Assembly (NCBI GenBank): GCA_040390045.1
Contig: JAZJZC010000004.1
Coordinates: forward strand, 67,157 to 131,156
Direction: 5' to 3'
Length of the DNA stretch: 64,000 nucleotides
Origin: Patescibacteria group bacterium
Lineage (GTDB): Bacteria > Patescibacteriota > Minisyncoccia > Phycocordibacterales > SIBU01
Shown here: positions 1-64,000 of the stretch, piece by piece
How the letters are laid out: each line of letters begins with the position of its first letter
How positions within the stretch are numbered: the first letter of the stretch is position 1
Position numbers and translations under genes: made by a program
The notes under the pieces: generated by a model
The model's database searches: none
Told to the model about the DNA's origin: nothing
Seen by the model: the letters and a program-made list of their open reading frames with translations, nothing else

Positions 1-285
1 GCAACAGCAGATAGTTTGAAGGCCGCCTTTTCAAAGGTTGGAACTGTGGTTTCAGCAAACGTTATCATCGACAAAATGACAGGACGCTCACGAGGTTTTG
101 GTTTCGTTGAAATGGAAGATGCAGATGCTGAAAAAGCAGTTGCAACTATGCACGGAACTGAGCTCGATGGTCGCACATTGACTGTCAACGAAGCTCGCCC
201 TATGTCAGATAAACCTCCACGACGAAGTGGCGGATTTGATAGAGGAGAGCGAAGTGGTGGTGATGATCGCCGATCAAACTACTAA
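1..285 (+). CDS. RRM-type RNA-binding protein, 5'-truncated by window edge
   Basis: RNP1-like RGFGFVEM motif plus a Gly/Arg-rich tail. The window starts at the RRM midpoint, so the true start lies upstream. Confidence 0.7.
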   Translation, partial: ATADSLKAAFSKVGTVVSANVIIDKMTGRSRGFGFVEMEDADAEKAVATMHGTELDGRTLTVNEARPMSDKPPRRSGGFDRGERSGGDDRRSNY

Positions 286-339
286 ATAGTAAATTAGATA
301 GTAGTAGGTTAGACATGAAGATGAATGTTTAACAAAAAG

Positions 340-375
340 AATGCCCCGCGCCTCTGGCGCGGGGCATTCTTTTTA
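340..375 (+). terminator. rho-independent terminator
   Basis: GC hairpin aatgccccgcgcc-tctg-gcgcggggcatt followed by a T-run. Confidence 0.75.
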
Positions 376-395
376 GAATTTGCTATAATAAAACC

Positions 396-1247
396 ATGAA
401 GAAAATCATCATAATAATACTTTTTATTCTTGTAGTAGCTGGAGCTGGAATTTTTCTCTGGCAGAGAGGTTCCTTATGGCAGGCAACTAATCCCGAACCA
501 GTCATGTGTACGATGGAAGCCAAACTATGTCCCGATGGTAGCTACGTTGGCCGTTCCGGACCAAAATGTGAGTTTGCAAAATGTCCTGTAACAACATCTG
601 GCAATTTTACAAAGGGTGAATTAACCCTAGGTGTTGGAGAGAGTAAAAAAATTGACGATCTCACTATTAAAATTAATAAAGTTTTGGAAGATAGTCGCTG
701 TCCCAGTGACGTGCAATGTATTCAGGCGGGGACGGTTAGACTCGAGACCCTTCTCACCTTGCCGGATAGCACCGAATCCGCTGTTTTTTCATTGAATGCT
801 AAGCAGCAGTTGTATGGTAGTTATTTAATTTCCTTGATCGCAGTGTTGCCCGGGAAAATTAGCACCAAAACCATTACCAACAAGGATTACGCAGTGACTT
901 TTTTAGTTGAAAAACAAAAACAAAATCCCACATCTCAAACTGGAAAAATTTCTGGAAAAGTAACTCTTTCACCCACATGCCCTGTTGAAAAATTTCCACC
1001 AGATCCCGCGTGTGCGCCCAAGCCTTACCAAACAACAATCCAGGCTTTTCTTCCTGACGGCTCTGAGTTAGTAGCGTCTGCCAAATCAAATGCCGATGGT
1101 ACGTTTACGATGAGTCTACCGGGGGGTGATTACAATCTTGAAACCAAAGGTGGTGAAGTCTATCCACGATGCGCTTCGCAAGGTGTCACCGTGAATGCAG
1201 GCAAAGAAGTTTCAGTTTCAATTTCATGCGATACGGGAATACGTTAA
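396..1247 (+). CDS. membrane-anchored or secreted hypothetical protein
   Basis: N-terminal TM helix, Cys-rich stretch, and a C-terminal segment resembling a carboxypeptidase-regulatory-like beta-sandwich (GKVTLSP...DGTFTM). Confidence 0.55.
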   Translation: MKKIIIIILFILVVAGAGIFLWQRGSLWQATNPEPVMCTMEAKLCPDGSYVGRSGPKCEFAKCPVTTSGNFTKGELTLGVGESKKIDDLTIKINKVLEDSRCPSDVQCIQAGTVRLETLLTLPDSTESAVFSLNAKQQLYGSYLISLIAVLPGKISTKTITNKDYAVTFLVEKQKQNPTSQTGKISGKVTLSPTCPVEKFPPDPACAPKPYQTTIQAFLPDGSELVASAKSNADGTFTMSLPGGDYNLETKGGEVYPRCASQGVTVNAGKEVSVSISCDTGIR

Positions 1248-1273
1248 TTTTGCCTTCAACTAATAATTCTTTT

Positions 1274-2266
1274 ATGAATCGTTATTTGAAAATTTTGATG
1301 GTCGGAGTTGTCATTGCTGGCATGGGGTATGTTTTTCGCGCACCGATTGAAAAAACCATTGGCCCGATTGTAACCCCAATATACGAGCGATCAGTGGAAA
1401 ATTTTAATTTCCTTTTTTCCCAAATTAGAAATTACTTCACGCCTTGTTCCTCTCCAATTGCCTACAAGCTCGATAGCTTCAGTACCAAGTTTGGAATTTC
1501 TAAAACCTATTTTTTAAGCGCCATGGCAGATGCTGAGGCCATTTGGGAAAAACCTTTCGGCCGACAATTATTTACCTATGCGCCAGAAGGAGGAGTACTC
1601 AAAGTAAATTTAATTTACGATTACCGCCAACAAACCACGGCCAATTTAAGCACACTCGATGTTGTTGTAAAAAACAACAAGGCTTCCTATGACGATTTGG
1701 TTGCCAAGTTAGCAACTTTAAAATCTCAGTATCAGACTAAGAAAGATGCATTTGACGCGGCAGTTAGTGCCTATGAAACTAATGCCGATGAATATCACCA
1801 GGAAGTTTCAATGTGGAATGCAAAAGGCGGTGCGCCGAAATCTGAATACGATAAGCTTCAGGCAACTCGCGTATCCTTACAAAATCAATCAGCGCAACTT
1901 CAGGTGATGCAAAACGCGGTTAATGAATTGGTCAACCAAATTAACTCTTTGGTGCTCACAATCAACAGGCTCGGCGCTAGTCTCAATTTAACCGTTGATC
2001 AATACAATACAGTTGGAGCAACGAGAGGCGAAACATTTGAGGAAGGTTTGTATCAAAGCAGTGCGGCCGGATCGGAAATTGATATTTACGAATTTAGTAG
2101 CCGAAATAAACTAGTGAGAGTTTTGGCGCACGAGCTTGGACACGCGCTTGGTCTTGATCATGTGAATGATCCCGAAGCCATTATGTATAAATTAAATAAT
2201 GGTTCGAGTTTGGCTTTAACTAAAGCGGATTTAGCGGCGCTCAATACAAGGTGTAGGGTGAAGTGA
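1274..2266 (+). CDS. zinc metalloprotease, matrixin/metzincin-like
   Basis: HELGHALGLDH = HExxHxxGxxH zinc-binding motif. N-terminal TM helix and a coiled-coil middle. Internal ATG at 1274 chosen over the overlapping upstream extension. Confidence 0.65.
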   Translation: MNRYLKILMVGVVIAGMGYVFRAPIEKTIGPIVTPIYERSVENFNFLFSQIRNYFTPCSSPIAYKLDSFSTKFGISKTYFLSAMADAEAIWEKPFGRQLFTYAPEGGVLKVNLIYDYRQQTTANLSTLDVVVKNNKASYDDLVAKLATLKSQYQTKKDAFDAAVSAYETNADEYHQEVSMWNAKGGAPKSEYDKLQATRVSLQNQSAQLQVMQNAVNELVNQINSLVLTINRLGASLNLTVDQYNTVGATRGETFEEGLYQSSAAGSEIDIYEFSSRNKLVRVLAHELGHALGLDHVNDPEAIMYKLNNGSSLALTKADLAALNTRCRVK

Positions 2267-2310
2267 AAGGAGGGGAAGGTTTTAGGGGTTAGGGTTTAGT
2301 AAACAAAAGT

Positions 2311-2350
2311 AAAAAGCCCGCAAAATTTTTCCGAAAAATTTTGCGGGCTC
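2311..2350. terminator. bidirectional terminator hairpin
   Basis: gcccgcaaaattttt / aaaaattttgcgggc inverted repeat between convergent genes. Confidence 0.7.
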
Positions 2351-2361
2351 ACTCGAAAAGG

Positions 2362-2811
2362 TCAATTGAACACGAACTTATAGATGGGGAAAAGTCTCCA
2401 AATGATTTGGACAACCTGCCCCGTTGCCCTGTGCCGGAACATGCAGTGTTTTAGGTCCCTCGTGTCTTTGAGCTCGGTAACTTGCTCGAAGGCGCTGCAA
2501 TCCTCCGAAAGATCCTCGGTGAGGTGGGCGTAAAGATTTCCGAAGCCTGTTGCGGTAGACGTCGCCCATGCTTCATGCTCCTGAGTGTTCCTTGGAATAA
2601 GTTCAATTCGAGAATTATCCCTTTGGATCCAGGCGATCTCGTCGGTTGTCTTAAGCACGGTGTAGCCCAGTTTTTCATAACAGGCGAGATCCGCCTTGAG
2701 AGAATCATGTACCCAAAAAGCGCTGTGTTCGTGTTGAATGGTGGTGCTTTTGCCGGCACCCTCGAGTGTGCTTAGTGCAAGAAGGAGGTCTTCCCAAACT
2801 GCGGTTTTCAT
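2362..2811 (-). CDS. VOC/glyoxalase-family-like protein
   Basis: Pattern EHSAFWVHD...YEKLGYTV...IELIP resembles a vicinal-oxygen-chelate fold. ATG start confirmed at 2809-2811. Confidence 0.4.
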   Translation of the reverse strand: MKTAVWEDLLLALSTLEGAGKSTTIQHEHSAFWVHDSLKADLACYEKLGYTVLKTTDEIAWIQRDNSRIELIPRNTQEHEAWATSTATGFGNLYAHLTEDLSEDCSAFEQVTELKDTRDLKHCMFRHRATGQVVQIIWRLFPIYKFVFN

Positions 2812-2880
2812 AATTTCGTGTGTGCTGTGTTTGCTCGCAAAACCTTATCACAAAATATATGAAATTCGCAAATGGAAATA

Positions 2881-3594
2881 CTAATTAATTTTTTTCTGAG
2901 CGTAAACCGAAATACTCCGTCTCTTAAACGCATGGCCTTGGCGAAGATGGCCGTGGGATTTAGTTACTTTTTCAATAGTGAAAAATTCCGAAAGTGAGGC
3001 CTCAATTTCAGCTTCGGTGAAGACGTGTTCGGCTTGGCCAATTTTTGGATGAATGTAGGAGCCTTTTTCCTCAGCGGGATTTTCCTTAAGTAGTCGCTCG
3101 GCATTTACATCGTCATCTCGAAGAAAAGTTTTTAAAAATAACCAACCACCAGGTCGGAGCACTCGATCAATTTCAGAAATTAATTTTTTTCGTTGTTCCT
3201 GATTCAAAAAATGTGAAGTCATCATGTCGAGAACGAAGGATTGAGATCGGTCGGGGACAGGAAGGACATCACTAATTGAACCAACTTTATATTCCAAATT
3301 TAAATCAGTGCTCAATTTTTTTGCCTGCTCAACGGCTTCACGAGAAATGTCCAAACCCAAACCTTTCAAACCATAATTTTGAGCAAGAAAAATTAAATTG
3401 CGCCCGTTGCCACATCCTAGGTCAAGAACCGTGGAGGTTTGATTCAAAAATTCTCTACCGTGCTCGCGCTCTAGCCAGCGGGCGAATTTTTGTAGGTCTT
3501 CACTTGGATTAGTTGAAATCGCCAGGTGTGTTCCGGTTTTATATTCCTTATTCCAAAAGTCTTGTCCTTTGCCCGCAAATCTCTTTCTTTTCAT
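2881..3594 (-). CDS. class I SAM-dependent methyltransferase
   Basis: Motif I VLDLGCGNGRN. Confidence 0.7.
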   Translation of the reverse strand: MKRKRFAGKGQDFWNKEYKTGTHLAISTNPSEDLQKFARWLEREHGREFLNQTSTVLDLGCGNGRNLIFLAQNYGLKGLGLDISREAVEQAKKLSTDLNLEYKVGSISDVLPVPDRSQSFVLDMMTSHFLNQEQRKKLISEIDRVLRPGGWLFLKTFLRDDDVNAERLLKENPAEEKGSYIHPKIGQAEHVFTEAEIEASLSEFFTIEKVTKSHGHLRQGHAFKRRSISVYAQKKIN

Positions 3595-3661
3595 AGCCGT
3601 ATACTACAACAAAGATGCACTTCTCGCATCATTTCTCAATTTCGGCTATACTGTCAAAATT

Positions 3662-4429
3662 ATGGCACCAGCGCATCACAACAAAATTTACATTTACGGC
3701 AAACACGCCTTAGCCGAAGCCTTGACGAACACTCCAAAGGTTATTGAAGAAATTTTCATGACTTCTACATTTGATGATTCTGCTATTCGAGCGCAGGTCA
3801 AAAAGCTTGGTCTCGCCACCTCAGTTTTGTTACCAAATAAATTACCAAAAGAAGTTGATTCACAAGCGGCTCACCAGGGAATTATTGGCGTGCTTTCTTT
3901 TGACAGACTGATCCAACCGTTCACACAATTTGCTGAAAATTTAAAAATTACTCCCGACACCTCGCTGATTCTTTTAGGTGAACTTTCCGACCCACAAAAT
4001 GTCGGCGCGGTGATTCGCAGTGCTGCCGCCTTTGGAATTTCTGCCGTTTTAATTCCTGAACACAATCAAGCTCAGATCACCGGTTCGGTGGTAAAAGTTT
4101 CGGCAGGAATGGTTTTCAGAATTCCGTTGGTCTCAGTGAGCAATGTTAATACCAGTTTACGTGAATTGAAGGATAGGGGATTTGCCGTGTACGGTCTTGA
4201 AGGTGGAGCAAAATACACTATGCCGAAGGAGGAATTTGAATTACCGACAATTTTTGTACTTGGCAACGAGTCAGAAGGCATTCGCGAAAAAACTCGCGAG
4301 CTCTGTGATAAATTAATTTCCATTCCCATTAGTCCAAATTGCGAATCATTGAACGCTGGTGTCTCCGCCGCCGTTGCATTTTACGCATGGAGCGCGAAAC
4401 ATCCGAAGGCTGTAAGATCAAGCAAATAA
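3662..4429 (+). CDS. TrmH/SpoU-family RNA 2'-O-methyltransferase (RlmB-like)
   Basis: IYGKHALAEAL N-terminal domain and SpoU motifs (DPQNVGAVIRSAAAFG, LGNESEGI). ATG at 3662 chosen; the 3569 extension is untypical. Confidence 0.75.
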   Translation: MAPAHHNKIYIYGKHALAEALTNTPKVIEEIFMTSTFDDSAIRAQVKKLGLATSVLLPNKLPKEVDSQAAHQGIIGVLSFDRLIQPFTQFAENLKITPDTSLILLGELSDPQNVGAVIRSAAAFGISAVLIPEHNQAQITGSVVKVSAGMVFRIPLVSVSNVNTSLRELKDRGFAVYGLEGGAKYTMPKEEFELPTIFVLGNESEGIREKTRELCDKLISIPISPNCESLNAGVSAAVAFYAWSAKHPKAVRSSK

Positions 4430-4469
4430 AAACCACACTTTGCAGTGTGGTGCGAATTCTTTTTCCTGC

Positions 4470-5828
4470 TCACTCGCATAGCACGAGGTCACTGGTTTCA
4501 GGTAATTCCGGCAACTTCCAACTCAAGGCCTGCTGGATAACTCTTTCCGCGCCAACCAAGGCACGTTCGCTGACGCGGTTGACCGGTTGCCAGGACCAGG
4601 TTTTGGGATGTTCAATGCTGTTGTGATCAAGCAAGGTCTTTCGAAGTGCCCAATTGGCCGCCGCTGCAAGCTCAATGCCTCGCATGAACTGGATGGCGCC
4701 ACCAAGCATTATCATCGATACATCCCAATGCTCCTGTTGGCTTCGGAAATTGCTAACCTTCCGAAACTCCGATTGTTCAAACTCCACGCTGAAGGTGGTT
4801 TCCGATGGCACGAGCGAAAGGTACTCCCGTATCGCAATATGCCCACCAAGCCAATCAACTTGTTTACCGTCAGCAATTGCCAGCGAGTTATGTTGAGTGG
4901 CTCCGGGCGCGGGCTGGTCGCCGTTCATTTTTGACCACCCGCTATCACCAGCGATTCTCTGGCCAAGGAAGCCACTCATGGCAATCAAGCCATCCTGCCG
5001 ACTGAGATCTTTTCCGTGAAAGCGACCAATAAACCATTCGTAACCGGCCATCTTGAGGACGAGAAATGACCACTCGGGCCGCATTCCCTGCAGGATGTCG
5101 TGGCTAGCGTCGTAGTTGAGGAAGCACCATCCTTTTAGTCCGGCCGCCTCGACCATACGCGCGATGATGATCCAGTGAAGCGGATTGTTCGCGATGTTTT
5201 GGGTGAAAACTTCCCGACTCGACCAGCCGCACATTGGGCAATTTTCAATGAAGAGTTTTACCCGGTGTGCCTTGGCGTATCGAACGAGCGGAATCAAAAC
5301 CCTCCCTGCCAGACGCATATTTTGCTCGATGGTCAGGTTAAGATCGCGTCCGATGAAAATCGTAACGCCCTTCGTACCAAGGCCAGCTTTTTTGAGTGCG
5401 CCGGCAGTGCGAATCGCTCGCCGAAGATGTTCGATATTTTGAAGGCGGTTTTCAAGATTAAGGTCGAGCAGGTTGTCGAATGCTCCGAGGCTGCCGATTT
5501 TAACCTTACCTTGCGCAGCGTCCTCAAGTCGCTTAATGTCATCCTTGAGAATCTCCTCGCCGCTTCCATCACGGAACGTTCGAATGGGAGTGTGTTTTGC
5601 AACCGGATCCGCCATGCTTTCAGGCGGGACATTGGCATCTGCTGGCGCAAGTGCACAACCGAGTTCCAAGACGGTAACTCCGGTTTTTCGCGCATGCACG
5701 AGGTGTTTGGTTGCCGCTATCATCGACGCCTTTCGTGGGTCGCGGATAAACATATCCGAGTTGGTACCCGGTGGTGTTTGAACACTGGCTGTAAAATAGC
5801 CGATGTCCAACATATCTAATGTTGTCAT
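4470..5828 (-). CDS. sugar phosphate isomerase/epimerase (xylose-isomerase-like TIM barrel) family protein
   Basis: TIM-barrel-like pattern (FIENCPM, NYDASHD). The track ORF begins with an alternative TTG. The first ATG is at 5826-5828 (MTTLDM). Confidence 0.45.
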   Translation of the reverse strand: MTTLDMLDIGYFTASVQTPPGTNSDMFIRDPRKASMIAATKHLVHARKTGVTVLELGCALAPADANVPPESMADPVAKHTPIRTFRDGSGEEILKDDIKRLEDAAQGKVKIGSLGAFDNLLDLNLENRLQNIEHLRRAIRTAGALKKAGLGTKGVTIFIGRDLNLTIEQNMRLAGRVLIPLVRYAKAHRVKLFIENCPMCGWSSREVFTQNIANNPLHWIIIARMVEAAGLKGWCFLNYDASHDILQGMRPEWSFLVLKMAGYEWFIGRFHGKDLSRQDGLIAMSGFLGQRIAGDSGWSKMNGDQPAPGATQHNSLAIADGKQVDWLGGHIAIREYLSLVPSETTFSVEFEQSEFRKVSNFRSQQEHWDVSMIMLGGAIQFMRGIELAAAANWALRKTLLDHNSIEHPKTWSWQPVNRVSERALVGAERVIQQALSWKLPELPETSDLVLCE

Positions 5829-5965
5829 AGATTTTATGTGTACTGGTGAATCCAAACGCTTCCATACCGACACTCGTCGGCTTGGCCGTTTAGGTTGTTG
5901 AGAGAATATCCCAATCGGGTTCAATACTACAAAGATAGGAGGAGTTGTCAATCTTAAAATTTAAT

Positions 5966-5997
5966 TAAAAAAACCGCCGACGCAAAGCGTTGGCGGG
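5966..5997 (-). terminator. terminator for purB
   Basis: Minus strand reads cccgccaacgctttgcgtcggcgg followed by a T-run. Confidence 0.65.
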
Positions 5998-6015
5998 ATT
6001 AGGTGATACGCTGCG

Positions 6016-7515
6016 TCAGCGGAACGAACGCGCTTTTGCAAGGACGTTATCGATTTGGATCGCTTCACCCCTGAGGTTATACGAGAAACTGAAAATTTCT
6101 TCCCATCGTGCCTTTGTGTTAGCCAGACAGAAAATTTTTCCAAGGGCCGAGTTCCAAGTATCAGTTTGGACGGTAGTAAACGCCAACTCTTCGGAAGGTC
6201 GCAGAATACATCTTGGAATATGATCCTGAATCGATGTTGTCGGGGTTCGCCACTTGGCGACATGAGCTGCCGCCTCCTGAGCCTCTGCGTAGGATGTACA
6301 CTCATTTGTGCGAATGAGTTTAGTCACGGCGTTTGGCTCCAACACACCAAAAGCCGCCAACTGGACAATGGAATAGCCAGCGCCTGGACTGAGGCCGCAT
6401 TCAAGGCCGACCTCTTCCAAAAAGTCTGCAACTTTGCTGGCGGCGTACACCCCCGCGCAGTCGAGAACTTCGCACAGCATCTGATCCGGATAGACCTGAA
6501 GATTTTCCAGCACTTTGGTCATTTGCGTCAGCGTGTGTGTGGTGACAAAAAACAAATCCGGCCAGGCCACGCGTTCGACGCAAGACTGCTCGATACCTCG
6601 TTCATGCCAGGTCTGGATGTTTTGTACAATCATCTGAACGTAACCTTCGGCCATGCGAAGCATGCCCCCCATTTGCTCGAGAGTGATCGTGTTGCGTTTG
6701 TGCGGCATACGAGAAGAACCGCGCTGACTTTTGCCAAATGGCTCACGCATCAGAGTCCTCCCACTTCGAGCGTTGAGACGGATGTCGGTGGCGATTTTTA
6801 CGATCGTCGCAACCAGTTGTCCAAGTGCGGAAGCAACCGGCGCGTAGACTTCGCGAGGAATGATTTGAGTAGCGCCGTAAAATGGCAGGAAACCCAAACT
6901 CGCGAGTGCCACTCTTTGAATCTCATCCGAAAGGTCGGGTGAGTTGCCTATAGCTCCGGAGAGCTTTGAGCGGTCGAGACCGCTTTTGGCGCGTTTCAAA
7001 TTCTCAACGCTAATCAAGATGGCCTTGAGCCACGTGGCGACACGTTTTCCAAAAGTCTGGAGTTCCGCCCACTGACCATGAGTTTCGCCAAGCATGACTG
7101 TGAAGCGATGGTGCTCAGCCTGCTTGATCAACACATCAATTAGAATGCCGGCCAACTTTTCAACTTCTCCGAGAGAAGCCAAAAGCATTTTGGCAAAGGC
7201 CGGTTCCTCAGTATCATAGGAAGTCATTTTTCCGTGAAAATACCGCTTTAGTGTCGAGTGTAAGTGCCGTTGTCTTTCCTCAACGAAGGCGATCAGATCG
7301 TGCCCGACTTCGGTATCTTTCTTTTTCCACCACTCAAGATCGATAGGAATACTCTCAAGCATTTGACGGATCGTCTCTGCTTCTTCGCGCAGAATTTCTC
7401 CGCAGGTTCCTCGAGCGTCGATCACTGCCAGTTCGGTTGCTTGCCAAAGCCGTAATTTGTTTTCATCCGTCCAGATTTCTTTTATAACAGGGTTTCGGGC
7501 GTATCGTGGGTGCAT
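6016..7515 (-). CDS. purB: adenylosuccinate lyase
   Basis: Fumarate-lyase signature GSSRMPHKRN. N-terminus ERY..IWTDENK matches PurB. Confidence 0.9.
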   Translation of the reverse strand: MHPRYARNPVIKEIWTDENKLRLWQATELAVIDARGTCGEILREEAETIRQMLESIPIDLEWWKKKDTEVGHDLIAFVEERQRHLHSTLKRYFHGKMTSYDTEEPAFAKMLLASLGEVEKLAGILIDVLIKQAEHHRFTVMLGETHGQWAELQTFGKRVATWLKAILISVENLKRAKSGLDRSKLSGAIGNSPDLSDEIQRVALASLGFLPFYGATQIIPREVYAPVASALGQLVATIVKIATDIRLNARSGRTLMREPFGKSQRGSSRMPHKRNTITLEQMGGMLRMAEGYVQMIVQNIQTWHERGIEQSCVERVAWPDLFFVTTHTLTQMTKVLENLQVYPDQMLCEVLDCAGVYAASKVADFLEEVGLECGLSPGAGYSIVQLAAFGVLEPNAVTKLIRTNECTSYAEAQEAAAHVAKWRTPTTSIQDHIPRCILRPSEELAFTTVQTDTWNSALGKIFCLANTKARWEEIFSFSYNLRGEAIQIDNVLAKARSFR

Positions 7516-7662
7516 AAGTTCTACTGGTTGCAGTTTCGTTTCAAGGCCGGTGCGTCAATGCATTCGGCTGTCTAACTCTGCGTCAATTCAAGCATTATGG
7601 AAAAGCCGTGTCAATTTTTTCTCTGTGCATAAAATTTTCTGTTGTTCTGCTATAATTATCAA

Positions 7663-8055
7663 ATGCTCTCCGAAGATAAAATTGATTACCTACTCCAAAT
7701 TCGGGATTCGAAACCGGGATTGAGACCTGAGACCGTGAAAGTTATTTTGCGTGCGTTACGATGGGACGAAGATGAAATTGCAAGGGGATTGGAATTTTTG
7801 AAAAGGCCAGCGCCATCTGTAGCTGCGGCAGTTCCGACTCCCGTGGAACTTGCTGAGTCTGATGAGGAAGTTCCCGATGAACCGAAACCCATTGTCATTA
7901 AACAAAACCCATTTCCACTTGGCGCACCGCACCATAAATTAGTAGCACAAAGAAAAGAAAACCGTCACAATCATCATGTGTTGGCCGGATTTGTTTTTGG
8001 AGCAATTGTCATAACTTCGTTTTTGATTTGGTACGGGTACTATTATGCCAACTAA
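7663..8055 (+). CDS. hypothetical protein with C-terminal TM anchor
   Basis: ORF with acidic/Pro-rich middle and a hydrophobic C-terminus. Confidence 0.4.
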   Translation: MLSEDKIDYLLQIRDSKPGLRPETVKVILRALRWDEDEIARGLEFLKRPAPSVAAAVPTPVELAESDEEVPDEPKPIVIKQNPFPLGAPHHKLVAQRKENRHNHHVLAGFVFGAIVITSFLIWYGYYYAN

Positions 8056-8890
8056 AGATAAGTACAGCGCCGTTTGGGTTTCGCATTCCTCAATGGGGGA
8101 TTTTTTGAAATGCCCGCGAGCCTATTATTTGCATAATGTTTTTAAGCATCCGAAAACTGGCAAGAAAATAAATATTATTAATCCCGCGCTGGCGCTCGGC
8201 CAGATTGTCCACGAGATTGTTGAAGGTTTGGGAGAATTTAAAGTTGAAGAGCGTTTTAATCGGCCGCTTCTTGAAATGTATGACAAGGCATGGGAAAAAA
8301 TTTCTGGAAAACGCGGTGGATTTAAAAGTGTAGAAGAGGAGAAAGAAGCCAAAGCTCGTGGCAGAGCGATGGTAGAGAGGGTTATTAAAAATCCTGGGCC
8401 ACTAGCAAATAAAACTGTTCATATTAAACCAGGCGCAAATGGCATGCCTCCAAATTTTTATTTATCAGAAGATGACAATATTATTCTGTGCGGAAAAATC
8501 GACTGGCTTGAGTACATTCCCGAAACTGACTCGGTTCGCTTAATTGATTTTAAAACAGGCAAACATGATGAAAGTGGTGACTCGCTACAACTTCCCATTT
8601 ATCATTTACTATTGAAACATTGCCAAAAGCGCCCGCTCGCCGGAGCAGCGTATTGGTATTTAGATCGCGATGATGTTCCGACGCCGGTTGACCTGCCTGA
8701 TTTAGAGAAAGGCAGAGAAGCGGTGCTCAAGGTTGCGCGCGAGGTCAAGGCGGCGCGTGATAAAAAAGAATTTAATTGTCCACGTGGTGAGAAGGGTTGT
8801 TTTGCCTGTCAGCCATTCGAAAAAATTGTGCGAGGTGAGGCGGAATTTATTGGGACTGGAGAATACAATCAGGATATCTACGTTGTGTAG
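8045..8890 (+). CDS. PD-(D/E)XK nuclease, Cas4/AddB-like with 4-Cys cluster
   Basis: N-terminal Cys (FLKCPRAYY), D...IDFKTGK (D/ExK) core, C-terminal CPRGEKGCFAC. Confidence 0.7.
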   Translation: MPTKDKYSAVWVSHSSMGDFLKCPRAYYLHNVFKHPKTGKKINIINPALALGQIVHEIVEGLGEFKVEERFNRPLLEMYDKAWEKISGKRGGFKSVEEEKEAKARGRAMVERVIKNPGPLANKTVHIKPGANGMPPNFYLSEDDNIILCGKIDWLEYIPETDSVRLIDFKTGKHDESGDSLQLPIYHLLLKHCQKRPLAGAAYWYLDRDDVPTPVDLPDLEKGREAVLKVAREVKAARDKKEFNCPRGEKGCFACQPFEKIVRGEAEFIGTGEYNQDIYVV

Positions 8891-8952
8891 ACCTGCCCGC
8901 TTTACCTGCCGGCAATCGGGCGGCCAAACAGGTTTAAGATTTCAAGAGTCCA

Positions 8953-8979
8953 TTTAACCATTCGCTCGAAAGGTTAAAT
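8953..8979. repeat. 27-bp palindromic element tttaaccattcgctcgaaaggttaaat, solo copy
   Basis: Identical to 26365-26391. Inverted partial copy at 26049-26068. Confidence 0.8.
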
Positions 8980-9124
8980 AGGAATTTATTCTACTATTTA
9001 TGGTAAGGAACCAATAAAAGTTAGATTTTGACATTTTTTACAGAAACGCTAAGCTTCATTTTAGAAAGATACCAAGTGTACTTGGTTTGAAACGAAGTAA
9101 ACAAAACTCAGTAAGGATCACTGT

Positions 9125-10486
9125 ATGAATAAAAATGAAAGCCTCAGCGTATTTGTTGTTGGCAAAGGTGGACGTGAGCATGCCCTGGTGCATGCTCTTG
9201 CGCAGTCGCCACTCGTTGGTAAGCTTTGGTGCGCGAACGGAAATCCCGGAATAGCCGCAACCAAGTTGACGACAGGTAGGTTAGTTTATTGTCCGACGAT
9301 CGAGGAGCACGGAGAGCTTCTTGCGACTGCAGTCAGAGAACGGATGGATTTAACGATCTTCGGTGGCGAGGAGCATTTAATGGCCGGATTGGGTGACGCA
9401 TTTCGAATTCACGGACTCAACGTTTTTGGTCCAGGCTATCGAGGCGCCAACCTTGAAGGGTCGAAAATGTACGCTCAGCGGTTTGCTGAGCGACATGGTT
9501 TACCCTTCGCGGTCGGTGAATGTTTTGTCAGCAATATGCACGATGCATTTGAGTACGCAGAGTCACTCGATTATCGGTGTGTCGTTAAGGCCTCGGGACC
9601 TTGCCTCGGAAAGGGCGTGAAGGTTTGTCACAACGTGTCAGAAGTCGAGGAGGCCTTGCGGTTGATGATCGTGGATCGTAAGTTTGGCACGGCCGGTCAA
9701 AACATTGTCATCCAGGAACTACTGGAAGGACAGGAACTTTCGTTGCACATTCTGAGCGACGGAGTGAACTGGAGGTTACTTCCCATCGCGCAAGATCATA
9801 AGCGCCTCCTCGGTGACAATCTCGGCGACATGACCGGTGGCATGGGAACGTATTCTCCGCATCCGACAATCACCACTTCTGATCTGGAAAAAATTGCGGC
9901 TGAAATCATGCCGAAATTTCTCGAGGGTTGCAGGAGGGACAGCATTGTCTTTCAGGGCGTGTTGTTTTTTGGGCTCATGGTTACCGCGGATGGCGTTAAG
10001 ATTTTAGAGATCAACGTCCGTTTCGGAGATCCAGAAGCCCAAGCGATTCTTCCGAGAATTAAAACTGACATGGTAGAGCTTTTGCTGGCCACGGCGACAG
10101 GGCGGCTTGCCGAAGTGCCGCTTGAGGTGTACGAGGACCTCGCAACGGTCAACGTTGTCATGGTATCGGCGGGATACCCGGGAAACTACAACAAAGGTTT
10201 TCAAATTACGGGAATTGAAAGCGCAGAAAAAATTCTTGGAATCAAAGTTTACCATGCCGGTACGGCGATCGAGCGAGGAGTTCTGGTGACAAACGGTGGG
10301 CGAGTGCTGAGCGTGTGCTCATGCGCGCGCGATCTCAAAACTGCGCATGAACGCGCATACCATGCCGTCGAACTTATTAAGTTTTCCGGCGCGTACTATC
10401 GCCGAGATATTGGCAGGCAGGTTCGTAAGGCGACCTACGATGGTTATACTCCGCAGTTGGCACCCTATCGGTTGCAGCACGAGTAG
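9125..10486 (+). CDS. purD: phosphoribosylamine--glycine ligase
   Basis: VFVVGKGGREHAL N-terminus and an ATP-grasp core. Confidence 0.9.
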   Translation: MNKNESLSVFVVGKGGREHALVHALAQSPLVGKLWCANGNPGIAATKLTTGRLVYCPTIEEHGELLATAVRERMDLTIFGGEEHLMAGLGDAFRIHGLNVFGPGYRGANLEGSKMYAQRFAERHGLPFAVGECFVSNMHDAFEYAESLDYRCVVKASGPCLGKGVKVCHNVSEVEEALRLMIVDRKFGTAGQNIVIQELLEGQELSLHILSDGVNWRLLPIAQDHKRLLGDNLGDMTGGMGTYSPHPTITTSDLEKIAAEIMPKFLEGCRRDSIVFQGVLFFGLMVTADGVKILEINVRFGDPEAQAILPRIKTDMVELLLATATGRLAEVPLEVYEDLATVNVVMVSAGYPGNYNKGFQITGIESAEKILGIKVYHAGTAIERGVLVTNGGRVLSVCSCARDLKTAHERAYHAVELIKFSGAYYRRDIGRQVRKATYDGYTPQLAPYRLQHE

Positions 10487-10499
10487 TTATTATTTTATC

Positions 10500-10527
10500 A
10501 GCCGGTTCCATTTTGGAACCGGCTTTT
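10500..10527 (+). terminator. rho-independent terminator after purD
   Basis: agccggttcca-tttt-ggaaccggc followed by tttt. Confidence 0.75.
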
Positions 10528-10750
10528 GTTATTTGCCCACAAAATCCGAATTTTGAGGATTTTGTGGTTTGCAAATAACAACCCCGCACCAACCCCAGGG
10601 CGTACCCCTCCGGGTATCACGAAGCGTGAAGTGCGCGTCCCCTTACCTTGTAGGGCTCCATTGTTTCCTTGCGAGTTTCTGAACGAGTTAGGAAACAAGC
10701 AGTACCCTTGTGGTACGAAGCGCGAGCCCGTATGTCCTCTGGTGCTGGGG

Positions 10751-13700
10751 TTATTTAAGCTCTTTAATTTTTTCCGCAATCAAACTAATTTCGTCATTTC
10801 GATTCGAGATTTTGCCTTTGATGGCGACACATTTTTCCGCAACAAGAAGCGCTTTAAATTCTTCATAGACTTTTGGAAAAACCACCGCTTCAATAGTTCC
10901 GCTTAAATCAGCAAGGCGGAGGAACATCATCTGATCGTTTTTCTTAGTGAAAATTGGTTTGGCTTCCTCGATGATGCCGCCGAGAACTACGACCATTCCT
11001 TCCTTCATTTCCGCTTTGCATTTCACAATGTTCATGTCCCTTTTTTCTAAAACATTTTTAAATTTATCAAGCGGATGTCCCGAAATGTATAAGCCAAGGA
11101 GCTCTTTTTCCCAAATTAATTTTTCAGATGCTGTGGCAGGAGATCCTTGCGTGAGTACCAAGCCTTCATTTTCCGAAACAGTTAGTGTGTTGCCGAATAA
11201 AGAATCCTGATTTTCTATTTTTTGAGATTTTTCTTTATTGAATTGCAAAAGATTGTCCATGTTCGCCATCATCATCCCACGTTCGCCAAAGTCGTCGAGT
11301 GCGCCGGATTTAATCAAGGCTTCAATTGATTTTTTGTTAAGACTTCGGTCATGCACACGGGTCAAAAAATCTCCAAGGGATTTAAACGCACCGTTTTTCA
11401 CGCGCTCAGCAATAATGACATCGGCAATGCCTTCTCCAAAGTTTTTAATGGTTGTTAACCCAAACCTGATGCGGTCTACCGCATCAGGAGCTGTAAGCTG
11501 TAAGCTGTCAGCTTTTAGCTTCACCACCGTAAAACCTGAGTAGCTTTCATTAATCGATGGAGGCAATACCGGAATTTTCATTCGTTTACATTCCGAAATA
11601 ATTTCAGAAATTTTTTCAACGTCGCCCGAGTCGGCGGTGAGTACGGCAGACATATAGATCGCGGGGAAGTTGGCTTTCATGTAGGCAGTTTGATATGCCA
11701 CACGTCCGTAACTTGCAGCGTGGGCCTTACCGAAGCCGTATGCAGCAAAAGGCTCGATCAGTTTCCAAAGTTCATCGGCCTTTTTCTCGCTCATGCCATT
11801 TTTTACCAGACCTTTCAACAGTTTTTCTTTTTGCGCGTCCATCTCAGCGACAATTTTCTTTCCCATGGCTTTGCGGAGTTTGTCTGCTTCGAGCCACGAG
11901 TATCCTGCGAGTTCAATAGCGATTAACATAACATCTTCCTGGTAGGTAATAACTCCATACGACGCCGAAAGAATATTTTTCATGCGTGGGTCGAGATATT
12001 TAACCAGCGATGGATTATGTTTTCGCTCAATATACTGAGGGATCGATTCCATAGGACCCGGACGATAGAGAGCCACCATGGCGTTGATATCATGAATGCT
12101 TGTAGGTCGCAGATCTTTAAGATAGTGAGTCATACCTGAACCACTGAGTTGAAAAAGTCCACCGGTAATTCCAAGCGCGAGCATCGCAAAAGTTTTTTTG
12201 TCATCAATCGGAATGGTGTCAATATCAATATCTACATTTTCTAATTTTTTAGCCAGCAAAACTGCATCAGCAAGAATGGAAAGATTTTTAATTCCAAGAA
12301 AGTCGAATTTCAAAAGCCCGACATCCTCCATAACATACATATCGTATTGAGTAATAATTTTTCCTTCGCCTTTAGGATCAAACTGCAGTGGGGTAAAATC
12401 TGTTAAAGGTCTAGGGGAAATAACCACACCAGCCGCATGTACCGAAATGTGTCGGGCGCAACCCTCAATTTTTTTAGCTAAATCAATAATTTCCGTGACC
12501 TCGGGTTCATTTTTGTATCTTTTTTTCAGCTCAGGAACTAACTCCATAGCTCGATCGATTGACATGGGAAAACCTTGCGAACCCATTGGGATCATTTTTG
12601 AAATACCATCACCCAAACTATACGGATGCCCGAGCGCTCGCGCCACATCTCTCACGGACCCACGCGCCATCATAGTTCCAAAAGTTCCCACCTGCGCCAC
12701 TTTATCCTCGCCGTACTTTTTTCGCGCATATGTAATCAGTTCATCGCGTCGCGAATCGGCAATGTCCATGTCAATATCGGGAGCAGAAGGTCGTTCGGGA
12801 TTGAGAAATCTCTCGAAGGGCAATTTATATTCAATGGGATTTACGGTACTAATGTAGGCGAGGTAGGAAACCATCGATCCAGCGGCCGAACCTCTCGTGG
12901 TACTAAAAATTTTCTCACTTCTGGCGTGACGAAGAAGGTCAGACACCACTAAAAAATATGGAGAGTAGCCTTTATCGCGAATGATTTTCAATTCATACTC
13001 AACACGATCAGTTACTTCTTTTGTCGCTTCAATGCTTCGAGTTTTGATACCGTCGTACACTAACGCCTTCAACTCCTCATCAAGAGTTCTTCCGGAGGCA
13101 ACTTTGTAGTCGGGGAAAACCCATTTGCCGAGCTCGATTTCCAGGTTGCACATATCAGCAATCTTGGCGTTGTTTTCAAGGGCTTCGGGCAACTTTTTAA
13201 AAAATTTTTGCGCGTCCTTGTCAGATATGAAAGAAAAATCGCCGGTGTTTTCAGCTTGACCGGCCCGCTCGCTCAATTCAGCGTTGCTGTTTACAAGGGT
13301 TAATGTATTCCGCGCTGTCTTGTCTTTTTCAGAAAGGTAGTAGACATCGTGGCAGGCTACAATATTCGTTTGAGTTTGTTTGGCAAAATCGATCAACATT
13401 TCCATTCTCTTGTCGTGTCCTTCAACCTCGGGGAAATGAGTGATTTCCAAAAAGAAATTATCGTTGCCATACATTTTTTTATACCAGTCAGCAATTTTTG
13501 TGGCGTTTTCAATATCGCCAGACTTAAGCGCCTCCAAAATTTGACTATTAAATGATGGCGCGATTGCCACTAAACCTTCAGAATATTTTTCGATAAGTTC
13601 TGCGTCGATTCTCGGCTTGTAATAGAAGCCGTCAAAATGCGATTCGGTTACCAGTTTAATTAAATTTTTGTAACCAATAAGATTTTTGGCAAGCAAAACC

Positions 13701-13966
13701 AATCGTGTGCGTCTATTGTCGACACCGGCTTGTTTGTCTTGTCGCTTTCGAGCCGCGACATAGGCGTCAATGCCGATGATTGGTTTGATGCCCTGAGCTT
13801 TACATTCTTTGTAAAATTCAATGGCACCGTACATGTTACCGTTGTCAGTAAGAGCCAGAGACGTCATTTCAGACTTTTTTGCAGCCGCAACGAGCTCGTC
13901 AATCTTTGGAAGTGCAGACAGTAAGCTGTAGTGACTATGGACGTGTAAATGTGTAAACTTTGTCAT
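10751..13966 (-). CDS. dnaE: DNA polymerase III alpha subunit
   Basis: PHP domain start HLHVHSHYSLL; 1071 aa. Confidence 0.92.
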   Translation of the reverse strand: MTKFTHLHVHSHYSLLSALPKIDELVAAAKKSEMTSLALTDNGNMYGAIEFYKECKAQGIKPIIGIDAYVAARKRQDKQAGVDNRRTRLVLLAKNLIGYKNLIKLVTESHFDGFYYKPRIDAELIEKYSEGLVAIAPSFNSQILEALKSGDIENATKIADWYKKMYGNDNFFLEITHFPEVEGHDKRMEMLIDFAKQTQTNIVACHDVYYLSEKDKTARNTLTLVNSNAELSERAGQAENTGDFSFISDKDAQKFFKKLPEALENNAKIADMCNLEIELGKWVFPDYKVASGRTLDEELKALVYDGIKTRSIEATKEVTDRVEYELKIIRDKGYSPYFLVVSDLLRHARSEKIFSTTRGSAAGSMVSYLAYISTVNPIEYKLPFERFLNPERPSAPDIDMDIADSRRDELITYARKKYGEDKVAQVGTFGTMMARGSVRDVARALGHPYSLGDGISKMIPMGSQGFPMSIDRAMELVPELKKRYKNEPEVTEIIDLAKKIEGCARHISVHAAGVVISPRPLTDFTPLQFDPKGEGKIITQYDMYVMEDVGLLKFDFLGIKNLSILADAVLLAKKLENVDIDIDTIPIDDKKTFAMLALGITGGLFQLSGSGMTHYLKDLRPTSIHDINAMVALYRPGPMESIPQYIERKHNPSLVKYLDPRMKNILSASYGVITYQEDVMLIAIELAGYSWLEADKLRKAMGKKIVAEMDAQKEKLLKGLVKNGMSEKKADELWKLIEPFAAYGFGKAHAASYGRVAYQTAYMKANFPAIYMSAVLTADSGDVEKISEIISECKRMKIPVLPPSINESYSGFTVVKLKADSLQLTAPDAVDRIRFGLTTIKNFGEGIADVIIAERVKNGAFKSLGDFLTRVHDRSLNKKSIEALIKSGALDDFGERGMMMANMDNLLQFNKEKSQKIENQDSLFGNTLTVSENEGLVLTQGSPATASEKLIWEKELLGLYISGHPLDKFKNVLEKRDMNIVKCKAEMKEGMVVVLGGIIEEAKPIFTKKNDQMMFLRLADLSGTIEAVVFPKVYEEFKALLVAEKCVAIKGKISNRNDEISLIAEKIKELK

Positions 13967-13984
13967 GCAGAGTGATTATACTAT

Positions 13985-14611
13985 ATGAGTAAGCCGCGAC
14001 AATCTAAAATTAAATTTCTAATTGGAATTGATGAAGTGGGAAGGGGACCAATTGCTGGGCCGGTTGCGGTCGGAGCTTTTTGTGTCCCGGTAAAATTTCA
14101 AGACGAATTATTGAAATTTTTCCCTAAAAATCAAATTCGCGATTCCAAAAAATTGAAACCGCTTGTCCGCGAGGAAATCTACGAAAGACTGAGCCTTGCC
14201 AAAAAGAGTGGACAAATAGAATTTACCGTTATTTTTTCCAGTTCAAAAATTATCGATACGCGTGGTCTTTCTTTTGCTATTAAAAACGCTCTTGCTCAGA
14301 CGCTTTCCATAATTGGTAAAAAAGCTCATGAGTGCCAAATTTTCCTCGACGGTAGTCTTAAAGCGCCGATTGAGTTCGTAAATCAAAAGACGATTATTAA
14401 AGGTGACGAAAAGGAGGCAGTGATTGCGCTCGCTTCAATTGTCGCCAAGGTCACCCGCGATCGGGCTATGAAGGTTTTAGCAAAGAAGTACCCGCACTAT
14501 GGATTTGAAATTCACAAGGGCTACGGTACAGCGATGCATTACAAGAACCTTAAAAAGCGCGGGATGTCTCCAATTCACCGGCGCTCGTTTTTGAAAAATT
14601 TCGCGGGTTAA
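13985..14611 (+). CDS. rnhB: ribonuclease HII
   Basis: GIDEVGRGPIAGPV motif. Confidence 0.88.
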   Translation: MSKPRQSKIKFLIGIDEVGRGPIAGPVAVGAFCVPVKFQDELLKFFPKNQIRDSKKLKPLVREEIYERLSLAKKSGQIEFTVIFSSSKIIDTRGLSFAIKNALAQTLSIIGKKAHECQIFLDGSLKAPIEFVNQKTIIKGDEKEAVIALASIVAKVTRDRAMKVLAKKYPHYGFEIHKGYGTAMHYKNLKKRGMSPIHRRSFLKNFAG

Positions 14612-14642
14612 CTCGCTCATTTTCTGTGGATAACACCCGCTA

Positions 14643-14671
14643 TTGACACTTATTTAAATCTGTGATAACTT
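14643..14671 (+). promoter_or_regulatory. sigma70-like promoter candidate with two DnaA-box-like sites nearby
   Basis: TTGACA-17-TAACTT. TGTGGATAA at 14625-14633 and TGTGATAAC at 14661-14669. Confidence 0.35.
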
Positions 14672-14765
14672 CCTCCTCAGCGATCTTTGAGTAACTTAGG
14701 CGCGTAGCCTGGCTTATTGTCGCACCAATTCATCAGAGGGAATCAATTGATCCCGAAAGGAATTC

Positions 14766-15443
14766 GTGGAAACTGAAAAAAAAGTTACATCGCACGCAAT
14801 CGGAACGATTTTCGTTAAGGTTCGTGCTGACGGTGAGGTTGAGGCTGCCGCGATGCATTACACAAAACGTGAGAAGAGAACCAAGCAACTCCGTACGACC
14901 TTGAGGCTCCCGATGGGTAAAGGGAAGAAGGTAGAGAGGGAATCTCTAACCGAGACTCAGGTCCGTGAGGCGGTTCAGGAATGCGCAAAAATACCTGCTG
15001 ACTTTGATTATGAGTTCGAGTTCCGCGGTCTCGTGTATTATGCCGTGGTGCCTGACGATGACAACGGCGACAGCGAACTGCATCTGAAAGCCTTTATGGT
15101 TGCGCGGCTGAAAAAGGGTGAGTTGCGGGATTACCAGGCCAACGAACAGGAGTACGATCCTGACACCGGTAAACCTATCCCTGACGAGGTTGAAATTCTT
15201 GGGCCTTTGAAGTGGTACGAGATTCGCGAGGTTCTCAACGAAATGGCAAGACAGGGAAACGGCCTGTATGTTCACACTACTGCTGTTCTTGCTACACTCG
15301 TTGCTCTTGCGGGAAAGTACCCGAAGGTTGAAGCTCGTTACGGTGGCATCGTTAATCGGCCTGACGTGCAGCAGCGAGTCGCCATTTCAGCAAATTACAG
15401 GGACGAGGTCAAAGCCTACGTCGGCTCGCTCCAGGCCACTTGA
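14766..15443 (+). CDS. hypothetical protein (GTG start, locally GC-rich)
   Basis: Long ORF. AAAGGA lies 5 nt before GTG. GC clearly above neighbours. No recognisable domain. Confidence 0.5.
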   Translation: METEKKVTSHAIGTIFVKVRADGEVEAAAMHYTKREKRTKQLRTTLRLPMGKGKKVERESLTETQVREAVQECAKIPADFDYEFEFRGLVYYAVVPDDDNGDSELHLKAFMVARLKKGELRDYQANEQEYDPDTGKPIPDEVEILGPLKWYEIREVLNEMARQGNGLYVHTTAVLATLVALAGKYPKVEARYGGIVNRPDVQQRVAISANYRDEVKAYVGSLQAT

Positions 15444-15494
15444 GAGTTTCGTTTTTTTCACACCGCTCCGGTATCCTGGGCGGTTTTTTCTTGT

Positions 15495-15529
15495 AATGTT
15501 GCCCCGCCCGCAGCGGGCGGGGCAACATT
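15495..15529. repeat. GC-rich hairpin ccccgcccg-cag-cgggcgggg (member of a repeat family)
   Basis: Perfect hairpin aatgttgccccgcccgcagcgggcggggcaacatt. Related cores at 53278-53319 and 62620-62690. Confidence 0.6.
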
Positions 15530-15573
15530 CTGGGAGATTGCAAATTTTCTAATAAGTGTTAAGCTTTCAAACC

Positions 15574-15798
15574 ATGGTAGTACGAATGCGCGCCAATCGG
15601 TCTCATAGGGATAATCGACGAAGTCACTTCGCGTTAGGTGAACCTCGATTTTCAACGTGTAAAGATTGCGGAGCATCGCATTTGCGACATCGAGTGTGTA
15701 CCACCTGTGGTAAGTACAAAGGCATGCAAGTGCTCAACGTACATGCCAAAGTAGAGAAGAAAGCGAAGAAGTTGAAAGAGAAAGCGGCAGTAAAATAA
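15574..15798 (+). CDS. rpmF: 50S ribosomal protein L32
   Basis: MVVRMRANRSHRDNRRSHFAL plus CxxC..CxxC zinc ribbon. Confidence 0.85.
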   Translation: MVVRMRANRSHRDNRRSHFALGEPRFSTCKDCGASHLRHRVCTTCGKYKGMQVLNVHAKVEKKAKKLKEKAAVK

Positions 15799-15910
15799 GC
15801 ACGAAATTTTAAGCACGAAATCCGAAAGAATATCTAAATTAGAATTTAAAAATTTTAATTTGGGATTTGTTTCGAGTTTCGAATTTGAGATTTCGGATTT
15901 GTCTTCATTT

Positions 15911-16813
15911 ATGGCTAACAGGCACCTTGCAAGATCGACAGTTCTACAAACCCTCTTCGAGTGGGATTTTAATGGTCAGCGAAAGACTGACGATGTAGAA
16001 ACGATTCTCAAGAGAGATATCGCCGAATTTGCTCCTGGCGTTAGTGATTCGTCGTTCATGACTGAGCTCCTCCGTTCTATTTGCGACAAGATGTCGGACA
16101 TTGATACGATTATTGAAAAGGCTGCTCCAGATTGGCCAATCAATAAAATTTCTATTATCGATCGCAACATCTTGCGCATCGGTCTTTACGAATTGCTTTT
16201 TGCGGACAAAACTGAAGTGCCGGAAAAAGTGGCGATCAATGAAGCGATTGAGTTGGCGAAAACATTCGGCGGCGAAAATAGCGGCAAATTTGTAAACGGC
16301 GTTCTTGGTTCAGTCTACAAAGAACTTGGAGAGCCCGGCAAAGATGCTGTTTCCCAGAAGAGTAAACGCAAAGCTGAAGTTCCGTACGAAAAAATGCCTA
16401 TCCAAAAATTGGGAGGCGCAGTGGTCTATGCTAAGGATGGTGGTGAAATTTATCTCGCGCTTGTCCACGATATTTTCGGTCATTGGACGCTCTCAAAAGG
16501 AAAAATTGAAGTTGATGAGGACGTTAAGCAAGGTACGACGAGAGAAATGAAGGAAGAACTTGGCCTCGATGTTTCGATTCAAACAGATCTTGGAAAAAAT
16601 GAATACATCGCATCCGATCCAACTCTTGGTAAAATTCGCAAACAAGTAAATTACTTTTTGGCAGAAGCCAAGTATGAAAATTTAACTCTTGGTACTTCAG
16701 GTGGACTCGACGACGCACGATGGTACAAAATGGCGGATATTGTTTCTCTTAATTTGTACAATGACATTTTGCCAATCGTCACCAAAGCGGTCAATATATT
16801 ACTTAAAAAGTAG
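15911..16813 (+). CDS. nusB: NusB antitermination factor fused to C-terminal NUDIX hydrolase domain
   Basis: NusB motifs DRNILRIGLYELLF and INEAIELAKTFGGENSGKFVNGVLG. Canonical Nudix box GKIEVDEDVKQGTTREMKEELGL. Confidence 0.8.
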   Translation: MANRHLARSTVLQTLFEWDFNGQRKTDDVETILKRDIAEFAPGVSDSSFMTELLRSICDKMSDIDTIIEKAAPDWPINKISIIDRNILRIGLYELLFADKTEVPEKVAINEAIELAKTFGGENSGKFVNGVLGSVYKELGEPGKDAVSQKSKRKAEVPYEKMPIQKLGGAVVYAKDGGEIYLALVHDIFGHWTLSKGKIEVDEDVKQGTTREMKEELGLDVSIQTDLGKNEYIASDPTLGKIRKQVNYFLAEAKYENLTLGTSGGLDDARWYKMADIVSLNLYNDILPIVTKAVNILLKK

Positions 16814-16894
16814 ATAGTCGGTAGTCAGTAGTTTGTAGAAAATCCGTTTTTCCTTACTACCAACTACCCACTACAATACTAACCTACTACTCCA
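16814..16894. repeat. GTAG/CTAC-rich palindromic intergenic repeat
   Basis: tagatagtcggtagtcagtagtttgtag ... ctaccaactacccactac forms a long imperfect inverted repeat. Same family at 287-320 and 28817-28935. Confidence 0.6.
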
Positions 16895-17584
16895 ATGGAT
16901 TTTTCAAAATTCGAAGACCAACTCGGTATTTATTTCAAAAACAAAAGTCTTTTACAGACGGCTTTTACGCATAGATCATATATCAACGAAAACCGAAAAG
17001 GTGCGCTTGAACACAACGAACGCCTGGAGTTTTTGGGCGACGCTGTCTTAGAGTTGATCGCGACGCATTTTTTGTATAACAAATATCCTGACAAAGCAGA
17101 AGGGGATTTGACGTCCTACCGTTCTGCGCTTGTTAACGCCGTGACACTTTCTGAAATTGCCACGAAACTCGGCATGAATGAATTTCTTCTTTTATCAAAA
17201 GGGGAAACCAAGGATACTGGCCGCGCTCGACAATATATTTTGGCAAACACTATGGAATCTTTTATTGGCGCCCTGTTTCTCGATCAAGGATATGACGCGG
17301 CACAAGTATTTATAAAACAATACATTCTCTCGCTCATCGACAACATTGTTGCCAAAAAAAGTTGGCTTGACGCAAAAAGTTTTTTTCAGGAAAAAGCTCA
17401 GGAAGAAGAGGGAATTACTCCGTCTTATGTAGTACTTAAAGAAACTGGTCCCGATCACGATAAACAATTTACGGTTGCAGTAGAAATTGGTCGCGAACGT
17501 GTTGCCACAGGCGAGGGAAAATCAAAACAAGAAGCTGAACAGAGTGCGGCACAGGAGGGACTGAAAGCCAAGAGTTGGAATTAG
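16895..17584 (+). CDS. rnc: ribonuclease III
   Basis: ERLEFLGDAVLE signature and a C-terminal dsRBD. Confidence 0.9.
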   Translation: MDFSKFEDQLGIYFKNKSLLQTAFTHRSYINENRKGALEHNERLEFLGDAVLELIATHFLYNKYPDKAEGDLTSYRSALVNAVTLSEIATKLGMNEFLLLSKGETKDTGRARQYILANTMESFIGALFLDQGYDAAQVFIKQYILSLIDNIVAKKSWLDAKSFFQEKAQEEEGITPSYVVLKETGPDHDKQFTVAVEIGRERVATGEGKSKQEAEQSAAQEGLKAKSWN

Positions 17585-17614
17585 GAATCAAGAATTAGGA
17601 ATTATGGGAAAGAA

Positions 17615-17637
17615 AAAACCGATCAATGATCGGTTTT
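17615..17637. terminator. bidirectional terminator
   Basis: aaaaccgatcaatgatcggtttt. Confidence 0.7.
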
Positions 17638-17643
17638 GCAATT

Positions 17644-18156
17644 TTATACTGTAGCGCGAGGAATTGACGTCGTTAATCGACGTTTTCCGTCAAGCATCAG
17701 TCCATAGGCGAAATTACAAAGTGGAATTTTTTCAAAACCCGCGGTATTGTCCCAATTAGTAATTAGCCAGCCTTTGGGCAGAGTCTCGCCAATTAACAGC
17801 TCTCTTTTTTGAGGTGTGCCGAAAGGTCGATCTGGAACTTCAAAAATTTCGGTTTTTGGGCATGCCGTAGGAATGTGAAGAAGCGGATAATTTGGCGCAA
17901 GCTCAAGTCGCCGCAAACACCTTTTGTCTACCGTTGCGGTTGTTCCCGGAAATCTGATCTGGACAGTACTGTGGCCAGGAAAAGCCTCCAAAACGGTTGT
18001 GAGCAAATTCTTAAAGCCCGTCGGTTCGGTGTCATTGAAAATTACAATGTCACCTTTGTGAAGAGCCGATCGGCTTTTGTGCAACCCTAATCTCCAGAGT
18101 AAAAGTAGAATTACGGTGGTTTCGACGAGAATCAATATCGATGAAAGATTTTTCAT
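17644..18156 (-). CDS. hypothetical membrane-anchored protein
   Basis: ATG at 18154-18156, N-terminal TM helix, no recognised motif. Confidence 0.4.
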   Translation of the reverse strand: MKNLSSILILVETTVILLLLWRLGLHKSRSALHKGDIVIFNDTEPTGFKNLLTTVLEAFPGHSTVQIRFPGTTATVDKRCLRRLELAPNYPLLHIPTACPKTEIFEVPDRPFGTPQKRELLIGETLPKGWLITNWDNTAGFEKIPLCNFAYGLMLDGKRRLTTSIPRATV

Positions 18157-18256
18157 TGCATGGTACGTTTTTCTGCTTTCATACTATCTGTTAAAGCTTC
18201 TATGTCAACACAAATTAGAATTCCCTTTATTTTTAATAAAAGCTATAATTCTCCTC

Positions 18257-20548
18257 ATGTATCTGAAGGGCTTAGAAATCTCTGGCTTTAAATCTTTTGC
18301 CAAAAAAACGGTATTGCAATTTAGCACGCCGATTACTGCTGTGGTTGGACCGAATGGTTCCGGTAAATCAAATACTGCCGAGGCTTTTCGTTTTGTGCTT
18401 GGCGAACAATCGATCAAATCGATGCGCGGAAAGCGCACGGAAGATTTAATTTGGAATGGGGGTGGCGATACTGCCCGCGCCAACCGCGCTTCGGTAAAAG
18501 TAGTTTTCGACAATCATCAGAGAATGCTTAATGTTGATTTTGATGAAGTATCCCTTGAGCGTGTGATTTATCGTGACTCTTCCAGTGAATATTTTATCAA
18601 TGGTACTCAGGTGAGGCTCAAAGACATTATCGAACTTTTGGCCGGCGCTCACATTGGCTCATCGGGACATCATATTATTTCTCAAGGTGAAGCTGATAAA
18701 ATTCTAAATGCCAACAGTAAGGAACGTCGTGACATGCTTGAAGACGCGCTTGGTTTAAAAATTTATCAATATAAGCGTTTGGAAAGCGAGCGGAAGTTGG
18801 AAAAAACTGATGAAAACATGAAGTCGGTTGAATCTTTGCGAAAGGAGATTGCGCCGCATTTGAAATTTCTAAAAAAGCAGGTTGAGAAAGTGGAAAAAAC
18901 TCTCGAGTTGAAGGAGGAATTACGAACAGTTTCTAAGAATTATTTTAAACGTGAAGAGGTATATATTACATTTCAAAGACAAGCGATTGAAAGTGATAGA
19001 AAAAAACCGACGGATGACCTTGCGCAACTGCAAAGTGATCTTGCTAAAGCAAAGGCGGTTTTGGAAATTTCAGCTGGGGTGAATGCCAAAAATAACGAAA
19101 CAATTAAATTAGAAAGTGATTTGAGCGCGGTGAGAAATGAAAAAGATCGGTTAGCGCGAGAGCTCGGCCGAATCGAAGGTGCAATTGGTAGTGAAGAAAG
19201 AATTGTTCGACGTGAGAAGGAAATGATGGCTCAAGAGGGGAATCAACAGGTTTTATTAAAAGACGTAGAAGCTGTAAGGACTACGATTGAACAGAAAATA
19301 GTAGAGGTGGAAAAATTTAAAGACGAAAATTCTTTGCAGAATTTTTTTGATTTCATTCGAGCTACGTTTGATGAATTTATAAAACGCCACAAGCGTGGAG
19401 ATACAACACAACTGCTCAATCAATCACTTTCAGAAATTGAACGATTAAAATCTGAACGCCAAACTTGTGAGGCTGCACTCGCTGATTCTAATAAAAAAGA
19501 GGAAGATTTGCGCGCCACGCTTTTGCATATGCAGAAATTGATTGAAAAAGATAAGGATTCAACTCGAGATGCTGAGCGAGAGATGTTTAGGATTATGAAC
19601 GAGGAAAATCTTGTTCGCAATATTTTGGCGTCATTAAAAGCCCGCGAGGAAAGGTTGAATCTTCTCGATGAAAGCTTCAAGAGAGATGTTCAGGAGGTAA
19701 TGATGTTGGTTGGGCGTGAGGTTTACAATTACACAAGTGAAGTAATTCTCGCGGAGAACGGAGCCGCGATTTCTGCGGCAGAAATCGCGGCTGAAGAACG
19801 TGTCCACCAAGAAGAGCGTCGTCGCTCAATGGAAAAAATGAAAATCCGTATCGAGGACGCAGGAACTGGTGGTGGCGAAGATGTTCTCAAGGAATACAAC
19901 GAAACACTCGAACGCGATCAATTTTTGGAACGAGAATTGGCAGACTTAGCTCAGTCGGCACTATCTCTTAAAAATATTATTGTTGAACTGGAGGAAAAGC
20001 TCGACACCGAATTCCGTGAGGGGGTGTTGAAAATTAATACTCAATTTCAAAATTTCTTTAATTTAATGTTCGGAGGTGGATCCGCATCACTTCAAGTGGT
20101 ACGCGAAACAAAAAAGAAAAAGAGTGATACTGATTTGGAAATTGACATGGATGCAGTACCAACTGAAGACGGCGAAGAAGACATGGAGGAAAAAGAGGGA
20201 ATTGAAATTGATGTCAGTTTGCCTCGTAAAAAAATCAAAGGCTTGATGATGCTCTCCGGTGGTGAACGTGCGCTTACTTCGATTGCGCTTTTGTTTGCCA
20301 TTTCTCAGGTCAATCCGCCGCCATTTGTCATTCTCGATGAGACTGACGCGGCACTCGACGAAGCCAACTCAAAAAAATACGGCGATATGATCGAAAATCT
20401 CTCCAAACTTTCACAACTGATTTTAATTACGCACAATCGCGAAACCATGTCCCGCGCAGGAGTACTCTACGGCGTCACCATGGGTTCTGGTGGAGTTTCT
20501 AAATTGCTCTCGATTGCATTTGAAGAAGCTGTTGCGGTGGCAAAATAG
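18257..20548 (+). CDS. smc: SMC-family chromosome segregation ATPase (short form, 763 aa)
   Basis: Walker A GPNGSGKSN, coiled coils, signature LSGGERALTSIALLFA, Walker B ILDETDAALD. Start taken at MYLKGLEISGF. The upstream track extension would overlap the convergent gene. Confidence 0.8.
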   Translation: MYLKGLEISGFKSFAKKTVLQFSTPITAVVGPNGSGKSNTAEAFRFVLGEQSIKSMRGKRTEDLIWNGGGDTARANRASVKVVFDNHQRMLNVDFDEVSLERVIYRDSSSEYFINGTQVRLKDIIELLAGAHIGSSGHHIISQGEADKILNANSKERRDMLEDALGLKIYQYKRLESERKLEKTDENMKSVESLRKEIAPHLKFLKKQVEKVEKTLELKEELRTVSKNYFKREEVYITFQRQAIESDRKKPTDDLAQLQSDLAKAKAVLEISAGVNAKNNETIKLESDLSAVRNEKDRLARELGRIEGAIGSEERIVRREKEMMAQEGNQQVLLKDVEAVRTTIEQKIVEVEKFKDENSLQNFFDFIRATFDEFIKRHKRGDTTQLLNQSLSEIERLKSERQTCEAALADSNKKEEDLRATLLHMQKLIEKDKDSTRDAEREMFRIMNEENLVRNILASLKAREERLNLLDESFKRDVQEVMMLVGREVYNYTSEVILAENGAAISAAEIAAEERVHQEERRRSMEKMKIRIEDAGTGGGEDVLKEYNETLERDQFLERELADLAQSALSLKNIIVELEEKLDTEFREGVLKINTQFQNFFNLMFGGGSASLQVVRETKKKKSDTDLEIDMDAVPTEDGEEDMEEKEGIEIDVSLPRKKIKGLMMLSGGERALTSIALLFAISQVNPPPFVILDETDAALDEANSKKYGDMIENLSKLSQLILITHNRETMSRAGVLYGVTMGSGGVSKLLSIAFEEAVAVAK

Positions 20549-20628
20549 CTATGCGCTTTTTTGATATTTCTCTCTCTTTGTACTACACTTCAGTAAGTTG
20601 ATTTTTAGGAGTCCATTATGAAGACCTT

Positions 20629-20808
20629 GAGAAAGCTGCCGAGATACAAGAGGACCCATGTTTTGCGTGATGCTGGCTTTTGGCAGGATCGCAGGATAGC
20701 CGACGGTGCTGCGGTGCCAATTCCAGGGGGAGTCAAAAAACCGACATATCGCGACGGCGGAATTGACTGGGAAGCATCCGGTCTCGGCAATTCATAATTT
20801 GCTTGCCT
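20629..20808 (+). CDS. small basic hypothetical protein (59 aa), not in ORF track
   Basis: Canonical SD AGGAG 6 nt before ATG. MKTLRKLPRYKRTHVLRDAGFWQDRRIADGAAVPIPGGVKKPTYRDGGIDWEASGLGNS. Locally GC-rich. Confidence 0.4.
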
Positions 20809-20881
20809 CGTTTTCACAACACACAACCGTGCATTTCTATGCGCGGTTTTTCTTTAAGACTTTATGTAAATTCATTACGTA

Positions 20882-22855
20882 CTATTTACTATCTATCAGC
20901 ACGTAATCCAACGTTTTTCTCTCCATATCAGCCAAAACAACTTTAAATCGGACAGAGTCACCCAAAGTATATTTCTTTTTAGTTTTTTCACCGATGAGAC
21001 AATAATTTTTTTGATCGAGTTTGTAAAAATCTCCCGCGAGATCGCGAAGTTTAACCATGCCTTCACAGCGAGTTTCTTTTTCTTCGATGTACATACCCCA
21101 CTCAGTCACACCGGAAATGATGCCGTTGAAACTTTGACCAACTTTAGTTTGCATGTACTCAACTTGTTTATATTTTTTCGAAGCGCGCTCAGCTTCAGCG
21201 GCGGCAATTTCTTGTTCAGAGTTGGCGCTGGCCATTTTTTCATAGGAATGCCATTCATGTTCAGGAATTTTAGTGCCATTTAAATGATGGAATAAAACTC
21301 GATGTACCAGAAGGTCAGCGTATCGGCGAATAGGGGATGTAAAGTGAGTGTAGTATTCGAAGGCCAAACCAAAGTGTCCAATGTTACCCGTCGAATAAAT
21401 AGCCTTGGCCATCGATCGTACTGCCGCAGTTTTAATCATCGATTCTTCGGCGCGTCCCTCAATCTGCTTGAACAGCATTTGCAAATCCTTTGCGGAAACT
21501 TTGCCATTCGTGTTTGGCAACTCGTGTCCAAGAGCCTTAAGAAAAATTCCAAGCTCGGCAATTTTCTCCTGATTTGGCGTATCGTGAATACGATAAATAA
21601 AAGGCTCTTTACTTTTGTGTTTCTCCCGAGCTTTAAAAATAAATTCGGCAACTTCCTTGTTGGCCAAAAGCATGTACTCCTCGACGAGCTTATGAGTATC
21701 AAGTCTCTCTTTTTTGTAAATTTTAACCGGTCTGCCCAGCACATCGAGTTCGAAGCGTACCTCGTCCTGCTCAAAGTCGATAGCACCAGCAGAAAACTTT
21801 CGTTTCTGCATTTTTTTAGCCATCTCATTGAGCGCTAGCAGTGCTTCCGTATGTTCTACTGATTTTCCATCGAGTACATCCTGTGCAGATTCGTACGTGA
21901 ATCGTTTTGCAGAATGAATGATTGTTTTTCCAAACCATTTTTCTTTTACGATTCCTTCTTTGTTTAAAATAAAAACGGCAGAAAATGTTAAACGATCCTC
22001 GTCAGGTTTCAAACTACAAACCTCGTTTGAAAGTGCCTCAGGAAGCATGGGAATTGTGCGATCAACAAGATAAACAGAAAATCCTCGGCGCAAGGCCTCA
22101 CGATCGAGCTCAGTTTTTTCCTTTACGTAATGAGAAACATCAGCAATGTGCACTCCAATTTCGTAACTATCCTCTGAAATCTTTTTATAGGAAATAGCAT
22201 CGTCAAAATCTTTGGCATCAATTGGGTCAATGGTGAAAGTTAATGTGTTTCTGAAATCACGACGCTTACTGAGTTCATCGGCAGATACGTGGACTCCAAG
22301 TTTAGAAATTTTTTCCGCCTCATGTTCGACACTGTGGGGAAATGAGGAATCAAAACCTTTTTCAAGCGCGATACCAAGCATTTCGGCGTTATTCTCTCCC
22401 TTTTTACCAATAATTTGGAGAAGTTCACCTGTTGGATTTTTATTTGGATCAGACCATTCGAGGAATTTTACAAGTACTTTCATGCCAACTGCTTTCTTGG
22501 CCATCTCGTTTGAGCCGACGTTAATCTCCTTGTAGACTTTTTTGTCATCAGGCAAGAGAAAAAAACGCCCCTTGTCCATTTGAAGGGTTCCGACAAATTG
22601 CAATTTAGCCCGTTTCAGAATTTTCAAAACCTTTCCCACTTTTCTACCGCGTACAGATTTTGGAAGTACGGCAATTTCCACCTCGTCGAAATGAAGTGCG
22701 GTGTTTAGATTTTCCGGTTCAATTAGAATATCGACATCTTCATTTTCGAGTTCAACAAAACCCATGCCTTTTCCAGCAATTCTGATTTTTCCGACATGTT
22801 TTTTTGATTCAACGTTCGATGGGTGAGGTTGGTCGTTTTTTTGACGTTTGTTCAT
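20882..22855 (-). CDS. rnr: ribonuclease R / RNase II family exoribonuclease
   Basis: N-terminal OB/cold-shock region, RNB domain, C-terminal S1. Confidence 0.85.
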   Translation of the reverse strand: MNKRQKNDQPHPSNVESKKHVGKIRIAGKGMGFVELENEDVDILIEPENLNTALHFDEVEIAVLPKSVRGRKVGKVLKILKRAKLQFVGTLQMDKGRFFLLPDDKKVYKEINVGSNEMAKKAVGMKVLVKFLEWSDPNKNPTGELLQIIGKKGENNAEMLGIALEKGFDSSFPHSVEHEAEKISKLGVHVSADELSKRRDFRNTLTFTIDPIDAKDFDDAISYKKISEDSYEIGVHIADVSHYVKEKTELDREALRRGFSVYLVDRTIPMLPEALSNEVCSLKPDEDRLTFSAVFILNKEGIVKEKWFGKTIIHSAKRFTYESAQDVLDGKSVEHTEALLALNEMAKKMQKRKFSAGAIDFEQDEVRFELDVLGRPVKIYKKERLDTHKLVEEYMLLANKEVAEFIFKAREKHKSKEPFIYRIHDTPNQEKIAELGIFLKALGHELPNTNGKVSAKDLQMLFKQIEGRAEESMIKTAAVRSMAKAIYSTGNIGHFGLAFEYYTHFTSPIRRYADLLVHRVLFHHLNGTKIPEHEWHSYEKMASANSEQEIAAAEAERASKKYKQVEYMQTKVGQSFNGIISGVTEWGMYIEEKETRCEGMVKLRDLAGDFYKLDQKNYCLIGEKTKKKYTLGDSVRFKVVLADMERKTLDYVLIDSK

Positions 22856-23007
22856 TACTGGGGCATTGTAGCAGAAAAGACGGTACTAAGCCATTTAAGC
22901 ATTTTACGATTGACATTGTCCCACTTCAGAACAAAATTGAAAGTTGAGCTTGCTTTGATTGCATTATTTTCCAAACCGGCGCTCTGTTCATTGCGACCGG
23001 TTTTCTT

Positions 23008-23036
23008 TTGACTTTTTTTGTCTGTACTGGTAAGCT
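23008..23036 (+). promoter_or_regulatory. promoter candidate for rpsP (possibly leaderless)
   Basis: TTGACT-17-TAAGCT ends 6 nt before ATG 23043. Confidence 0.35.
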
Positions 23037-23042
23037 ATGCGG

Positions 23043-23423
23043 ATGTTAAAAATCCGATTACAACGAGTGGGCAGAACGAATGTTCCGACTTTTCGCGTAG
23101 TTTTGACTGACTCAAAGAACAGCACTAAAAGTGGACGTTTTTTGGAGATCCTTGGTTCATACGATACTCGCAAGGATAGTGAGAAAAAAGTTAACGCAGA
23201 GCGTGTTAAATACTGGATTTCAAAAGGCGCACAGGTTTCAGGAACTCTTCACAACTTTTTAATACACACCAAAGTAATAACTGGTAAAAAAATTAACGTT
23301 TTGCCAAAGAAAACCCCAATTAAGAAAGAAGAAGTTGCGAAGGTAGAAAAGCCAGCTGAAGCCGCAGCTCCTACCGAAGTTGCTCCATCAGTCGAAGCCG
23401 CCTCTGAAGCAGTCAAATCATAA
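23043..23423 (+). CDS. rpsP: 30S ribosomal protein S16
   Basis: MLKIRLQRVGRTNVPTFRVVLTDSKN..GRFLEILG. Ala/Glu-rich C-terminal extension. Confidence 0.88.
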   Translation: MLKIRLQRVGRTNVPTFRVVLTDSKNSTKSGRFLEILGSYDTRKDSEKKVNAERVKYWISKGAQVSGTLHNFLIHTKVITGKKINVLPKKTPIKKEEVAKVEKPAEAAAPTEVAPSVEAASEAVKS

Positions 23424-23434
23424 ATTACGGTTTA

Positions 23435-23469
23435 AAACCCCCGCCGCGCCTTGAGCGGCGGGGGTTTTG
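23435..23469 (+). terminator. rho-independent terminator
   Basis: aaacccccgccgc-gccttga-gcggcgggggtttt. Confidence 0.8.
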
Positions 23470-23607
23470 TCAACTTTACACTTTTAACTTTACACTTTAT
23501 ACTGTCTCTAGCAGTACGTAGCGAGGCGGAATGAATTAACTAACCGCATACTCGGTCGAAACGACTGTCTATCGAGTTTAAAAAACACATAATAATAAAA
23601 TACTGAA

Positions 23608-23925
23608 ATGAAACAAGAAAGCGATGTAATCTTTTTAGAGTACGTAGTGAAGGCTTTAGTTGATAATCCAAACGATGTTAAAGTTGTCCGCACAGTCGAT
23701 GAGATGGGTGTTTTGTTAACCCTTTCTTTGAATCCTGCTGATATGGGAAAAATTATCGGCCGCATGGGCAATACCGCAAAGGCTATTCGAACCCTTCTTC
23801 GAGTTGTTGGAATGAAAAATAATGCCCGTGTTAATCTTAAAATCAACGAACCAGAAGGTGCCGCTCCACGAGAAATAAAGACAAACAAGACGGTGGATGA
23901 GGCGATGGAGGACCTCAAGATATAA
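23608..23925 (+). CDS. khpA: KH-domain RNA-binding protein (KhpA/YlqC-like)
   Basis: KH GxxG motif IIGRMGNTAKAIR. Conserved position after rpsP. Confidence 0.75.
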   Translation: MKQESDVIFLEYVVKALVDNPNDVKVVRTVDEMGVLLTLSLNPADMGKIIGRMGNTAKAIRTLLRVVGMKNNARVNLKINEPEGAAPREIKTNKTVDEAMEDLKI

Positions 23926-23955
23926 CCGGTAGATTCAAGAATAAAACCAAAAAAA

Positions 23956-23991
23956 ATACCGCCGCGACTCCGTCGCGGCGGTATTTTTTTT
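23956..23991 (+). terminator. rho-independent terminator
   Basis: aataccgccgcgac-tcc-gtcgcggcggtatt followed by T8. Confidence 0.8.
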
Positions 23992-24054
23992 GACAAAAAC
24001 AACTGATATGTTTAGTATTCGCGCTAGTTCGGTACAAATTCAAAAATTTAATGC

Positions 24055-24804
24055 ATGAACACTCCAAAGATCAATATTCTGATTAACGGCTGGACCGGCA
24101 AGATGGGCACCGCCTTACTCGCCTGCGTAGAAAAACATCCAGGGCTTGAGGTCGTCGGAAAAATCTGTCACTCGGATCAGGTGGACGGCAAACTTCTCGA
24201 TGTCGATGTTGTCGTGGATTTCGTCAATGATCCCGGGGTAAGCACCTCCATGGCAGTGACCTGCGCTGCAATTAAAAAATCAATCGTTATTGGCACTACC
24301 GGTCACACCGACGAACAGCGTCAGATCATTGAGGACATGGCAAGAATCACTCCCATTGTCATGACCTCAAATTTCTCGATCGGAGCCAACTTGCTTTTTT
24401 GGCTCAGTGGCGTCGTCACGGAAAAAGTTGGAATTGGCGTCGACATAGAAATTGTTGAGATGCATCACTGCCTCAAAAAGGATGCACCGAGTGGCACGGC
24501 GCTGACGTTGGCAGAAATTATTGCCGCGGCTCGAAGCAAACAACTTCATGATGTTGTCCAATTTGGCCGACACGGAACGACTGGACCGCGAAGCCAAGAT
24601 GAGATCGGGATTCACTCGATTCGCGGCGGCGATGTGGTCGGGGATCACACGGTACTGTTTGCCGCCATCGGCGAACGAATCGAATTGACGCACAAGGCTT
24701 CCAGCCGCAACACGTTCGCCGAAGGCGCACTACGTGCTGCAGAGTGGGTTGTAAAGCAAAAACCTGGTTTGTACGACATGCAGGACGTTCTCGGTCTCCG
24801 TTGA
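24055..24804 (+). CDS. dapB: 4-hydroxy-tetrahydrodipicolinate reductase
   Basis: EIVEMHHCLKKDAPSGTA signature. Confidence 0.88.
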   Translation: MNTPKINILINGWTGKMGTALLACVEKHPGLEVVGKICHSDQVDGKLLDVDVVVDFVNDPGVSTSMAVTCAAIKKSIVIGTTGHTDEQRQIIEDMARITPIVMTSNFSIGANLLFWLSGVVTEKVGIGVDIEIVEMHHCLKKDAPSGTALTLAEIIAAARSKQLHDVVQFGRHGTTGPRSQDEIGIHSIRGGDVVGDHTVLFAAIGERIELTHKASSRNTFAEGALRAAEWVVKQKPGLYDMQDVLGLR

Positions 24805-24898
24805 TTTCTCTACCCCAGCCTTTCGCTGGGTTTTTTCTTGACCAAAGTTTGGTTTCAGTTATTATGCCCTTAGTTCAAATTTTTGAAAGATTTTCTCA

Positions 24899-25210
24899 AT
24901 GAATGTAAGTATCAACGTTTTGGCACCGCCGGCTGGTGTGCGCCAAGGGTGTAAAAAATGCAAGCGCATTTTCGTTCAGGGAAAGGCCGTTATCGAAGTT
25001 TCCCTCAATGGCGTAATGTATTTTCTCGCTCCGCACGAGCCTTTCAGGTGTTGCGGTGAAGAGAGAAAATCAGCTATTGTTTTTCCATCAAAGGAAGCGG
25101 CGATTGCAACCGCAGAGGATCTTCGTGTCATTTACAATAGTGGTAATGGAGAAACGGTTATGCTCGTTGCCCAACCGAAAGATTTAACCGATCGTTGGCG
25201 CAGCAATTAA
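24899..25210 (+). CDS. hypothetical Cys-containing small protein
   Basis: 103-aa ORF downstream of a TTGACC-17-ATTATG promoter-like site. No known motif. Confidence 0.4.
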   Translation: MNVSINVLAPPAGVRQGCKKCKRIFVQGKAVIEVSLNGVMYFLAPHEPFRCCGEERKSAIVFPSKEAAIATAEDLRVIYNSGNGETVMLVAQPKDLTDRWRSN

Positions 25211-25266
25211 TTTTGCTGTTTTTTCTTGCCTTTTTTGCCTAAACCCTATACCCTAAACGTCACATC

Positions 25267-25995
25267 ATGACTTTCCACTTCATAACCCTATTCCCACACG
25301 CTTTCGACTCCTATCTCGGGGAGTCGATTTTGAAACGTGCAATTGAAGACAAAAAAATAAAAGTAAAGTTTTATAATCCTCGAGATTTTGCAGAAAACAA
25401 ACACGATCGAATAGACCGAAAACCATACGGTGGAGGCCCAGGTATGGTAATTCAAGCTGAACCGGTAATTCGCGCGATTGAAAAAGCGTTGATGACAGCA
25501 GGGTATAGGGTAGAGGGTAAAGGGTATAGACGAATTAAAAGTAGTAAAAAACTAAACCCTAAAACTTACACCCTTAACCCTGTGATAGTCTGGCTCAGTC
25601 CTTCCGGCAAACAATTTACCAATGAGTACGCTAAAAAAGTAGCGGGAAAGTTTGTGGACATTATTATTATCTGTGGCCGATATGAAGGAATCGATGCCCG
25701 AGTTAAAAAAGTTTTCAAAGTTGAAGAACTTTCAGTCGGACCATTTGTGCTCACTGGTGGGGAATTGCCGGCGATGCTTATGATCGATGTGATCTCACGA
25801 CAAATTCCAGGGATACTCGGTGATTTTAATTCTCTCGAGGAATCTCGCGTTGCCAGCCCAGATGTGTATACGCGGCCAGTAATTTTTAAATTTAAAGGAA
25901 AGAATTTTCGTGTTCCGAAAATTCTTCTTTCAGGTCACGCTGCCAAAATTAAGGAGTGGAAAGAATCAAAAATTAAAACAAAACCAAATAAGTAA
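25267..25995 (+). CDS. trmD: tRNA (guanine37-N1)-methyltransferase
   Basis: FITLFPHAF, RPYGGGPGMV, SPQG-like and GRYEGID motifs. Carries a roughly 20-aa in-frame insertion relative to E. coli TrmD. Confidence 0.9.
   Translation: MTFHFITLFPHAFDSYLGESILKRAIEDKKIKVKFYNPRDFAENKHDRIDRKPYGGGPGMVIQAEPVIRAIEKALMTAGYRVEGKGYRRIKSSKKLNPKTYTLNPVIVWLSPSGKQFTNEYAKKVAGKFVDIIIICGRYEGIDARVKKVFKVEELSVGPFVLTGGELPAMLMIDVISRQIPGILGDFNSLEESRVASPDVYTRPVIFKFKGKNFRVPKILLSGHAAKIKEWKESKIKTKPNK
25498..25583. repeat. TIR-bearing TAGGGT-repeat element inserted in-frame within trmD
   Basis: Left arm cagggtatagggtagagggtaaagggtat. Right arm aaaccctaaaacttacacccttaaccctg (terminal cagggt/accctg). Encodes an extra loop MTAGYRVEGKGYRRIKSSKKLNPKTYTLNP. 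Confidence 0.6.
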
Positions 25996-26045
25996 CCCCC
26001 CCCCCCCGTCTTTTTCGCCACACTACTTTAAAAATAAACAGTACC

Positions 26046-26073
26046 TTGTAACCTTTCGAGCGAATGGTATAAT
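26046..26073 (+). promoter_or_regulatory. sigma70-like promoter of arsR-family gene overlapped by inverted copy of the 27-bp element
   Basis: TTGTAA-16-TATAAT. Element copy taacctttcgagcgaatggt at 26049-26068 sits between -35 and -10. ATG follows 7 nt after -10. Confidence 0.5.
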
Positions 26074-26079
26074 GCTTTG

Positions 26080-26349
26080 ATGAGTGATTTTAAAAAATTG
26101 GAAAAGTTGCTAAAGGTTGCTGGCAACCAAAGACGACTCGCAATACTTGCGTACCTCAAAAAAGTAAGAGTGTCATCTGTTGGAAAAATTTCTGAAAATC
26201 TTAATATGTCATATCACGCCGCCTCGAAGCATTTGCGCTTGTTGCTGAACGCTGAGTTGCTCGATCGCGAACAGAAAAAATTTGAGGCTCACTATACACT
26301 TTCAAAAAATCAGCATAGACTCGTTAGTAATTTACTGGAGCTACTTTAG
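26080..26349 (+). CDS. ArsR/SmtB-family HTH transcriptional regulator
   Basis: RRLAILAYLKK...VGKISENLNMSYHAASKHLRLL winged-HTH pattern. Confidence 0.7.
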   Translation: MSDFKKLEKLLKVAGNQRRLAILAYLKKVRVSSVGKISENLNMSYHAASKHLRLLLNAELLDREQKKFEAHYTLSKNQHRLVSNLLELL

Positions 26350-26364
26350 ACCCAACCTCACTTA

Positions 26365-26391
26365 TTTAACCATTCGCTCGAAAGGTTAAAT
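26365..26391. repeat. 27-bp palindromic element tttaaccattcgctcgaaaggttaaat
   Basis: Identical to 8953-8979. Inverted relative to 26049-26068. Confidence 0.8.
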
Positions 26392-26431
26392 GAGAATAAA
26401 ACAACTTTTTAACTAAATCCGTACTTAATTT

Positions 26432-27118
26432 CTATCTGATTTCGTAAATCACATCTTTTCGCTCAACCACAATTTTCCAGCCATTCATTTTAGCAAAACG
26501 GTACAGCGCTTGGTTTGGATTAAAACAAATTGGATTTTCCACCAGTTCGAGCATTGGAATATCACCCTCGGTGTCACCAATTCCGTAAGAACCCTTCAAT
26601 GTTAAATTTTCCTTGGCAACTGCACGACGGACAATGTTGGCTTTGTTTGCAATAAGATGAAGGTCAACGACTTCACCGGTAAATTTATCTGACGGGCCAA
26701 GTTCATAAAATCTCCCGTACACTTTATTAAATCCCAGTCGTTTACAAAAAGCGTCGAGCAATCCTTTTGGTGACTGAGACACTGCAAGCAAAAAATAACC
26801 TTTTCGTTTTAATTTCTTAACGAGGTCGCGCGTATAGCGATACATTTTATTTTTATTGGCCTCAACCACCGCAAGACCGATTTTTTCAAACTCATGGTAG
26901 TCCACACCCTTGAGATATTTCATAAATGTGTCGATAATGGCCTGGATGTAGTCCTCATAACTTCCTTCTCGGTTAGTCCAGCGCTCAAATTGTAATTGAT
27001 ACAACGCCCGGCTTTTTTTGGGGAAAACGCCTTCGTCAATCAGGGCTTCAACCAATTCGATTAGTAAACTTGAACGAAAAATTGTTCCATCAATATCGAA
27101 AACTGCGACTTTTTTCAT
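26432..27118 (-). CDS. HAD-superfamily hydrolase
   Basis: Motif I VFDIDGTI and a C-terminal GDTEGD. Confidence 0.75.
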   Translation of the reverse strand: MKKVAVFDIDGTIFRSSLLIELVEALIDEGVFPKKSRALYQLQFERWTNREGSYEDYIQAIIDTFMKYLKGVDYHEFEKIGLAVVEANKNKMYRYTRDLVKKLKRKGYFLLAVSQSPKGLLDAFCKRLGFNKVYGRFYELGPSDKFTGEVVDLHLIANKANIVRRAVAKENLTLKGSYGIGDTEGDIPMLELVENPICFNPNQALYRFAKMNGWKIVVERKDVIYEIR

Positions 27119-27193
27119 GTTTCAATTGTACAAAGTTGTGAAGTAAAAAGCCACAATTAAAATTACGAATAAAAAACTCCGTTCGTACATAAG

Positions 27194-27478
27194 TTATATA
27201 CGTGACGGAGGGAGCAAAGAGGGGAATAATAGCAGGATTATAAATACGAAGTTAAAAGCTGCCAATATAATTTTAAAACCCCTCTGCAGGTTTCCGATCT
27301 TCATTACAATTTGCAATATCCACGCTGATGCAGCGTAAATGCAAGAAAAAAATAATGCTGTCGTAAGGGTTGCTCCCCCAGGCGTTTTCGTAGGTATGCC
27401 CGCGCCCATCATGACTAGTAAAAAAGTTATCAAACCCATAAACGGGGCTGAGAGAGCGAAAAGTCTCAAAAATCTCAT
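27194..27478 (-). CDS. small multi-pass membrane protein (hypothetical)
   Basis: 94 aa with about 3 hydrophobic helices, co-oriented upstream of the HAD gene. Confidence 0.35.
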   Translation of the reverse strand: MRFLRLFALSAPFMGLITFLLVMMGAGIPTKTPGGATLTTALFFSCIYAASAWILQIVMKIGNLQRGFKIILAAFNFVFIILLLFPSLLPPSRI

Positions 27479-27756
27479 AAATATCCAGTTCGTTTTTCTA
27501 AATAATTTATATCACAACCAAGCTATAAATCCAGTACTTGCTTTAGATAGGCCCTTTCTGTTAGACTTATGCCACAAATCAATAGTATCCAGAGGATGGT
27601 GAGAGTCATTGGCTTTAAGACCCATCCAGCAACTTGTCCCGAGCGTAGTCGAGGGATAAAGTGCTCAACCCAATCCCGTAAGGGAAAGATAACCGGTCAA
27701 ACTCTTTCCCAAACGGCGAAAGTTTTTTTTATAAATTTATTACGTTAATTCACTCA

Positions 27757-28815
27757 ATGAGTAAGAAAAATAATACATATACTGTAGAGAGTGTAACCTG
27801 CGGCCACCCTGACAAGGTCTGCGATCAGATTTCTGATGCAATTTTAGATGCATGTTTGGCGCAAGATCCAAAAAGCCGCGTTGCTGTGGAAACCTTCGGT
27901 AGTCACGGGCACTTAGTGCTCGGTGGAGAGGTCACAACCAAGGCCAAGGTCAATTACAAAAAAATCGCTGCGGACGTTTACAAAAAAATTGGATACACCA
28001 AAAAACTCGATATTCAGGTGTTCATTGTTCAGCAGTCACCTGACATTGCTCAGGGGGTTGATACTGGCGGAGCGGGAGATCAGGGAATTATGTACGGTTT
28101 TGCCACGAATGAAACTCCAGAGTATTTGCCACTTGGCGTAGTTTTGGTGCACAAACTTGCTAAGGGATTGGAAAAATTACGAACCAGCGGCGCAATTAAA
28201 TGGCTCAAACCCGACGGTAAAACTCAAGTGACGTTTCTCAATGGGAAAATTTGCACAGTTCTTGTCAGTACTCAGCATGATAAAAAAATTACCCACGCCG
28301 AAATTAAAAAAACTATAACTGAGAAACTTATCAAACCAATTTTGGGAAAGCTTGCCGATGGGGTGGAAATTCTTGTAAATCCAACCGGTTCATTCGTTCA
28401 GGGTGGATTTGAGGCTGACGCGGGACTTACAGGGCGAAAAATTATCGTTGATACCTACGGAGGCCTAGTGCCACACGGTGGAGGTTGTTTTTCCGGAAAA
28501 GATTTGACGAAAGTTGATCGTTCAGGAGCCTACATGTGCCGATTTGTTGCCAAAAATTTGGTTGCAAACGGCTATGCCAACGAAGCTATGGTTTCTGTGG
28601 CCTACGCCATCGGGCATATTGATCCGCTCATGGTCTATGCTGTAGATGAAAATGGAAAAGATTTGTCAGCTATTGTAAAAAAACATTTTGATTTTCGACC
28701 GCGAGCAATTATTGAAAAATTGGATTTGCTCAAACCGCAATATCAGCAAACTGCCGCCTATGGGCATTTTGGAAAATTGGGATTGCCGTGGGAGAAGATT
28801 GTGAAGATGAAATAA
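27757..28815 (+). CDS. metK: S-adenosylmethionine synthetase
   Basis: ESVTCGHPDKVCDQISDAILDA, GAGDQGIMYGFA, GRKIIVDTYGG. Confidence 0.92.
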   Translation: MSKKNNTYTVESVTCGHPDKVCDQISDAILDACLAQDPKSRVAVETFGSHGHLVLGGEVTTKAKVNYKKIAADVYKKIGYTKKLDIQVFIVQQSPDIAQGVDTGGAGDQGIMYGFATNETPEYLPLGVVLVHKLAKGLEKLRTSGAIKWLKPDGKTQVTFLNGKICTVLVSTQHDKKITHAEIKKTITEKLIKPILGKLADGVEILVNPTGSFVQGGFEADAGLTGRKIIVDTYGGLVPHGGGCFSGKDLTKVDRSGAYMCRFVAKNLVANGYANEAMVSVAYAIGHIDPLMVYAVDENGKDLSAIVKKHFDFRPRAIIEKLDLLKPQYQQTAAYGHFGKLGLPWEKIVKMK

Positions 28816-28816
28816 G

Positions 28817-28935
28817 GGGAGAGAGTAGATAGTCGGTAGATGGTAGTAGGTAGACCAGATTAAAGAAACCCCCGGCGCGCTTTGCGCGCCGGGGGTTTCA
28901 ACAAGTCTACCCACTACCCACTAATTACTACTTTC
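28817..28935. repeat. GTAG/CTAC palindromic repeat enclosing a terminator hairpin
   Basis: tagatagtcggtagatggtagtaggtagac ... terminator ... gtctacccactacccactaattactac. Inner hairpin aaacccccggcgcgc-tttg-cgcgccgggggttt at 28866-28898. Confidence 0.7.
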
Positions 28936-29444
28936 TATTTCACAATAATCACTCCGAGATACTTTGACGTTGGCATACCGGTGTTCAAGTTATAAAATGG
29001 CCACGCACCGGCTGTTGTGAAAGCAAAATAAAATTTACCACCTCTACCAAGAGGTCCAGACTCCTGGGAAAATCCTGGGTAGGTCGTTTCTGGTTTATCT
29101 GTTGAGCCGTGAATTACCATAGCCATACTACTGGAATTTCTAAATTCAACACTTTCACCACGCTTAATTTCAAGAGTCGATGGTACAAAGCCTTTATCGG
29201 TGAGCTCAACTACATTTCCAGTTGGTTTTGGCGTTGGGGTAATAACCTGAGTTGGTGTCTGAGTCATTGGTTTTTTTGTAACTGGCGCAGCTGTTTTAAC
29301 TACCGGCATCTCAGCCTGTGAGTTTGTAGTGTCAACGACTGGCGGAACTTCCGATTCATTCGTTTTGTTAGCAATAAGGATAATTCCGACAACGACAACT
29401 ACGGCAACTCCACCCCAAACCCACTTTGTATAATCTTTTTGCAT
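28935..29444 (-). CDS. membrane-anchored cupredoxin-like domain protein
   Basis: N-terminal TM helix, Pro/Thr linker, and VELTDKGFVPSTLEIKRGESVEF cupredoxin-like strand pattern. Metal ligands not evident. Confidence 0.45.
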   Translation of the reverse strand: MQKDYTKWVWGGVAVVVVVGIILIANKTNESEVPPVVDTTNSQAEMPVVKTAAPVTKKPMTQTPTQVITPTPKPTGNVVELTDKGFVPSTLEIKRGESVEFRNSSSMAMVIHGSTDKPETTYPGFSQESGPLGRGGKFYFAFTTAGAWPFYNLNTGMPTSKYLGVIIVK

Positions 29445-29593
29445 TTTAGATTAGCAATAATAAGAGTATTAATACGACGTGGCAAAATTATACCACAAAA
29501 CTTACAGTTTTGTGGTGGGTTGTGGATAATTGTTATGGTGGGACAGCAAAAATTTACATAAAAATACCTCAGAAAAATTCTGAGGTACACCGA

Positions 29594-30598
29594 TCAATAA
29601 ATGCACTCACCCGCGGACTGACTGATGCCGGCATCGAAAATTTCTCGTGCTCGGCAGGTGCTTCCGAGGATTCGATTCACTCCGGCCTCGTACATAGCTG
29701 CAAAATTACGGTACCGTCGACCGACCTCTCCAATTTCATCTTCGGTGAGAATCGGGTATTTAGGATTGGGTAATCCGTGCGAACGCGTAATGTCGAGCGC
29801 CTTCTTGAAACCTTTTTCGATCAGAAGTTGCCTTAGGTATTCCTTCGAGTAGTGCTCAACCTGTCCCGGCTTGAGCGTTTTGGTCAGAGCATAGCGATCC
29901 TCGTTAGGAGTTCCAAACGAGTCAATCACCACTGGGTGTCTCTTCCGCCCAGACAAGGCAATTTCTTTTTTGCCATCGAGCCTCGTAAAGCCCGCCGACC
30001 GCGCCGCAAGTGCAAGTGCGCCATTGAGGCGATTAATAACTCGCCAGACACTTCGCCATTCGGTCAGAGTAATTCCAGCATACGCCAAGGCTTCTTCTGT
30101 GGTCGCAATTGGGCGGTCGACATCTTCCCATTTCGTAGTCACTTCGTGGGAAGGAAAAGGCAACAGAGTTCCTTCAGTGGGAAGTTTGTCCGAGCCGTCA
30201 CTTTCAAAACCGAAATCAGTCGGTTTCCTTTTTCCCGATATGAAGTCACGGTTGAGGTTGCCCGAAACCGCTTCACGGTCAATCCACTCCAGTGATACCA
30301 TAACGTCGGTCTCACCAGGATTTAATGCCAGCCCCTTTAATGTATTGAACCGGCGCACCAATATCGTCCACTCATCCTCTTGCTCGAGAATGCAGGTCTG
30401 GACGCCGACTGCCGTGGCGATTCGATTTGATGCCATGGTGGCTCGAACCACAGCCTTTCCCATTTCCGGAATTGGCTGTGAGCAGCGGCCGATGTCGAAC
30501 GCAGACCAATTGTTGGTGTGCACGAAAGCGAGGGTTTGCGCGTCGACCTCGTAGATGTCTTTAACGCTACCTTGGTGGATAAGCTCTCTGCTTTTCAT
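29594..30598 (-). CDS. purC: phosphoribosylaminoimidazole-succinocarboxamide synthase
   Basis: GSVKDIYEVD...SAFDIG N-terminus typical of SAICAR synthetase. Locally GC-rich. Confidence 0.8.
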   Translation of the reverse strand: MKSRELIHQGSVKDIYEVDAQTLAFVHTNNWSAFDIGRCSQPIPEMGKAVVRATMASNRIATAVGVQTCILEQEDEWTILVRRFNTLKGLALNPGETDVMVSLEWIDREAVSGNLNRDFISGKRKPTDFGFESDGSDKLPTEGTLLPFPSHEVTTKWEDVDRPIATTEEALAYAGITLTEWRSVWRVINRLNGALALAARSAGFTRLDGKKEIALSGRKRHPVVIDSFGTPNEDRYALTKTLKPGQVEHYSKEYLRQLLIEKGFKKALDITRSHGLPNPKYPILTEDEIGEVGRRYRNFAAMYEAGVNRILGSTCRAREIFDAGISQSAGECIY

Positions 30599-30713
30599 GA
30601 GTTTTGTGTTTGTTGTGTGTTCAGTTGTTCTGTTGCAATACTAGGCTAGGCTCAAATTTTTTGCAAACACTTTTCAAATTTCACCAACTTGTGTATTATT
30701 GTCAGATAAACCT

Positions 30714-31442
30714 ATGCACAAAAATACAATTGTTTACATAATTTGGTCACTAGTCATTGTTGGAGTGTTCGGAATTGGAATTTTTATTTCTCAAAAAAAA
30801 TCTGCTCCTGCCGATCAGTCAAACGTTTCAGTCGACTCAACTGGCGGTACACTAAAAGTTACCGAATTACCAGTTAATCAATATTCAACTGAAAATCCAA
30901 CAGTAACGCCGAAGCCAGAAGAAAAACCAGCCACAAACACCTCTACTAATTCATCAACACAAACTAAAACCATGAACAAAGTTACTCTTGATACCAACTT
31001 CGGAAAAATTGTTTTGGAAATGTATCCAGCCGATGCGCCAAAAACTGTACAAAACTTTTTAACACTCGCACAGAAGGGTTTTTATAACGGAGTAATTTTT
31101 CACCGAGTAATTCCTGGATTTATGATTCAAGGAGGGGATCCAATGGGAACCGGTACAGGCGGCCCAGGATACAAATTTGATGATGAGTTGAATCCAAGCA
31201 CTCCATCATACAAAGCTGGTTACAAAAAAGGCGTGCTCGCCATGGCAAACGCTGGCCCAAACACCAACGGCAGTCAATTTTTCATTATGCTTGCTGATTA
31301 TCCTTTGCCAAACAATTACACCATCTTCGGTCATGTTGTTGTGGGTCAAGATGTCGTTGATGCAATCGGAAAAACTCCTACCGATGAGAGTGATCGACCC
31401 CTTTCGGAGGTGGTTATGAAGAGTGTCACCGTTAGTAACTAA
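30714..31442 (+). CDS. membrane-anchored cyclophilin-type peptidyl-prolyl isomerase
   Basis: FHRVIPGFMIQGGDP and GSQFFI motifs; N-terminal TM helix. Confidence 0.85.
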   Translation: MHKNTIVYIIWSLVIVGVFGIGIFISQKKSAPADQSNVSVDSTGGTLKVTELPVNQYSTENPTVTPKPEEKPATNTSTNSSTQTKTMNKVTLDTNFGKIVLEMYPADAPKTVQNFLTLAQKGFYNGVIFHRVIPGFMIQGGDPMGTGTGGPGYKFDDELNPSTPSYKAGYKKGVLAMANAGPNTNGSQFFIMLADYPLPNNYTIFGHVVVGQDVVDAIGKTPTDESDRPLSEVVMKSVTVSN

Positions 31443-31517
31443 ATTATCTTCAAATTTTCTTTGACATTCTTTCTGGTCTTGATATTATTTTGATAGTTCA
31501 CACAAGAAAGGATTGCT

Positions 31518-31715
31518 ATGCAAACCGCAGTAGTTGGCTGTTGTGACGATTGTCACCACTCTGTCAGTTTCCTGGTAACCGTTGGGTGGAAATTGTGCCA
31601 CCAAAATGAATTGGCGCCAATGATCTGTCTCAAATGCACTCACGATCGACAAAGGGAGAAAAATTCTTCCAATAGGCCGGTCGGAAGCCCGCACGAGACT
31701 ACCTTGCTCGCTTGA
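31518..31715 (+). CDS. small Cys/His-rich hypothetical protein (65 aa)
   Basis: AAAGGA SD 5 nt before ATG. Contains 6 Cys and 5 His (CCDDCHH..C..C..C.H). Could be spurious. Confidence 0.25.
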   Translation: MQTAVVGCCDDCHHSVSFLVTVGWKLCHQNELAPMICLKCTHDRQREKNSSNRPVGSPHETTLLA

Positions 31716-31812
31716 TTTCTCGAAAGATTTATATGGGTACCTGAATAAGGCGCCCTTTTCTTTCTCTTTCTTACCTGAAACCTTAGCTTTTGTTATACAC
31801 ATCCTCAGCTTG

Positions 31813-31841
31813 TTGACAAGGAAGTCCCTATAGTCTATACT
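31813..31841 (+). promoter_or_regulatory. near-consensus sigma70 promoter about 340 nt upstream of rpoB
   Basis: TTGACA-17-TATACT. Confidence 0.5.
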
Positions 31842-32179
31842 TCCGCCTATCTTCGCAAGATTGTGTTACGGGGGAAATTGAAGGGATTGCAAGGTTTATT
31901 GGTCCTTAATAAAATTCCAGATTTGGCACACTTCTTCGTTGCTCGCTCCGTTTGCTCCCGCGCAGTAGTTTACTACAGCTTGGTCGCAATACTCGCGAGC
32001 GCCTCGAATTGTATCCAAATCATGAAATTTTATAACCGCATTTTTCTTGCTTAATCTAACTAAATAACCAAAAATTTTTGGCTGCCTCTCATCCGAGGGA
32101 GTTTTTTGTCTGTATTTTTAAAAGTAAAGTTTAATAGATAAGGGGTGGGGAGATTATTAAAAGCTTTTTTATAAAAATT

Positions 32180-35100
32180 ATGAACACACGACAAATATTT
32201 CACAACGGAAAATTGGAAGAAATGGTTCCGTACGACACCGGCGGAAAACGTTCAAAAAAATATTTCGGAAAGTGGAAAAAGGCTCTCACCGACACCCCAA
32301 ACTTTGTCGCTCCTCAAATCAAGTCATTTGAATGGCTTGTAAAACATGGCCTTGAAGAAGTCTTTAAGGAATTTTCTTCTATTAAAGATTATGCTGGAAA
32401 GAAATTTGAATTGGACTTCACCGGTTTTAAACTCTCCGAACCAAAATTTGACGAATACTATGCCAAGGCCAACAAACTCTCCTACGAAGCGCCGCTCAAG
32501 GGAACCGTTAAGTTAAAAAATAAAGTTTTAGGAACTGTTAAAGAGCAGGAAATTTTCCTTGCCGATTTTCCACTCATGACCAATCACGGAACCTTTATTG
32601 TTTCCGGCATTGAACGAGTTATCGTGCCACAGCTCGCGCGATCATTCGGTATTTCCTTTACTGCGCAAGATATTAAAGGCGGCCGTTACTTCGGAGCTAA
32701 AATTATTCCTTCCCGTGGAGCTTGGATTGAAATTGAAAGTGATCCCGACGGCGCTATTTACGTTCGCATCGATCGAAAGAGAAAATTTGCTGTTACCTCA
32801 CTCCTTCGAATTTTAGGCGCCGCAACTGAAAAAGATATTTTCTCTCATTTTAAGGATAATGAATTTGCTAGAGCAGTACTTGAAACCACCCTCCTTAAAG
32901 ATCACGCCAAAACCGCTGACGATTCATTCCTCGAAGTTCACAAGCGATTGCGAGATGGCGATTTGGGAACAGTTGAAAACGCCAAAGAATTTATTCGCTC
33001 AATTTGGAGTGAAGAACGCTATGATATTTCAAAAGTAGGACGTTTTCGATTCAACAAGCGTTTCAATAAAAGTATGGATCCAAAGGCAATTGCCGTTCGA
33101 ACTATTACGCTTGATGACGTGGTGACTATTGTCTCTCACGTTATTAATCTTAATAACACCCCCGGCTCTATCGAAGACGATATTGATCACTTAGGATCAC
33201 GCCGCGTTCGTTTTGTCGGTGAACTCATGCAACAGAAAATTCGCGTTGGTATGTCTCAAATCAAACGAAACATTCAAGATCGAATGTCGACTGTTGATCC
33301 TGACGTCACCATGCCGGTACAATTTATTTCACCCAAACCTTTGCAGGCACGATTGAAAGAATTCTTCACCACCAACCAACTATCGCAATTCATGCTTCAG
33401 GAAAATATTCTTTCTGAACTCGAACACTTGCGAACGCTTTCTGCTCTTGGTCCCGGAGGTCTTACGCGCGAACGCGCAGGATTCGAAGTGCGCGACGTGC
33501 ATCCATCTCACTACGGCAGACTCTGTCCAATTCATACACCCGAAGGTCCAAACATCGGTTTGATTTTGCGTTTGTCTACCTACGCAACGCTGAATGATTT
33601 CGGCATGATTGAAACTCCATACGCCAAAGTTACCAAGGGTGTTGTTACCAAAGAAATTCACTACTTAGACGCACTCGCCGAAGAGACTTTTAAAATTGCT
33701 CACGCCGCAACTGAATATGACAAAGATGGACGAATCACCAACGATGAAGTTGAAGTGAGAATCAGCGGTAAACCAGGACTCGTCACTCGAGACCAGGTTG
33801 ATTATATCGACGTGGCCACCAACCAAGCCTTCTCGATCGCCACTTCGATGATCCCGTTCCTTAACCACGACGATGCCAACCGAGCGCTCATGGGTTCGAA
33901 CATGCAAAAACAAGCAACTCCATGTTTGGTTCCTGAAGCTCCACTTGTCGCTACCGGCATTGAAGAAAAAGCAGCATTTGATAGCGGACGAATTATTATT
34001 TCTGAGGAAGAAGGAACAGTTACGCATGTTGACGCTTCAAAAATTTCTGTCAAAAATTCAAAAGGTAAGGAACACGAATATCCACTTGTTAATTTTTCTC
34101 GAACCAACGGCTTTACCGCCTTCCATCAACGACCATCGGTTAACCTCGGTGATTCAGTAAAGAAGGGAGACGTGTTGGCTGATACATCATCAAGTTCAAA
34201 CGGCCAAGTAGCTCTCGGACAAAACATGCTCGTAGCCTTCATGTCATGGTCTGGATCAAACTACGAAGACGCTATTATTATTTCCGAACGATTGGTTAAA
34301 AATAGTAAATTCAGTTCAATTCACATTGAGGAATTTGTGGTCAACGTACGCGATACCAAACTTGGGCCCGAAATTACCACTCACGATATTCCAAACGTTG
34401 GCGAAGCTAAACTTAAAAATCTTGACGAAGATGGAGTAGTTCGCGTTGGAGCCGAGGTTCGTTCAGGAGACATCTTGGTTGGTAAAATTACGCCAAAAGG
34501 AGAGACACAACTTACTCCAGAAGAAAGACTCTTGCGATCACTCTTCGGTGAAAAAGCTCGTGACGTCAAAGATACATCAAAGAGAATGGAAGGAGGAAAG
34601 CGCGGCCGCATTATCGGTGTGAAAGTATTCTCTCGTGAAAAAGGAGACAAGCTCGATTCAGGAATCATCAAACGAATTCATATTGAAGTGGCAGAACTTC
34701 GAACGGTGTCTGTGGGAGACAAGCTCGCCGGCCGACACGGTAACAAAGGTGTTATTTCAAAAATTCTTCCAGAAGAAGATATGCCATACATGCCAGACGG
34801 CCGACCAGTGGATGTTATTTTGACTCCACTCGGCGTGCCTTCACGTATGAACCTCGGACAGATTTTGGAATTGCACTTGGGATTGGCCGCACAAATTCAA
34901 GGCTACCAAGCAATCGTTCCTCCTTTTGCCGGAGCAACTGAAACTGAAATCAAAGAAGAATTGGTAAAATCAGGTATTCCAGAATCTGGAAAAGTGAAAC
35001 TTTACGACGGCCGAACCGGTCAGGCGTTTGATCAAGACATTGCCATTGGGTACATGTACATTCTTAAACTGCACCACATGGTTGAAGATAAGATTCACAT

Positions 35101-35449
35101 GCGTTCAATTGGTCCGTACTCACTTATTACTCAGCAACCACTTGGAGGAAAAGCTCAAGGTGGAGGACAGCGATTCGGAGAAATGGAAGTCTGGGCACTT
35201 CTTGGACACGGCGCGGCACATACATTGCGTGAAATTCTGACAATCAAATCTGACGATATTATGGGACGAAGCGCGGCATTCGATTCAATTGTTAAGGGTG
35301 AAGAAATTTCCGAATCAAATGCTCCGGCATCGTTTAACGTTTTGCTCAACAACTTACGAGGATTAGCACTCGACGTTGATCTCAAAGGTCAACTTCCAGA
35401 AGTTCCTGATCAGAAAAGGTCGCGCACAAGAAGTGGAAGTGATCGATAG
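32180..35449 (+). CDS. rpoB: DNA-directed RNA polymerase subunit beta
   Basis: 1089 aa with conserved RpoB blocks (GNKGV, NMQRQA-like, LGGKAQ.GGQRFGEME). Confidence 0.95.
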   Translation: MNTRQIFHNGKLEEMVPYDTGGKRSKKYFGKWKKALTDTPNFVAPQIKSFEWLVKHGLEEVFKEFSSIKDYAGKKFELDFTGFKLSEPKFDEYYAKANKLSYEAPLKGTVKLKNKVLGTVKEQEIFLADFPLMTNHGTFIVSGIERVIVPQLARSFGISFTAQDIKGGRYFGAKIIPSRGAWIEIESDPDGAIYVRIDRKRKFAVTSLLRILGAATEKDIFSHFKDNEFARAVLETTLLKDHAKTADDSFLEVHKRLRDGDLGTVENAKEFIRSIWSEERYDISKVGRFRFNKRFNKSMDPKAIAVRTITLDDVVTIVSHVINLNNTPGSIEDDIDHLGSRRVRFVGELMQQKIRVGMSQIKRNIQDRMSTVDPDVTMPVQFISPKPLQARLKEFFTTNQLSQFMLQENILSELEHLRTLSALGPGGLTRERAGFEVRDVHPSHYGRLCPIHTPEGPNIGLILRLSTYATLNDFGMIETPYAKVTKGVVTKEIHYLDALAEETFKIAHAATEYDKDGRITNDEVEVRISGKPGLVTRDQVDYIDVATNQAFSIATSMIPFLNHDDANRALMGSNMQKQATPCLVPEAPLVATGIEEKAAFDSGRIIISEEEGTVTHVDASKISVKNSKGKEHEYPLVNFSRTNGFTAFHQRPSVNLGDSVKKGDVLADTSSSSNGQVALGQNMLVAFMSWSGSNYEDAIIISERLVKNSKFSSIHIEEFVVNVRDTKLGPEITTHDIPNVGEAKLKNLDEDGVVRVGAEVRSGDILVGKITPKGETQLTPEERLLRSLFGEKARDVKDTSKRMEGGKRGRIIGVKVFSREKGDKLDSGIIKRIHIEVAELRTVSVGDKLAGRHGNKGVISKILPEEDMPYMPDGRPVDVILTPLGVPSRMNLGQILELHLGLAAQIQGYQAIVPPFAGATETEIKEELVKSGIPESGKVKLYDGRTGQAFDQDIAIGYMYILKLHHMVEDKIHMRSIGPYSLITQQPLGGKAQGGGQRFGEMEVWALLGHGAAHTLREILTIKSDDIMGRSAAFDSIVKGEEISESNAPASFNVLLNNLRGLALDVDLKGQLPEVPDQKRSRTRSGSDR

Positions 35450-35467
35450 TTAAACTCAAAAAATACC

Positions 35468-38400
35468 ATGATAAAATCAAAAACCATTGGAAATTTAAAC
35501 ACTTTCGAGAGCATCGGCCTCAAAATTGCCTCTCCCGAGAGAATCAAGGAGTGGTCCTACGGCGAAATCACCAAGCCGGAAACCATTAACTATCGAACAC
35601 AGAGAAGTGAAAAATCTGGGCTATTCGACGAGAAAATTTTCGGCCCAGATCGAGATTACGAATGTTACTGTGGAAAATACCGCGGTATTCGCTATAAAGG
35701 AATTGTCTGTGAAAAATGTGGAGTGGAAATCACTCGCTCAATTGTTCGACGTGAACGAATGGGTCACATTGATCTCGCAACCCCAGTTTCTCACATCTGG
35801 TTTCTCCGAAGTATGCCATCTCGCTTGGGATTAATTCTTGGAATGGCAACGGGAGATTTGGAAAAAGTTATTTACTTCGCCGGTTACATCGTCACCAAGA
35901 TTTTTGAAGACGACCGCGCGCAAATTCTCAAAGATCTCGACGCCGAATACAAATCAAAAGTTAAATCTCTTCAAGACGAGAAATCTAAAGACGCCATTAA
36001 AGAGAAATGTGTCGCTGCTAAAAAAGAAATTGAGAGTGTTCAAGAGGGAACTGTGCTTGATGAAGTGGCCTACCACAACTTCTCCATGAAATACGGCACC
36101 CTTTTCGAAGCTTCAATTGGAGCCGAAGCCGTGTACAGTTTGTGCAAAAATATTGACCTCAAAAAACTTGAGAATAAACTTGAACAGGATTTTCAAGAAG
36201 CCAGCTCGCTCGAAAAAGATAAGATCAACAAACGATTGAGCCTCGTTCGCTCAATGATCAACTCAAACATTCGCCCAGAATGGATGTTTTTGACGCGAAT
36301 TCCTGTTATTCCACCAGCACTTCGACCAATGGTTCCATTAGACGGAGGCCGATATGCTACGTCAGATGTGAACGATTTGTACCGCCGCGTCATCAACCGC
36401 AACAATCGTTTGAAGAAATTGAAAGAAATCAATGCGCCGGATGTTATTTTGCGTAACGAAAAAAGAATTCTTCAGGAAGCCGTTGACTCACTTATTGATA
36501 ACTCAATTCGACACGGCAACACTCCTTCAGGTGCCTTGAATCAATCACAGCGCCGACCGTTAAAATCCCTTTCTGACAACCTTAAAGGTAAACGAGGTCT
36601 TTTCCGACAAAACCTTTTGGGTAAACGCGTTGACTACTCAGCTCGATCGGTTATCGTTGTCGGTCCTGAACTCAAACTCGACCAGTGTGGTTTGCCAAAA
36701 CACATGGCTCTTGAACTTTTCCGACCATTCGTTATCGGCGAACTTCTACGACGCGAATTAGCATTCAACATCCGCGGAGCCGGACGCCTTATCGACGAAG
36801 ATGTTCCGGAAGTTTGGGCTATTCTTGAAGAAATCACCAAAGATAAATACGTTCTTCTAAACCGCGCGCCTACGTTGCACCGATTGGGTATTCAAGCTTT
36901 CCGACCTGTACTTATCGAAGGTAACGCTATTCATGTCCACCCACTCGTTTGTACCGCCTTCAACGCTGACTTCGACGGAGACCAGATGGCTGTCCACCTT
37001 CCGCTTGGAGTTGAGGCTCAGCTCGAGGCCAAGGAAATCATGGCATCTGACAAAAACATTTTGAAACCTGGAAACGGCGATCCGATTGTTTCTGCAAAAA
37101 TGCTCGATATTGTTCTCGGTTGTTACTGGATGACCAAGATTATTCCAGGAGCTACAGGAGAAGGGAAATACTTCTCAAGTCCAAATGCCGCTATCACCGC
37201 GTTCAACTTCGACGCAGTGGAATTCCGCGCAAAGGTGAAAGTCATGGGAACCAGCAACCTCAAGTACAAGGAATTTGAAGGAGGGTTATTTGAAACATCT
37301 GTTGGACGATTGCTCTTCAATAGTGTGCTTCCATCTGACTACCCATACATCAACCAAGATATCGAACGAAAGAAAATGGCATGGCTCGTTGATGATCTCA
37401 TCAACCGCTACGGCATCAAAAATATTCCACCGATCATGGATAAGATAAAGTCCTTCGGTTTCAAATACGCAACCTACTCTGGCGTTACCTGGGGAATTGA
37501 CGATGTCAAAATTCCAGAAAAGAAACCTGAAGTGATTGACGCCGCTAAGAAAAAATCCGACCTCGTACTCAATCAATACAACGAAGGTTTGCTTTCAAAA
37601 GAAGAAAAACTTCGAAAAAATATTGAAATTTGGCACGGTGCTAAAAATGAAATTGAAAAATTAATCCCAGCAACACTTCCAGTAAACGGTTCAGTTCACG
37701 ACATGGTGTTCTCTGGTGCTCGAGGTTCATTTTCACAGATTACTCAGATGGCCGGTATGAAAGGTTTGATTCAAAACACTGCCGGAGAAACTATCGAATT
37801 TCCAATTCTTTCTTCAATGAAAGAAGGTTTGACTCCAATTGAATACTTCATTACCACTCACGGTTCTCGAAAAGGTTTGACTGACACGGCGCTCAACACT
37901 GCCAAAGCCGGATACCTCACTCGAAAATTGTTCGTCGCCGCGCAAGATACGATTGTTACGGAAGAAGATTGTGGAACCAAAGACACCCTAACCATCAAAC
38001 GAGTTGGCGCTCTTGGTGGAGATCCTACATTGGCGAAACACATCAAAGGACGAGTTCTCGGCGCTGACGCCATTGGCAAAAATGGCGAAGTTATTCTCAA
38101 GAAAGGAACCTTGTTGTCAAAAATTGACGCTTTGAAAATCCAGGATGAAGGGGCACTCGAAGCTAAAGTTCGATCACCACTGACCTGTAAATCAATCCAC
38201 GGCGTTTGCATCAAATGTTACGGTGTTGATCTCGGTAAATTTGAATCGGTGGGAATTGGCGAAGCAGTAGGAACCGTTGCCGCTCAAGCTATCGGTGAAC
38301 CAGGAACTCAGCTCACCATGCGTACTTTCCACGCCGGAGGAACCGCGTCTGTCGGAGGAGACATTACGCAAGGTTTGCCTCGCGTTGAAGAACTCTTCGA

Positions 38401-39145
38401 AAAACGAGCTCCAAAAAATCCAGCCGTTGTTTCTCGTGTAGATGGAGTTGTTACAGAAATTCGTGACATGGGTAAGGAAAAAATCATCATCGTTGTTCCC
38501 GACATTGCAGATAAATCAAAGACCAAGAAAAAGGCTGAGATTGAATACACGATGGGTTATGCTCGAATTTCATTTGTAAAGGTAGGAGATACGATTAAAA
38601 AGGGTGACGTTATTACCGACGGTTCAGTTGATATTGATGAACTCTTCAAATACGCTGGTCATGAAAAAACTGAAGACTACATCATCGCCGAAGTTACCAA
38701 GCCTTACGAGCTCCAAGGAGAAACTGTTTCTCGAAAACACATTGAAGTGATCGTCCGACAGATGTTCAGCCGACGAAAAGTTCTTGATGGTGGAGGCACT
38801 GCGCTTTCAACTGGAGAAATGATTGATCTCTACCAACTTCATCTAGAAAACGAAAAAGCTAAGGAAGCCGGACTTGAGGAAGCCAAGGTTGAACCAGTGA
38901 TCATGGGAATTTCAGAGGTATCACTTTCACGCAAAAGCTTCCTTTCAGCCGCTTCCTTCCAACACACCACTCGCGTACTTATCAATGCCGCTATTCGCGG
39001 TAACGAAGACAAACTACTCGGTCTCATGGAAAACGTTATTATCGGACGCTTGATCCCAGCTGGAACTGGAGTTGTTGGTGGAGCAAAAGCTAATCTCATT
39101 AAAGAAAAGAGAGCAGAAAAAGAAGCTGAAGCCGCTCGAAGCTAG
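35468..39145 (+). CDS. rpoC: DNA-directed RNA polymerase subunit beta'
   Basis: 1225 aa; NADFDGDQM catalytic motif and zinc-binding Cys. Confidence 0.95.
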   Translation: MIKSKTIGNLNTFESIGLKIASPERIKEWSYGEITKPETINYRTQRSEKSGLFDEKIFGPDRDYECYCGKYRGIRYKGIVCEKCGVEITRSIVRRERMGHIDLATPVSHIWFLRSMPSRLGLILGMATGDLEKVIYFAGYIVTKIFEDDRAQILKDLDAEYKSKVKSLQDEKSKDAIKEKCVAAKKEIESVQEGTVLDEVAYHNFSMKYGTLFEASIGAEAVYSLCKNIDLKKLENKLEQDFQEASSLEKDKINKRLSLVRSMINSNIRPEWMFLTRIPVIPPALRPMVPLDGGRYATSDVNDLYRRVINRNNRLKKLKEINAPDVILRNEKRILQEAVDSLIDNSIRHGNTPSGALNQSQRRPLKSLSDNLKGKRGLFRQNLLGKRVDYSARSVIVVGPELKLDQCGLPKHMALELFRPFVIGELLRRELAFNIRGAGRLIDEDVPEVWAILEEITKDKYVLLNRAPTLHRLGIQAFRPVLIEGNAIHVHPLVCTAFNADFDGDQMAVHLPLGVEAQLEAKEIMASDKNILKPGNGDPIVSAKMLDIVLGCYWMTKIIPGATGEGKYFSSPNAAITAFNFDAVEFRAKVKVMGTSNLKYKEFEGGLFETSVGRLLFNSVLPSDYPYINQDIERKKMAWLVDDLINRYGIKNIPPIMDKIKSFGFKYATYSGVTWGIDDVKIPEKKPEVIDAAKKKSDLVLNQYNEGLLSKEEKLRKNIEIWHGAKNEIEKLIPATLPVNGSVHDMVFSGARGSFSQITQMAGMKGLIQNTAGETIEFPILSSMKEGLTPIEYFITTHGSRKGLTDTALNTAKAGYLTRKLFVAAQDTIVTEEDCGTKDTLTIKRVGALGGDPTLAKHIKGRVLGADAIGKNGEVILKKGTLLSKIDALKIQDEGALEAKVRSPLTCKSIHGVCIKCYGVDLGKFESVGIGEAVGTVAAQAIGEPGTQLTMRTFHAGGTASVGGDITQGLPRVEELFEKRAPKNPAVVSRVDGVVTEIRDMGKEKIIIVVPDIADKSKTKKKAEIEYTMGYARISFVKVGDTIKKGDVITDGSVDIDELFKYAGHEKTEDYIIAEVTKPYELQGETVSRKHIEVIVRQMFSRRKVLDGGGTALSTGEMIDLYQLHLENEKAKEAGLEEAKVEPVIMGISEVSLSRKSFLSAASFQHTTRVLINAAIRGNEDKLLGLMENVIIGRLIPAGTGVVGGAKANLIKEKRAEKEAEAARS

Positions 39146-39154
39146 TTTTTCCGA

Positions 39155-39204
39155 TTGACGTCACAGAAACACTTGTATATACTTCTGTATATACAAGTGT
39201 TTCT
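39155..39204 (+). promoter_or_regulatory. promoter TTGACG-17-TATACT embedded in perfect 40-bp palindrome (candidate MazE/MazF operator)
   Basis: Arms agaaacacttgtatatac / gtatatacaagtgtttct at 39165-39204. ATG of antitoxin at 39215. Confidence 0.6.
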
Positions 39205-39214
39205 AGTAATTAAC

Positions 39215-39457
39215 ATGACAACGAAAATTCAAAAGTGGGGAAATAGTCTCGCTGTTCGCCTACCAAAAGAGGCGGCGGAAAACGCTGGTCTAAAACAAGG
39301 CTCAGTTGTATCTATCGTATCGAATGATGATTTGATTTCTATTAAACCGCTTTCGAAACCGAAAGAGACCCTTTCGCAACTTGTACGGAAAATTAGCGCC
39401 AAAAACAGACACGAGGAAATTGACTGGGGTAAAATGAAAGGCAAAGAAGTATGGTAA
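39215..39457 (+). CDS. mazE: MazE/AbrB-type antitoxin
   Basis: SpoVT/AbrB swapped-hairpin motif KWGNSLAVRLPKE. Confidence 0.75.
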   Translation: MTTKIQKWGNSLAVRLPKEAAENAGLKQGSVVSIVSNDDLISIKPLSKPKETLSQLVRKISAKNRHEEIDWGKMKGKEVW

Positions 39458-39792
39458 GACAAGCCTATATTCCCAATAGGGGCGACATCGTATGGATGAG
39501 CTTCGATCCTTCGTTTGGACATGAACAAGCAGGGAGAAGGCCGGCGTTAGTTGTATCGCCAAGGGTGTATAATAAAAAAACCAGCATGGCGATTTGTTGC
39601 CCAATTACGAGGTCAATCAAAGGTTACTCGTTTGAAGTTGAAATTTTGGTTGATGGTGTACAGAGTGTTGCACTAGCAGATCAAATCCGCGCACTCGATT
39701 GGTCAAAAAGAAAGTGCCAGTTCATAGGCAAGGTCTCTGAAGCGCAATTATCTGAGTTACAAAGCAAAATTAGTGAATTGATACAAGGATAA
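39451..39792 (+). CDS. mazF: MazF/PemK-family endoribonuclease toxin
   Basis: PNRGDIVWMSFDPSFGHEQAGRRPALVVS..PITRS. Overlaps mazE by 7 nt. Confidence 0.8.
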   Translation: MVRQAYIPNRGDIVWMSFDPSFGHEQAGRRPALVVSPRVYNKKTSMAICCPITRSIKGYSFEVEILVDGVQSVALADQIRALDWSKRKCQFIGKVSEAQLSELQSKISELIQG

Positions 39793-39794
39793 CT

Positions 39795-41561
39795 ATGTCA
39801 GGAAACGTAGATCAAATAAAAGAAAGGCTTAGCATAGTTGATGTTGTCGGTTCCTATGTTAAGCTCGAAAAAGCAGGTAGCAACTACAAAGCTCGGTGTC
39901 CATTTCATAATGAAAAGACGCCGTCCTTTTTCGTGTCGCCAGATAGAAATTCCTTTTACTGCTTCGGCTGCCAAGTGAAAGGTGATATTTTTTCCTTTGT
40001 CGAACAATTTGAAGGGTTGGATTTTGTCGGAGCACTAAAGGTTCTAGCTCAAAAAGCTGGAGTGACACTGGAACGAGAAAATCCTAAAGCTAAGAGCGAA
40101 AAAGACAGACTGTACTCAGTACTCGATGCTGCAACTAGCTTTTTCGAAAAATCATTGAGTTTGGATTCTGAGGCAAAAGAATATTTGGCCAAGAGGGGAG
40201 TAAAACCTGAAACTATTAAAGATTGGCGATTAGGTTTTGCGCCCGACTCTTGGAGGGCGCTGTACGATGATCTTACTGCCAAAGGCTTTACTACCGGAGA
40301 GATGATTTCTGCAGGACTTGTTAAGAAATCGGAGAAAGGTTTCTTCGATTTTTTCCGTGGCCGAATTATGTTTCCGATTTTTGACAGCTCAGAAAGAGTT
40401 ATCGGATTTTCCGGCAGAATTCTATCGCGACTTGATGACGGAAAAACTGGCAAATACGTCAATAGCCCTGAAACAATCCTGTTCAACAAGTCGCGAGTTC
40501 TGTACGGCTTGCACAAAGCGAAATACGACATTCGAAAACGTGATTATTCAATCATGGTGGAAGGCCAAATGGATCTGGTACTCTCACACCAGGCCGGCTT
40601 CAGCAACACTGTTGCCGTCTCAGGTACCGCACTTTCGCAAGACATTTTAAGTGATAATGGAGTGACTAATCTCGGACTGCTAACACGACTTTCAAAAAAC
40701 ATTATTCTTTCGTTCGATTCTGACGAGGCGGGTTTTAAGGCGTCCGCACGAAACGCTAAAACCGCGTTAATGCTTGGGATGGATGTAAAAGTTGCAAAGC
40801 TGCCACAGGGCGAGGATCCTGCTGATATTATCTTGAGAAATCCTGCCGAGTGGGCGGAAATTATTAAAAATTCCAAACACGTCATTGATTTTTCTCTCGA
40901 AACTCTGCTTGAGAAAAAACTTGAACCGCGAAAATTGGGTGTTGAGATTCAAAAACTCATACTGCCATACGTAAAATCGCTTCAAAGTGCTATCGATCAG
41001 TCACACTTTATAACAAAAATTTCCGCATTGGCTGGAATAAAAGAGGACGCGCTATGGGCTGAGTTTAAGAAAATTGAAGTGGAACCAGCGATTGAAACTT
41101 TGCAGTTTAAAACCTCCGAAACCGCTGAACCCAAAAAAGCCAACCGAAAAAATAATATCGAGAAAAAAGTTTTAGGGATTCTAGTCTGGCAAGAAGCCAA
41201 AAAGAGCGATCAGAAAATTAATGTTTCCGAACTTCGAAAAAACTTGGTAGCAATCTTAGGCAACGAACAGTTTAACCTTTTAGAAACCGCAAACAAAAAC
41301 AACCTTAATGATTTAATTTTTGAAGCCGAGCTGTCCTACGATAACTCCTTAAATCTCAAGCACACAATCGCAGAACTTTTACTTAATCTTGAAGAAGAAG
41401 TCATTGATCAAAAGTTGGCAGAAGCTATGAGCCTGTTGTATTCGAAGGAAAATAAAACCCATAGCGTGCATATGACCTCCGTTGACACTCTGTCACGAAG
41501 AAAGCAGGAATTACGTCTACTTAGAAGTAAATTGACCACAGAAAGTAGCAATAAATTATGA
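39795..41561 (+). CDS. dnaG: DNA primase
   Basis: Zinc-binding CPFHNEKTPSF...CFGC motif and a TOPRIM core. Confidence 0.9.
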   Translation: MSGNVDQIKERLSIVDVVGSYVKLEKAGSNYKARCPFHNEKTPSFFVSPDRNSFYCFGCQVKGDIFSFVEQFEGLDFVGALKVLAQKAGVTLERENPKAKSEKDRLYSVLDAATSFFEKSLSLDSEAKEYLAKRGVKPETIKDWRLGFAPDSWRALYDDLTAKGFTTGEMISAGLVKKSEKGFFDFFRGRIMFPIFDSSERVIGFSGRILSRLDDGKTGKYVNSPETILFNKSRVLYGLHKAKYDIRKRDYSIMVEGQMDLVLSHQAGFSNTVAVSGTALSQDILSDNGVTNLGLLTRLSKNIILSFDSDEAGFKASARNAKTALMLGMDVKVAKLPQGEDPADIILRNPAEWAEIIKNSKHVIDFSLETLLEKKLEPRKLGVEIQKLILPYVKSLQSAIDQSHFITKISALAGIKEDALWAEFKKIEVEPAIETLQFKTSETAEPKKANRKNNIEKKVLGILVWQEAKKSDQKINVSELRKNLVAILGNEQFNLLETANKNNLNDLIFEAELSYDNSLNLKHTIAELLLNLEEEVIDQKLAEAMSLLYSKENKTHSVHMTSVDTLSRRKQELRLLRSKLTTESSNKL

Positions 41562-41638
41562 GGTAGTTTTATAAAGAAAACCCTTGATAACCCTGCTAAA
41601 TAGTGTTAAAGTGCCTTCAAATAAACCTAAATTTTGAT

Positions 41639-42862
41639 ATGAAAAAAACCAAAAGCAAAAAGTCTAAAATCGTAAAAAAGCCAGTTTCCAAGGCAAAAAC
41701 CTCTAAGAAGTCCAAAGCTCAAAAGGCTCCTAAAAAGAAGCTAAAATCAAAAGCCAAGGCTCCAAAAGCCTTCGTTTCCAAGAAAGACAAGGAAATGAAT
41801 GACAAAGCGCAGAAACTTTTCCTCAAGGGTAAGGATCGCGGTTTCGTCACTCACGATGAAATCCTCAAAGAATTTCCTCACATCGAGGACGATATTTTTT
41901 TCCTGGATCAACTCTATGCCAAACTTCACGATGGTGGAATTGACATCCTAGAAAGTGGTGGAATGCTCGACCTCGGTGATGAGGTTGCGACAAAGAAAAA
42001 TGTTTACGAAGGACGCGCATCAGAGTCTTCCTACGACTCGATCCAGATGTATCTGAAAGAAATTGGTCAGTACCCTTTGATTTACGCACAAGAGGAAAAA
42101 GATTTAGCCAAGAGAATTCAGACTGGCGATGAAGAAGCAAAAAATCTTTTGGCTCGTGCCAACCTCAGACTCGTGGTTTCAATTGCCAAAAAATACGTCG
42201 GTCGCTCGCCCGACCTCACCCTTCTCGACCTCATTCAAGAAGGTAACCTCGGTCTTTTCAAAGCAGTCGATAAATTCGATTGGACCAAAGGTTTCAAATT
42301 TTCAACCTACGCCACCTGGTGGATCCGCCAGGCTATTACTCGCGCCTTGGCAGACCAATCTCGCACCATTCGCGTCCCAGTACACATGGTAGAAACTATT
42401 GCTAAATACAAACAAGTCGTCCGCCGACTTTCTCAAGACCTAGGCCGCGATCCGTTACCTGAAGAAATTGCCGTTGAAATGGGACTTGATGTTGAGAAAG
42501 TTTATAATATTGAAAAAATTGATCAGGATACTGTATCACTCGAAAGCCCAGTAGGGGACGAAGGTGATGATGGTAAATCAACTCTCGGGGATTTTATCGC
42601 TGATGACAAAATTCTTTCACCTGACCACGAATCATCTCGCCGCATTCTTTCCGATCAAGTCAAAGAAATTCTCAACGATCTTTCAGAAAAAGAACGACGA
42701 ATTTTGGAAATGCGTCATGGACTAAATGACGGCGTCACTCACACCCTCGAAGAAGTCGGTCAAAAATTCGGCGTCACACGCGAGCGTATCCGCCAAATTG
42801 AAGCTAAAGCTCACGAAAAAATAAGACAACACGATAAGGCTAAAAGACTCGAAAATTACTAA
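41639..42862 (+). CDS. rpoD: RNA polymerase sigma-70 factor RpoD with Lys-rich N-terminal extension
   Basis: Regions 2-4 present ([23 protein letters not shown]). ATG at 41639 preferred over GTG at 41603. Confidence 0.88.
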
Positions 42863-42866
42863 TTTT

Positions 42867-42900
42867 AAAACCGCCCCCGATGAACATCGCGGGCGGTTTT
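42867..42900 (+). terminator. rho-independent terminator after rpoD
   Basis: aaaaccgcccccgatgaacatcgcgggcggtttt. Confidence 0.75.
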
Positions 42901-42969
42901 GTATAAAGAAAAAACCCAATATCCGGAGATATTGGGTGCCTCGTTAAGTCGAGACTGACAGTGATACTG

Positions 42970-44382
42970 CTACTCAGTGGTGGCAGGCGGAACCGGAGTT
43001 CCCCGAAGCCAGTCGAAAAGGTTGCCCTCATCAAAAGCGGCAATAAGGTTGACCGCAACCTTCTTCAGATGATTTCCCAAATCCCTGCCTGCCCAGTTGG
43101 TGTTGTAATCGTAGGCAATGGGTTTATGGAAAATGTGCCAGTAGGGCCGATCGATGGCATTAAAACCCACTAGCCCTCCTTGATTAGCGCGGAGAAATGC
43201 AATCGTGTCCGCGACCATTTCATTGAACAATGGGAATGTCCCGGAATCCGAGAACCTTCCGATCACAAACATGTACGGGATTCCTTTTTTGAATCCTACA
43301 ACGTACGGATCAATTGATCGCAACCAGTTGGTGTTCTTCCAGTCGCCGCCAGCGACGTCATGATAAGGGGTCATTATCACGAGATAATCAAAAAGGCCAC
43401 GTGCCTCCCGAATTCGCCGCGAGATGGCTGGGGGAATCTGATCTCCTCCGTAGTGGCGAAGGGTCCGCGTGCGACGGTTGTACATCTGAAAAAAGTCCGC
43501 CCAGTTTTGATTGGGAAACAAGTTGCAGAAATACTTAGTCGATGAATGGACCTTCGGGTCCGGAACTTCCCAGATTTGATCCGCTTCGCGTGTCCCAGCC
43601 TCATCTGCCCAAAAATACCAAACTGGCACAGCGGTGAACAGGTCAGGTAGGTACTGGATCGGCAAGATCGTATCTCGCCGAACGAGATTCTCAGTGATCA
43701 TGAATCGAAGAGTCTCGCGAAACGATTTGAACCGGGCCACTTCGGCTCGGAGCGAATTGTTCTGCACATCCATGCCGAGCTCACTCTGGTTTTTAATGGC
43801 TTCATCAACTCCGGCATCAAGGGCGGTATCGTCCTCAGCCAGGCTAAATGTTGAGCCGAACTGGGCCAGCGCTGGGAACAGGTGCTCCAGGAAGAGCCGC
43901 ATCAGTTCGCCAACATTTTCCGGCACCGACGAGTCCCGAGGGACTTCCGATGCGGGTTGATTGGCAACCACCTGTGCGATCACCTCCGGCGGAATAGTTT
44001 TCACGCCCATGGCTTTCTGCCGAGCCGTCGGTTGTACCTCATTTGTAGCGAGTGCTCCTCCAGCGAATGGCGCCAGAGCAACAAAGCCCGGGATCGCTTG
44101 CGTGCCGGCGGGGATGAGCTCAATCTCAATGGTTTCAACAGCCCCGATGGCACGGTAGTACCCCGTTCCACGTTTCGGATCATTGGCCACATTAAACGAA
44201 ACCACCATACCCACGCGAGGTGGAGAGGAGCAGTCATCCTTATGCAGGAAGATGTCCGCGATGGTTTCGATGTTGTGTGGCCCACCATGGCTCATTGCCA
44301 CGGTCCTGATACCGATGAACGCGTATCCGTCATTACCCGGGACACTCACTACCCGGCCAGTGTATTTTCCAGCAGTTTGCAT
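42970..44382 (-). CDS. uncharacterized protein: N-terminal cold-shock/OB-like domain fused to large unknown C-terminal domain
   Basis: N-terminus GRVVSVPGNDGYAFIGI...DIFLHKDD resembles a CSD. C-terminal roughly 380 aa unrecognised, with possible HD-like H...HD...H.H.D spacing (RHYGG, YHDVAGG, WHIFHK). GC far above window average. SD-like AAAGG 7-10 nt upstream. Confidence 0.6.
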   Translation of the reverse strand: MQTAGKYTGRVVSVPGNDGYAFIGIRTVAMSHGGPHNIETIADIFLHKDDCSSPPRVGMVVSFNVANDPKRGTGYYRAIGAVETIEIELIPAGTQAIPGFVALAPFAGGALATNEVQPTARQKAMGVKTIPPEVIAQVVANQPASEVPRDSSVPENVGELMRLFLEHLFPALAQFGSTFSLAEDDTALDAGVDEAIKNQSELGMDVQNNSLRAEVARFKSFRETLRFMITENLVRRDTILPIQYLPDLFTAVPVWYFWADEAGTREADQIWEVPDPKVHSSTKYFCNLFPNQNWADFFQMYNRRTRTLRHYGGDQIPPAISRRIREARGLFDYLVIMTPYHDVAGGDWKNTNWLRSIDPYVVGFKKGIPYMFVIGRFSDSGTFPLFNEMVADTIAFLRANQGGLVGFNAIDRPYWHIFHKPIAYDYNTNWAGRDLGNHLKKVAVNLIAAFDEGNLFDWLRGTPVPPATTE

Positions 44383-44498
44383 TGTTACCTTTCAGTCAGT
44401 TGGACAGTCAGTCAGAATCTTTCAAAGGACCTATCCGTTTCCTTCAGAGATACTAAACACCACAGCGGCGTTCAGTAGACTGAAGGAAACCTCGACGC

Positions 44499-44528
44499 AT
44501 TATAATACATTTATACCTACTTTGTCAA
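44499..44528 (-). promoter_or_regulatory. near-consensus sigma70 promoter driving the CSD-fusion gene
   Basis: Minus strand reads TTGACA-17/18-TATAAT. The 5' UTR is about 115 nt and contains a 10-bp perfect inverted repeat tttccttcag/ctgaaggaaa (44438-44489). Confidence 0.55.
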
Positions 44529-44533
44529 CAATT

Positions 44534-44560
44534 AAAAAGACGCCTGAAAAGCGTCTAAAG
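44534..44560 (-). terminator. terminator after the small Rx4H protein gene
   Basis: Minus strand reads agacgc-ttttcag-gcgtct followed by ttttt. Confidence 0.6.
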
Positions 44561-44575
44561 ATGAGGGTGATTTAA

Positions 44576-44845
44576 TCAAATTGGAGAGACCAAGAAGGGG
44601 TATTTGTCTGGATTGAAACCGCTTTCCTTGAGCGCATCGCGAAGGTCGGCAAGTCCAGCCCAAACTTGGTCCTTCTTTTTGCTACCACTGGGAAGGCTGA
44701 TTGAAAGAAGCTGGTTGACGCTATCAATTCGGTGCTTCAGCATAAACCGGAATGTCGGACGCCTGATTTTGAACCCAGCGTGAACGGAAAACTGGCCGAT
44801 TGACATGGCTCCCAATTTCGCCAGCCTTGAATTTTTTCTTCCCAT
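44576..44845 (-). CDS. small hypothetical protein with Rx4H motif (possible HEPN-like)
   Basis: ATG at 44843-44845; the track start is TTG at 44869. Contains RFMLKH. Confidence 0.35.
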   Translation of the reverse strand: MGRKNSRLAKLGAMSIGQFSVHAGFKIRRPTFRFMLKHRIDSVNQLLSISLPSGSKKKDQVWAGLADLRDALKESGFNPDKYPFLVSPI

Positions 44846-44921
44846 AACATTAGAACAATAGCTTTTCAAAGCTTACCCCACGTATTAATTTTGTGCAATT
44901 AGTCATGCTATACTTTTTGGC

Positions 44922-47840
44922 ATGGATTCACAGGAATTTACCAGGGCTTATAAAAACCTAAATTTAAAGCAAAAGGAAGCAGTAGACGCCATTGAAGGGC
45001 CGATCATGGTCATTGCTGGGCCTGGAACTGGTAAAACAACCATTCTTACCTTGCGTATTGCTCAAATTCTCCGTAAAACTGACACCCCTGCTTCTGGAAT
45101 TTTGGCAATTACCTACACTGAAGCGGGAGTCAAGGCCATGCGACAAAAGTTGCGACAAATTATTGGCTCGAGAGCGGATGAAGTGCGAATTCACACCTTT
45201 CATAATTTTGCCTCGTCCGTTATCGGAGAATTTAGAGATCATTTTGTGCATTTAGATCGAACGACCCAACTTAGTGATATCGAAGCTGAAAGTCTAATCC
45301 GTGAACTTTTAGAAACAGGAAAATTTCGTGACCTACGACCGTTTGGTAATCCTGATTTTTATATTCAAAAAATTATTAGTGCTATTAGCGATTCCAAGCG
45401 CGAGGCCTACACACCTGAGATGATACGGGCTTTTGTGGCGGATGAAAAAAAGAGAATTGAGAATGATGAGGAATCTGTTTCAACGCGCGGGAGTTCAAAG
45501 GGGGAGTTGAAAGCCGAGGCCAAAAAAGAGATCGAGAAAGGCGAGCGTACACTGGTTTTCGCTGATCTATACGAAGCGTACGAAAATAAAAAACGAGAGG
45601 ACAGGAAGATGGATTTTGATGACTTGATTATTGAACTCCTTTTAGCGCTCAGAAAAGACGAACTATTGTTGAGAATGCTACAGGAAAAATTTCTTTATTT
45701 ATTGGTAGACGAACATCAGGATACCAACAACTCCCAAAACGAGATTATTAAACTTTTGGCAAACTTTTTTGATGTGCCAAACATTTTCATAGTAGGAGAC
45801 GAGAAGCAATCAATCTATCGATTTCAAGGAGCGTCAGTTGAAAATTTTTTGAAGTTTCAAAGCTTGTGGAAAGATCTAAAAATCATTAACCTTGAAGCCA
45901 ACTACCGTTCTCACCAAAAAATCTTGGATGCCAGTTTTTCCATGATAGAGAACAACTATGCAAACGGTGAACATGAAAATTTACGAATTAAACTTCAAGC
46001 TAGTGGCGAAGAAGAGTCCCGTCCTGTGGATATTGTCAGCGGAAAAAACACCGAAACAATTGAAGAATATTTGATATCAGAACTAAGAACTATTCTAAAA
46101 AAAGAGCCCAAAGCCTCAGTAGCTCTTATCACCAAAACCAACCGTGACCTTGAGCGAGTACTTCGATTGTGTGAGACAAACAACGTGCCTGTTTCATCTG
46201 AACGAAGTGTCGATATTTTTAGCCATCCTATCGGTTCTTTATTTTTCGATCTTGCTGAGTTTTTATATGACCCGTCTCAACTAGAATTATTTGCTAAAAC
46301 CCTTATCGCTGGCCTGTGGGGAGTCACCTTTGAAAATTCAGTTGAATTATTGAAACTAATTAAAGCAGGTAAAAAAATCGATTTTTCAAAATTTCCTGAA
46401 CTTAAAATATTACAAAAAGAAATTACAAGTAACGGTGCCTTTAATTTTATAATTCTTCTAGCAGAGAAAAGTGGCTACGCAGCCATAACTGCTCGCGAGC
46501 CGGAGTATGTCGAAGTTTGGCGTGGCATTACCACATTGGCGGAAAATTTAATCCGCGAAGCCGATCTCACTGATCCACGAGAACTACTGAAACGACTTAT
46601 AGCTTACAAAACCTCGGCTGAAAACCGTAGTATTAAAATTAGTGTTGGAACACCAGATACCTCGATCCGAGCAATGACTGCCCACGGAAGTAAGGGTCTT
46701 GAATTTGATTACGTGTACATTCCATACGCCACTGAAGAGTCGTGGATCGGAAGAAATTGGGGCTATTATTTTGTTCTGCCAAAAACCAGAACTGCCAATG
46801 AGGTACCTGATGTCAGACGACTGTTTTACGTCGCACTTACACGTGCTCGCAAACATGTCACGATTCTTTTTGGAGAGGAGGAGCACGGCGATGGACTTTT
46901 GCCGTTGCGATTTATCGACGAGCTTGACCCAGCGCACACCTCGCGCATATCCTTGCCGGCTGGCTCTGTGAAAAAAGTGTCAGAAACTAAAGTACGCTCG
47001 CTCAGCGATCACAGCAAAAAAACTCTCGAGTATGCTAAACATCTTTTGCAAACCTCAGGATTATCGGTCACCGCGCTTAATCACTTTCTTGAGTGCCCGA
47101 GTGCTTTTCTCTATCAAAGTATTCTAAAACTTCCTCAAGCACCTGCGGCAACAGCCGAAAAGGGTAACGCCATGCATCTCGCTTTCTCAAAAGTTTGGGG
47201 ATCAGTGGATAAGAGCAAGAAAAATATTGAAAAAATTCTCACCGATACTACCGAATATTATTTTTCGGAATCGCTTTTGCCATTATTTGAAAAAGAAGCA
47301 GTGAAAAAAGAATTACTGCGAGATATTCCTATTGTTGCTCGCGAACTTGAATTTCATTTTGCTCAAGAAGGAAAAATATTTTCCGAAACATGGAGTGAGT
47401 CAGAGTTCAAAGGTAAACACCAAAAACAAGAAGTCGTGATTCCCGTTCACGGCAAAATCGACGCCATTGTCGATTCAGGGAAGGAAGCAAAAGTGTTTGA
47501 CTACAAGACTAAGAAAGCCATGTCTGAAAACGAGATTCGCGGTAATACCAAAAATAGCAACGGGGATTATTTCCGCCAATTAGTATTTTACAGACTGCTC
47601 CTTGAGCATGATTCTCGTTTTACAGGCCGCTTAATCACACCATCGCTTGTCTTTGCCGTTCCAGATGACAAGGGCAGATGTCCAACAATTACCTTAGCTG
47701 TTGAAAAAACTGATCTCGAAAAAATAAAAGCTGAAATTCAATCTTTGATCGATTCTGTTTGGTCGGGATCCCTTCTTACAGACAGATGTGAAGATCCAAA
47801 ATGTGAATGGTGTAAGCTCAAAGCAATATTACTCGCGTAG
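44922..47840 (+). CDS. UvrD/PcrA-family helicase fused to C-terminal Cas4/AddB-like Fe-S PD-(D/E)XK nuclease
   Basis: Walker A AGPGTGKTT, DEHQDTN, and helicase motifs. C-terminal D...DYKTKK nuclease core with C...CEDPKCEWC cysteine cluster. Confidence 0.8.
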   Translation: MDSQEFTRAYKNLNLKQKEAVDAIEGPIMVIAGPGTGKTTILTLRIAQILRKTDTPASGILAITYTEAGVKAMRQKLRQIIGSRADEVRIHTFHNFASSVIGEFRDHFVHLDRTTQLSDIEAESLIRELLETGKFRDLRPFGNPDFYIQKIISAISDSKREAYTPEMIRAFVADEKKRIENDEESVSTRGSSKGELKAEAKKEIEKGERTLVFADLYEAYENKKREDRKMDFDDLIIELLLALRKDELLLRMLQEKFLYLLVDEHQDTNNSQNEIIKLLANFFDVPNIFIVGDEKQSIYRFQGASVENFLKFQSLWKDLKIINLEANYRSHQKILDASFSMIENNYANGEHENLRIKLQASGEEESRPVDIVSGKNTETIEEYLISELRTILKKEPKASVALITKTNRDLERVLRLCETNNVPVSSERSVDIFSHPIGSLFFDLAEFLYDPSQLELFAKTLIAGLWGVTFENSVELLKLIKAGKKIDFSKFPELKILQKEITSNGAFNFIILLAEKSGYAAITAREPEYVEVWRGITTLAENLIREADLTDPRELLKRLIAYKTSAENRSIKISVGTPDTSIRAMTAHGSKGLEFDYVYIPYATEESWIGRNWGYYFVLPKTRTANEVPDVRRLFYVALTRARKHVTILFGEEEHGDGLLPLRFIDELDPAHTSRISLPAGSVKKVSETKVRSLSDHSKKTLEYAKHLLQTSGLSVTALNHFLECPSAFLYQSILKLPQAPAATAEKGNAMHLAFSKVWGSVDKSKKNIEKILTDTTEYYFSESLLPLFEKEAVKKELLRDIPIVARELEFHFAQEGKIFSETWSESEFKGKHQKQEVVIPVHGKIDAIVDSGKEAKVFDYKTKKAMSENEIRGNTKNSNGDYFRQLVFYRLLLEHDSRFTGRLITPSLVFAVPDDKGRCPTITLAVEKTDLEKIKAEIQSLIDSVWSGSLLTDRCEDPKCEWCKLKAILLA

Positions 47841-47858
47841 GACTACTACACAATGTAA

Positions 47859-48683
47859 CTAGCTTTTCTTTAAGGCGAGATCGATAAATTGTTTTAGAGC
47901 CGCCATGTTCAAGTCACCGCTAATTTGAATTTTAGTTTTAGTTTTATCGATTACAAGAATGTTGGGAGTGCCGGGTGGACTCTGCCTCAAAAATGTTTGA
48001 TTGATTTCCAATAATTTAGCTTCAGATGATGCAATTAGTGGGGTGCTGAGGACGAAAACCGTATTTGGCGTTCCATTGACGTTTGCATTTAGGCCATCCT
48101 CAAAGTCTTTCTTAACGACATCGGCGTTGTCACCATTTGCCAGACAAGCATTAAATTTTGCAACATCCAATTTCATATCCCCAGCAATTTTTGGCAATTG
48201 CGCTGGATCAAGTCCGTTATTAGAAGGCGTGACTTTAAAAACTCGGGTCACAAAATCCCAGAAGGCTGGATCACCACCTTGATCGAAAGCGCACTCAGCG
48301 GCTTCAGATTCCTTGGGAGATTTTGGATGAATATCGAGAGGGAAGTGACGATAGACCCACGCCAAGTCACCATTTTTGCCATATTGATCCATCAATAGAT
48401 TAAGTTTAACATCATAGTCTTTACAAAACGGACATTCCAAATCTGAAAATTCAACCATGGTGATGCGCGCATTTGGATTGCCTAAAAGGTGATCGCTGCT
48501 GTCAATTTTTCGAATATTAATTTCTTGTGGTTCAGAATCGGCAACAACTGAGCTCGGGAGCAACGACGTATCTGCCATCTGGCCTCCACCTCTAGAAAAA
48601 AAGACTGCGCCGCCAATAATAATACCAGCGAGAACAATCGCCATCGGTAGTGATAATTGAGTTTTTTGTGGTTCTGTTTCCAT
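47859..48683 (-). CDS. DsbA-family thiol:disulfide oxidoreductase, membrane-anchored
   Basis: CPFC active site and an N-terminal TM helix. Confidence 0.8.
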   Translation of the reverse strand: METEPQKTQLSLPMAIVLAGIIIGGAVFFSRGGGQMADTSLLPSSVVADSEPQEINIRKIDSSDHLLGNPNARITMVEFSDLECPFCKDYDVKLNLLMDQYGKNGDLAWVYRHFPLDIHPKSPKESEAAECAFDQGGDPAFWDFVTRVFKVTPSNNGLDPAQLPKIAGDMKLDVAKFNACLANGDNADVVKKDFEDGLNANVNGTPNTVFVLSTPLIASSEAKLLEINQTFLRQSPPGTPNILVIDKTKTKIQISGDLNMAALKQFIDLALKKS

Positions 48684-48758
48684 ACTTTAAAATTATTTTA
48701 GAATTGTAACATATGGCCAAATAATAAAATAGCGTCAAGTAACACTCGACGCTACACA

Positions 48759-49181
48759 TTATGGGAAACGAGCACCCAATGAGTTGGGAACCAACCTGAA
48801 AGTCAGATTTGTGCCTACCCAATGAGCAAAATATCTATCACCTGGAGGAACGGGGCTCAGGAGCTTAAAAAAGCGCATCTCACCGGCTCTCATCCAATTT
48901 GAATCCTCGCCCACCAAATTCTGCTGTAGAATCGCAAAAAAATTGGTAGTAATCGCATGATTGGTGGGGTTCACCGACACTTGCCATAACGAGGCATCGC
49001 ACCAGTAGAAACCATCAGTTAAGAGAGCTTGGTTTGCGGCGAGGCCCTCACAGCTTCCTGCAATGGGAGACTCCAGGGTTTTGCTGTTCTGTGGCTCTAC
49101 AGGAAATAGAACTGCCTGTAGTGACGCGAGCATCAGAACTGTTAAAAAGTTCAAATTCAACCAGTACTTTTTTAGATTCAT
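48759..49181 (-). CDS. secreted hypothetical protein
   Basis: Signal-peptide-like N-terminus; no known motif. Confidence 0.4.
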   Translation of the reverse strand: MNLKKYWLNLNFLTVLMLASLQAVLFPVEPQNSKTLESPIAGSCEGLAANQALLTDGFYWCDASLWQVSVNPTNHAITTNFFAILQQNLVGEDSNWMRAGEMRFFKLLSPVPPGDRYFAHWVGTNLTFRLVPNSLGARFP

Positions 49182-49248
49182 AGTTGACTCCTTTGTTCTA
49201 CTGGGATCAACTATACAAAGCTACCTGAATTAGTCAATTGACACCAAT

Positions 49249-49914
49249 TTACTCGAGTACACGCTCGGTGTACACCACCAACCTTTTACTGTAACTATGC
49301 ACTTTTTGAATCCAAACTCCGTCACAGGTAATTAAATTTAATTTCGCAATTGATCCTGTGGTATCAAAAATTTCAGCGAGCGGTGCATTTGAGTCATCAT
49401 AAATTGCAGTATTCACAACCTGAAAAGTAATTTTTTGTCCTGCTGTGTCTGTTACATACACCTGATCCCCGCGCTTCAATTGATCGAGATGAATGAACAC
49501 GGCATTAGCATCTCGCGCAGTGTCTAGGTGACCGTCAATCACTGCACTACCAGCCTCGCCGGGTTTTGGACTTTTATTAAACCATGCAACATCGGTAAAA
49601 TTATTTGGAATTCCAACACGTCCTGCCGCAGTAAGACCAACATTCTGAATGTTGGCGTCTATATTTATTGTCGGAATCACGAGCCTACTCGGTAATCCAA
49701 CATTTTTAACTGGGCCAACTGGATAGATAGGATTCACAAAACCCGTGATGTTCGACAATCTGTACAAAACATATCCGCCAAAGCCAACAACGACGACAGC
49801 CACAACAAAGGCATAGAGTCCCGTATGAGTTCGCGATTTATGGCGCCAGTGTTTTTGTGGTTCTGGAGCATGCCCGCCGTGTTCGCTATTTGGTGAGTGT
49901 GATTCCATATTCAT
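49249..49914 (-). CDS. sortase-family cysteine transpeptidase
   Basis: TM anchor plus LITCDG catalytic motif (TLxTC). Confidence 0.75.
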   Translation of the reverse strand: MNMESHSPNSEHGGHAPEPQKHWRHKSRTHTGLYAFVVAVVVVGFGGYVLYRLSNITGFVNPIYPVGPVKNVGLPSRLVIPTINIDANIQNVGLTAAGRVGIPNNFTDVAWFNKSPKPGEAGSAVIDGHLDTARDANAVFIHLDQLKRGDQVYVTDTAGQKITFQVVNTAIYDDSNAPLAEIFDTTGSIAKLNLITCDGVWIQKVHSYSKRLVVYTERVLE

Positions 49915-49925
49915 TCAATCATAAC

Positions 49926-50501
49926 CTAGAAGGGCAATGTGTAGTTCATAACTTGGGTTGAAACGCTCTCCCAATTACTCGGATCAAGTTTTATTTCCTT
50001 AACAACATTTCCTTCTTTATATTTAACGTGCTTGTTTTTCATTGCGTATTCGTAAATCTCCTTTGTGATTTTAACATCCTCAAGACAGTATTTTACCACT
50101 TTGTCCTTCTCACCATTTCGCCACCAGACAACAGCCTCAAGCCCATGGCCGGATTTATTTTTTCCAAGTGTAGCTTCAGCAATATCATCGAGTTTAATTC
50201 GGCGACCTAAAGAGGCGCGAATTTCCTTAAGAAGATCGAGGCTTTTAATTTTTGACAAATCACCCGGGTAATATTTATTGAGTAGGGGAATGTCGAAATG
50301 ATCAGAATTGTAGCCAATCAGCACATCGGTTTTTTCCAAAATTGGCCACAAATTTTTAAGATCCTCTTGAAAATAGCTCGAGTATTTATTAGTTTCAGAA
50401 TCGTGAATACAAATAACCGAAAGGTTCAGTTTCGAAGGGTCATTTGAGCCAACTTCAGCAAAAAGGTCAGAAGTTTCAATGTCGAAAGTGATTTTGCGCA
50501 T
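49926..50501 (-). CDS. DEDD-family 3'-5' exonuclease
   Basis: Exo I ITFDIETS, Exo II YNSDHFDIPLL, Exo III YCLEDV. Confidence 0.7.
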   Translation of the reverse strand: MRKITFDIETSDLFAEVGSNDPSKLNLSVICIHDSETNKYSSYFQEDLKNLWPILEKTDVLIGYNSDHFDIPLLNKYYPGDLSKIKSLDLLKEIRASLGRRIKLDDIAEATLGKNKSGHGLEAVVWWRNGEKDKVVKYCLEDVKITKEIYEYAMKNKHVKYKEGNVVKEIKLDPSNWESVSTQVMNYTLPF

Positions 50502-50681
50502 CCCGTAGTGAAAATTGGCTTGGTTTGCTGTTAAGCCAACCTTGCCAAATTTAAATTAAACAATTTTTTATAATCTAAACTCTCGCATTACTCGTGCATT
50601 CGTTTCCGCAAACAGCGAAGCCAATTTCTACTATCGGGACGCATCGGATAATTCTACCAGATATCTGGATTGTCACTAACC

Positions 50682-50710
50682 TTGACGTAAAGCTATCTTT
50701 GTGCTAATTT
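50682..50710 (+). promoter_or_regulatory. promoter candidate
   Basis: TTGACG-17-TAATTT upstream of the 50741 ORF. Confidence 0.4.
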
Positions 50711-50740
50711 GCTGTCAGCTCGTAGAAAAAATTTGAAAGA

Positions 50741-51058
50741 ATGAAAAATCGAGATCCAGAGCAGGCTCCGGGCTTCCCCTTTACAACAGCGGGGTCAGTC
50801 ATCGCGCTACTACTCGTAGTTGCGGGTATCTCTGTGATGGGATCCCTATTTACTGTAACGCGAGTGCACCAGGACGCAATTGAGGCGGAATCACCTGCCG
50901 AGAAGGGCTATCGTGTCAAGCTCTACTCCGGAGAAAGTACCGTAAGCGAGTGGAACACTGCCAAACAACCAAGTTTTGGCGTTGCGGGAATAGAATTCAA
51001 AACTCTGGCCGGCAAAAAAGTGTACCTCGATGGTACATGGTCAATCGAGGAAAAATAA
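50741..51058 (+). CDS. small membrane-anchored hypothetical protein
   Basis: Hydrophobic helix after a charged N-terminus. Flanked by a promoter and a terminator (51071-51104). Confidence 0.5.
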   Translation: MKNRDPEQAPGFPFTTAGSVIALLLVVAGISVMGSLFTVTRVHQDAIEAESPAEKGYRVKLYSGESTVSEWNTAKQPSFGVAGIEFKTLAGKKVYLDGTWSIEEK

Positions 51059-51182
51059 AATCTCGATCGTCGGCAAGCAATTCAGTGCTTGCCGATTTTT
51101 CTTTCTAAATTTAGACAGTAGTAACAGCTTGTTTTACAAAATTAATCATGATAATTTATTTACAGATGAGATTTTTTCAAAC

Positions 51183-51542
51183 ATGTTTACGACACAAATT
51201 GACCACCAGGAACTTGGAATTGTGAGGTGTCCCGTTCCAGTTAAGCAGCTAACCTTCGAACGGTTCGGCTGTAGCGTTTCTGCAGGATTTAGAGAGATAC
51301 TCGAGTTTGAAAACCTGAAAACTAAGCCCTCTAATATCGTCATCTGTTCCCACTCCTGGGCAGACGATACTCCAAGCACATATCAGGTAAGTTGGTGGCT
51401 AAATAAACAAGCGGCAATTCGGGCTTTTTCAGCGCCACCAGATAGTGAATTTTTAAGGTTACTTGGTCCACTTATGGGACTCATTGAACATAGCGTTCTT
51501 TCCGATCTACATAGGCCGTGGTTTTATCAGGGTTGGCGATGA
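51183..51542 (+). CDS. hypothetical protein (weak call)
   Basis: 120-aa ORF from an internal ATG. Convergent with the hisS 3' end. No motif. Confidence 0.25.
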   Translation: MFTTQIDHQELGIVRCPVPVKQLTFERFGCSVSAGFREILEFENLKTKPSNIVICSHSWADDTPSTYQVSWWLNKQAAIRAFSAPPDSEFLRLLGPLMGLIEHSVLSDLHRPWFYQGWR

Positions 51543-51591
51543 ATGATCTTTCCAAAATACCACTTAAATTTGGTATTTTTATTTTAAAATT

Positions 51592-52896
51592 TTACCCTAA
51601 AATATTTGCCAGATTGTCCTCTCCAGACTCCTTCTCCTCTCCAGTCTCCAAATTTTTAATTTTGAATTTTCCACTTTTAATTTCTTCTTCACCAACGACA
51701 AGAATAAACTTGGCGCCATGTTTATCGGCACGTTTGATTTGATCACCAACTTTTTTACCCGAGTAATCGACAATCACGGATTTTCCTGATGCACGTACTT
51801 TTTGAGCAAGTTCTTGTGCGAACTCAACTGTGTCGCCAATGGTGCAGATTGCCAGAGAAACAGAATTTTTTAAAATTGGCAGAAGATTATAGGTTTCCAA
51901 CACATCGCGGATAGTAACATCTCCCATACCAAATCCAATTGTAGGAATTTTTTCTTCACCAAAAATTTCAAGTAGATTATCATATCGCCCACCACCAAAA
52001 AGCGCACGGCGGTTATCAGGATTAAGATCAAAGATTTCAAAAACAATTCCGGTGTAATAATCAAACCCGCGCATCAAGGTTTGATCGAAAACCACATTCG
52101 TAATGCCTAAGTTTTCAAGCGCAGCCATTAAGTTTCTAATTTCGGCAAGTGCTTCCTCAAGTACTGTTTCTTTTGGCAAACGAGAAATGAATTCCTCAAA
52201 ATTTTTTGAATTTAAAAGCGTCAACAAAAAATTATCTTTTTCACCGACGGTTTCCGTAATTAATTTTTCAAAATCAGCCTTTGGCAACTTTTCTTTTCTA
52301 TCTATAATCTTAGCCACTTTTCCAGATTCTGATTCGGAAAGCCCCATGAGAGTCTGCAAAATGTAGTTAACAATTCTTCGACTGTTGATTCGAATTTCAA
52401 ACTGATCGTTTTTAATACCGAAACCCGACATGATTTCTGAAGCCAGCGAAATAATTTCTACTTCTGCCTGAATGCCTTCAACTCCAAAAATATCAACATT
52501 GAGTTGCCAATGTTCGCGCAATCTTCCACGTTGCGGCTTTTCATATCGAAAAAGATTTGGTGTTGAAAACCAGCGAACAGGGAAGGTGAGTTCTCTTTTT
52601 TTGGCGGCGATCATACGCGCCAAGGTTGGCGTCATTTCGGGTCGTAAAGTTACCTCCCGGTCGCCACGATCTTTAAAAGTGTAGGTTTGTTCGTTCACAA
52701 TTTCCTCGCCTGACTTAGCGCGATACAATTCTGCTGACTCGAGTATTGATGCTCCGTACTCCTCATACCCAAATTTTTGCGCAACGTTTCTCCAAACACC
52801 AAAAATATAATTTTGTATTGCTTGATCAGCAGGATAAAAATCTCGCACACCTTTGTAGCTTTCAGTTGAAATACTAGGTTTATTTTCACTTGACAT
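51592..52896 (-). CDS. hisS: histidine--tRNA ligase
   Basis: GVRDFYP, class II motifs, C-terminal anticodon-binding domain. Start at ATG 52894-52896 (MSSENK); the track extension upstream is not HisS-like. Confidence 0.88.
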   Translation of the reverse strand: MSSENKPSISTESYKGVRDFYPADQAIQNYIFGVWRNVAQKFGYEEYGASILESAELYRAKSGEEIVNEQTYTFKDRGDREVTLRPEMTPTLARMIAAKKRELTFPVRWFSTPNLFRYEKPQRGRLREHWQLNVDIFGVEGIQAEVEIISLASEIMSGFGIKNDQFEIRINSRRIVNYILQTLMGLSESESGKVAKIIDRKEKLPKADFEKLITETVGEKDNFLLTLLNSKNFEEFISRLPKETVLEEALAEIRNLMAALENLGITNVVFDQTLMRGFDYYTGIVFEIFDLNPDNRRALFGGGRYDNLLEIFGEEKIPTIGFGMGDVTIRDVLETYNLLPILKNSVSLAICTIGDTVEFAQELAQKVRASGKSVIVDYSGKKVGDQIKRADKHGAKFILVVGEEEIKSGKFKIKNLETGEEKESGEDNLANILG

Positions 52897-52961
52897 AGGT
52901 TGTATTTTAGCCGAAAGGTTACTATTTAACAAGAAAAAATCTCCTGTGTTCAGGAGATAGG

Positions 52962-53243
52962 TTACAGGTGACGTTTGGTCGGCTTGTGTAAATTGGCTCT
53001 GTGAACTCGACCGCGCCACATTAAAACGAAGGCGGAACCAAAAAACGTAAGAGCGGCGGCCGGAATCATCGCGACCAAAATGAACAAGCCTTGTGCGAAG
53101 TGATACGTTGGACTGAAAATCAAAAAAAGTAACCACGCGCAGAGGCCCCATAAGACGCAAAAAAGAACCGAATAGCTTGTGAATTTCATAGCAGTAAACT
53201 TCGATCCGCTAAAACTATAGCAAATTTTTCCATTTTTTGTCAT
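52962..53243 (-). CDS. small membrane protein (weak call)
   Basis: 93 aa with two hydrophobic helices. Confidence 0.3.
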   Translation of the reverse strand: MTKNGKICYSFSGSKFTAMKFTSYSVLFCVLWGLCAWLLFLIFSPTYHFAQGLFILVAMIPAAALTFFGSAFVLMWRGRVHRANLHKPTKRHL

Positions 53244-53257
53244 AATGCTCCACGCAA

Positions 53258-53345
53258 GGGCCTATAGTTCAGTGGCACCCGCCCGAACGTACCGAAACGG
53301 TAGTTCGGTACGGGCGGGGAACAAGTGGGCATGAGGTAGAGTTTG
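53258..53345 (+). pseudogene. tRNA-Ala 5' fragment duplicate disrupted by a GC-rich hairpin repeat
   Basis: First 18 nt identical to the tRNA-Ala 5' end. Then hairpin cccgcccgaacgtaccgaaacggtagttcggtacgggcgggg (53278-53319), then a decayed anticodon/variable-arm remnant. No T-arm or acceptor 3' strand. Confidence 0.6.
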
Positions 53346-53368
53346 AAATATTATAAAAATTAAAGCAC

Positions 53369-53439
53369 GGGCCTATAGTTCAGTGGTAGAACGCATCCAT
53401 GGCATGGATGAGGTAGGGGTTCGATTCCCCTTAGGTCCA
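53369..53439 (+). tRNA. tRNA-Ala (anticodon GGC)
   Basis: Cloverleaf with G3:U70 identity pair, anticodon loop atGGCat, T-loop ttcgatt. CCA not encoded. Confidence 0.85.
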
Positions 53440-53486
53440 CAAATTTCGGGGACTCAATTTGTGGACCTAAGCAAAGCAACTACTTG

Positions 53487-53640
53487 CTTTGCGGAGGGGA
53501 ATCGAACAGCGGAGTCATGTTTTTTCATCAGAAAAAACGGACGAGCTGGTGCCCAGACAAATTCGAGCGACGGCAAGAATTTAGTCGCGGGCGATTCACC
53601 CATATAGGCGTCAACTTGAAAAAGTGTTACCATTTTAACT
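53487..53640 (+). promoter_or_regulatory. structured leader upstream of TerC-family gene; weak yybP-ykoY (Mn2+) riboswitch-like candidate
   Basis: Several hairpins. GGAGGGGAAUCG, GUCAUG and GGCAAGAAUUUAG loosely echo conserved yybP-ykoY blocks, but GAGAC is absent. The gene context (TerC) is the classical one. Confidence 0.3.
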
Positions 53641-53645
53641 CTCTT

Positions 53646-54578
53646 ATGTCTTTAATTCTCACAATTCTCGGCCTAGCACTTTTTGAAATCATCAACAGCG
53701 TGGATAACGCGGTAATTAACGCTGAAGTCCTTTCAAAAATGAGTCAAAAATCCAGAAAGTGGTTCCTACTTTGGGGAGTTCTGTTGGCCGTTTTTCTTGT
53801 TCGTGGACTTTTGCCCTGGATAATTATTTGGCTCACCAGTGGCGAACTAACACTCTGGCAAGCCCTCGTTGCCACATTAAGTTCCAGTCCTGAAATTCAC
53901 ACATTGATCGAGCAATCGGCCCCGCCACTTCTTGTTGGCTCCGGCATCTTTTTAATTTTTCTTTTTCTTTATTGGTTATTTTTGGAGCAGAAATCTTACG
54001 GACTTATTGGCGAACGATTTATTCACCGTCATGGTCTATGGTTTTATACCGTTGCCTCAATTGTACTGACAATAATCGTGTGGATTTGCATCAAAATCAA
54101 TCCAATAATGGCGCTTGGAGCCGTCATCGGATCAACAGGATTTTTCATGGTCCATGGTTTTAAAGAAAATGCCGAAGCCGCAGAAAAAGAAATGTTGAGC
54201 GGGCAGGGAAATCTTTCTGACTGGTCAAAAATTTTCTACCTTGAGGCCATTGATGCCTGTTTCTCGATCGATGGAGTGCTCGGTGCCTTCGCCTTTACCC
54301 TTTCCGTGCCACTTATTCTTATTGGCAATGGCATCGGAGCTATTGTAGTTCGTCAGCTCACGATCGGTAACATTGATCGCGTCAAACAATTTGTGTTCCT
54401 TAAAAATGGCGCGATGTACTCAATCCTAGTTTTAGGTATCATCATGATCCTCGATTCATTCGGATTTCAAATTCCAACGTGGCTATCTCCGCTCGTCACC
54501 TTTATAATCATCGGCTACTTTTTCTATAAATCTGTTAAGCAAATTTCAAAATTAAATAGCACTGTTCCTTCTCTCTAA
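53646..54578 (+). CDS. TerC-family integral membrane protein
   Basis: Multi-pass TM protein with INSVDNAVINAEVL and SIDGVLGAF TerC-like motifs. Confidence 0.7.
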   Translation: MSLILTILGLALFEIINSVDNAVINAEVLSKMSQKSRKWFLLWGVLLAVFLVRGLLPWIIIWLTSGELTLWQALVATLSSSPEIHTLIEQSAPPLLVGSGIFLIFLFLYWLFLEQKSYGLIGERFIHRHGLWFYTVASIVLTIIVWICIKINPIMALGAVIGSTGFFMVHGFKENAEAAEKEMLSGQGNLSDWSKIFYLEAIDACFSIDGVLGAFAFTLSVPLILIGNGIGAIVVRQLTIGNIDRVKQFVFLKNGAMYSILVLGIIMILDSFGFQIPTWLSPLVTFIIIGYFFYKSVKQISKLNSTVPSL

Positions 54579-54661
54579 TTTTTGCGATTTTGTGTAAAAA
54601 TGCTATGCTTTTTCTGTTCCGCAATGTTACGTGTTCCATGTTTCGTGATGCATGATTTCGA

Positions 54662-54700
54662 GGCCCTATCGTCTATCGGCTAGGACACGGCCTTCGAAAG
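54662..54700 (+). pseudogene. tRNA-Glu-like 5' fragment
   Basis: ggccctatcgtctatcggctaggac closely matches the 5' half of tRNA-Glu. The anticodon stem is decayed and no T-arm or acceptor 3' strand follows. Confidence 0.5.
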
Positions 54701-54823
54701 GTGAGCTTGGGATTGGGACCCGAGCGCAAGACCTTGAGCGATCTGTCCTCAGAATGCGAAGGGTGTACAGCTCCTGTAAGGAGGGAAATGCGGGGTGAGT
54801 GTTTTGTGTTAAAATTGAAATTA

Positions 54824-54895
54824 TGGCCCTATCGTCTAACGGTTAGGACGGAGGCTTCTCAAGCCTTAAATCCGGGTTCGATTCCCGGTAGGGTC
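54824..54895 (+). tRNA. tRNA-Glu (anticodon CUC)
   Basis: 72-nt cloverleaf, anticodon loop ttCTCaa, T-loop ttcgatt. Confidence 0.85.
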
Positions 54896-54910
54896 ACATT
54901 TTGAAACAAA

Positions 54911-55849
54911 ATGGTTTTCAAAAGCCTCAAATCCATTTTAACCTTTGGTAGCAAGTTATTTCAAGTTAGAAAGAGTTCTGAAATATATAATGGTGGTAGA
55001 ATAGCACCAATGACAACTGATGAAAATAAAATATTTATAGAATTATCCGAACTTCTCAAAAGGGCTGTTAATTTAATCGAGTTACGTATAGAACAAATTG
55101 AAAATAAACATCCAGAATCCACAACTTCAAAGGCAGAGAAAGAGGCAGATGCATGTATAAGAACATTTTATGTTAGATCACTAAAACCGTACCGGGATAC
55201 AATATTATTTCTTTCGGAAGAAATCGTCCGAGAAAATGAGAAATATCATTTCTTTTTAGTACCACATGCTCGAAAACTCTTTGATATATATGTTCGATTT
55301 TTACATCTACTTGAAAACTGCGCTTCAGAAAATCAACGCGGGCTAGCATGTATTGCATACCAATTACTAGCATATAAAGGATTGAGAAATGAGAGTGTAT
55401 ATAACGAATTATTATCCATCAATAAGAACTTGCTGGATGAAGAAAAACGTACTTTTCCAAATTTTATTGATTTTGATTATTTATGGTATTTAAGAACGAG
55501 TGGTCTGGCATTTAAGACGACACGAGATTTATTTAAAGTGGATATTATAAATAAATATTCAAATCCTCCAATAAAAATATTTAGGGGACAAAATATTGTT
55601 GAACTATATGGTTCTATATCTGAGCTCTGCCACGGTAACCCTTATTATCATTACGATTCTCCCTATACTGAGAGATTTTGGGTTGCGACAATAAGTTTTA
55701 TGGTGACATCTTATCTCATTAATTTGACTGATACTTACATTTTGAATAAAACTTTACCACGAGATTTTCATGATTGGCTAAGAGAAGTCGATAAGGCCAG
55801 TCGTTCGATGGTTGCAATATGGAAAACAAAAAGAAGAACTACTCTATGA
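54911..55849 (+). CDS. AT-rich orphan hypothetical protein adjacent to tRNA-Glu
   Basis: 312-aa ORF starting 16 nt after the tRNA, with an alternative ATG at 55010. Markedly lower GC than neighbours. Contains RENEKYH (Rx5H) but no confident domain. Confidence 0.55.
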   Translation: MVFKSLKSILTFGSKLFQVRKSSEIYNGGRIAPMTTDENKIFIELSELLKRAVNLIELRIEQIENKHPESTTSKAEKEADACIRTFYVRSLKPYRDTILFLSEEIVRENEKYHFFLVPHARKLFDIYVRFLHLLENCASENQRGLACIAYQLLAYKGLRNESVYNELLSINKNLLDEEKRTFPNFIDFDYLWYLRTSGLAFKTTRDLFKVDIINKYSNPPIKIFRGQNIVELYGSISELCHGNPYYHYDSPYTERFWVATISFMVTSYLINLTDTYILNKTLPRDFHDWLREVDKASRSMVAIWKTKRRTTL

Positions 55850-55935
55850 AAAACTTACTATATAGACTTTGACAGCTGGTCTTTGCCGATTCCCAAAAAT
55901 TTGCTAATTTCGCCACAAAAGCATAGACTTAGCAA

Positions 55936-56460
55936 ATGAATAACTACCAAGACAGAGGAAACCGAGGCGGGGGATTTAGAGGTGGAAACGGAGGTGGTGG
56001 CGCGCCATATCAGAAGAAGACCTGGGGAGCTGACCGAGGTGGCGAGCGAGACAAACCGATGTTTAAGGCAACCTGTGCTGAGTGTGGCAAGGCTTGCGAA
56101 GTACCATTCCGACCAACAGGTGACAAACCGGTCTATTGCCGCGATTGTTTTAATAGTAAACGAGAACCGAGTGATTCACGAGGTGGCTCACGACCAGATT
56201 TTAGTAACAGAGCTCCGAGGAGAGATTTCGGTGACAAAGCAAGTTTCCGACCCGACACACGACCTGATCCACGACTTTCACTCGCCAACGACGAGCTCAA
56301 AAAACAGCTATCCGAAATTAGTTCCAAACTCGATCGACTTTTGTCGGTAATGGAGAAGGGAAGCGTGGCTAAAAAAGAAACCTCTGAGTCAGTAAAGTCT
56401 TCCGAAGAAACTCCCAAACCTAAAATATCAAAAACTCGAACTGGAAAAGCGAAAAAATAA
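55936..56460 (+). CDS. RGG-rich zinc-ribbon protein
   Basis: Gly/Arg-rich N-terminus, CAECGKAC...CRDC zinc ribbon, Lys/Ser-rich coiled C-terminus. Confidence 0.6.
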   Translation: MNNYQDRGNRGGGFRGGNGGGGAPYQKKTWGADRGGERDKPMFKATCAECGKACEVPFRPTGDKPVYCRDCFNSKREPSDSRGGSRPDFSNRAPRRDFGDKASFRPDTRPDPRLSLANDELKKQLSEISSKLDRLLSVMEKGSVAKKETSESVKSSEETPKPKISKTRTGKAKK

Positions 56461-56484
56461 ATTCAATCCCACTCACATCTCTGT

Positions 56485-57273
56485 ATGGCGAAACTCAATC
56501 AAAAAACCTCTTTCGGCCTCATTGCAAAAGAATATCAAAAATATCGACGCTCCTACGACCCGAAATTATACAAATTGCTGTTCTCATTTCTACCATCTAA
56601 AAAATCAAATGAAAGTTTGAATATTTTAGATATTGGCTGTGGCACGGGGAAATCAACTGAACCGATCGTGAAGCTAGCAGGGAAACGAAAAGTTTCGGTT
56701 ACAGGAGTTGATCCTGACCCAAGAATGCTTCGAGAGGCACGTCTTTCGGCACGTAAGCAAAAATTATCGATTGTCTATGTCAAAGGATCTGCAGAGAAGC
56801 TTCCTTTTCAAAAAGAGGAATTTGACGGAGTAATTTCCGGCACTGCTTTTCATTGGTATGGAAATAAAAAAACAGTATCCAAAATCAAAAGTGCCGTAAA
56901 AGAGGGCGGCGTATTTTTTGTTTTTTGGACCCAGTACGTAAAATCAAACAAAAAGGCTGTCGGCCACAATCTATATCACAAGTACAACTGGCGAGGCATA
57001 GGTAAAAAATTTAGGGGTCAGGAGTCTCTAGGCAAACTTCTGTCGCAATCAGGTTTTAAAAAAGTTAAGTTTGCTAAAATATTATTTAGCGAAAAAAGAA
57101 CTGTTTCCCACATAATCAACAATTTGAAAACCAACTCCTCGTACCTGCTCATGTCACCAAAAAACAAGAATGATTTCATTCGGGAATTAACCGCTGCCTA
57201 CAAAAAAACTCTGGGAAATAAAAAATATTTTACGGAAAAACTAGAACTACTCGTTTGCTATGGATTTAAATAA
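56485..57273 (+). CDS. class I SAM-dependent methyltransferase
   Basis: LDIGCGTGKST motif I. Confidence 0.7.
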   Translation: MAKLNQKTSFGLIAKEYQKYRRSYDPKLYKLLFSFLPSKKSNESLNILDIGCGTGKSTEPIVKLAGKRKVSVTGVDPDPRMLREARLSARKQKLSIVYVKGSAEKLPFQKEEFDGVISGTAFHWYGNKKTVSKIKSAVKEGGVFFVFWTQYVKSNKKAVGHNLYHKYNWRGIGKKFRGQESLGKLLSQSGFKKVKFAKILFSEKRTVSHIINNLKTNSSYLLMSPKNKNDFIRELTAAYKKTLGNKKYFTEKLELLVCYGFK

Positions 57274-58156
57274 AAGTTATTCTCTTTCCATGAAAACAAT
57301 TGCCTCACAAATTAAAAATTTCATTCTGCACCTTCGTCTACACTATCAAATTTTTATTCTCAGCGGACCATATTTGCTTGGAGTCCTGCTATCGAACCAG
57401 CTGTCTTATCTGCAACTTGTGCAGTTTTTTTCAGTTCACATTTTACTTTTTGGTGGTGTAACAGCATACAACTCCTACTTCGATAAGGATGAGGGCCCGA
57501 TCGGTGGTCTTAAGAATCCGCCTAAAATGCAAAAATGGATGCTCGTTGCTTCTTGGATATTCCAAATCTTCGGTCTACTAATCGCGTTCTATAGCGGATT
57601 TTATTTTAAAATTATTTATATTATTTGCGCCCTGAGCTTTTGGATGTACAGCTCGCCGAGAGTAAGACTTAAAGGCCAACCAATTGCGAGCTTGGTTGCC
57701 ATTGGGGTTAGTGCTGCGGTTTGCGCCACGCTGCTCGGCTACTACGCAAACGGAAACACAGAGGCACCTTCACTTATTGTTTGGATAGCCGCACTTGGTT
57801 CAATTTTTCTTATCACAAGTATGTATCCAGTATCGCAGGTGTATCAAGTTGAGGAAGATAGATTGCGCGGAGATGTTACATTTGCAGTACGATATGGAAA
57901 ATCTGGCGTAAAAAATTTATTTTTTTCTTTATTTCCAATTGGAACTTTACTTGTAGCTTTTGCGTTAGCGTCAATAAACATTTTGTACTCCACACTTTTC
58001 ATTATTGGTGGCATTGTTGCAGGAATTATGGTGTCTCTTGTCATTAAGAAAATGACTATGACACCGAGTGACTACACGATGGTCATGAGAGTTAAATATG
58101 TTGGCGGACTATTATTTTCTCTTTGCATGTTACTTCTTATTTTTTTGAATTTCTAG
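57260..58156 (+). CDS. UbiA-family prenyltransferase
   Basis: Multi-pass TM protein with YNSYFDKDEG (Asp-rich motif). Confidence 0.65.
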   Translation: MDLNKSYSLSMKTIASQIKNFILHLRLHYQIFILSGPYLLGVLLSNQLSYLQLVQFFSVHILLFGGVTAYNSYFDKDEGPIGGLKNPPKMQKWMLVASWIFQIFGLLIAFYSGFYFKIIYIICALSFWMYSSPRVRLKGQPIASLVAIGVSAAVCATLLGYYANGNTEAPSLIVWIAALGSIFLITSMYPVSQVYQVEEDRLRGDVTFAVRYGKSGVKNLFFSLFPIGTLLVAFALASINILYSTLFIIGGIVAGIMVSLVIKKMTMTPSDYTMVMRVKYVGGLLFSLCMLLLIFLNF

Positions 58157-58188
58157 ATACTATTTTCTAAATACTATATACTATTCTG

Positions 58189-58797
58189 ATGCTCCCTTAT
58201 CTCTCCTTTCCTCATTGGCTCGTCGTCATCAGTGTGCTCATAAGTTTATTCAGAGCGAGCATCTACGTTAGAGATACGTTGACCGGAAAGACAAAACCAA
58301 ATCGCATCTCTCATGCCATGTGGGCCTTAGCGCCAGCCGTCGGAGTTATTTCTGCACTTTCTGCACATGCTGACATCTGGACAACAAGTAGAATTTTCAT
58401 GGCTGGCTTTGGTCCGTTTGTAATTTTACTTGCATCATTTTTTAACAGACAAAGCTACTGGAAATTAACGCCGTTTGATTTTCTGTGTGGGCTTTTTTCT
58501 GCGTTTGGATTAGTCGCCTTACTGTTCGCAAAATCTCCGGAACTTGCGATTTTATTCGCTGTGATAGGGGATTGTTTTGCCGCGATCCCAACAATTATAA
58601 AATCCTGGAAATATCCAGGAACTGAAACAGGGCTAAGTTACATTGCCGGCTTGATAGCCGCACTTCTAATTGTGCCTTCAATTCCAAAATGGGACATCAC
58701 AAATTCAGCATTCCAAATCTATCTCATTGTTGTTGAAATAATTTTTATTTCGGCCATTTATCGAAAACAAATTTCTCGCTGGTTTTCCACTAACTAA
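58189..58797 (+). CDS. integral membrane hypothetical protein
   Basis: About 6 hydrophobic helices. Confidence 0.5.
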   Translation: MLPYLSFPHWLVVISVLISLFRASIYVRDTLTGKTKPNRISHAMWALAPAVGVISALSAHADIWTTSRIFMAGFGPFVILLASFFNRQSYWKLTPFDFLCGLFSAFGLVALLFAKSPELAILFAVIGDCFAAIPTIIKSWKYPGTETGLSYIAGLIAALLIVPSIPKWDITNSAFQIYLIVVEIIFISAIYRKQISRWFSTN

Positions 58798-58801
58798 TCC
58801 T

Positions 58802-59182
58802 ATGTTTAAAAAACTTTTTCTTATTCTCCTCAGTTCATTTATTTTAAACGTCATCTGGGAAAATCTGCACGTAGTTTTGTATACAGACTTCGGCGGTCAA
58901 GCAATCACGGAATTCGTTCTTGTTCGCGCCTCAGCACGGGATGCAATAATTTTAACAATTCTTTCTCTACCATTTTTCTACTTCGTTTTTTTAAAAAAAC
59001 ACAAGTGGCTCATCATTCCAATCTGCGCGCTTGTAAGCATCGGACTTGAACTCCACGCAATCAAAACAGGCCGCTGGGGCTACAGCGAACTCATGCCACT
59101 CATTCCATTTGTTGGTGTTGGAATTTCTCCGGTCTTACAACTGGGACTGATTGGTTTCCTAGTTTTTTCCTTTGTTATTTAA
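58802..59182 (+). CDS. integral membrane hypothetical protein
   Basis: 4 hydrophobic helices. Confidence 0.5.
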   Translation: MFKKLFLILLSSFILNVIWENLHVVLYTDFGGQAITEFVLVRASARDAIILTILSLPFFYFVFLKKHKWLIIPICALVSIGLELHAIKTGRWGYSELMPLIPFVGVGISPVLQLGLIGFLVFSFVI

Positions 59183-59485
59183 ATAAAAAGACCGTCCGAA
59201 TTGGAAGGTCTTGGGTTTGATGTCGTATCAGCGACGAGAAACGTGAGCGTAGTTGCCCGGTGCGACCCTGATCGTAGGGGGCTTCGAATGCTTTTGCTGA
59301 GTGGGTTTTTCGTGGACGTAAGTTCCAGCACCTCCTGCGAAGCGAGGGCTCGCGGTACGCAGAATGCGGTGCGTGGTGGCGTCAACGTGGTAACGATGTC
59401 TCATGATGCAATTTGACTGACTTTGTGCGAACTGGGCTCGAGAAAATATATGAGATTTTAAACCTTAAGTCAAGTAAAAAGGTGC

Positions 59486-59526
59486 ATAACTAAAGCCCCG
59501 CGCCAAAGGCGCGGGGCTTTAGTTAT
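59486..59526. terminator. strong bidirectional terminator hairpin
   Basis: ataactaaagccccgcgcc-aaa-ggcgcggggctttagttat. Confidence 0.75.
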
Positions 59527-59543
59527 CACAAGCGGTCGAGTAT

Positions 59544-59999
59544 TTATTGAAACAGAGATTCAGCCACCACCTTCACATCTCCACCGTCAGCTTTTCCTTT
59601 GAGTTCTTTCATTAAAGTACCCACAAATTGTCCGAGTTTAGCTTTGTCAGTAATTCCCATTTCAGCTTTTTTGGCAACCGCAATTTTTTTAATTTCTTCA
59701 CGGCTCATGGTCTGAGGCAAATACTTTTCAAGAATGGCCAATTCAGCTTTTTCTGATTCCGCTAAATCCGCGCGGCCGCCGTTGGTAAACTGCTCAATTG
59801 AATCTTTTCGTTGCTTAACCGCGCGCTTGATCACAGCGAGTGCATCTTCATCTGAAAGTTCGTCAGTTGGCTTTTTTCCTTTGGCGACAGACTCGTTTAA
59901 AAATGCGGCAACTAATCCGCGAACCACGAGCAATCGAACCTGATCCTTGGCCATCATGGCTTCCTTAATTTCTGATTTGATATTTAATTGGAGGGGCAT
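59544..59999 (-). CDS. GatB/YqeY-domain protein
   Basis: MPLQLNIKSEIKEAMMAKDQVRL..V..IKRAVKQRKDS pattern. ATG at 59997-59999. Confidence 0.75.
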   Translation of the reverse strand: MPLQLNIKSEIKEAMMAKDQVRLLVVRGLVAAFLNESVAKGKKPTDELSDEDALAVIKRAVKQRKDSIEQFTNGGRADLAESEKAELAILEKYLPQTMSREEIKKIAVAKKAEMGITDKAKLGQFVGTLMKELKGKADGGDVKVVAESLFQ

Positions 60000-60087
60000 A
60001 AAATGCAAAGTTAAAAAGTAAAAACTAAAATTACCTGACAATTGTATCAAATTCGGCATCATTTAGGAATATGGTATACTTTTTGTC

Positions 60088-61146
60088 ATGTCTGAAGGAA
60101 TTCTAATAGTGATTCTTGCGCTACTTTTAATTGGAAATGGAGTTTTGGTGTGGTTGCTTTTAAAAAGTAAGAAACAGCCTGAAAAACCAGAAAACGACAC
60201 CGGACTTAAACTTATTCTCCAGCAAGTCAACGAATTGTCTCGAACAGTGGATGCCAAGATAGGGGAGTCAGCTAGACAAATGAATGATTCGGTGCGAAAT
60301 CAATTTGGCGAATCAGCGAAACTGATCCGTGAAGTGACTCAAGGTCTCACCAAACTCGACGAAACCAATCGCCAAGTGGTTTCTTTTGCTGATCAACTCC
60401 AAAACCTGCAAGATATTTTGAAAAACCCAAAACAACGTGGCATTTTAGGCGAATACTATCTTGAAACTCTTTTAAAAAATGTTTTGCCGCCAGGACACTA
60501 TCAGATGCAATATGCTTTTGCTAACGGAGAAATTGTTGACGCCGCCGTGTTTGTGAAAGAAAAAATTATTCCAATTGATTCCAAATTCAGTCTCGAAAAC
60601 TATAATCGGTTAACTGAAGCCAAAGATCCCAGCGAAAAAGATCGTTTGGAAAAAGTGTTCATGAACGACTTAAAAATGCGCATTCAGGAAACTTCAAAAT
60701 ATATCCGGCCTAGTGAGGGCACGATGGATTTCGCCTTTATGTTTATTCCCCATGAAGCGATCTACTATGATTTGCTGGTCAACAAGGTTGGTGCCGTGAG
60801 TGATGACACTGAAAATCTGATTCAACGCGCCGCCAGTAAATACAAAGTGATTATTGTTTCGCCAACATCTTTCTTGGCCTACTTGCAAACAGTGTTACAA
60901 GGTCTCAAAGCCATGCAAATTGAAGACACTGCAAAAGACATCGTGAAGCGCGTCGACGAGCTCGGCAAGCATTTAAAAAATTACGAGGAATACCACAACA
61001 AACTCGGTAATTCGATCGGAACCGTGGTCAATCATTTCAACAACGCCAGCAAAGAATTTAAAAAGGTTGATAAAGATGTCATGCGAATCAGCGGTAGCGC
61101 CGTAGGAATTGAAATTGAACTTTTGGAAAAAATTGAGGAAGAATAA
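60088..61146 (+). CDS. rmuC: DNA recombination protein RmuC
   Basis: N-terminal TM helix, coiled coil, and RmuC C-terminal domain (MFIPHEAIYYDLL). Confidence 0.8.
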   Translation: MSEGILIVILALLLIGNGVLVWLLLKSKKQPEKPENDTGLKLILQQVNELSRTVDAKIGESARQMNDSVRNQFGESAKLIREVTQGLTKLDETNRQVVSFADQLQNLQDILKNPKQRGILGEYYLETLLKNVLPPGHYQMQYAFANGEIVDAAVFVKEKIIPIDSKFSLENYNRLTEAKDPSEKDRLEKVFMNDLKMRIQETSKYIRPSEGTMDFAFMFIPHEAIYYDLLVNKVGAVSDDTENLIQRAASKYKVIIVSPTSFLAYLQTVLQGLKAMQIEDTAKDIVKRVDELGKHLKNYEEYHNKLGNSIGTVVNHFNNASKEFKKVDKDVMRISGSAVGIEIELLEKIEEE

Positions 61147-61168
61147 AAAAACACCTGAGCTGTATTAC

Positions 61169-61477
61169 CTAGGTGTTGTTCGGCAGACCCCAATAATCAT
61201 CCGCGTGTGATTGTCTGACAAAAGGCCACTTACTCTTTGGAAGTGACCGAGCAACGGATTTCCTACTTGGAAGCGGGATAGCAGCCTTTCGCATCCTGCG
61301 TCGCAAGTCAGCAAGATTAAGACCCCTCAATTTTGTCGCTCGAGCCTCTGCTTCAGCGTTCAAATTTTTCAATTCAGTGATCTCGACTTTTGATAAGGTT
61401 TCTCCGTTGGACTGTCGTACAATAAGATCCACTCGTCGCTCATTTCGCTTCTTCCAACTTCTAAGAGTTTTTCTCAT
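61169..61477 (-). CDS. basic hypothetical protein
   Basis: 102 aa, Lys/Arg-rich, ATG at 61475-61477. Confidence 0.4.
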   Translation of the reverse strand: MRKTLRSWKKRNERRVDLIVRQSNGETLSKVEITELKNLNAEAEARATKLRGLNLADLRRRMRKAAIPLPSRKSVARSLPKSKWPFVRQSHADDYWGLPNNT

Positions 61478-61560
61478 ACATTTTCCTTTCTTCTAAACTA
61501 GATAGTACCTTACAATTCCTAAAATAAAATTGCAAATTAAAAAATAAAAAACCCGCGCGG

Positions 61561-62070
61561 TCAGGCGAGGGTGGGGCGAAGAAGTGAGGAAACGGGTGGT
61601 TGCCTAATCGGCGCTCGGAGCGTCTCTGACGCGGCGTCGATTTCGGCGACTACAGCGCCGACCAAACTCAGTGCCAAGCCTTTCATGTCATTAGAATTTG
61701 GGTCGGAGGGATCAATGGCCTGAGTAATACCGAGGATACGTAGAGCCTCAGCAACTTTTTTGGGGTCGGCAAGCACGGCGTCGAGTTCGGGATCCATAAG
61801 CGTATCGACGCCCAGTTCAAGCGGAATTACCACCATGGCCAAAAAAAGGGCGTTCATGTTCGGAGGGTGAGAATTGACACTCCGAGAGGTCGGAAGATCT
61901 ATCATTTTCCCTAGTCCACAGGAACGATCCAAGTCACTGAACGATATGTCACGCATCTTCATTACATCGACAATTCTGTCAGCCAACACGCGCCGACAGC
62001 GGGGAAGACCCTCAAAAAGGAGAGTACTACAAGGGGCATTAGGTCGGTTAAACATAAAACGAGCTTTCAA
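61561..62070 (-). CDS. GC-rich hypothetical protein (weak call)
   Basis: ORF of 169 aa, or 131 aa from MRDIS. No motif. Confidence 0.3.
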   Translation of the reverse strand: MKARFMFNRPNAPCSTLLFEGLPRCRRVLADRIVDVMKMRDISFSDLDRSCGLGKMIDLPTSRSVNSHPPNMNALFLAMVVIPLELGVDTLMDPELDAVLADPKKVAEALRILGITQAIDPSDPNSNDMKGLALSLVGAVVAEIDAASETLRAPIRQPPVSSLLRPTLA

Positions 62071-62150
62071 ATCTGTCTATAATCCTATAGTTTTTAAGAT
62101 AAAGTGCAATACCAGCCAAGGCTTGCTTTTTTAACAAAATTCTGTAATAT

Positions 62151-62477
62151 ATGCCTATTATGGAATTTGCAGTAATACAAACAGGTGGCAAGCAATACAG
62201 GGTCTCCGTTGGAGATGTTGTAAAAATTGAGAAAATTATCGGCGACCACAAAGTGGGGGACGAGGTTGTTTTTGACAAGGTTTTACTTGTTGAAAATGGC
62301 AACGACACCACGATTGGTACCCCGTACATTTCCGGCGCTTCTGTTACTGCCACCCTCGCTGAAATCGGCCGAGATGCCAAAATCAACGTCATTAAATACA
62401 AACAAAAGAGTCGCTATTTCAAGAAAAATGGTCACCGCCAGCCTCATTTTAAAGTGAAGATTGAGTCGTTGAAATAA
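62151..62477 (+). CDS. rplU: 50S ribosomal protein L21
   Basis: EFAVIQTGGKQYRVSVGDVVKIEK. Alternative ATG at 62160. Confidence 0.88.
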   Translation: MPIMEFAVIQTGGKQYRVSVGDVVKIEKIIGDHKVGDEVVFDKVLLVENGNDTTIGTPYISGASVTATLAEIGRDAKINVIKYKQKSRYFKKNGHRQPHFKVKIESLK

Positions 62478-62582
62478 AGTTTGTCCTCGTCCTATCCCCG
62501 CCACAGCTAAGGGAACACTTATCCCTCGGAAGACCTCGGCGGGGTGTTAGGCGAGGAACCGGGGCAAACTTTGTTGTAGCAG

Positions 62583-62690
62583 AGTCAGCTCCGCTGACTC
62601 ATGTAGTCGTTGCGGATTCATCCTCGCCCCACCCGCCCGAACGTACCAGAGTACTCTCGGTACGGGCGGGGAGCGGGCGAGGTATTCTCC
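62583..62690. repeat. nested GC-rich palindromes including cccgcccgaacgtacc...ggtacgggcgggg family member
   Basis: Hairpin gagtcagc-tccg-ctgactc, then cctcgccccacccgcccgaacgtaccagagtactctcggtacgggcggggagcgggcgagg. Confidence 0.6.
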
Positions 62691-62755
62691 GCAGTTACAA
62701 TAAAACAAAAGAAAATCCCCCGATTCGCTCCGCGAATCGGGGGATTTTCAGTATT

Positions 62756-63373
62756 TTATGAGCGATTTTTCAACGCATTTTTAATCGTATCCGAATCAGA
62801 ATACTCAAGCTCAGTACCAGTTGAGAGACCGCGTCCTAAGATTGAAATTTTTAAACCAAATTGGGTTACGAAAGGCGAAAGAAACTTGATCAAAAAATCG
62901 GCCGTATTTTCTCCTTCAGGATTAACACTGGTGGCAACAATAATTTCCTCAAGACCATTTTTGGCACGTTCTTCCACTTTTGCAACTAATTCCTTCAATC
63001 GGATTTTTCTTTCCGGATCTTTCTCCAGAATTGGGACGGTACCACCTAAAATAAAATAATATCCGTTGTATGAGTGACTCTTTTCGATAGTTTCAAAATC
63101 AACATCTCGAGCCACCAACATGAGCGAGCTAGTATCGCGGTTGGAATCTCGGCAAATCGAGCAAAGCGAAGTTTTAGATTTATCGATAGGGAAAAAACGG
63201 AAACAACTTGGGCAATTTCTAATTTCTTTTTTCAATTCTAAAATCAGCTGAGCAACATTTTCCAAATGCCCATTGTTTCGTGACAATAAATAATAGACAA
63301 AACGCTTGGCTTGCCTCGGGCCGATACCAGGAAACTCTCGAAATATTTCTGTGAGCTTGTGTATTGAGTCCAT
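62756..63373 (-). CDS. recR: recombination protein RecR
   Basis: HhH FPGIGPRQAKR, C4 zinc finger CPSC..C..C, Toprim domain. Confidence 0.9.
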   Translation of the reverse strand: MDSIHKLTEIFREFPGIGPRQAKRFVYYLLSRNNGHLENVAQLILELKKEIRNCPSCFRFFPIDKSKTSLCSICRDSNRDTSSLMLVARDVDFETIEKSHSYNGYYFILGGTVPILEKDPERKIRLKELVAKVEERAKNGLEEIIVATSVNPEGENTADFLIKFLSPFVTQFGLKISILGRGLSTGTELEYSDSDTIKNALKNRS

Positions 63374-63481
63374 AATATACGAAAATTTAATACGAAAATA
63401 CTAAATAATACGAAAGCTGTTGCAATATCACTGAAGTTTTTGTAAATTTTCGTATTTTCGTATCCATTTCGTATGTTCGTA
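63374..63481. repeat. iteron-like array of ATACGAAA / TTTCGTAT octamers
   Basis: Three direct copies of atacgaaa, then four copies of tttcgtat-like in the opposite orientation. Confidence 0.6.
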
Positions 63482-64000
63482 TCAGAAATCAGCTTCTGAT
63501 TTATTAAAATCACCAAATTCGCCTTTTTCCATCGAAACAAACGTGGCTTTCTTATCATCAAAATAGAGATCAACCTTTCCGGTCGGACCGTTTCGATGCT
63601 TCTCGATCATAATTTCTGCAATATTCGGCCTGTCAGAATTTTCGTTATATTTATCTTCTCGATGAATAAACATTACCACATCAGCATCCTGTTCGATCGA
63701 ACCGGAATCTCGCAAGTCAGAAAGACGAGGTTTGCCTCCGCGACTCTCGACGGCACGCGAGAGCTGTGAAAGGGCAAGCACCGGCACGTCAAGCTCTCGG
63801 GCCAAATGTTTGAGCGAGCGGGAAATCTCAGTGACTTGCTGTACCAAGTTGTCATTATGACGCGCATTCGTCGGTACCATGAGTTGCAAGTAATCAACAA
63901 TAATAAGCCCGAGGCCTTTTTCACTTTTGAGTCTACGAGCAATCGAGCGCATCTTCAAAATATTATTTCCCGGTTGATCATCAATGTAAATTGGGGCTTT
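63482..64000 (-). CDS. dnaB: replicative DNA helicase DnaB, C-terminal part (runs off window)
   Basis: [45 protein letters not shown]. Confidence 0.88.

What the first reader, a model, noticed from the sequence alone, without database searches (positions are those of the whole stretch)
15911..16813. NusB antitermination factor fused to a NUDIX hydrolase domain
The N-terminal 140 aa are unmistakably NusB. After a Lys-rich linker comes a complete Nudix fold with a canonical Nudix box (GX5EX7REUXEEXGU). I am not aware of NusB-Nudix as a standard architecture. It would couple an rRNA antitermination factor to a pyrophosphohydrolase, which might act in RNA 5'-end decapping or nucleotide-signal hydrolysis.
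Basis: seen in the sequence. Interest (0 to 1): 0.55.

Follow-up and report, generated by a model that had tools for sequence, protein, structure and literature searches.

The report
NusB fused to a Nudix domain
This is a real gene, shared by a whole lineage of ultra-small bacteria (Paceibacteria), in which the rRNA transcription factor NusB carries an extra domain derived from Ap4A-cleaving enzymes; many relatives have lost a catalytic residue from that domain while keeping its binding pocket, so its conserved job is probably binding rather than cutting.

Summary
Window 15911-16813 (+) is one uninterrupted 300-aa ORF with a NusB domain (aa 1-139; above the TIGR01951 cutoff), a 24-aa linker, and a Nudix domain (aa 164-299) with a canonical Nudix box.

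It is not a frameshift artefact. Hundreds of independent assemblies and at least 595 species-representative genomes, all Patescibacteria/Paceibacteria, encode the same fusion, always within rpmF - nusB::nudix - rnc (RNase III) - smc. Databases call it plain "NusB", and no paper found describes the architecture.

The Nudix half belongs to the Ap4A-hydrolase branch (Aquifex aq_158, TM 0.88).

New result: across the family, the Nudix-box glutamate E212 (the "RE" Glu) is lost in about 40-50% of fusions, through at least 22 independent switches. Stand-alone relatives keep the box in 19 of 23 cases. In 117 further fusions the pocket residues W192, T193, K196, E216, Y232, K244, W271 and Y283 are invariant. 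The domain evolves only about 16% faster after the loss.

The conserved role is therefore probably binding a nucleotide or 5'-polyphosphate next to BoxA-bound rRNA leader. The window copy may still hydrolyse.

This is a new variant of a known kind, of moderate interest.

The parts
15911..16813 (+). nusB::nudix CDS (300 aa plus stop)
   Evidence: Uninterrupted ORF. Both Pfam domains are above their cutoffs. A 100% identical protein is in NCBI as 'MAG: transcription antitermination factor NusB [Patescibacteria group bacterium]'.
15911..16327 (+). NusB domain, aa 1-139 (all-helical)
   Evidence: TIGR01951 128.5 bits, cutoff 88.35. phmmer to T. maritima NusB 1tzt E 2e-24. Foldseek TM 0.84-0.87 to NusB structures, including the Aquifex NusB-NusE-BoxA complex 3r2c. 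F127 (nt 16289-16291) aligns with Aquifex F122, which stacks on BoxA U8, and D84 aligns with Aquifex E81. Both are invariant in 117/117 fusions.
16328..16399 (+). Interdomain linker, aa 140-163 (GEPGKD...KSKRK...PYEKMPIQKL)
   Evidence: AF2 pLDDT is below 50 for aa 140-154. Even so, G140-E141-P142-G143-K144 is invariant among close relatives and common in the broader set (G140 110/117, P142 93/117). It is shortened in the deep branch (P0248).
16400..16807 (+). Nudix domain, aa 164-299, Ap4A-hydrolase type
   Evidence: PF00293 E 5.5e-11. Best PDB sequence hits are CT771, C. elegans Ap4A hydrolase, NUDT2, Ndx1 and Aquifex Ap4A hydrolase. Foldseek: 3i7u TM 0.88, rmsd 2.1. The HWTxxKG motif (H191-G197) aligns with HWTPPKG of C. 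elegans Ap4A hydrolase.
16499..16567 (+). Nudix box GX5EX7REUXEEXGU (G197-L219); E212 = nt 16544-16546, E216 = nt 16556-16558
   Evidence: Read directly from the sequence. Coordinates were computed. It is canonical here. E212 is lost in 55/119 close relatives and 48/117 broader relatives. E216 is invariant.
15556..15798 (+). rpmF (ribosomal protein L32), upstream gene of the conserved cluster
   Evidence: PF01783 E 8.8e-14. Immediately upstream of the fusion in 74/80 related loci and in the deep-branch loci.
16895..17584 (+). rnc (RNase III), downstream gene of the conserved cluster
   Evidence: Ribonuclease_3 plus dsrm domains. Present downstream in 80/80 related loci and adjacent in 73. The gap to the fusion gene is only 1-15 nt in deep-branch relatives.
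15796..15901 (+). Long imperfect hairpin in the rpmF-nusB spacer
   Evidence: RNA MFE -34.4 kcal/mol, z -5.44, 0/200 shuffles as stable. Similar stable folds occur in 19/62 related spacers of at least 50 nt.
16809..16880 (+). Hairpin in the nusB::nudix-rnc spacer
   Evidence: RNA MFE -23.1 kcal/mol, z -3.53, 0/200 shuffles as stable. Seen in 12/31 related spacers of at least 50 nt. Absent where the spacer is only a few nt.
15495..15529 (.). Perfect 17-bp GC-rich hairpin upstream of rpmF (probable terminator of the upstream unit, so the likely 5' boundary of the rpmF-nusB::nudix-rnc unit)
   Evidence: Inverted repeat I6, 100% complementary, 1-nt loop. No sigma-70-like site on the + strand between rpmF and the start of rnc.

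Best explanation
The gene encodes the functional NusB of a Paceibacteria (Patescibacteria/CPR) genome. It is most likely co-transcribed with rpmF and with rnc (RNase III).

The N-terminal half is a genuine NusB. By homology it should pair with S10/NusE and bind the BoxA element of the nascent rRNA leader, seeding the rRNA antitermination and RNA-chaperone complex.

The C-terminal half descends from an Ap4A/Np4-type Nudix hydrolase. It hangs on a short tether that leaves helix alpha7, which is the BoxA-binding helix. Its conserved, selected property is its nucleotide/polyphosphate-binding pocket, not catalysis.

I infer that it binds a polyphosphate-bearing nucleotide next to BoxA. The most plausible ligand is the 5'-terminal ppp- or Np4-capped end of the rRNA leader; a free dinucleoside polyphosphate is the alternative. 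Either would fix or sense the transcript's 5' end within the complex that later presents the RNase III site.

In lineages with a complete Nudix box, including this window's protein, the domain probably still hydrolyses that ligand (5' deprotection or Ap4A cleavage). In the 40-50% of lineages lacking E212 it would act as a slow or dead 'reader'.

Shown: the architecture, its lineage-wide conservation, the synteny, subfamily membership, the pattern of box decay, and retention of the pocket. Inferred: the ligand's identity, its position relative to RNA, and any hydrolysis.
For: NusB identity:
- TIGR01951 is above cutoff.
- TM 0.84-0.87 to NusB structures.
- The BoxA/NusE contact residues of PMC3177189 map to residues that are invariant or nearly so: F127, D84, R85, N86, N129 and G130 in 117/117; F16 as F/Y in 117/117.
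- There is no second NusB or related Nudix gene in the 64-kb window.

Lineage-wide fusion:
- (at least 595 species genomes).

Operon with RNase III:
- rnc lies downstream in 80/80 loci.
- The gaps are 1-15 nt in the deepest branches.
- No + strand promoter-like site lies between rpmF and the start of rnc.

Ap4A-hydrolase ancestry:
-.

Binding rather than catalysis:
- Canonical box in 19/23 stand-alone relatives versus 5/33 diverse fusion representatives (Fisher p = 5e-7).
- Canonical box in 64/119 close relatives and 60/117 broader relatives.
- At least 22 independent switches between canonical and degenerate box.
- The Nudix/NusB divergence ratio rises only from 1.00 to 1.16 after loss.
- D187, W192, T193, K196, E216, Y232, K244, W271 and Y283 are invariant in 117/117 and nearly so in the most divergent degenerate forms.
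- K196 and K244 align with C. elegans Ap4A hydrolase K36 and K83.
- A degenerate deep-branch member still folds as an Ap4A-hydrolase-like Nudix domain: pLDDT 92, TM 0.86.

Geometry:
- BoxA U8 contacts Aa F122 and C6 contacts Aa S128 on alpha7, and G1 contacts the N-terminus (PMC3177189). The tether therefore leaves NusB beside the 5' part of BoxA.

Precedents:
- RppH removes Np4 caps and pyrophosphate from RNA 5' ends (PMC8833179).
- CF Im25/NUDT21 is an inactive Nudix protein of an RNA-processing factor that binds Ap4A (PMC7705103).
Against: - There is no direct evidence for any ligand, for RNA binding by the Nudix half, or for hydrolysis.
- E216, which corresponds to RppH E57, the residue mutated to make dead RppH (PMC8833179), is invariant. 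E203 and R211 are mostly kept in the broader set. Residual or altered catalysis may therefore be the selected function, and some Nudix enzymes work with atypical boxes.
- AF2 gives no confident interdomain packing (pTM 0.52-0.59), so the position of the Nudix domain relative to BoxA is not established.
- No rRNA leader or BoxA could be examined. There is no rRNA in the window or in any of the 85 loci, and there is no BoxA enrichment in the window.
- Whether these genomes lack RppH, ApaH, YqeK or SuhB was not testable.
Confidence: 0.4

Rival explanations
1. Tethered enzyme. The conserved function is catalysis. NusB delivers an active RppH/Ap4A-hydrolase-like Nudix enzyme to nascent rRNA, where it removes pyrophosphate or an Np4/NAD-type cap from the leader's 5' end, or destroys a local nucleotide signal such as Ap4A or ppGpp.
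For: - The window protein has a perfect Nudix box.
- E216 (= RppH E57) is invariant, and E215 is E or D in 114/117.
- The nearest structures are active Ap4A/ApnA hydrolases.
- RppH-type enzymes act on RNA 5' ends (PMC8833179, PMC7044304).
Against: - E212 is replaced by K, V, A or I in 55/119 and 48/117 fusions, with at least 22 independent switches between canonical and degenerate box. In some clades E203 and R211 are lost too.
- Stand-alone relatives keep the box in 19 of 23 cases.
- From my own knowledge, mutating the equivalent Glu in MutT, RppH or Ap4A hydrolases lowers kcat by orders of magnitude.
- RppH NCBIfam models score far below cutoff (20.7 against 118).
- RNase III cleavage already yields 5'-monophosphate rRNA ends, so a 5' pyrophosphohydrolase is not obviously needed for rRNA maturation. 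This point is inference.
Confidence: 0.25
2. Ligand sensor. The Nudix domain is an allosteric effector-binding domain, as in NrtR or TRPM2 NUDT9-H. It senses a free nucleotide alarmone (Ap4A/ApnA, ADP-ribose or ppGpp) and modulates NusB-S10-BoxA assembly, tying rRNA synthesis to physiological state in organisms with very few regulators.
For: - The pocket is conserved while catalytic residues decay.
- The NrtR Nudix domain is among the top structural matches.
- A relative of the same Nudix subfamily is fused to sigma-70 region 4 plus DnaA-C helix-turn-helix domains (P0207), which is a regulator-like architecture.
Against: - No predicted interdomain interface exists through which allostery could act (pTM 0.52-0.59; the linker is disordered in the window protein).
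- No ligand has been identified.
- About half the family keeps a complete box, which would destroy the signal.
Confidence: 0.17
3. Structural subunit. The Nudix domain is a protein- or RNA-contacting building block of the Paceibacteria rRNA antitermination complex. It would fill the role that the co-opted enzyme SuhB plays in E. coli, or dock RNase III, and its nucleotide pocket would be irrelevant.
For: - SuhB, an inositol monophosphatase, is an integral non-catalytic-type part of the E. coli complex next to NusB/E/A (PMC8632103, PMC6614801).
- The linker motif GEPGKD is strongly conserved despite predicted disorder.
- The operon with rnc is tight.
Against: - The residues that stay invariant are the ones that align with the Ap4A-hydrolase phosphate and base pocket (W192, K196, K244, Y232, E216). 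That would be unexpected if the pocket had no role.
- The absence of SuhB in these genomes was not tested.
Confidence: 0.13
4. Artefact or meaningless fusion. A sequencing or assembly frameshift joined two adjacent genes, or two unrelated housekeeping genes were fused with no functional coupling.
For: Nothing supports the artefact reading. For the 'uncoupled' version, AF2 sees two independent domains.
Against: - The same continuous ORF is present in hundreds of independent assemblies and in at least 595 species genomes.
- Identity in the Nudix half falls as low as 26%, so the fusion is old and has been maintained.
- The Nudix subfamily with E <= 1e-10 is tiny (147 representatives out of 1.84 billion) and about a third of its best 150 representatives are full-length NusB fusions.
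- The constraints on the domain changed after fusion.
Confidence: 0.05

Closest known systems
Bacterial NusB (TIGR01951 / PF01029; e.g. T. maritima 1TZT, Aquifex 3R2C, E. coli 3D3B)
   Same: Same fold, an HMM score above the equivalog cutoff, the same BoxA-contacting helix alpha7 (KFVNGVLG with the stacking Phe), an acidic residue at the Aquifex E81 position, and an aromatic residue at the NusE-interface position.
   Different: It carries about 160 extra C-terminal residues (a conserved linker plus a Nudix domain). It sits in an rpmF-nusB-rnc-smc cluster.
Nudix Ap4A/ApnA hydrolases (Aquifex aq_158 3I7U, C. elegans 1KTG, human NUDT2 3U53, Chlamydia CT771 4ILQ, T. thermophilus Ndx1 1VC8, mycobacterial MutT1/Rv2985)
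   Same: These are the best sequence and structure matches (TM up to 0.88). They share the HWTxxKG motif that runs into the Nudix box, and the conserved Lys and Tyr residues of the phosphate/base pocket.
   Different: Here the domain is fused to NusB. Only 21-25% of residues are identical. Across the fusion family the RE glutamate is frequently lost, whereas stand-alone relatives keep it.
RppH (RNA pyrophosphohydrolase / Np4 decapping Nudix enzyme)
   Same: It is a Nudix enzyme that the literature groups with the asymmetric Ap4A hydrolases, and it acts on RNA 5' ends (PMC7705103, PMC8833179).
   Different: The window protein is not an RppH orthologue. The NCBIfam RppH models score 14.6-20.7 bits against cutoffs of 116-139. 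RppH is stand-alone and keeps its full box.
RsmB/Sun (NusB-like N-terminal domain fused to an rRNA m5C methyltransferase)
   Same: It sets a precedent for a NusB-fold RNA-binding module placed N-terminal to an enzyme domain that acts on rRNA. The RsmB models hit the NusB half weakly.
   Different: The window protein scores 59 bits against a cutoff of 319, so it is not a member. The partner domain is a different enzyme. The NusB half here is a true NusB equivalog, not a NusB-like domain.
Non-catalytic Nudix domains: CF Im25/NUDT21, NrtR, TRPM2 NUDT9-H
   Same: In these proteins a Nudix fold with a degenerate box is used as a ligand- or RNA-binding module inside an RNA-processing factor, a transcription regulator or an ion channel. 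CF Im25 binds Ap4A (PMC7705103). The NrtR Nudix domain is among the top structural hits. TRPM2 NUDT9-H is cited from PMC7555694, of which only the title and abstract were seen, plus my own knowledge.
   Different: The partner domains differ. Here decay is partial and varies by lineage: E216 is always kept, and about half the family, including the window copy, is fully canonical.
SuhB in the E. coli rRNA antitermination complex (6TQN/6TQO)
   Same: It is a small-molecule phosphatase-fold protein recruited as a component of the NusB/E/A/G complex at the RNA exit channel (PMC8632103).
   Different: The fold is unrelated (inositol monophosphatase) and it is a separate polypeptide. Any functional equivalence is speculation.

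Membership tests
NusB (TIGR01951 equivalog / PF01029) | Profile score above the curated cutoff | tested here: met
   TIGR01951 128.5 bits against 88.35; PF01029 124.4 against 23.1.
NusB (TIGR01951 equivalog / PF01029) | All-helical NusB fold | tested here: met
   The AF2 model has helices over aa 2-139. Foldseek TM 0.84 to 1tzv and 0.87 to 3r2c.
NusB (TIGR01951 equivalog / PF01029) | BoxA-contact residues on alpha7 and alpha4 (Aquifex F122, E81) and an aromatic residue at the NusE-interface position (E. coli Y18) | tested here: met
   These map to F127, D84 and F16 through the alignment and the residue roles in PMC3177189. F127 and D84 are invariant in 117/117; F16 is F or Y in 117/117.
NusB (TIGR01951 equivalog / PF01029) | Binds S10/NusE and a BoxA element in the rRNA leader | not testable with these tools
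   No rRNA gene is present in the window or in any of the 85 loci. The BoxA consensus is not enriched in the window (4 hits against 9.6 expected).
NusB (TIGR01951 equivalog / PF01029) | It is the genome's only NusB, i.e. the orthologue rather than a paralogue | tested here: inconclusive
   No second NusB was found in the six-frame translation of the 64-kb window. NCBI and JGI name the fusion as NusB.
Nudix hydrolase superfamily (PF00293) | Nudix alpha/beta/alpha fold | tested here: met
   PF00293 43.1 bits against 21.1. TM 0.88 and rmsd 2.1 A to 3i7u.
Nudix hydrolase superfamily (PF00293) | Nudix box GX5EX7REUXEEXGU complete | tested here: met
   Complete in the window protein (G197...L219). 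Across the family it is complete in only 64/119, 60/117 and 5/33 of the fusion sets.
Nudix hydrolase superfamily (PF00293) | Mg/Mn-dependent hydrolysis of a nucleoside diphosphate-X substrate | not testable with these tools
   This needs an enzyme assay.
Nudix Ap4A hydrolase subfamily (NUDT2 / aq_158 / CT771 type) | Closest sequence and structure neighbours are Ap4A/ApnA hydrolases | tested here: met
   phmmer top hits are CT771, 1kt9, 3u53, 1vc8 and 3i7u. Foldseek top hits are 3i7u, 9cxx, 5gg5, 1ktg and 4mpo.
Nudix Ap4A hydrolase subfamily (NUDT2 / aq_158 / CT771 type) | HWTxxKG motif running into the box, plus a conserved Lys on the following strand (C. elegans H31, W32, K36, K83) | tested here: met
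   H191-W192-T193-L-S-K196-G197 and K244 align with these residues. W192, T193, K196 and K244 are invariant in 117/117. The residue roles come from my own knowledge of the 1KTG literature.
Nudix Ap4A hydrolase subfamily (NUDT2 / aq_158 / CT771 type) | Asymmetric cleavage of Ap4A | not testable with these tools
   This needs an enzyme assay.
RppH (RNA pyrophosphohydrolase equivalogs NF001936/37/38) | Profile score above the curated cutoff | tested here: not met
   Scores of 20.7, 14.6 and 16.1 bits against cutoffs of 118, 139 and 116.
RsmB (NusB-like domain plus m5C methyltransferase) | Full-length profile match including the methyltransferase domain | tested here: not met
   NF011494 scores 59 bits against 319, and only aa 7-150 match.

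The most novel reading that the evidence does not exclude
In Paceibacteria, NusB has acquired a Nudix-derived 'reader' of the 5'-polyphosphate or Np4 cap. [quoted passage not shown] It would make a closed loop that chaperones rRNA folding and presents the RNase III site, taking over part of the role that SuhB and other accessory factors play in E. coli. Hydrolysis would be only an optional release step, kept in some lineages such as this one. This would be the first transcription elongation factor that recognises the chemical state of a transcript's 5' end.
Probability: 0.15. Interest if true: 0.8.

Novelty: new variant of a known kind. Interest (0 to 1): 0.55.

Why it matters
NusB has been regarded as a single-domain adaptor of about 140 aa that is structurally uniform across bacteria. 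Here an entire, species-rich lineage of reduced-genome bacteria has replaced it with a two-domain protein. The second domain comes from the enzyme family that handles Ap4A and RNA 5' ends, and the gene sits in a tight operon with RNase III.

The repeated loss of one catalytic glutamate, with the binding pocket kept intact, is a natural experiment. It shows an enzyme domain being converted into a binding module inside the transcription and rRNA-processing machinery.

If the ligand is the transcript's 5' end or an Np4 cap or alarmone, this would link 5'-end chemistry or alarmone signalling directly to rRNA antitermination. It would also show how CPR bacteria, which lack many accessory factors, build ribosomes.

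On the practical side, public annotation labels these proteins simply 'NusB' and sometimes misses the Nudix half altogether (P0167 and P0248).

Tried and rejected
1. Frameshift or assembly artefact: rejected. The ORF is continuous, and the same fusion occurs in hundreds of assemblies and in at least 595 species genomes.

2. Literature. 'NusB + Nudix', 'Patescibacteria + NusB' and 'Nudix + candidate phyla radiation' returned nothing relevant.

3. BoxA and the rRNA leader. Rfam found only two tRNAs in the window. A BoxA consensus search gave 4 hits against 9.6 expected. No 16S or 23S motifs occur in any of the 85 fetched loci. BoxA pairing could therefore not be tested.

4. Taxonomy of the stand-alone Nudix relatives and of the deep-branch fusions through cluster look-ups. 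Almost no names came back. One stand-alone cluster is from Bacillota.

5. A fold search against AFDB50 was not possible because that library was unavailable.

6. Is the domain simply decaying into junk in the lineages that lost the box? Rejected. The Nudix/NusB divergence ratio is only 1.16 against 1.00, the pocket residues are invariant, and a degenerate member folds confidently (pLDDT 92).

7. A rigid two-domain unit is not supported. pTM is 0.52-0.59 and linker confidence is low. Without PAE or coordinates this could not be examined further.

8. RppH orthology: rejected on NCBIfam scores.

9. Are the spacer hairpins a conserved regulatory element? They are only partly recurrent, in about a third of relatives with long spacers, and absent in the deep branches. 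They are not treated as part of the core feature.
Full report

Yes. Window 15911-16813 (+) is a single uninterrupted ORF of 300 codons that starts MANRHL.

- Pfam finds NusB (PF01029, aa 7-137, E 5.3e-36) and NUDIX (PF00293, aa 170-282, E 5.5e-11). Both are well above their gathering scores.
- NCBIfam's nusB equivalog TIGR01951 scores 128.5 bits against a cutoff of 88.35.
- The Nudix box G197-x5-E203-x7-R211-E212-M-K-E215-E216-L-G218-L219 (nt 16499-16567) is exactly canonical.

**2. Is it an artefact?**

No.

- A search of 5.8 billion clusters returned the identical protein from an NCBI metagenome-assembled genome (MAG), named 'transcription antitermination factor NusB [Patescibacteria group bacterium]'.
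- Its top 120 hits (68-100% identity; NCBI, JGI, ENA and Logan assemblies) are 272-317 aa long, 118 of them 296-317 aa. Every one carries both Pfam domains.
All 80 listed loci come from Patescibacteria/Parcubacteria: Taylor-, Kaiser-, Nomura-, Adler-, Yonath- and Lloydbacteria, and Paceibacterota.
- An exhaustive HMMER search with the Nudix half alone against 1.84 billion representatives found only 147 proteins at E <= 1e-10. About a third of the best 150 are full-length NusB+Nudix fusions, with Nudix identity down to 26%.
- A profile search seeded with the deepest-branching fusions recovered another 117 full-length members, 35-69% identical to the window protein. Where named, they are again Paceibacterota/Parcubacteria.

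The fusion is therefore old, maintained, and the normal form of NusB in this lineage. No second NusB and no related Nudix gene occurs in the 64-kb window.

**3. Anatomy**

- The AF2 model (pLDDT 81.7) shows an all-helical domain (aa 2-139), a low-confidence segment (aa 140-154) and an alpha/beta/alpha Nudix domain (aa 164-299). pTM is 0.52, so no confident interdomain packing is predicted.
- Foldseek matches the N-terminal half to NusB structures: T. maritima 1tzv at TM 0.84, and the Aquifex NusB-NusE-BoxA complex 3r2c at TM 0.87.
- Foldseek matches the C-terminal half best to Ap4A/ApnA hydrolases: Aquifex aq_158 3i7u (TM 0.88, rmsd 2.1 A), M. tuberculosis Rv2985, MutT1, C. elegans 1ktg, Chlamydia CT771 and T. 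thermophilus Ndx1.
- Sequence search of the PDB gives the same neighbours.
- The motif H191-W192-T193-L-S-K196-G197 that leads into the box aligns with HWTPPKG of C. elegans Ap4A hydrolase, and K244 aligns with its K83.
- RppH equivalog models score far below their cutoffs, so this is not an RppH orthologue.

**4. The NusB half looks fully functional**

I used the alignment to Aquifex NusB and the residue roles reported for the NusB-NusE-BoxA crystal structure (PMC3177189).

| Reference residue | Role | Residue here |
|---|---|---|
| Aquifex F122 | stacks on BoxA U8 | F127 |
| Aquifex E81 | reads U8 | D84 |
| E. coli Y18 | NusE interface; site of the nusB5 mutation | F16 |

- In 117 diverse fusions, D84, R85, N86, F127, N129 and G130 are invariant, and F16 is F or Y throughout.
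- In that structure BoxA runs from the NusB N-terminus (G1), past S128 (C6), to F122 (U8) on helix alpha7. The tether that leaves the C-terminal end of alpha7 therefore emerges beside the 5' part of BoxA. This is an inference from the listed contacts.

**5. Genomic context**

- The local gene order in the window is dnaE(-), rnhB, an unannotated 225-aa ORF, rpmF, nusB::nudix, rnc, a doubtful 170-aa ORF(-), smc, rnr(-).
- Across the 80 related loci, rnc lies downstream in 80/80 (adjacent in 73) and rpmF lies upstream in 75/80. The modal order is dnaE- rnhB+ rpmF+ fusion+ rnc+ smc+ rnr-.
- In three deep-branch genomes the same order (rnhB-)rpmF-fusion-rnc-smc-SET holds, with only 1-15 nt between the fusion gene and rnc.
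- In the window, a perfect 17-bp hairpin at 15495-15529 precedes rpmF. No sigma-70-like site lies on the + strand between rpmF and the start of rnc.
- rpmF-nusB::nudix-rnc is therefore probably one transcription unit. The persistent pairing with RNase III, the enzyme that excises pre-rRNAs, fits a role in rRNA synthesis and processing.

**6. The key new result: catalytic residues decay while the pocket is retained**

I extracted the seven box positions (G197, E203, R211, E212, E215, E216, G218) from all full-length family members.

| Set | Canonical box | Source |
|---|---|---|
| Complete stand-alone relatives of this Nudix subfamily | 19/23 | |
| Diverse fusion representatives (50% identity clusters) | 5/33 | |
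| Close relatives of the window protein | 64/119 | |
| Second, broader set of fusions | 60/117 | |

- Stand-alone relatives against diverse fusion representatives gives Fisher p = 5e-7.
- The commonest change is E212 to K, V, A or I. Some clades also lose E203 and R211, for example G-V-F-K-E-E-G and G-I-A-K-E-E-G.
- Proteins 81% identical to the window protein (P0020, P0022) already read GERKEEG.
- On a neighbour-joining tree of 152 fusions, Fitch parsimony needs at least 22 switches between canonical and degenerate box. Label shuffles give a mean of 50.5 and a minimum of 39. The switches are recurrent but clustered in clades.
- The domain does not decay afterwards. The Nudix/NusB divergence ratio is 1.00 for canonical pairs and 1.16 for degenerate pairs among close relatives.
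- D187, W192, T193, K196, E216, Y232, K244, W271 and Y283 are invariant in 117/117. They are nearly invariant even in the 28 most divergent degenerate representatives.
- A deep-branch member whose Nudix domain Pfam no longer detects (P0248, box GDEVKEG) is predicted with pLDDT 92, and its C-terminal half still matches Aquifex Ap4A hydrolase best at TM 0.86.
- E216 corresponds to RppH E57, the residue mutated to make catalytically dead RppH (PMC8833179), and it is never lost. E212 corresponds to MutT/RppH E53. From my own knowledge, mutating it lowers activity by orders of magnitude.

My reading is that selection maintains a nucleotide/polyphosphate-binding pocket, and that full catalytic competence is optional.

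**7. Most likely mechanism**

*Shown:*
- a genuine NusB, in an operon with RNase III;
- it carries an Ap4A-hydrolase-derived domain whose pocket is conserved across the family, while its chemistry is not.

*Established elsewhere:*
- NusB-S10 binds BoxA;
- the rRNA antitermination complex fixes the 5' region of the nascent rRNA at NusB, NusE, NusA and SuhB;
- this topology helps form the RNase III site (PMC8632103);
- Nudix enzymes of this branch cleave Ap4A and deprotect RNA 5' ends (PMC7705103, PMC8833179, PMC7044304);
- inactive Nudix folds serve as RNA- or ligand-binding modules. CF Im25 is one (PMC7705103), and the NrtR Nudix domain is among the structural hits.

*Inferred:*
- the tethered domain binds a polyphosphate-bearing nucleotide beside BoxA;
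- the most plausible ligand is the ppp- or Np4-capped 5' terminus of the leader, and a free ApnA is the alternative;
- lineages with a full box, including this one, probably also hydrolyse it.

I put about 0.4 on this. The rivals are a conserved catalytic role (0.25), an alarmone sensor (0.17), a purely structural subunit (0.13), and an artefact or uncoupled fusion (0.05).

**8. Comparison with what is known**

- The protein is a member of the NusB family. All sequence and structural criteria tested were met. RNA and S10 binding could not be tested here.
- It is also a member of the Nudix superfamily, in the Ap4A-hydrolase branch.
- It is not RppH and not RsmB.
- The nearest conceptual parallels are RsmB (a NusB-like domain plus an rRNA enzyme), CF Im25, NrtR and TRPM2 NUDT9-H (non-catalytic Nudix modules), and SuhB (an enzyme fold recruited into the rRNA antitermination complex).
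- No paper describing a NusB-Nudix protein was found. Databases label it simply NusB.

**9. Novelty and score**

- Both domains are known, and the sequences are already public.
- What is new is the recognition that a whole lineage uses a two-domain NusB, together with the evidence that its Nudix module is shifting from enzyme to binder.
- I rate it a new variant of a known kind, with interest of about 0.55.
- A transcription or RNA-processing specialist would find it notable and directly testable. The mechanism is still inferred.

**10. Limits**

- No rRNA leader or BoxA was available.
- Whole-genome presence or absence of a second nusB, suhB, rppH, apaH or yqeK could not be checked.
- AF2 output came without PAE or coordinates.
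- The neighbour-joining/Fitch count of switches is approximate.
- The z-scores for spacer hairpins in relatives used mononucleotide shuffles.

Noticed in passing
window 15796-15901 and 16809-16880: Both spacers flanking nusB::nudix fold into long imperfect hairpins: -34.4 kcal/mol (z -5.4) and -23.1 kcal/mol (z -3.5). Comparable stable folds occur in 19/62 and 12/31 related spacers of at least 50 nt, but not in deep-branch relatives, where the genes nearly abut. They could be RNase III processing or autoregulation sites next to rnc, terminators or attenuators, or inserted palindromic elements.
   Followed up: partly
window 14766-15443 (+): A 225-aa ORF with no Pfam match lies between rnhB and rpmF. 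It is present in only 3 of 80 related loci. Its GC content is about 51%, against about 42% in the flanking sequence. It looks like a lineage-specific insertion into an otherwise conserved cluster.
   Followed up: partly
P0207 (379 aa, ENA metagenome contig; not in the window): The same narrow Nudix subfamily also occurs fused to sigma-70 region 4 plus DnaA C-terminal helix-turn-helix domains. This suggests the Nudix module has been attached more than once to nucleic-acid-binding domains. P0242 (577 aa) carries an extra N-terminal region of about 316 aa before NusB+Nudix, and P0211 has tandem Nudix domains.
   Followed up: no
window, e.g. 334-374, 15495-15529, 23948-23992, 28865-28899, 59486-59526, 62711-62749: There are many perfect 16-21-bp GC-rich inverted repeats with 1-4-nt loops. 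The stem cores are related (CCCCGCGCC/GGCGCGGGG in two of them), and some are flanked by A or T runs on both sides (e.g. 23948-23992 and 334-374). They look like bidirectional intrinsic terminators.
   Followed up: no
L081-L084 (deep-branch relatives), downstream of smc: A small SET-domain protein gene (135-140 aa) directly follows smc in all three deep-branch contexts examined. I did not check whether the window has an equivalent.
   Followed up: no
window 17644-18156 (-) versus 18077-20548 (+): A 170-aa minus-strand ORF with no Pfam hit lies between rnc and smc. It overlaps the listed TTG start of the smc ORF by 80 nt. The SMC_N match begins only at residue 62 of that ORF, so the true smc start is probably further downstream. 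It is unclear whether the minus-strand ORF is real.
   Followed up: no
P0167 and P0248 (database annotation): For the most degenerate fusions, the precomputed Pfam annotation lists only NusB and misses the Nudix half, although the fold is predicted with pLDDT 92. Domain-architecture counts based on Pfam will therefore under-report this fusion.
   Followed up: yes

What the first reader, a model, noticed from the sequence alone, without database searches (positions are those of the whole stretch)
25498..25583. In-frame insertion of a TAGGGT-repeat, TIR-bearing miniature element inside trmD; related telomere-like repeats at 2251-2299 and 25239-25258
An 86-bp segment is built from agggta-type repeats with terminal inverted repeats (cagggt...accctg). 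It sits in the trmD coding frame and adds about 20 residues to a loop relative to E. coli TrmD, without breaking the frame. The same motif, in ccctaa/ccctata orientation, lies 10-25 bp upstream of the trmD start. A GGTTTTAGGGGTTAGGGTTTAG run follows the metalloprotease gene. This suggests a small mobile or recombinogenic G-rich repeat family that can insert into coding sequence. The G-runs are also G-quadruplex-capable.
Basis: seen in the sequence. Interest (0 to 1): 0.6.

Follow-up and report, generated by a model that had tools for sequence, protein, structure and literature searches.

The report
Inverted 7-base repeat arrays inside trmD
An essential tRNA-methylase gene of an uncultivated Patescibacteria bacterium carries, in frame, two facing runs of a 7-base repeat; this is one case of a repeat class that fills gene boundaries and a few essential genes in this clade, and it does not behave like a jumping element.

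Summary
Window 25499-25582 (84 nt, 28 codons) lies in frame in trmD (25267-25995). It has 4.3 tandem AGGGTAN heptamers, a 22-nt A-rich spacer, and about 4 inverted CTAAACC-type heptamers. It adds about 25 residues to a loop that is short in solved TrmDs and in more distant relatives.

The MITE reading is not supported. I found no target-site duplication and no second copy in 64 kb, and the "TIRs" are simply the outer repeat units.

The element belongs to a clade-wide excess of 7-nt tandem arrays: 13 observed against 0.5 expected in the window, and 73 against 0.3 over 1.1 Mb of relatives. These arrays lie after stop codons, before start codons and around terminators. A few lie in frame in essential genes (trmD, dnaE, ThrRS, RNase R).

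In nine loci the right arm sits in the same register but uses four different units, each homogeneous within its array. This points to one old array evolving in concert under a no-stop, in-frame constraint.

The closest known kinds are the heptameric SSR pairs of Xanthomonas and Nostoc, and Rickettsia RPE-like coding palindromes. I rate it a new variant of a known kind, of moderate interest. The function of the arrays is unproven.

The parts
25267..25995 (+). trmD coding sequence (242 aa), host of the element. Catalytic and AdoMet-knot residues are intact.
   Evidence: ORF. Pfam tRNA_m1G_MT, E = 1.4e-36. PDB TrmD hits at E = 4e-44. The columns invariant across 68 homologues are all present in the query. 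The AF2 model matches TrmD structures.
25499..25582 (+). The element: 84 nt = 28 codons, an inverted pair of heptamer arrays. Encodes (A)GYRVEGKGYRRIKSSKKLNPKTYTLNP.
   Evidence: Inverted repeat I1, 31-nt arms, 71% complementary. RNA fold z = -4.4. Codon layout.
25500..25529 (+). Left arm: AGGGTAT AGGGTAG AGGGTAA AGGGTAT AG (4.3 units). Contains the only canonical G4 motif of the window (25501-25524). The 7th base of unit 2 is G, which avoids an in-frame TAG.
   Evidence: TRF; G4 scan; codons.
25530..25551 (+). A-rich spacer (RRIKSSKK region). Diverges freely: 43% identity to L001.
25552..25582 (+). Right arm: CTAAACC CTAAAAC TTACACC CTTAACC CTG. In register with the arrays of relatives. Its third unit is broken (TAC) exactly where TAA would fall in frame.
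25238..25258 (+). CCTAAAC CCTATAC CCTAAAC array, 9-29 nt upstream of the trmD ATG and just after a terminator-like hairpin with a T tract (25200-25229). Homologous upstream arrays of the CTAnAnn type occur in most crown-clade relatives.
   Evidence: TRF; terminator-like site at 25200-25219; relatives.
2277..2299 (+). Heptamer array between stop codon and terminator (GGTTTTA GGGGTTA GGGTTTA G), after the M10 metallopeptidase gene. It places TAG in all three frames.
11465..11521 (-). Second coding example in the window: a perfect 10-bp-stem hairpin (11465-11488) plus an (AGCTGTA)n array (11489-11521), in frame in dnaE. Gives a 14-aa insert, KLKADSLQLTAPDA.
   Evidence: The PDB alignment to Taq Pol III alpha shows a 14-residue gap.
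28818..28940 (.). Intergenic counterpart: (GTAGNNN)n array, G+C-rich bidirectional terminator hairpin, then inverted (CTACNNN)n array. Lies between convergent genes (metK and a minus-strand gene).
16804..16890 (.). Intergenic inverted pair of heptamer arrays (GTAGNNN / CTACNNN), upstream of the RNase III gene.
23470..23508 (+). Heptamer array (AACTTTA/CACTTTT) after the rpsP terminator. An array of the same unit type sits at the orthologous site in relative L002 (9031-9067).
17573..17607 (+). Heptamer array (GGAATTA)n overlapping the RNase III stop codon, ahead of a terminator hairpin.

Best explanation
The 84-nt segment is a pair of inverted heptanucleotide simple-sequence-repeat arrays, about 4 units each, separated by an A-rich spacer. 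It is carried in frame in a permissive loop of TrmD, the connection between helix 64-77 and the strand that leads into the SPxG AdoMet loop.

It is one member of a clade-specific population of 7-nt tandem arrays in a Taylorbacteria-like Patescibacteria lineage. These arrays mostly occupy gene boundaries: after stop codons, before start codons, and on both sides of terminator hairpins. Occasionally they persist inside loops of essential enzymes.

Shown:
- The trmD array is old. It is shared in the same register across the crown clade and an outgroup.
- Its units evolve in concert within each array.
- It is filtered by selection to stay a multiple of 3 nt and free of stop codons.

Inferred:
- Arrays are made and homogenised by replication slippage, template switching or gene conversion between units, not by transposition.
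- The encoded ~25-residue basic protrusion is tolerated rather than required. The side of the fold opposite the active site is an inference from topology.
- The hairpin and G4 potential are by-products of the repeat composition.
For: 7-nt period excess:
- Window: 13 arrays against 0.5 expected at lag 7, while other periods stay near background.
- 1.1 Mb of relatives: 73 against 0.3 expected, concentrated in the crown clade that also has the enlarged TrmD loops.

Same architecture elsewhere:
- In intergenic DNA of the window and relatives, arrays flank terminators as inverted pairs.
- In frame in dnaE with a 14-aa insert, in ThrRS with an 18-aa insert and in RNase R with a 12-aa insert.

Loop evolution:
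- Distant relatives have a short loop without repeats.
- In 9 loci the right arm starts with in-frame CTA at -39, -32, -25 and -18 from the Trp codon, with units CTAAACC, CTACACG, CTACAAA or CTAAAAG.
- Within-array unit identity is 0.85, against 0.66 between same-register units of different loci. None of 5000 permutations reaches 0.85.

Stop avoidance:
- Only arrays whose unit contains TAA have a broken third unit, at the codon where TAA would be in frame: TAC here, TTA in L001.

Nucleotide-level conservation against L001:
- Arms are 88% and 83% identical, with third-codon-position identity 17/21.
- The rest of the gene shows 47% third-position identity (binomial p = 0.0017) and the spacer is 43% identical.

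No sign of transposition:
- No other copy in the window.

Literature:
- Heptameric SSRs are over-represented in bacteria. In Xanthomonas they mostly have 4 units, are mostly intergenic and close to the upstream ORF, and often occur as convergent pairs. 7-32% are intragenic. Polymerase slippage has been proposed as the cause (PMC4692102).
- Heptamer repeats give stop codons in all three frames, so only one orientation survives inside ORFs (PMC4679880).
Against: - Slippage by single units would frameshift an essential gene. Homogenisation inside an ORF therefore needs conversion-like events or +/-3-unit steps, and neither was observed directly.
- Units are enriched for TAG/CTA (49% against 12% in random heptamers from the same loci). 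Plain slippage does not predict this. It hints at a sequence-specific process or at selection.
- Unit types do not follow the TrmD tree. CTAAACC occurs in the window and in outgroup L001. CTACACG occurs in L002 and in L007/L008/L015. This needs ancestral polymorphism, recombination or convergence.
- In the same loop, other relatives carry truly dispersed palindromic elements. Insertion does happen at this site in the clade.
- Only 64 kb of this genome was available.
Confidence: 0.7

Rival explanations
1. A miniature inverted-repeat or RPE-like mobile palindromic element inserted in frame into trmD.
For: - The segment is palindromic, its length is a multiple of 3, and it sits in a surface loop, as Rickettsia RPEs do.
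- In relatives the very same loop holds dispersed palindromes. A REP-like GTCATTCCCGC...GCGGGAATCCAG element is in L014, L017 and L020, with further intergenic copies in L010, L014 and L017. An ATTCT...AGAAT palindrome is in L004 and L037, with a 25/28-identical copy outside trmD in L011.
- The same [AGGGTAN]x4 - spacer - [CCCTAAA]x4 layout occurs between unrelated genes in unrelated metagenome contigs: L110 (pyrG-kdsA, 58% GC), L097 and L165.
Against: - The arms are tandem repeats, not unique termini.
- There is no consistent target-site duplication. TGAT occurs near both ends in the window but not in L001.
- There is no other copy in 64 kb, and no transposase was seen among the ORFs examined.
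- The spacer is unconserved between window and L001 while the arms are conserved. A recently moved element would show a conserved spacer as well.
- Arrays with different units share one register across the clade. This argues for one ancient event followed by in-situ evolution.
Confidence: 0.1
2. A functional nucleic-acid structure within the trmD mRNA or DNA. Candidates are a long bulged hairpin, a G-quadruplex, or pairing of the left arm with the complementary array in the 5' leader. Such a structure would tune translation, pausing or mRNA stability.
For: - Hairpin z-scores are -3.5 to -4.4 in the window and -5.0 in L001.
- The arms are conserved at synonymous positions between window and L001.
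- This is the only G4 motif in the window, and G-rich heptamer repeats form G4 in vitro in other bacteria (PMC4692102).
- The leader array 25233-25254 is 82% complementary to the left arm.
- 11 of 18 enlarged loops fold significantly better than shuffles.
Against: - 7 of 18 enlarged loops have no structure beyond chance (L002, L005, L007, L008, L012, L015, L019; z from -1.2 to +1.2), although they keep the arrays.
- In L008 the two arms are not complementary.
- G-runs exist only in the window and L001.
- L001's leader array (CTAAAAA/CTATAAA) is not complementary to its AGGGTAT arm.
- There is no compensatory change to test, because the paired G/C runs are invariant.
- No Rfam family matches. 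The best hit is let-7 at 21.9 bits against a gathering score of 53.5.
Confidence: 0.1
3. An adaptive protein extension: the basic ~25-residue loop contributes to tRNA or partner binding in this reduced-genome lineage.
For: - The loop is Lys/Arg-rich in nearly all crown-clade members.
- AF2 with an alignment predicts a small beta-hairpin for residues 80-89, with block pLDDT 81.
- The loop has been retained over long divergence.
Against: - The peptide sequence is not conserved between lineages. It simply follows the repeat unit (LNPKTYTLNP, LQTTNYKLQT, LHATRYTLHP, LKAKSYKLKA).
- Some crown-clade members have lost it (L011, L013, L016).
- Residues 91-100 have pLDDT 57.
- From fold topology, which is an inference, the site is at the N-terminal end of strand beta-4, opposite the AdoMet/tRNA site.
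- Conservation is at third codon positions, not at the amino-acid level only.
Confidence: 0.08
4. An assembly or gene-calling artefact in a metagenome-assembled genome.
For: The source is a MAG, and repeats can be mis-assembled.
Against: - An independent assembly (L001, ENA/JGI) carries the homologous element at the same site with the same length.
- Dozens of independent assemblies carry arrays in register.
- The ORF is intact with all invariant residues.
Confidence: 0.02

Closest known systems
Heptameric simple sequence repeats of bacteria: Xanthomonas (GGGAATC)n, Nostoc/Anabaena (GGGGAYT)n, and the STRR heptamers of Calothrix (PMC4692102)
   Same: - 7-nt unit.
- Typically about four units.
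- Strong over-representation of this period only.
- Mostly intergenic and close to the end of the upstream ORF.
- Frequent convergent pairs that form inverted repeats.
- A minority lie inside genes.
- G-rich versions match G4 motifs.
- Arrays are conserved at the same gene context but vary in length and sequence between relatives.
   Different: - Here many different units coexist in one genome, instead of one dominant G-rich unit.
- Units are enriched for TAG/CTA.
- The host is a Patescibacteria lineage.
- The arrays sit in frame in conserved catalytic enzymes (TrmD, DnaE, ThrRS, RNase R).
- They show in-register concerted evolution across a clade, which I did not find described in the papers read.
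TAACTGA heptamer direct repeats of Beggiatoaceae, Cyanobacteria and Bacteroidetes (PMC4679880)
   Same: - Heptamer direct repeats of 2-6 copies.
- Mostly a few nucleotides upstream of start codons or overlapping stop codons.
- Stop codons in all three frames in one orientation, so only the other orientation occurs inside ORFs.
- ORF-internal copies are mostly at tolerant positions.
   Different: - There a single unit is shared across phyla and inverted pairs are nearly absent (one indirect repeat).
- Here units are diverse and lineage-specific, and inverted pairs are common.
Rickettsia palindromic elements (RPE), 'selfish DNA in protein-coding genes' (known from the literature, e.g. cited in PMC1779305 and PMC2996958)
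   Same: A palindromic segment of roughly 100 nt is retained in frame in essential genes. It is placed in loops, leaves the host protein intact, and adds a peptide of no evident function.
   Different: - RPEs are dispersed multi-copy elements with a family consensus of unique sequence.
- This element is built from tandem heptamers, has no second copy in the window, and evolves in situ.
REP / GTAG-tagged palindromic repeats and MITEs (PMC3733652, PMC10969869)
   Same: - Small palindromes, mostly downstream of ORFs.
- Often in inverted pairs.
- Sometimes inside replication or repair genes.
- May be transcribed as RNA hairpins.
- Many units here contain GTAG/CTAC.
   Different: - There is no single conserved stem-loop with an unpaired tag.
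- No RAYT or transposase was seen.
- There are no target-site duplications.
- The internal structure is tandem with a 7-nt period.
Coding palindromes in Nematomorpha mitochondrial genes (PMC6649704)
   Same: Inverted repeats embedded in protein-coding sequence, with both arms translated.
   Different: Those are long, perfect and non-tandem, and they occur in animal mitochondria.

Membership tests
Heptameric SSR arrays (bacterial 7-nt tandem repeats) | Head-to-tail copies of a 7-nt unit, at least 3 copies | tested here: met
   TRF reports period 7, 4.3 copies, 86% matches at 25500-25529, and period 7, 3.0 copies at 25238-25258. The right arm has 4 units in register.
Heptameric SSR arrays (bacterial 7-nt tandem repeats) | Genome-level excess of period 7 over other periods and over chance | tested here: met
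   Window: 13 against 0.5 expected. Relatives: 73 against 0.3 expected. Periods 4-13 other than 7 are near background, with modest excess at 6, 9 and 12.
Heptameric SSR arrays (bacterial 7-nt tandem repeats) | Preferred position at ORF boundaries, and occurrence as convergent pairs | tested here: met
   Arrays lie after stop codons, before start codons and on both sides of terminators. Convergent pairs are at 16804-16890 and 28818-28940.
Heptameric SSR arrays (bacterial 7-nt tandem repeats) | Length polymorphism by slippage within populations | not testable with these tools
   This needs read-level population data for this organism.
MITE | Terminal inverted repeats of unique sequence | tested here: inconclusive
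   The ends CAGGGTA...TAACCCTG are inverted, but they are just the outer units of tandem arrays.
MITE | Target-site duplication flanking the element | tested here: not met
   The flanks are TGATGACAG | element | TGATAGTC in the window and GAGAAATG | element | CGAATAAT in L001. There is no consistent direct repeat.
MITE | Multiple dispersed, near-identical copies in the genome | tested here: not met
   No further copy in 64 kb. The rest of the genome could not be searched, because the genome is not in the GTDB representative set and no encoding contig is on record.
MITE | A related autonomous element or transposase with the same ends | not tested
   No transposase was noticed among the ORFs examined. 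The whole genome was not available.
Rickettsia palindromic elements (RPE) | Palindromic, in-frame insertion in a protein-coding gene at a tolerant loop | tested here: met
Rickettsia palindromic elements (RPE) | Membership of a dispersed sequence family with a consensus (tens to hundreds of copies) | tested here: not met
   Single copy in the window. Relatives carry different units at the same site.
REP / RAYT-associated palindromes | Short conserved stem-loop with an unpaired GTAG or CGTC tag, in high copy number | tested here: not met
   The query element has no GTAG tag and no conserved single stem-loop. Other arrays in the window contain GTAG, but as tandem units.
G-quadruplex-forming sequence | Four runs of at least 3 G separated by 1-7 nt | tested here: met
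   GGGTATAGGGTAGAGGGTAAAGGG at 25501-25524 is the only such motif in the window. L001 keeps four G-runs.
G-quadruplex-forming sequence | Actual folding into a G4 in competition with the hairpin | not testable with these tools
   This needs CD, UV melting or probing. The complementary arm 22 nt away favours a duplex.
TrmD (tRNA m1G37 methyltransferase), host gene | SPOUT/TrmD fold and conserved AdoMet-knot motifs | tested here: met
   Pfam PF01746. PDB hits at E = 4e-44. Invariant P112, G114, GRYEG-D 137-143, TGGE 163-166 and D174. Foldseek top hits are all TrmD.

The most novel reading that the evidence does not exclude
The arrays are not passive slippage products. Instead, a sequence-directed process in this Patescibacteria clade builds and homogenises CTA/TAG-containing heptamer arrays.

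At gene boundaries the arrays would act as three-frame translational stops and as extensions of terminator stems, and possibly as leader or promoter elements in front of genes such as trmD. When they land in essential genes they would be 'domesticated' by breaking every third unit.

On this reading, the in-register arrays with different, internally homogeneous units would record active gene conversion inside an essential ORF.
Probability: 0.15. Interest if true: 0.7.

Novelty: new variant of a known kind. Interest (0 to 1): 0.5.

Why it matters
- It shows that essential, highly conserved enzymes of reduced-genome Patescibacteria can carry translated simple-sequence repeats for long evolutionary times.
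- It gives a clean natural example of concerted evolution of a tandem array under a reading-frame and stop-codon constraint.
- It has practical value for annotation. Odd low-complexity peptides such as LNPKTYTLNP, LQTTNYKLQT, LHATRYTLH or LSSSRKRGSRLDSRLRGNDK in proteins of this clade are translated repeat DNA, not domains.
- It extends the little-studied class of bacterial heptameric repeats to a new phylum.
- It offers a tractable test site, the trmD loop, for asking whether such arrays have any nucleic-acid-level function.

Tried and rejected
1. A conserved RNA hairpin at this trmD position across all relatives. A sliding 80-nt MFE placed the gene's most stable window in the loop in only 10 of 71 genes. 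Folding of each enlarged loop gave 7 of 18 with no excess structure. Rejected as a general feature.
2. Co-variation between the 5'-leader array and the in-ORF array. It holds in the window (82% complementary) but not in L001, L008 or others. Rejected.
3. A telomere or telomerase-type origin. The right arm resembles the plant telomere unit CCCTAAA, but other arrays in the same genome have unrelated units. Rejected.
4. A known RNA family. The Rfam E-value scan of 22500-27500 gave only sub-threshold chance hits, including let-7 at 21.9 bits on the element.
5. The metagenome scan for (AGGGTAN)3. It returned at least 120 stretches from very diverse DNA (26-71% GC), many of them long arrays at contig ends. 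None encoded TrmD.
6. Single-sequence AlphaFold gave a useless model, pLDDT 31.6. The alignment-based run was used instead.
7. Exact-sequence look-up of the query TrmD found no contig on record, so the rest of the genome could not be reached.
8. The first ORF-finding regexes failed for some loci and were replaced by tblastn-anchored coordinates.
Full report
**What is there**

The ORF 25267-25995 (+) encodes a 242-aa TrmD. It matches Pfam tRNA_m1G_MT at E = 1.4e-36 and solved TrmD chains at E = 4e-44. All residues invariant among 68 homologues are present.

Codons 78-105 (25499-25582, 84 nt) form an imperfect inverted repeat. The arms are 31 nt long, 71% complementary and 22 nt apart.
- Left arm: AGGGTAT AGGGTAG AGGGTAA AGGGTAT AG (TRF period 7, 4.3 copies).
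- Right arm: CTAAACC CTAAAAC TTACACC CTTAACC CTG.

As RNA the segment folds into a long hairpin of 5-bp helices separated by 2x2 internal loops (-32.3 kcal/mol, z = -4.4).

Against S. aureus TrmD the alignment breaks at query residue 79 and resumes at 107, while the solved chain advances by two residues. The segment therefore adds about 25 residues.

- CCTAAAC x3 at 25238-25258, just upstream of the ATG.
- GGTTTTAGGGGTTAGGGTTTAG at 2278-2299, between the stop codon of an M10 peptidase gene and its terminator.

AGGGT-type arrays occur 10 times against 0.58 expected, nearly all in these three places.

**Organism and relatives**

The protein is 100% identical to a TrmD of a 'Patescibacteria group bacterium' MAG. 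The nearest homologues are Candidatus Taylorbacteria and other Parcubacteria.

Among 120 close homologues, the segment between the PVIRAIEKA helix and the IIWLSP strand varies from no extra residues to about 50. Many loop peptides are plain translations of heptamer repeats:
- LQTTNYKLQT = (CTACAAA)n
- LHATRYTLH = (CTACACG)n
- LKAKSYKLKA ~ (CTAAAAG)n

DNA of 73 related loci confirms this. Distant relatives (70% identity or less) have a short, repeat-free loop such as KAKGKKNAKII. A crown clade has enlarged loops made of:
- inverted heptamer arrays;
- a palindrome plus a heptamer array;
- a single direct array;
- in three loci, a REP-like GTCATTCCCGC...GCGGGAATCCAG element that also occurs in intergenic DNA of the same contigs.

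**A clade-wide excess of 7-nt arrays**

Self-matching at lag 7 finds 13 arrays in the window against 0.5 expected. Other periods are near background. Over 1.1 Mb of relatives it finds 73 against 0.3 expected. These are concentrated in the same crown clade that has the enlarged loops. More distant relatives have almost none.

The arrays have many different units. They lie in four kinds of place:
- directly after stop codons and before terminator hairpins;
- immediately upstream of start codons, including trmD in most crown loci;
- as inverted pairs on both sides of terminator hairpins (window 28818-28940 and 16804-16890; L005, L010);
- in frame inside genes.

The coding cases are:
- window dnaE, a 14-aa insert against Taq Pol III alpha;
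- ThrRS in L008, an 18-aa insert against 1nyq;
- RNase R in L015 and L017, a 12-aa insert against 8cdu.

The trmD element is therefore one instance of a general feature, and it is not G-rich by necessity.

**One old array evolving in concert**

In nine loci the right arm begins with an in-frame CTA at -39, -32, -25 and -18 nt from the conserved Trp codon. The units differ between loci: CTAAACC in the window and L001; CTACACG in L002, L007, L008 and L015; CTACAAA in L004; CTAAAAG in L006 and L009.

Units within one array are 85% identical. Same-register units of different loci are 66% identical. None of 5000 permutations reaches the observed within-array value. Independent insertions at the same nucleotide and phase are implausible. 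One ancestral array with homogenisation of units fits the data.

Selection on the frame is visible. A unit containing TAA would give an in-frame stop at every third unit. Exactly that unit is broken in the window (TAC), in L001 (TTA) and in L006. Stop-free units (CTACACG, CTACAAA) form perfect arrays. In the left arm, the G at the seventh base of unit 2 avoids an in-frame TAG.

**Nucleotide-level conservation**

L001 is 79% identical in protein outside the loop and lies outside the crown clade, whose members are 81-92% identical to each other. Even so, it has the same AGGGTAN / CCCTAAA pair.

| Region (window vs L001) | Nucleotide identity | Third-codon-position identity |
|---|---|---|
| Left arm | 88% | 17/21 (both arms together) |
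| Right arm | 83% | 17/21 (both arms together) |
| Rest of gene | 72% | 47% |
| Spacer | 43% | not computed |

The binomial p for the third-position excess in the arms is 0.0017.

Conserved arms with a diverged spacer argue against a recent transfer of the whole element. They argue for homogenisation of, or selection on, the repeat units themselves.

**Structure and function tests**

Hairpin potential is not general. Of 18 enlarged loops, 11 fold better than shuffles. Seven do not, including all of the CGCAAAA/CTACACG type, whose arms are not complementary.

The G4 motif at 25501-25524 is the only one in the window, but G-runs exist only in the window and L001. The leader array is complementary to the left arm in the window but not in L001. 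No Rfam family matches.

AlphaFold with an alignment (mean pLDDT 75) predicts a small beta-hairpin for residues 80-89 and low confidence for residues 91-100. The conserved strand starts at residue 106, and the model matches TrmD structures. From the topology of the fold, the insert is at the N-terminal end of the strand that leads into the SPxG AdoMet loop, on the side away from the active site. This last point is an inference, not a measurement.

**Mobility tests**

There is no target-site duplication, no second copy in 64 kb, and no transposase among the ORFs examined.

The metagenome scan for (AGGGTAN)3 returned at least 120 stretches from very diverse DNA. None was in trmD. A few have the same array-spacer-inverted-array layout between unrelated genes, for example pyrG-kdsA in a 58% GC contig. 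This shows that the architecture arises repeatedly. It does not show that one element moves.

**Comparison with the literature**

- Heptameric SSRs are known to be over-represented in bacteria. In Xanthomonas, (GGGAATC)n arrays mostly have four units, are about 90% intergenic and close to the upstream ORF, and form 70-75 convergent pairs per genome. They fold into G4 in vitro. In Nostoc 32% are intragenic. Polymerase slippage has been proposed as the origin (PMC4692102).
- TAACTGA heptamers in Beggiatoaceae sit just upstream of start codons and give stop codons in all three frames, so only the reverse orientation occurs inside ORFs (PMC4679880).
- REPs occur inside replication and repair genes (PMC3733652).
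- RPEs are the classic in-frame palindromes of Rickettsia.

The present case combines these known features. I did not find the following described in the papers read:
- many unit types in one genome;
- placement in frame in several essential enzymes of a Patescibacteria clade;
- in-register concerted evolution under a stop-codon filter.

**Open points**

- Units are enriched for stop trinucleotides (86% against 46%) and for TAG/CTA (49% against 12%). Simple slippage does not explain this.
- Unit types do not follow the TrmD tree.
- Only 64 kb of this genome could be examined.

**Verdict**

The MITE interpretation is not supported. The best explanation is an ancient, in-frame pair of inverted heptameric SSR arrays maintained by concerted evolution in a permissive TrmD loop (confidence about 0.7). 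It is a new variant of a known kind, with interest 0.5.

Noticed in passing
window 11465-11521 (minus strand, inside dnaE 10751-13966): A perfect 10-bp-stem hairpin plus an (AGCTGTA)n heptamer array is translated in frame as KLKADSLQLTAPDA. This is a 14-residue insert relative to Taq DNA polymerase III alpha.
   Followed up: yes
L008 1303-1345 (ThrRS); L015 213-245 and L017 537-568 (RNase R): Relatives carry in-frame heptamer arrays in other essential enzymes. ThrRS has an 18-aa insert against PDB 1nyq. RNase R has a 12-aa insert against PDB 8cdu, at the orthologous site in two genomes.
   Followed up: yes
window 28818-28940 and 16804-16890; L005 13731-13835; L010 12877-12987: Inverted pairs of heptamer arrays flank G+C-rich terminator hairpins. 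They extend the potential stem to about 100 nt.
   Followed up: partly
73 arrays in window + L001-L074: Heptamer units are enriched for stop trinucleotides on at least one strand (86% against 46% of random heptamers from the same loci). They are also enriched for TAG/CTA (49% against 12%). Arrays after genes therefore put stops in all three frames.
   Followed up: partly
trmD loop of window, L001, L002, L004, L006-L009, L015: The distribution of unit types does not follow the TrmD tree. CTAAACC is in the window and in outgroup L001. CTACACG is in L002 and in L007/L008/L015. The cause is unexplained; it could be ancestral polymorphism, recombination or convergence.
   Followed up: partly
L014 4675-4721, L017 4309-4335, L020 4498-4535 (trmD loop); L017 1247-1273 and 11298-11324, L014 2136-2204, L010 5408-5496: A REP-like palindrome (GTCATTCCCGC...GCGGGAATCCAG, translated as LSSSRKRGSR...LDSRLRGNDK) occupies the same TrmD loop in three relatives. 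It also occurs in intergenic DNA of the same contigs, so it is a truly dispersed element.
   Followed up: partly
L004 874-901, L037 9362-9389 (trmD loop); L011 10522-10549 (outside trmD): A 28-nt perfect ATTCT...AGAAT palindrome sits in the TrmD loop of two distant relatives. A 25/28-identical copy lies about 390 bp downstream of trmD in a third genome.
   Followed up: partly
window 24055-24804: A dapB gene (DapB_N + DapB_C) lies between the khpA-like gene and the gene upstream of trmD. It is absent from the otherwise syntenic L002/L003 loci, so it looks like a local insertion.
   Followed up: no
window 25996-26007: A run of 12 C begins immediately after the trmD stop codon.
   Followed up: no
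window 25228-25258 and the equivalent regions of L006, L008, L012, L015, L020: A conserved TTTTTCTTGCC(T) motif follows the upstream terminator. It is followed by a heptamer array whose second unit is CTAT-. Read as TTGCCT-N17/18-TACTAT in relatives, it could be the trmD promoter embedded in the array. The consensus scan did not list it in the window.
   Followed up: no
window 23470-23508 and L002 9031-9067: The heptamer array after the rpsP terminator keeps the same unit type (CTTTACA) at the orthologous site in a relative whose TrmD is 86% identical outside the loop.
   Followed up: partly

What the first reader, a model, noticed from the sequence alone, without database searches (positions are those of the whole stretch)
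26046..26391. 27-bp palindromic element flanks an arsR-family gene in inverted orientation; identical solo copy at 8953-8979
tttaaccattcgctcgaaaggttaaat occurs identically at 26365-26391 and 8953-8979. An inverted partial copy (26049-26068) sits between the -35 and -10 of the arsR-family gene promoter. Two readings are possible. (a) It is the operator of the ArsR-like repressor: autoregulatory at its own promoter, with a second target site upstream of purD. (b) It is the terminal inverted repeat of a tiny cassette carrying the regulator. In reading (b) the 12-C homopolymer at 25996-26007 just upstream would be part of the junction.
Basis: seen in the sequence. Interest (0 to 1): 0.5.

Follow-up and report, generated by a model that had tools for sequence, protein, structure and literature searches.

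The report
Repressor binding sites bracketing its gene
The repeated 28-base palindrome is most likely the DNA site bound by the small ArsR-type repressor encoded between two of its copies, and having one site in the promoter and one at the gene's end turns out to be conserved across a large family of these regulators in ultra-small (Patescibacteria) bacteria.

Summary
A 28-bp near-palindrome, ATTTAACCATTCG-CT-CGAAAGGTTAAAT, occurs identically at 8952-8979 and 26364-26391. A third, inverted copy (24/28 identity) at 26046-26073 is the promoter of the arsR-like gene: its four changed end bases create TTGTAA-N16-TATAAT, and the ATG follows 6 nt later.

All 11 independent homologous loci I could fetch carry a palindrome with the same core (TTC-N4-GAA, usually ATTCGCGCGAAT) at both ends of the gene, one near the start and one at the 3' end. 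In typical family members the 3' copy overlaps the stop codon and encodes the C-terminal tail SNSRE; 85 of 120 listed homologs end this way. In this window the 3' copy is non-coding. Sites resemble each other more within a gene than between genomes.

Best reading: these are the cognate operators of a non-metal-sensing ArsR/SmtB-fold autorepressor. O1 sits in the promoter, O2 is a conserved auxiliary site, and there is one solo site. The role of O2 here is inferred, since the next gene is convergent. The cassette reading is weak: there is no transposase and no target duplication. However, arsR is present or absent at the trmD|HAD junction among close relatives. No binding was tested. Verdict: a new variant of a known kind.

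The parts
26046..26073 (+). O1: inverted copy of the palindrome (24/28) fused to the arsR promoter. -35 TTGTAA at 26046-26051, core TTCGAGCGAA at 26055-26064, extended -10 TGgTATAAT at 26065-26073.
   Evidence: (I8, I12). The four bases that differ from the full copy are the ones that create the -35 and -10 hexamers.
26080..26349 (+). arsR-like gene, 89 aa. ArsR/SmtB-fold winged helix with no Cys and no alpha-5 metal site. The ATG lies 6 nt after the -10, so the mRNA is probably leaderless.
   Evidence: Pfam HTH_5. Identical NCBI protein named 'helix-turn-helix transcriptional regulator [Patescibacteria group bacterium]'. PDB sequence hits HlyU, AspA and CzrA. AF2 model pLDDT 89, Foldseek TM about 0.84 to HlyU, CadC, PagR, CzrA.
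26364..26391 (.). O2: full 28-bp palindrome. It starts 15 nt after the arsR stop codon (26347-26349) and ends 40 nt before the stop of the convergent HAD hydrolase gene (26432-27118, minus strand).
   Evidence: A 3'-end copy is present in all 11 homologous loci.
8952..8979 (.). Solo copy, 28/28 identical to O2 and in the same orientation. It lies 61 nt after the stop of a PD-(D/E)XK nuclease gene (8045-8890) and 145 nt before the purD ATG (9125).

Best explanation
The 28-bp dyad is the cognate binding site (operator) of the small ArsR/SmtB-fold protein encoded at 26080-26349.

Shown from sequence:
- O1 occupies the spacer and both hexamers of the gene's own promoter.
- The ATG follows the -10 by 6 nt.
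- A second copy (O2) lies just past the stop codon, and one solo copy lies 17 kb away.
- The arrangement 'site in the promoter plus site at the 3' end' is conserved in every homolog locus examined across Parcubacteria.
- Sites co-vary with their own gene.

Inferred:
- A protein dimer bound at O1 blocks RNA polymerase, giving negative autoregulation of a probably leaderless transcript.
- O2 is an auxiliary operator. Where the next gene is co-directional, O2 sits at that gene's promoter or at the junction and couples it to the repressor. Examples are tyrS/aspS and a murD-like gene; in L014, O2 is a 24-bp duplicate of O1 that includes TGGTAGAAT.
- In this window and its Taylorbacteria relatives the next gene is convergent and O2 has no usable -10. 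There it most likely acts as a bound-protein roadblock, as a loop anchor with O1 (318 bp apart), or both. This would insulate arsR from, and stop, convergent transcription. No canonical terminator exists in that gap.
- The solo site is a further low-copy target, possibly a roadblock between the nuclease gene and purD rather than a classical purD operator.

The effector is unknown. The protein lacks the family's metal and thiol ligands.
For: 1. O1 coincides with the promoter.
2. A metagenome scan with the degenerate dyad returned only 3 loci. Two of them (the same sequence) carry the perfect palindrome ATTTAACCTTTCGTACGAAAGGTTAAAT 13 nt upstream of an ArsR-like gene that is only 31% identical.
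3. All 11 independent homolog loci have the core at both gene ends. The background frequency of TTCGNNCGAA in the same loci is roughly 1 per 35-40 kb.
4. In 4 of 4 inspected SNSRE-tailed genes, O2 overlaps the stop codon and encodes SNSRE (TCT AAT TCG CGC GAA TAA). 85 of 120 listed homologs end in SNSRE. Tail-less proteins, including this one, keep O2 in non-coding DNA. Selection therefore acts on the DNA site, not on the peptide.
5. Sites agree at 24/28 within a locus but 17.3/28 between loci. Two paralogs on one contig (L005) have different arm types, each shared by its own O1 and O2.
6. Dyad symmetry of the arms is kept by two-sided changes: 77 cells against 29.8 +/- 5.4 in shuffles (0 of 500), and 79% paired against 37-49% when the partner is slid.
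7. O2 is retained in a convergent, non-coding context in three diverged Taylorbacteria lineages: window, L026 and L031. In L026 only the 12-bp core is kept and the arms are not complementary, which favours a protein site over a hairpin.
8. The protein has the ArsR/SmtB fold, and the recognition helix LSFxSTSKHL is nearly invariant, matching the invariant core.
Against: No binding or expression data exist; everything is comparative.

Conserved half-sites only about 7 bp apart (ATTCG/CGAAT) are unusually close for a winged-helix dimer. Long arms of up to 15 bp exceed a normal footprint in some lineages.

Exact identity of O2 and the solo copy at the non-symmetric positions suggests recent copying rather than independent selection. 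So does the inverted relation of O1 and O2 in both lineages with an asymmetric centre (window and L031).

The function of O2 between convergent genes is not explained by any demonstrated mechanism. The solo site is not at a recognisable promoter.
Confidence: 0.75

Rival explanations
1. Mobile or duplicative cassette. The unit [palindrome-arsR-palindrome] would move or be gained and lost as a block with the palindromes as its ends, and solo copies would be footprints or copies spread by a copy-paste process.
For: Among close relatives (MetK 83-90% identical) the trmD|HAD junction is variable:
- It is empty in L023/24/25 and L029.
- It holds arsR in the window and L031.
- It holds arsR plus an MFS gene in L026.
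- It holds an unrelated 511-bp filler in L032/33.

Copies within a genome are near-identical even at non-symmetric positions. O1 is the reverse complement of O2 in both the window and L031. A 38-bp perfect copy lies inside an Mpg-like ORF in L006.
Against: There is no transposase, recombinase or other mobility gene in the unit, and no target-site duplication at O1/O2 or at the solo copy. The empty sites carry no remnant palindrome.

The ortholog sits at the same trmD-proximal position in three lineages with only 49-50% protein identity. That points to old residence followed by losses.

In other Parcubacteria the gene lies in conserved synteny with efp or with tyrS-aspS-scpAB-dacB-mraY. Many O1 and O2 sites conserve only the 12-bp core and lack repeat-like arms.
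Confidence: 0.1
2. A nucleic-acid structure independent of the protein: a hairpin acting as transcription terminator or mRNA 3' stabiliser, or a REP-like extragenic palindrome.
For: The + strand RNA across O2 folds to -14.1 kcal/mol, z = -3.8. O2 and the solo copies lie shortly after stop codons. No canonical terminator is called between arsR and HAD. The empty-site relative L029 has a canonical bidirectional terminator at that spot. The arms co-vary like a stem.
Against: - No U-tract follows the hairpin.
- The same genome uses canonical GC-rich terminators (D6/I3).
- O1 lies in the untranscribed promoter spacer yet carries the same palindrome.
- L026 O2 and the L014 and L018 sites keep only the core and would form almost no stem.
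- There is no strand-specific G-T excess: GT/TG 22 against AC/CA 17.
- Only 3 copies occur in 64 kb, and 0-1 solo copies per about 20 kb in related loci. That is far below REP densities.
- The minus-strand fold is not better than shuffles, z = -0.97.
Confidence: 0.07
3. Centromere-like or chromosome-organising sites. The ArsR-fold protein would act like archaeal AspA, or like ParB/parS: it would load at a few palindromes, one next to or inside its own gene, rather than act as a signal-responsive repressor.
For: AspA, the pNOB8 centromere-binding protein, appears among the PDB sequence hits (E about 1e-3) and the fold hits. The sites are low in copy number and long. The protein has no recognisable sensor residues.
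Against: The similarity to AspA is no better than to generic ArsR repressors; HlyU, CadC and CzrA score higher. No parA/parB-like partner is adjacent. O1 is fused precisely to -35/-10 elements in many lineages, which is the signature of a transcriptional operator.
Confidence: 0.05

Closest known systems
Autoregulatory operators of ArsR/SmtB-family repressors (12-2-12 inverted repeats of SmtB, CzrA, CadC; non-metal members HlyU, NolR, PagR, BigR)
   Same: A small ArsR/SmtB-fold protein. A dyad operator of about 26-28 bp (13-2-13 here) overlaps its own promoter. The implied mechanism is negative autoregulation.
   Different: - There are no metal or thiol ligands: zero Cys and no alpha-5 DxH...HxxE.
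- The conserved core is a compact 12-bp ATTCGCGCGAAT, not the TGAA/TTCA-type half-sites recalled from memory.
- A second operator at the 3' end of the gene is conserved family-wide and often overlaps the stop codon and encodes the C-terminal tail.
- The family appears restricted to Patescibacteria/Parcubacteria among the hits seen.
Auxiliary operators and repressor roadblocks or loops (lac O2 inside lacZ, gal OI inside galE; CodY/CcpA roadblocks). From general knowledge.
   Same: A second copy of the operator lies a few hundred bp downstream of the promoter operator (288-464 bp here), partly inside coding sequence.
   Different: Here the auxiliary site brackets the regulator's own gene rather than lying in a regulated structural gene. 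Tetramerisation or looping is not known for ArsR-type proteins and was not tested.
REP elements flanking RAYT (REP-associated tyrosine transposase) genes
   Same: Short extragenic palindromes flank a gene in inverted orientation, with further solo copies elsewhere in the genome.
   Different: The flanked gene encodes a winged-helix DNA binder, not an HUH/Y1 transposase. Copy number is low (3 per 64 kb). One copy is fused to the gene's promoter.
AspA / pNOB8 centromere, and parS sites in or near parB (spo0J)
   Same: An ArsR-fold protein (AspA) binds a palindrome next to its own gene, with few long palindromic sites per replicon.
   Different: No partition partners are adjacent, and the promoter fusion of O1 points to transcriptional control. 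Similarity to AspA is only family-level.

Membership tests
ArsR/SmtB family transcriptional repressor (protein) | Winged helix-turn-helix fold a1-a2-a3-aR-b1-b2-a5 | tested here: met
   Pfam HTH_5 28 bits against cut-off 22. PDB sequence hits HlyU and CzrA. AF2 model pLDDT 89 with helices 3-14, 17-29, 34-40, 45-57, strands 61-66 and 69-74, and helix 80-88. Foldseek TM 0.82-0.85 to HlyU, CadC, PagR, CzrA.
ArsR/SmtB family transcriptional repressor (protein) | Metal or metalloid sensing site (alpha-3N Cys motif ELCVCDL, or alpha-5 DxH...HxxE) | tested here: not met
   The protein has no cysteine. Its alpha-5 region NQHRLVSNLLELL has one His and no Asp/Glu ligand pattern. It therefore resembles the non-metal members (HlyU/NolR/PagR type).
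ArsR/SmtB family transcriptional repressor (protein) | Homodimer binding a dyad-symmetric operator that overlaps the regulated promoter | tested here: inconclusive
   A dyad operator overlapping -35/-10 is present and conserved in homolog loci. Dimerisation and binding cannot be tested with these tools.
ArsR/SmtB family transcriptional repressor (protein) | Ligand-induced derepression | not testable with these tools
   No effector can be inferred from the sequence.
REP / RAYT system | The flanked gene encodes an IS200/IS605-like Y1 (HUH) transposase | tested here: not met
   The flanked gene is an 89-aa ArsR-fold protein.
REP / RAYT system | Tens to hundreds of extragenic copies per genome | tested here: inconclusive
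   There are 3 copies in the 64-kb window and 0-1 solo copies per about 20 kb in related loci. The rest of this genome could not be fetched: the genome-contig scan found only 2 chance hits.
Transposon or MITE with terminal inverted repeats | Target-site duplication flanking the repeats, and a transposase (in cis or trans) | tested here: not met
   No direct repeat abuts O1/O2 or the solo copy. No mobility gene lies in the unit or nearby. Presence/absence polymorphism does exist.
Intrinsic (Rho-independent) terminator | GC-rich stem-loop followed by a U-tract | tested here: not met
   Not called by the terminator scan at either full copy. The stem is AT-rich and no T-run follows it. Canonical GC-rich terminators exist elsewhere in the window (D6/I3).
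Integron attC site | 57-141 bp with R''-L''/L'-R' arms and extrahelical bases, next to intI or in cassette arrays | tested here: not met
   The ends ATTTAAC/GTTAAAT fit RYYYAAC/GTTRRRY by eye. But the element is only 28 bp, the arms differ completely in homolog loci, and no integrase or array is present.

The most novel reading that the evidence does not exclude
The palindrome and the regulator form a self-propagating module. The sites would be copied, not evolved in place, to both ends of the gene and to new loci, and the [site-gene-site] block would be gained and lost as a unit without any transposase. That would be a DNA-binding protein that carries and seeds its own binding sites.

Three observations fit this reading. 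Copies within a genome are identical at non-symmetric positions. O1 and O2 are inverted relative to each other in both the window and L031. The trmD|HAD junction is variable among close relatives.
Probability: 0.12. Interest if true: 0.75.

Novelty: new variant of a known kind. Interest (0 to 1): 0.5.

Why it matters
Almost nothing is known experimentally about transcriptional regulation in Patescibacteria (CPR). This work identifies a family-wide pairing of a small ArsR-fold regulator with a well-defined DNA motif, ATTCGCGCGAAT plus lineage-specific arms. The family comprises 363 word-index hits and 314 clusters at 50% identity.

The architecture is unusual and conserved. One operator is fused to a probably leaderless promoter. 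A second sits at the gene's end and in most members doubles as the last five codons and the stop codon. That gives a directly testable system (EMSA, reporter, roadblock and looping assays with synthetic DNA) in organisms that cannot be cultured.

It is also a clear example of a DNA-level constraint writing a conserved protein tail. In several lineages it links the regulator to housekeeping genes (tyrS/aspS, a murD-like gene). For the window itself, the practical result is that the repeat is a regulatory site set, not a transposon end or a generic repeat.

Tried and rejected
- **Genome census.** The genome-contig scan with the 19-mer gave only two chance hits, in Moritella and Krumholzibacteriota. 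The source genome is not in that collection, so no genome-wide count was possible.
- **Viral contigs.** No match.
- **First protein search.** Searching with the window protein alone found only itself. A profile of three sequences was needed.
- **Rfam.** Only two tRNAs in the window, and nothing at the palindromes or in the 145-nt stretch before purD.
- **Promoter at the solo copy.** None called. By eye, TTGACA(9028)-16-TAAGCT lies about 50 nt downstream and may be the purD promoter, but it fails the scan's criteria.
- **Terminator reading.** Rejected; see the membership test.
- **attC resemblance (RYYYAAC/GTTRRRY).** Rejected as coincidence of this lineage's arms.
- **Helical phasing of O1-O2 spacing.** Spacings of 288-464 bp show no common phase, which neither supports nor excludes looping.
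- **Recognition-helix residue versus central dinucleotide (CG, TA or CT).** No clear correlation.
- **Literature.** No relevant paper for TTCGCGCGAA, for ISNSRE, for Patescibacteria+ArsR+operator, or for CPR TF motifs. The E2F site TTTCGCGCGAAA surfaced only as an analogy: a winged-helix dimer on a compact palindrome.
- **purD loci of relatives.** None could be obtained, so conservation of the solo site is untested.

Full report
**1. What is in the window**

No other match exists with up to 3 mismatches, and none of 100 shuffles reached two matches.
- With one more base the unit is 28 bp: ATTTAACC-A-TTCG-CT-CGAA-A-GGTTAAAT. This is a 13-2-13 dyad broken only at the central CT and at the two A's at +/-6.
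- A degenerate dyad search (AACCNTTCGNNCGAANGGTT, up to 3 mismatches) finds exactly three sites. The third is at 26050-26069.
- That third copy is the reverse complement of the others over the 20-bp core. Over 28 bp (26046-26073) it matches at 24/28. The four differing bases, all at the ends, turn ATTTAA...TTAAAT into TTGTAA...TATAAT.
- The promoter scan calls exactly this as the only sigma-70-like promoter in 25900-26500: TTGTAA-16 nt-TATAAT, 10/12 matches, with TG before the -10.
- The ATG of the ArsR-like ORF (26080) follows the -10 by 6 nt, so the mRNA is probably leaderless. This is inferred from spacing.

The flanked ORF (26080-26349, 89 aa) hits Pfam HTH_5 above threshold. It is identical to an NCBI protein from a Patescibacteria MAG on a 137,955-bp contig.

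O2 (26364-26391) starts 15 nt after the arsR stop codon and ends 40 nt before the stop of a convergent HAD-hydrolase gene (26432-27118, minus strand). The solo copy (8952-8979) lies 61 nt after a PD-(D/E)XK nuclease gene and 145 nt before purD.

**2. Related sequences**

The source genome is not among the GTDB representatives. The 19-mer scan returned only two unrelated chance hits, and IMG/VR had none.

The metagenome scan with TTAACCNTTCGNNCGAANGGTTAA returned three loci.
- Two are the same sequence (L004/L005). They carry the perfect palindrome ATTTAACCTTTCGTACGAAAGGTTAAAT 13 nt upstream of a 91-aa ArsR-like gene that is only 31% identical to the window protein.
- The same contig holds a second paralog (38% identical). 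Its upstream region carries CTTTCTAATTCGCGCGAATAAGAAAG, which has the same TTCG-NN-CGAA core but different arms.

A profile of the three proteins retrieved 363 homologs at E<1e-5. They are about 91 aa long, and every source name in the listing places them in the Patescibacteria/Parcubacteria group (Taylor-, Lipton-, Zambryski-, Jorgensen-, Ryan- and Sungbacteria). An exhaustive HMMER search found 314 clusters at 50% identity.

**3. The family-wide architecture**

I fetched contigs for eight homologs and, through MetK, for close relatives of the window organism. All 11 independent arsR-like loci carry the palindrome core at both ends of the gene (table). The loci are the window, L026, L031, L005a, L005b, L007, L009, L012, L014, L018 and L022.
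- **O1.** Its centre lies 20-55 nt before the ATG in ten of the loci and 133 nt before it in L022. In several lineages it is followed by TGG-TAnAAT, an extended -10. In the window, L026, L031 and L014, exactly 6 nt then separate the -10 from the ATG.
- **O2.** It lies at the 3' end. In L005a, L007, L009 and L012 it overlaps the stop codon, and the sequence TCT AAT TCG CGC GAA TAA encodes the tail SNSRE. 85 of the 120 listed homologs end in SNSRE, with variants such as SNSSE, SNSLE and read-through SNSRELENS.
- **Tail-less proteins keep O2.** These include the window protein. O2 then sits immediately after the stop (L014, L018) or 28-75 nt downstream (window, L026, L031, L005b, L022).

The conserved object is therefore the DNA site, and the peptide tail is its by-product.

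TTCGNNCGAA occurs elsewhere in the same loci only about once per 35-40 kb. Finding it in all about 22 short flanking windows is far beyond chance.

**4. Properties of the sites**

I aligned 26 sites.
- TTC and GAA are invariant, and the flanking A/T and G/C are nearly so.
- The centre is usually GCGC but is GCTC in the window, GTAC in L005b and L022, and GTGA/TCAC/GCAC in L031.
- The arms differ between lineages but keep dyad symmetry through two-sided changes: 77 cells against 29.8 +/- 5.4 in shuffles (0 of 500), and 79% paired against 37-49% when the partner is slid.
- Sites of one gene resemble each other more (mean 24/28) than sites of different loci (17.3/28). The two paralogs in L005 each have their own arm type at both O1 and O2.
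- Some sites (L014, L018, L026) keep only the 12-bp core and have no complementary arms.
- G-T "pairs" are not enriched over A-C (22 against 17), so nothing points to selection on an RNA strand.

**5. The protein**

Sequence search of the PDB finds HlyU, AspA and CzrA. An AlphaFold model (pLDDT 89) superposes on HlyU, CadC, PagR, CzrA and NolR at TM 0.82-0.85.

The protein has no Cys and no alpha-5 ligand set, so it is not a metal or thiol sensor of the known types. The recognition helix LSFxSTSKHL is nearly invariant in the family. That matches the invariant DNA core.

**6. Mechanism**

Best supported: the palindromes are the cognate operators of this repressor, and O1 gives negative autoregulation by promoter occlusion.

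O2 has two contexts.
- **Co-directional next gene.** O2 sits at that gene's promoter or junction (aspS in L005a, a murD-like gene in L007, tyrS/trpS in L014). In L014, O2 is a 24-bp duplicate of O1 that includes TGGTAGAAT, followed by a Shine-Dalgarno sequence and a start codon. There O2 most simply couples the downstream gene to the repressor.
- **Convergent next gene.** This applies to the window, L026, L031 and L009. O2 has no usable -10: TTAAAT has T at the position where A is critical. Yet O2 is retained in non-coding DNA across lineages whose ArsR proteins are only 49-50% identical.

For the convergent case I infer a promoter-independent role. O2 may act as a protein roadblock between convergent transcription units, as a cooperative or looping partner of O1, or both. 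No canonical terminator lies in that gap. The relative that lacks arsR (L029) has a textbook bidirectional terminator there.

This step is inference. So is any role of the solo copy in purD control, because no promoter is called at it.

**7. The cassette reading**

Relatives with 83-90% identical MetK show a variable trmD|HAD junction:
- trmD and HAD abut directly in L023/24/25;
- they are separated by a terminator in L029;
- they are separated by arsR in the window and L031;
- they are separated by arsR plus an MFS gene in L026;
- they are separated by an unrelated 511-bp GC-rich filler in L032/33.

Several points argue against a cassette, however.
- The unit has no mobility gene and no target duplication, and the empty sites keep no remnant.
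- The ortholog occupies the same position in three deeply diverged lineages.
- In other Parcubacteria the gene lies in conserved synteny, near efp or upstream of tyrS-aspS-scpAB-dacB-mraY.
- The C12 tract directly follows the trmD stop and is absent from L026 and L031. An independent Logan assembly breaks exactly there and shows C13, so it is a homopolymer of uncertain length or an assembly join, not part of the conserved architecture.

What remains in favour of duplicative spread is the exact identity of copies at non-symmetric positions and the inverted relation of O1 and O2 in both asymmetric-centre lineages (window and L031). I give this rival about 0.1.

**8. Other rivals**

A terminator or REP-like hairpin is unlikely:
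- the stem is AT-rich and has no U-tract;
- the genome has canonical GC-rich terminators;
- O1 lies in the untranscribed promoter spacer;
- several sites conserve only the core;
- the copy number is low.

An AspA/ParB-like centromere role cannot be excluded. It has only family-level similarity behind it and no partner genes.

**9. Comparison with the known, and novelty**

In kind this is an ArsR/SmtB-type autoregulatory operator. Two things are not described in anything I could search. One is the specific family-motif pair in Patescibacteria. The other is the conserved bracket of two operators around the regulator's own gene, with the distal one usually overlapping the stop codon and encoding the protein's tail.

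I rate it a new variant of a known kind with interest 0.5. The window-level finding is an ordinary operator set. The family-level architecture is unexpected and directly testable. No binding, expression or looping was measured, and all functional statements rest on comparative sequence evidence.

Noticed in passing
window 25996-26007; L003 1-13: The C12 homopolymer directly follows the trmD stop codon and is the only run of 9 or more C in the window. An independent Logan assembly of the same sample starts its contig exactly here with 13 C. The tract length is therefore uncertain, and the trmD-arsR join may be an assembly weak point (possibly a poly-G/C artefact) or a slippage-prone tract. It is absent from the orthologous loci L026 and L031.
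   Followed up: partly
L006 1914-1951: A 38-bp perfect palindrome, TCCTTATTCTCTAATTCGCGCGAATTAGAGAATAAGGA, lies inside a 3-methyladenine-glycosylase-like ORF (1628-2260, minus strand). It encodes ...FSNSRELENK... in frame, the same SNSRE peptide as the ArsR tails. The segment between the LIRA and NGPG motifs is not obviously longer than usual, so it is unclear whether this is an insertion or a site evolved in place.
   Followed up: partly
L032 7812-7843; L006 4401-4438; L031 3865-3892: A second, different palindrome class built on ACATTCTnACATTCT....AGAATGTnAGAATGT. In L032 it sits right after trmD, in the slot that arsR occupies in relatives. In L006 it lies 70 bp from an ArsR-type palindrome. 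It may be the operator of another regulator.
   Followed up: no
L005 738-1013 and 3161-3436: Two paralogous arsR-like genes lie 2.1 kb apart on one contig. Each has its own arm type (TTTCTA or TTAACC) and its own centre (CG or TA) at both of its sites. This looks like insulated paralog-specific operator sets.
   Followed up: partly
window 28824-28935 and 16809-16900: Imperfect inverted arrays of GTAG/GGTAG units (AGTAGATAGTCGGTAG...) face CTAC/CTACC units. At 28824-28935 they flank a canonical GC-rich terminator hairpin just after metK. A similar module lies at 16809-16900. This is a separate repeat family of unknown role.
   Followed up: no
window 340-368, 23949-23984, 59492-59520: Near-identical GC-rich hairpins (for example AATGCCCCGCGCC-TCTG-GCGCGGGGCATT) are flanked by A/T runs. 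They look like canonical bidirectional intrinsic terminators and show what terminators look like in this genome.
   Followed up: no
window 2281-2315 and 25223-25257: TTAGGG-like repeats (TTTAGGGGTTAGGGTTTAG and its complement CCTAAACCCTATACCCTAAA). The second copy lies just upstream of the trmD start (25267). Unexplained.
   Followed up: no
L007, L012, L014, L005 (whole loci): Typical family members sit in conserved synteny, near efp or LigT and upstream of tRNA-synt_1b (tyrS/trpS), aspS, scpA/scpB, a Peptidase_S11 gene and mraY. The regulator may be tied to housekeeping operons in many Parcubacteria.
   Followed up: partly
protein P0121: A 179-aa representative matches the 89-aa query in two stretches. 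It appears to be a tandem fusion of two ArsR-like domains, a possible single-chain 'dimer'.
   Followed up: no
window 9028-9055: TTGACA-16 nt-TAAGCT lies about 50 nt downstream of the solo palindrome and 70 nt upstream of the purD ATG. It is a candidate purD promoter by eye, but the scan did not call it.
   Followed up: no
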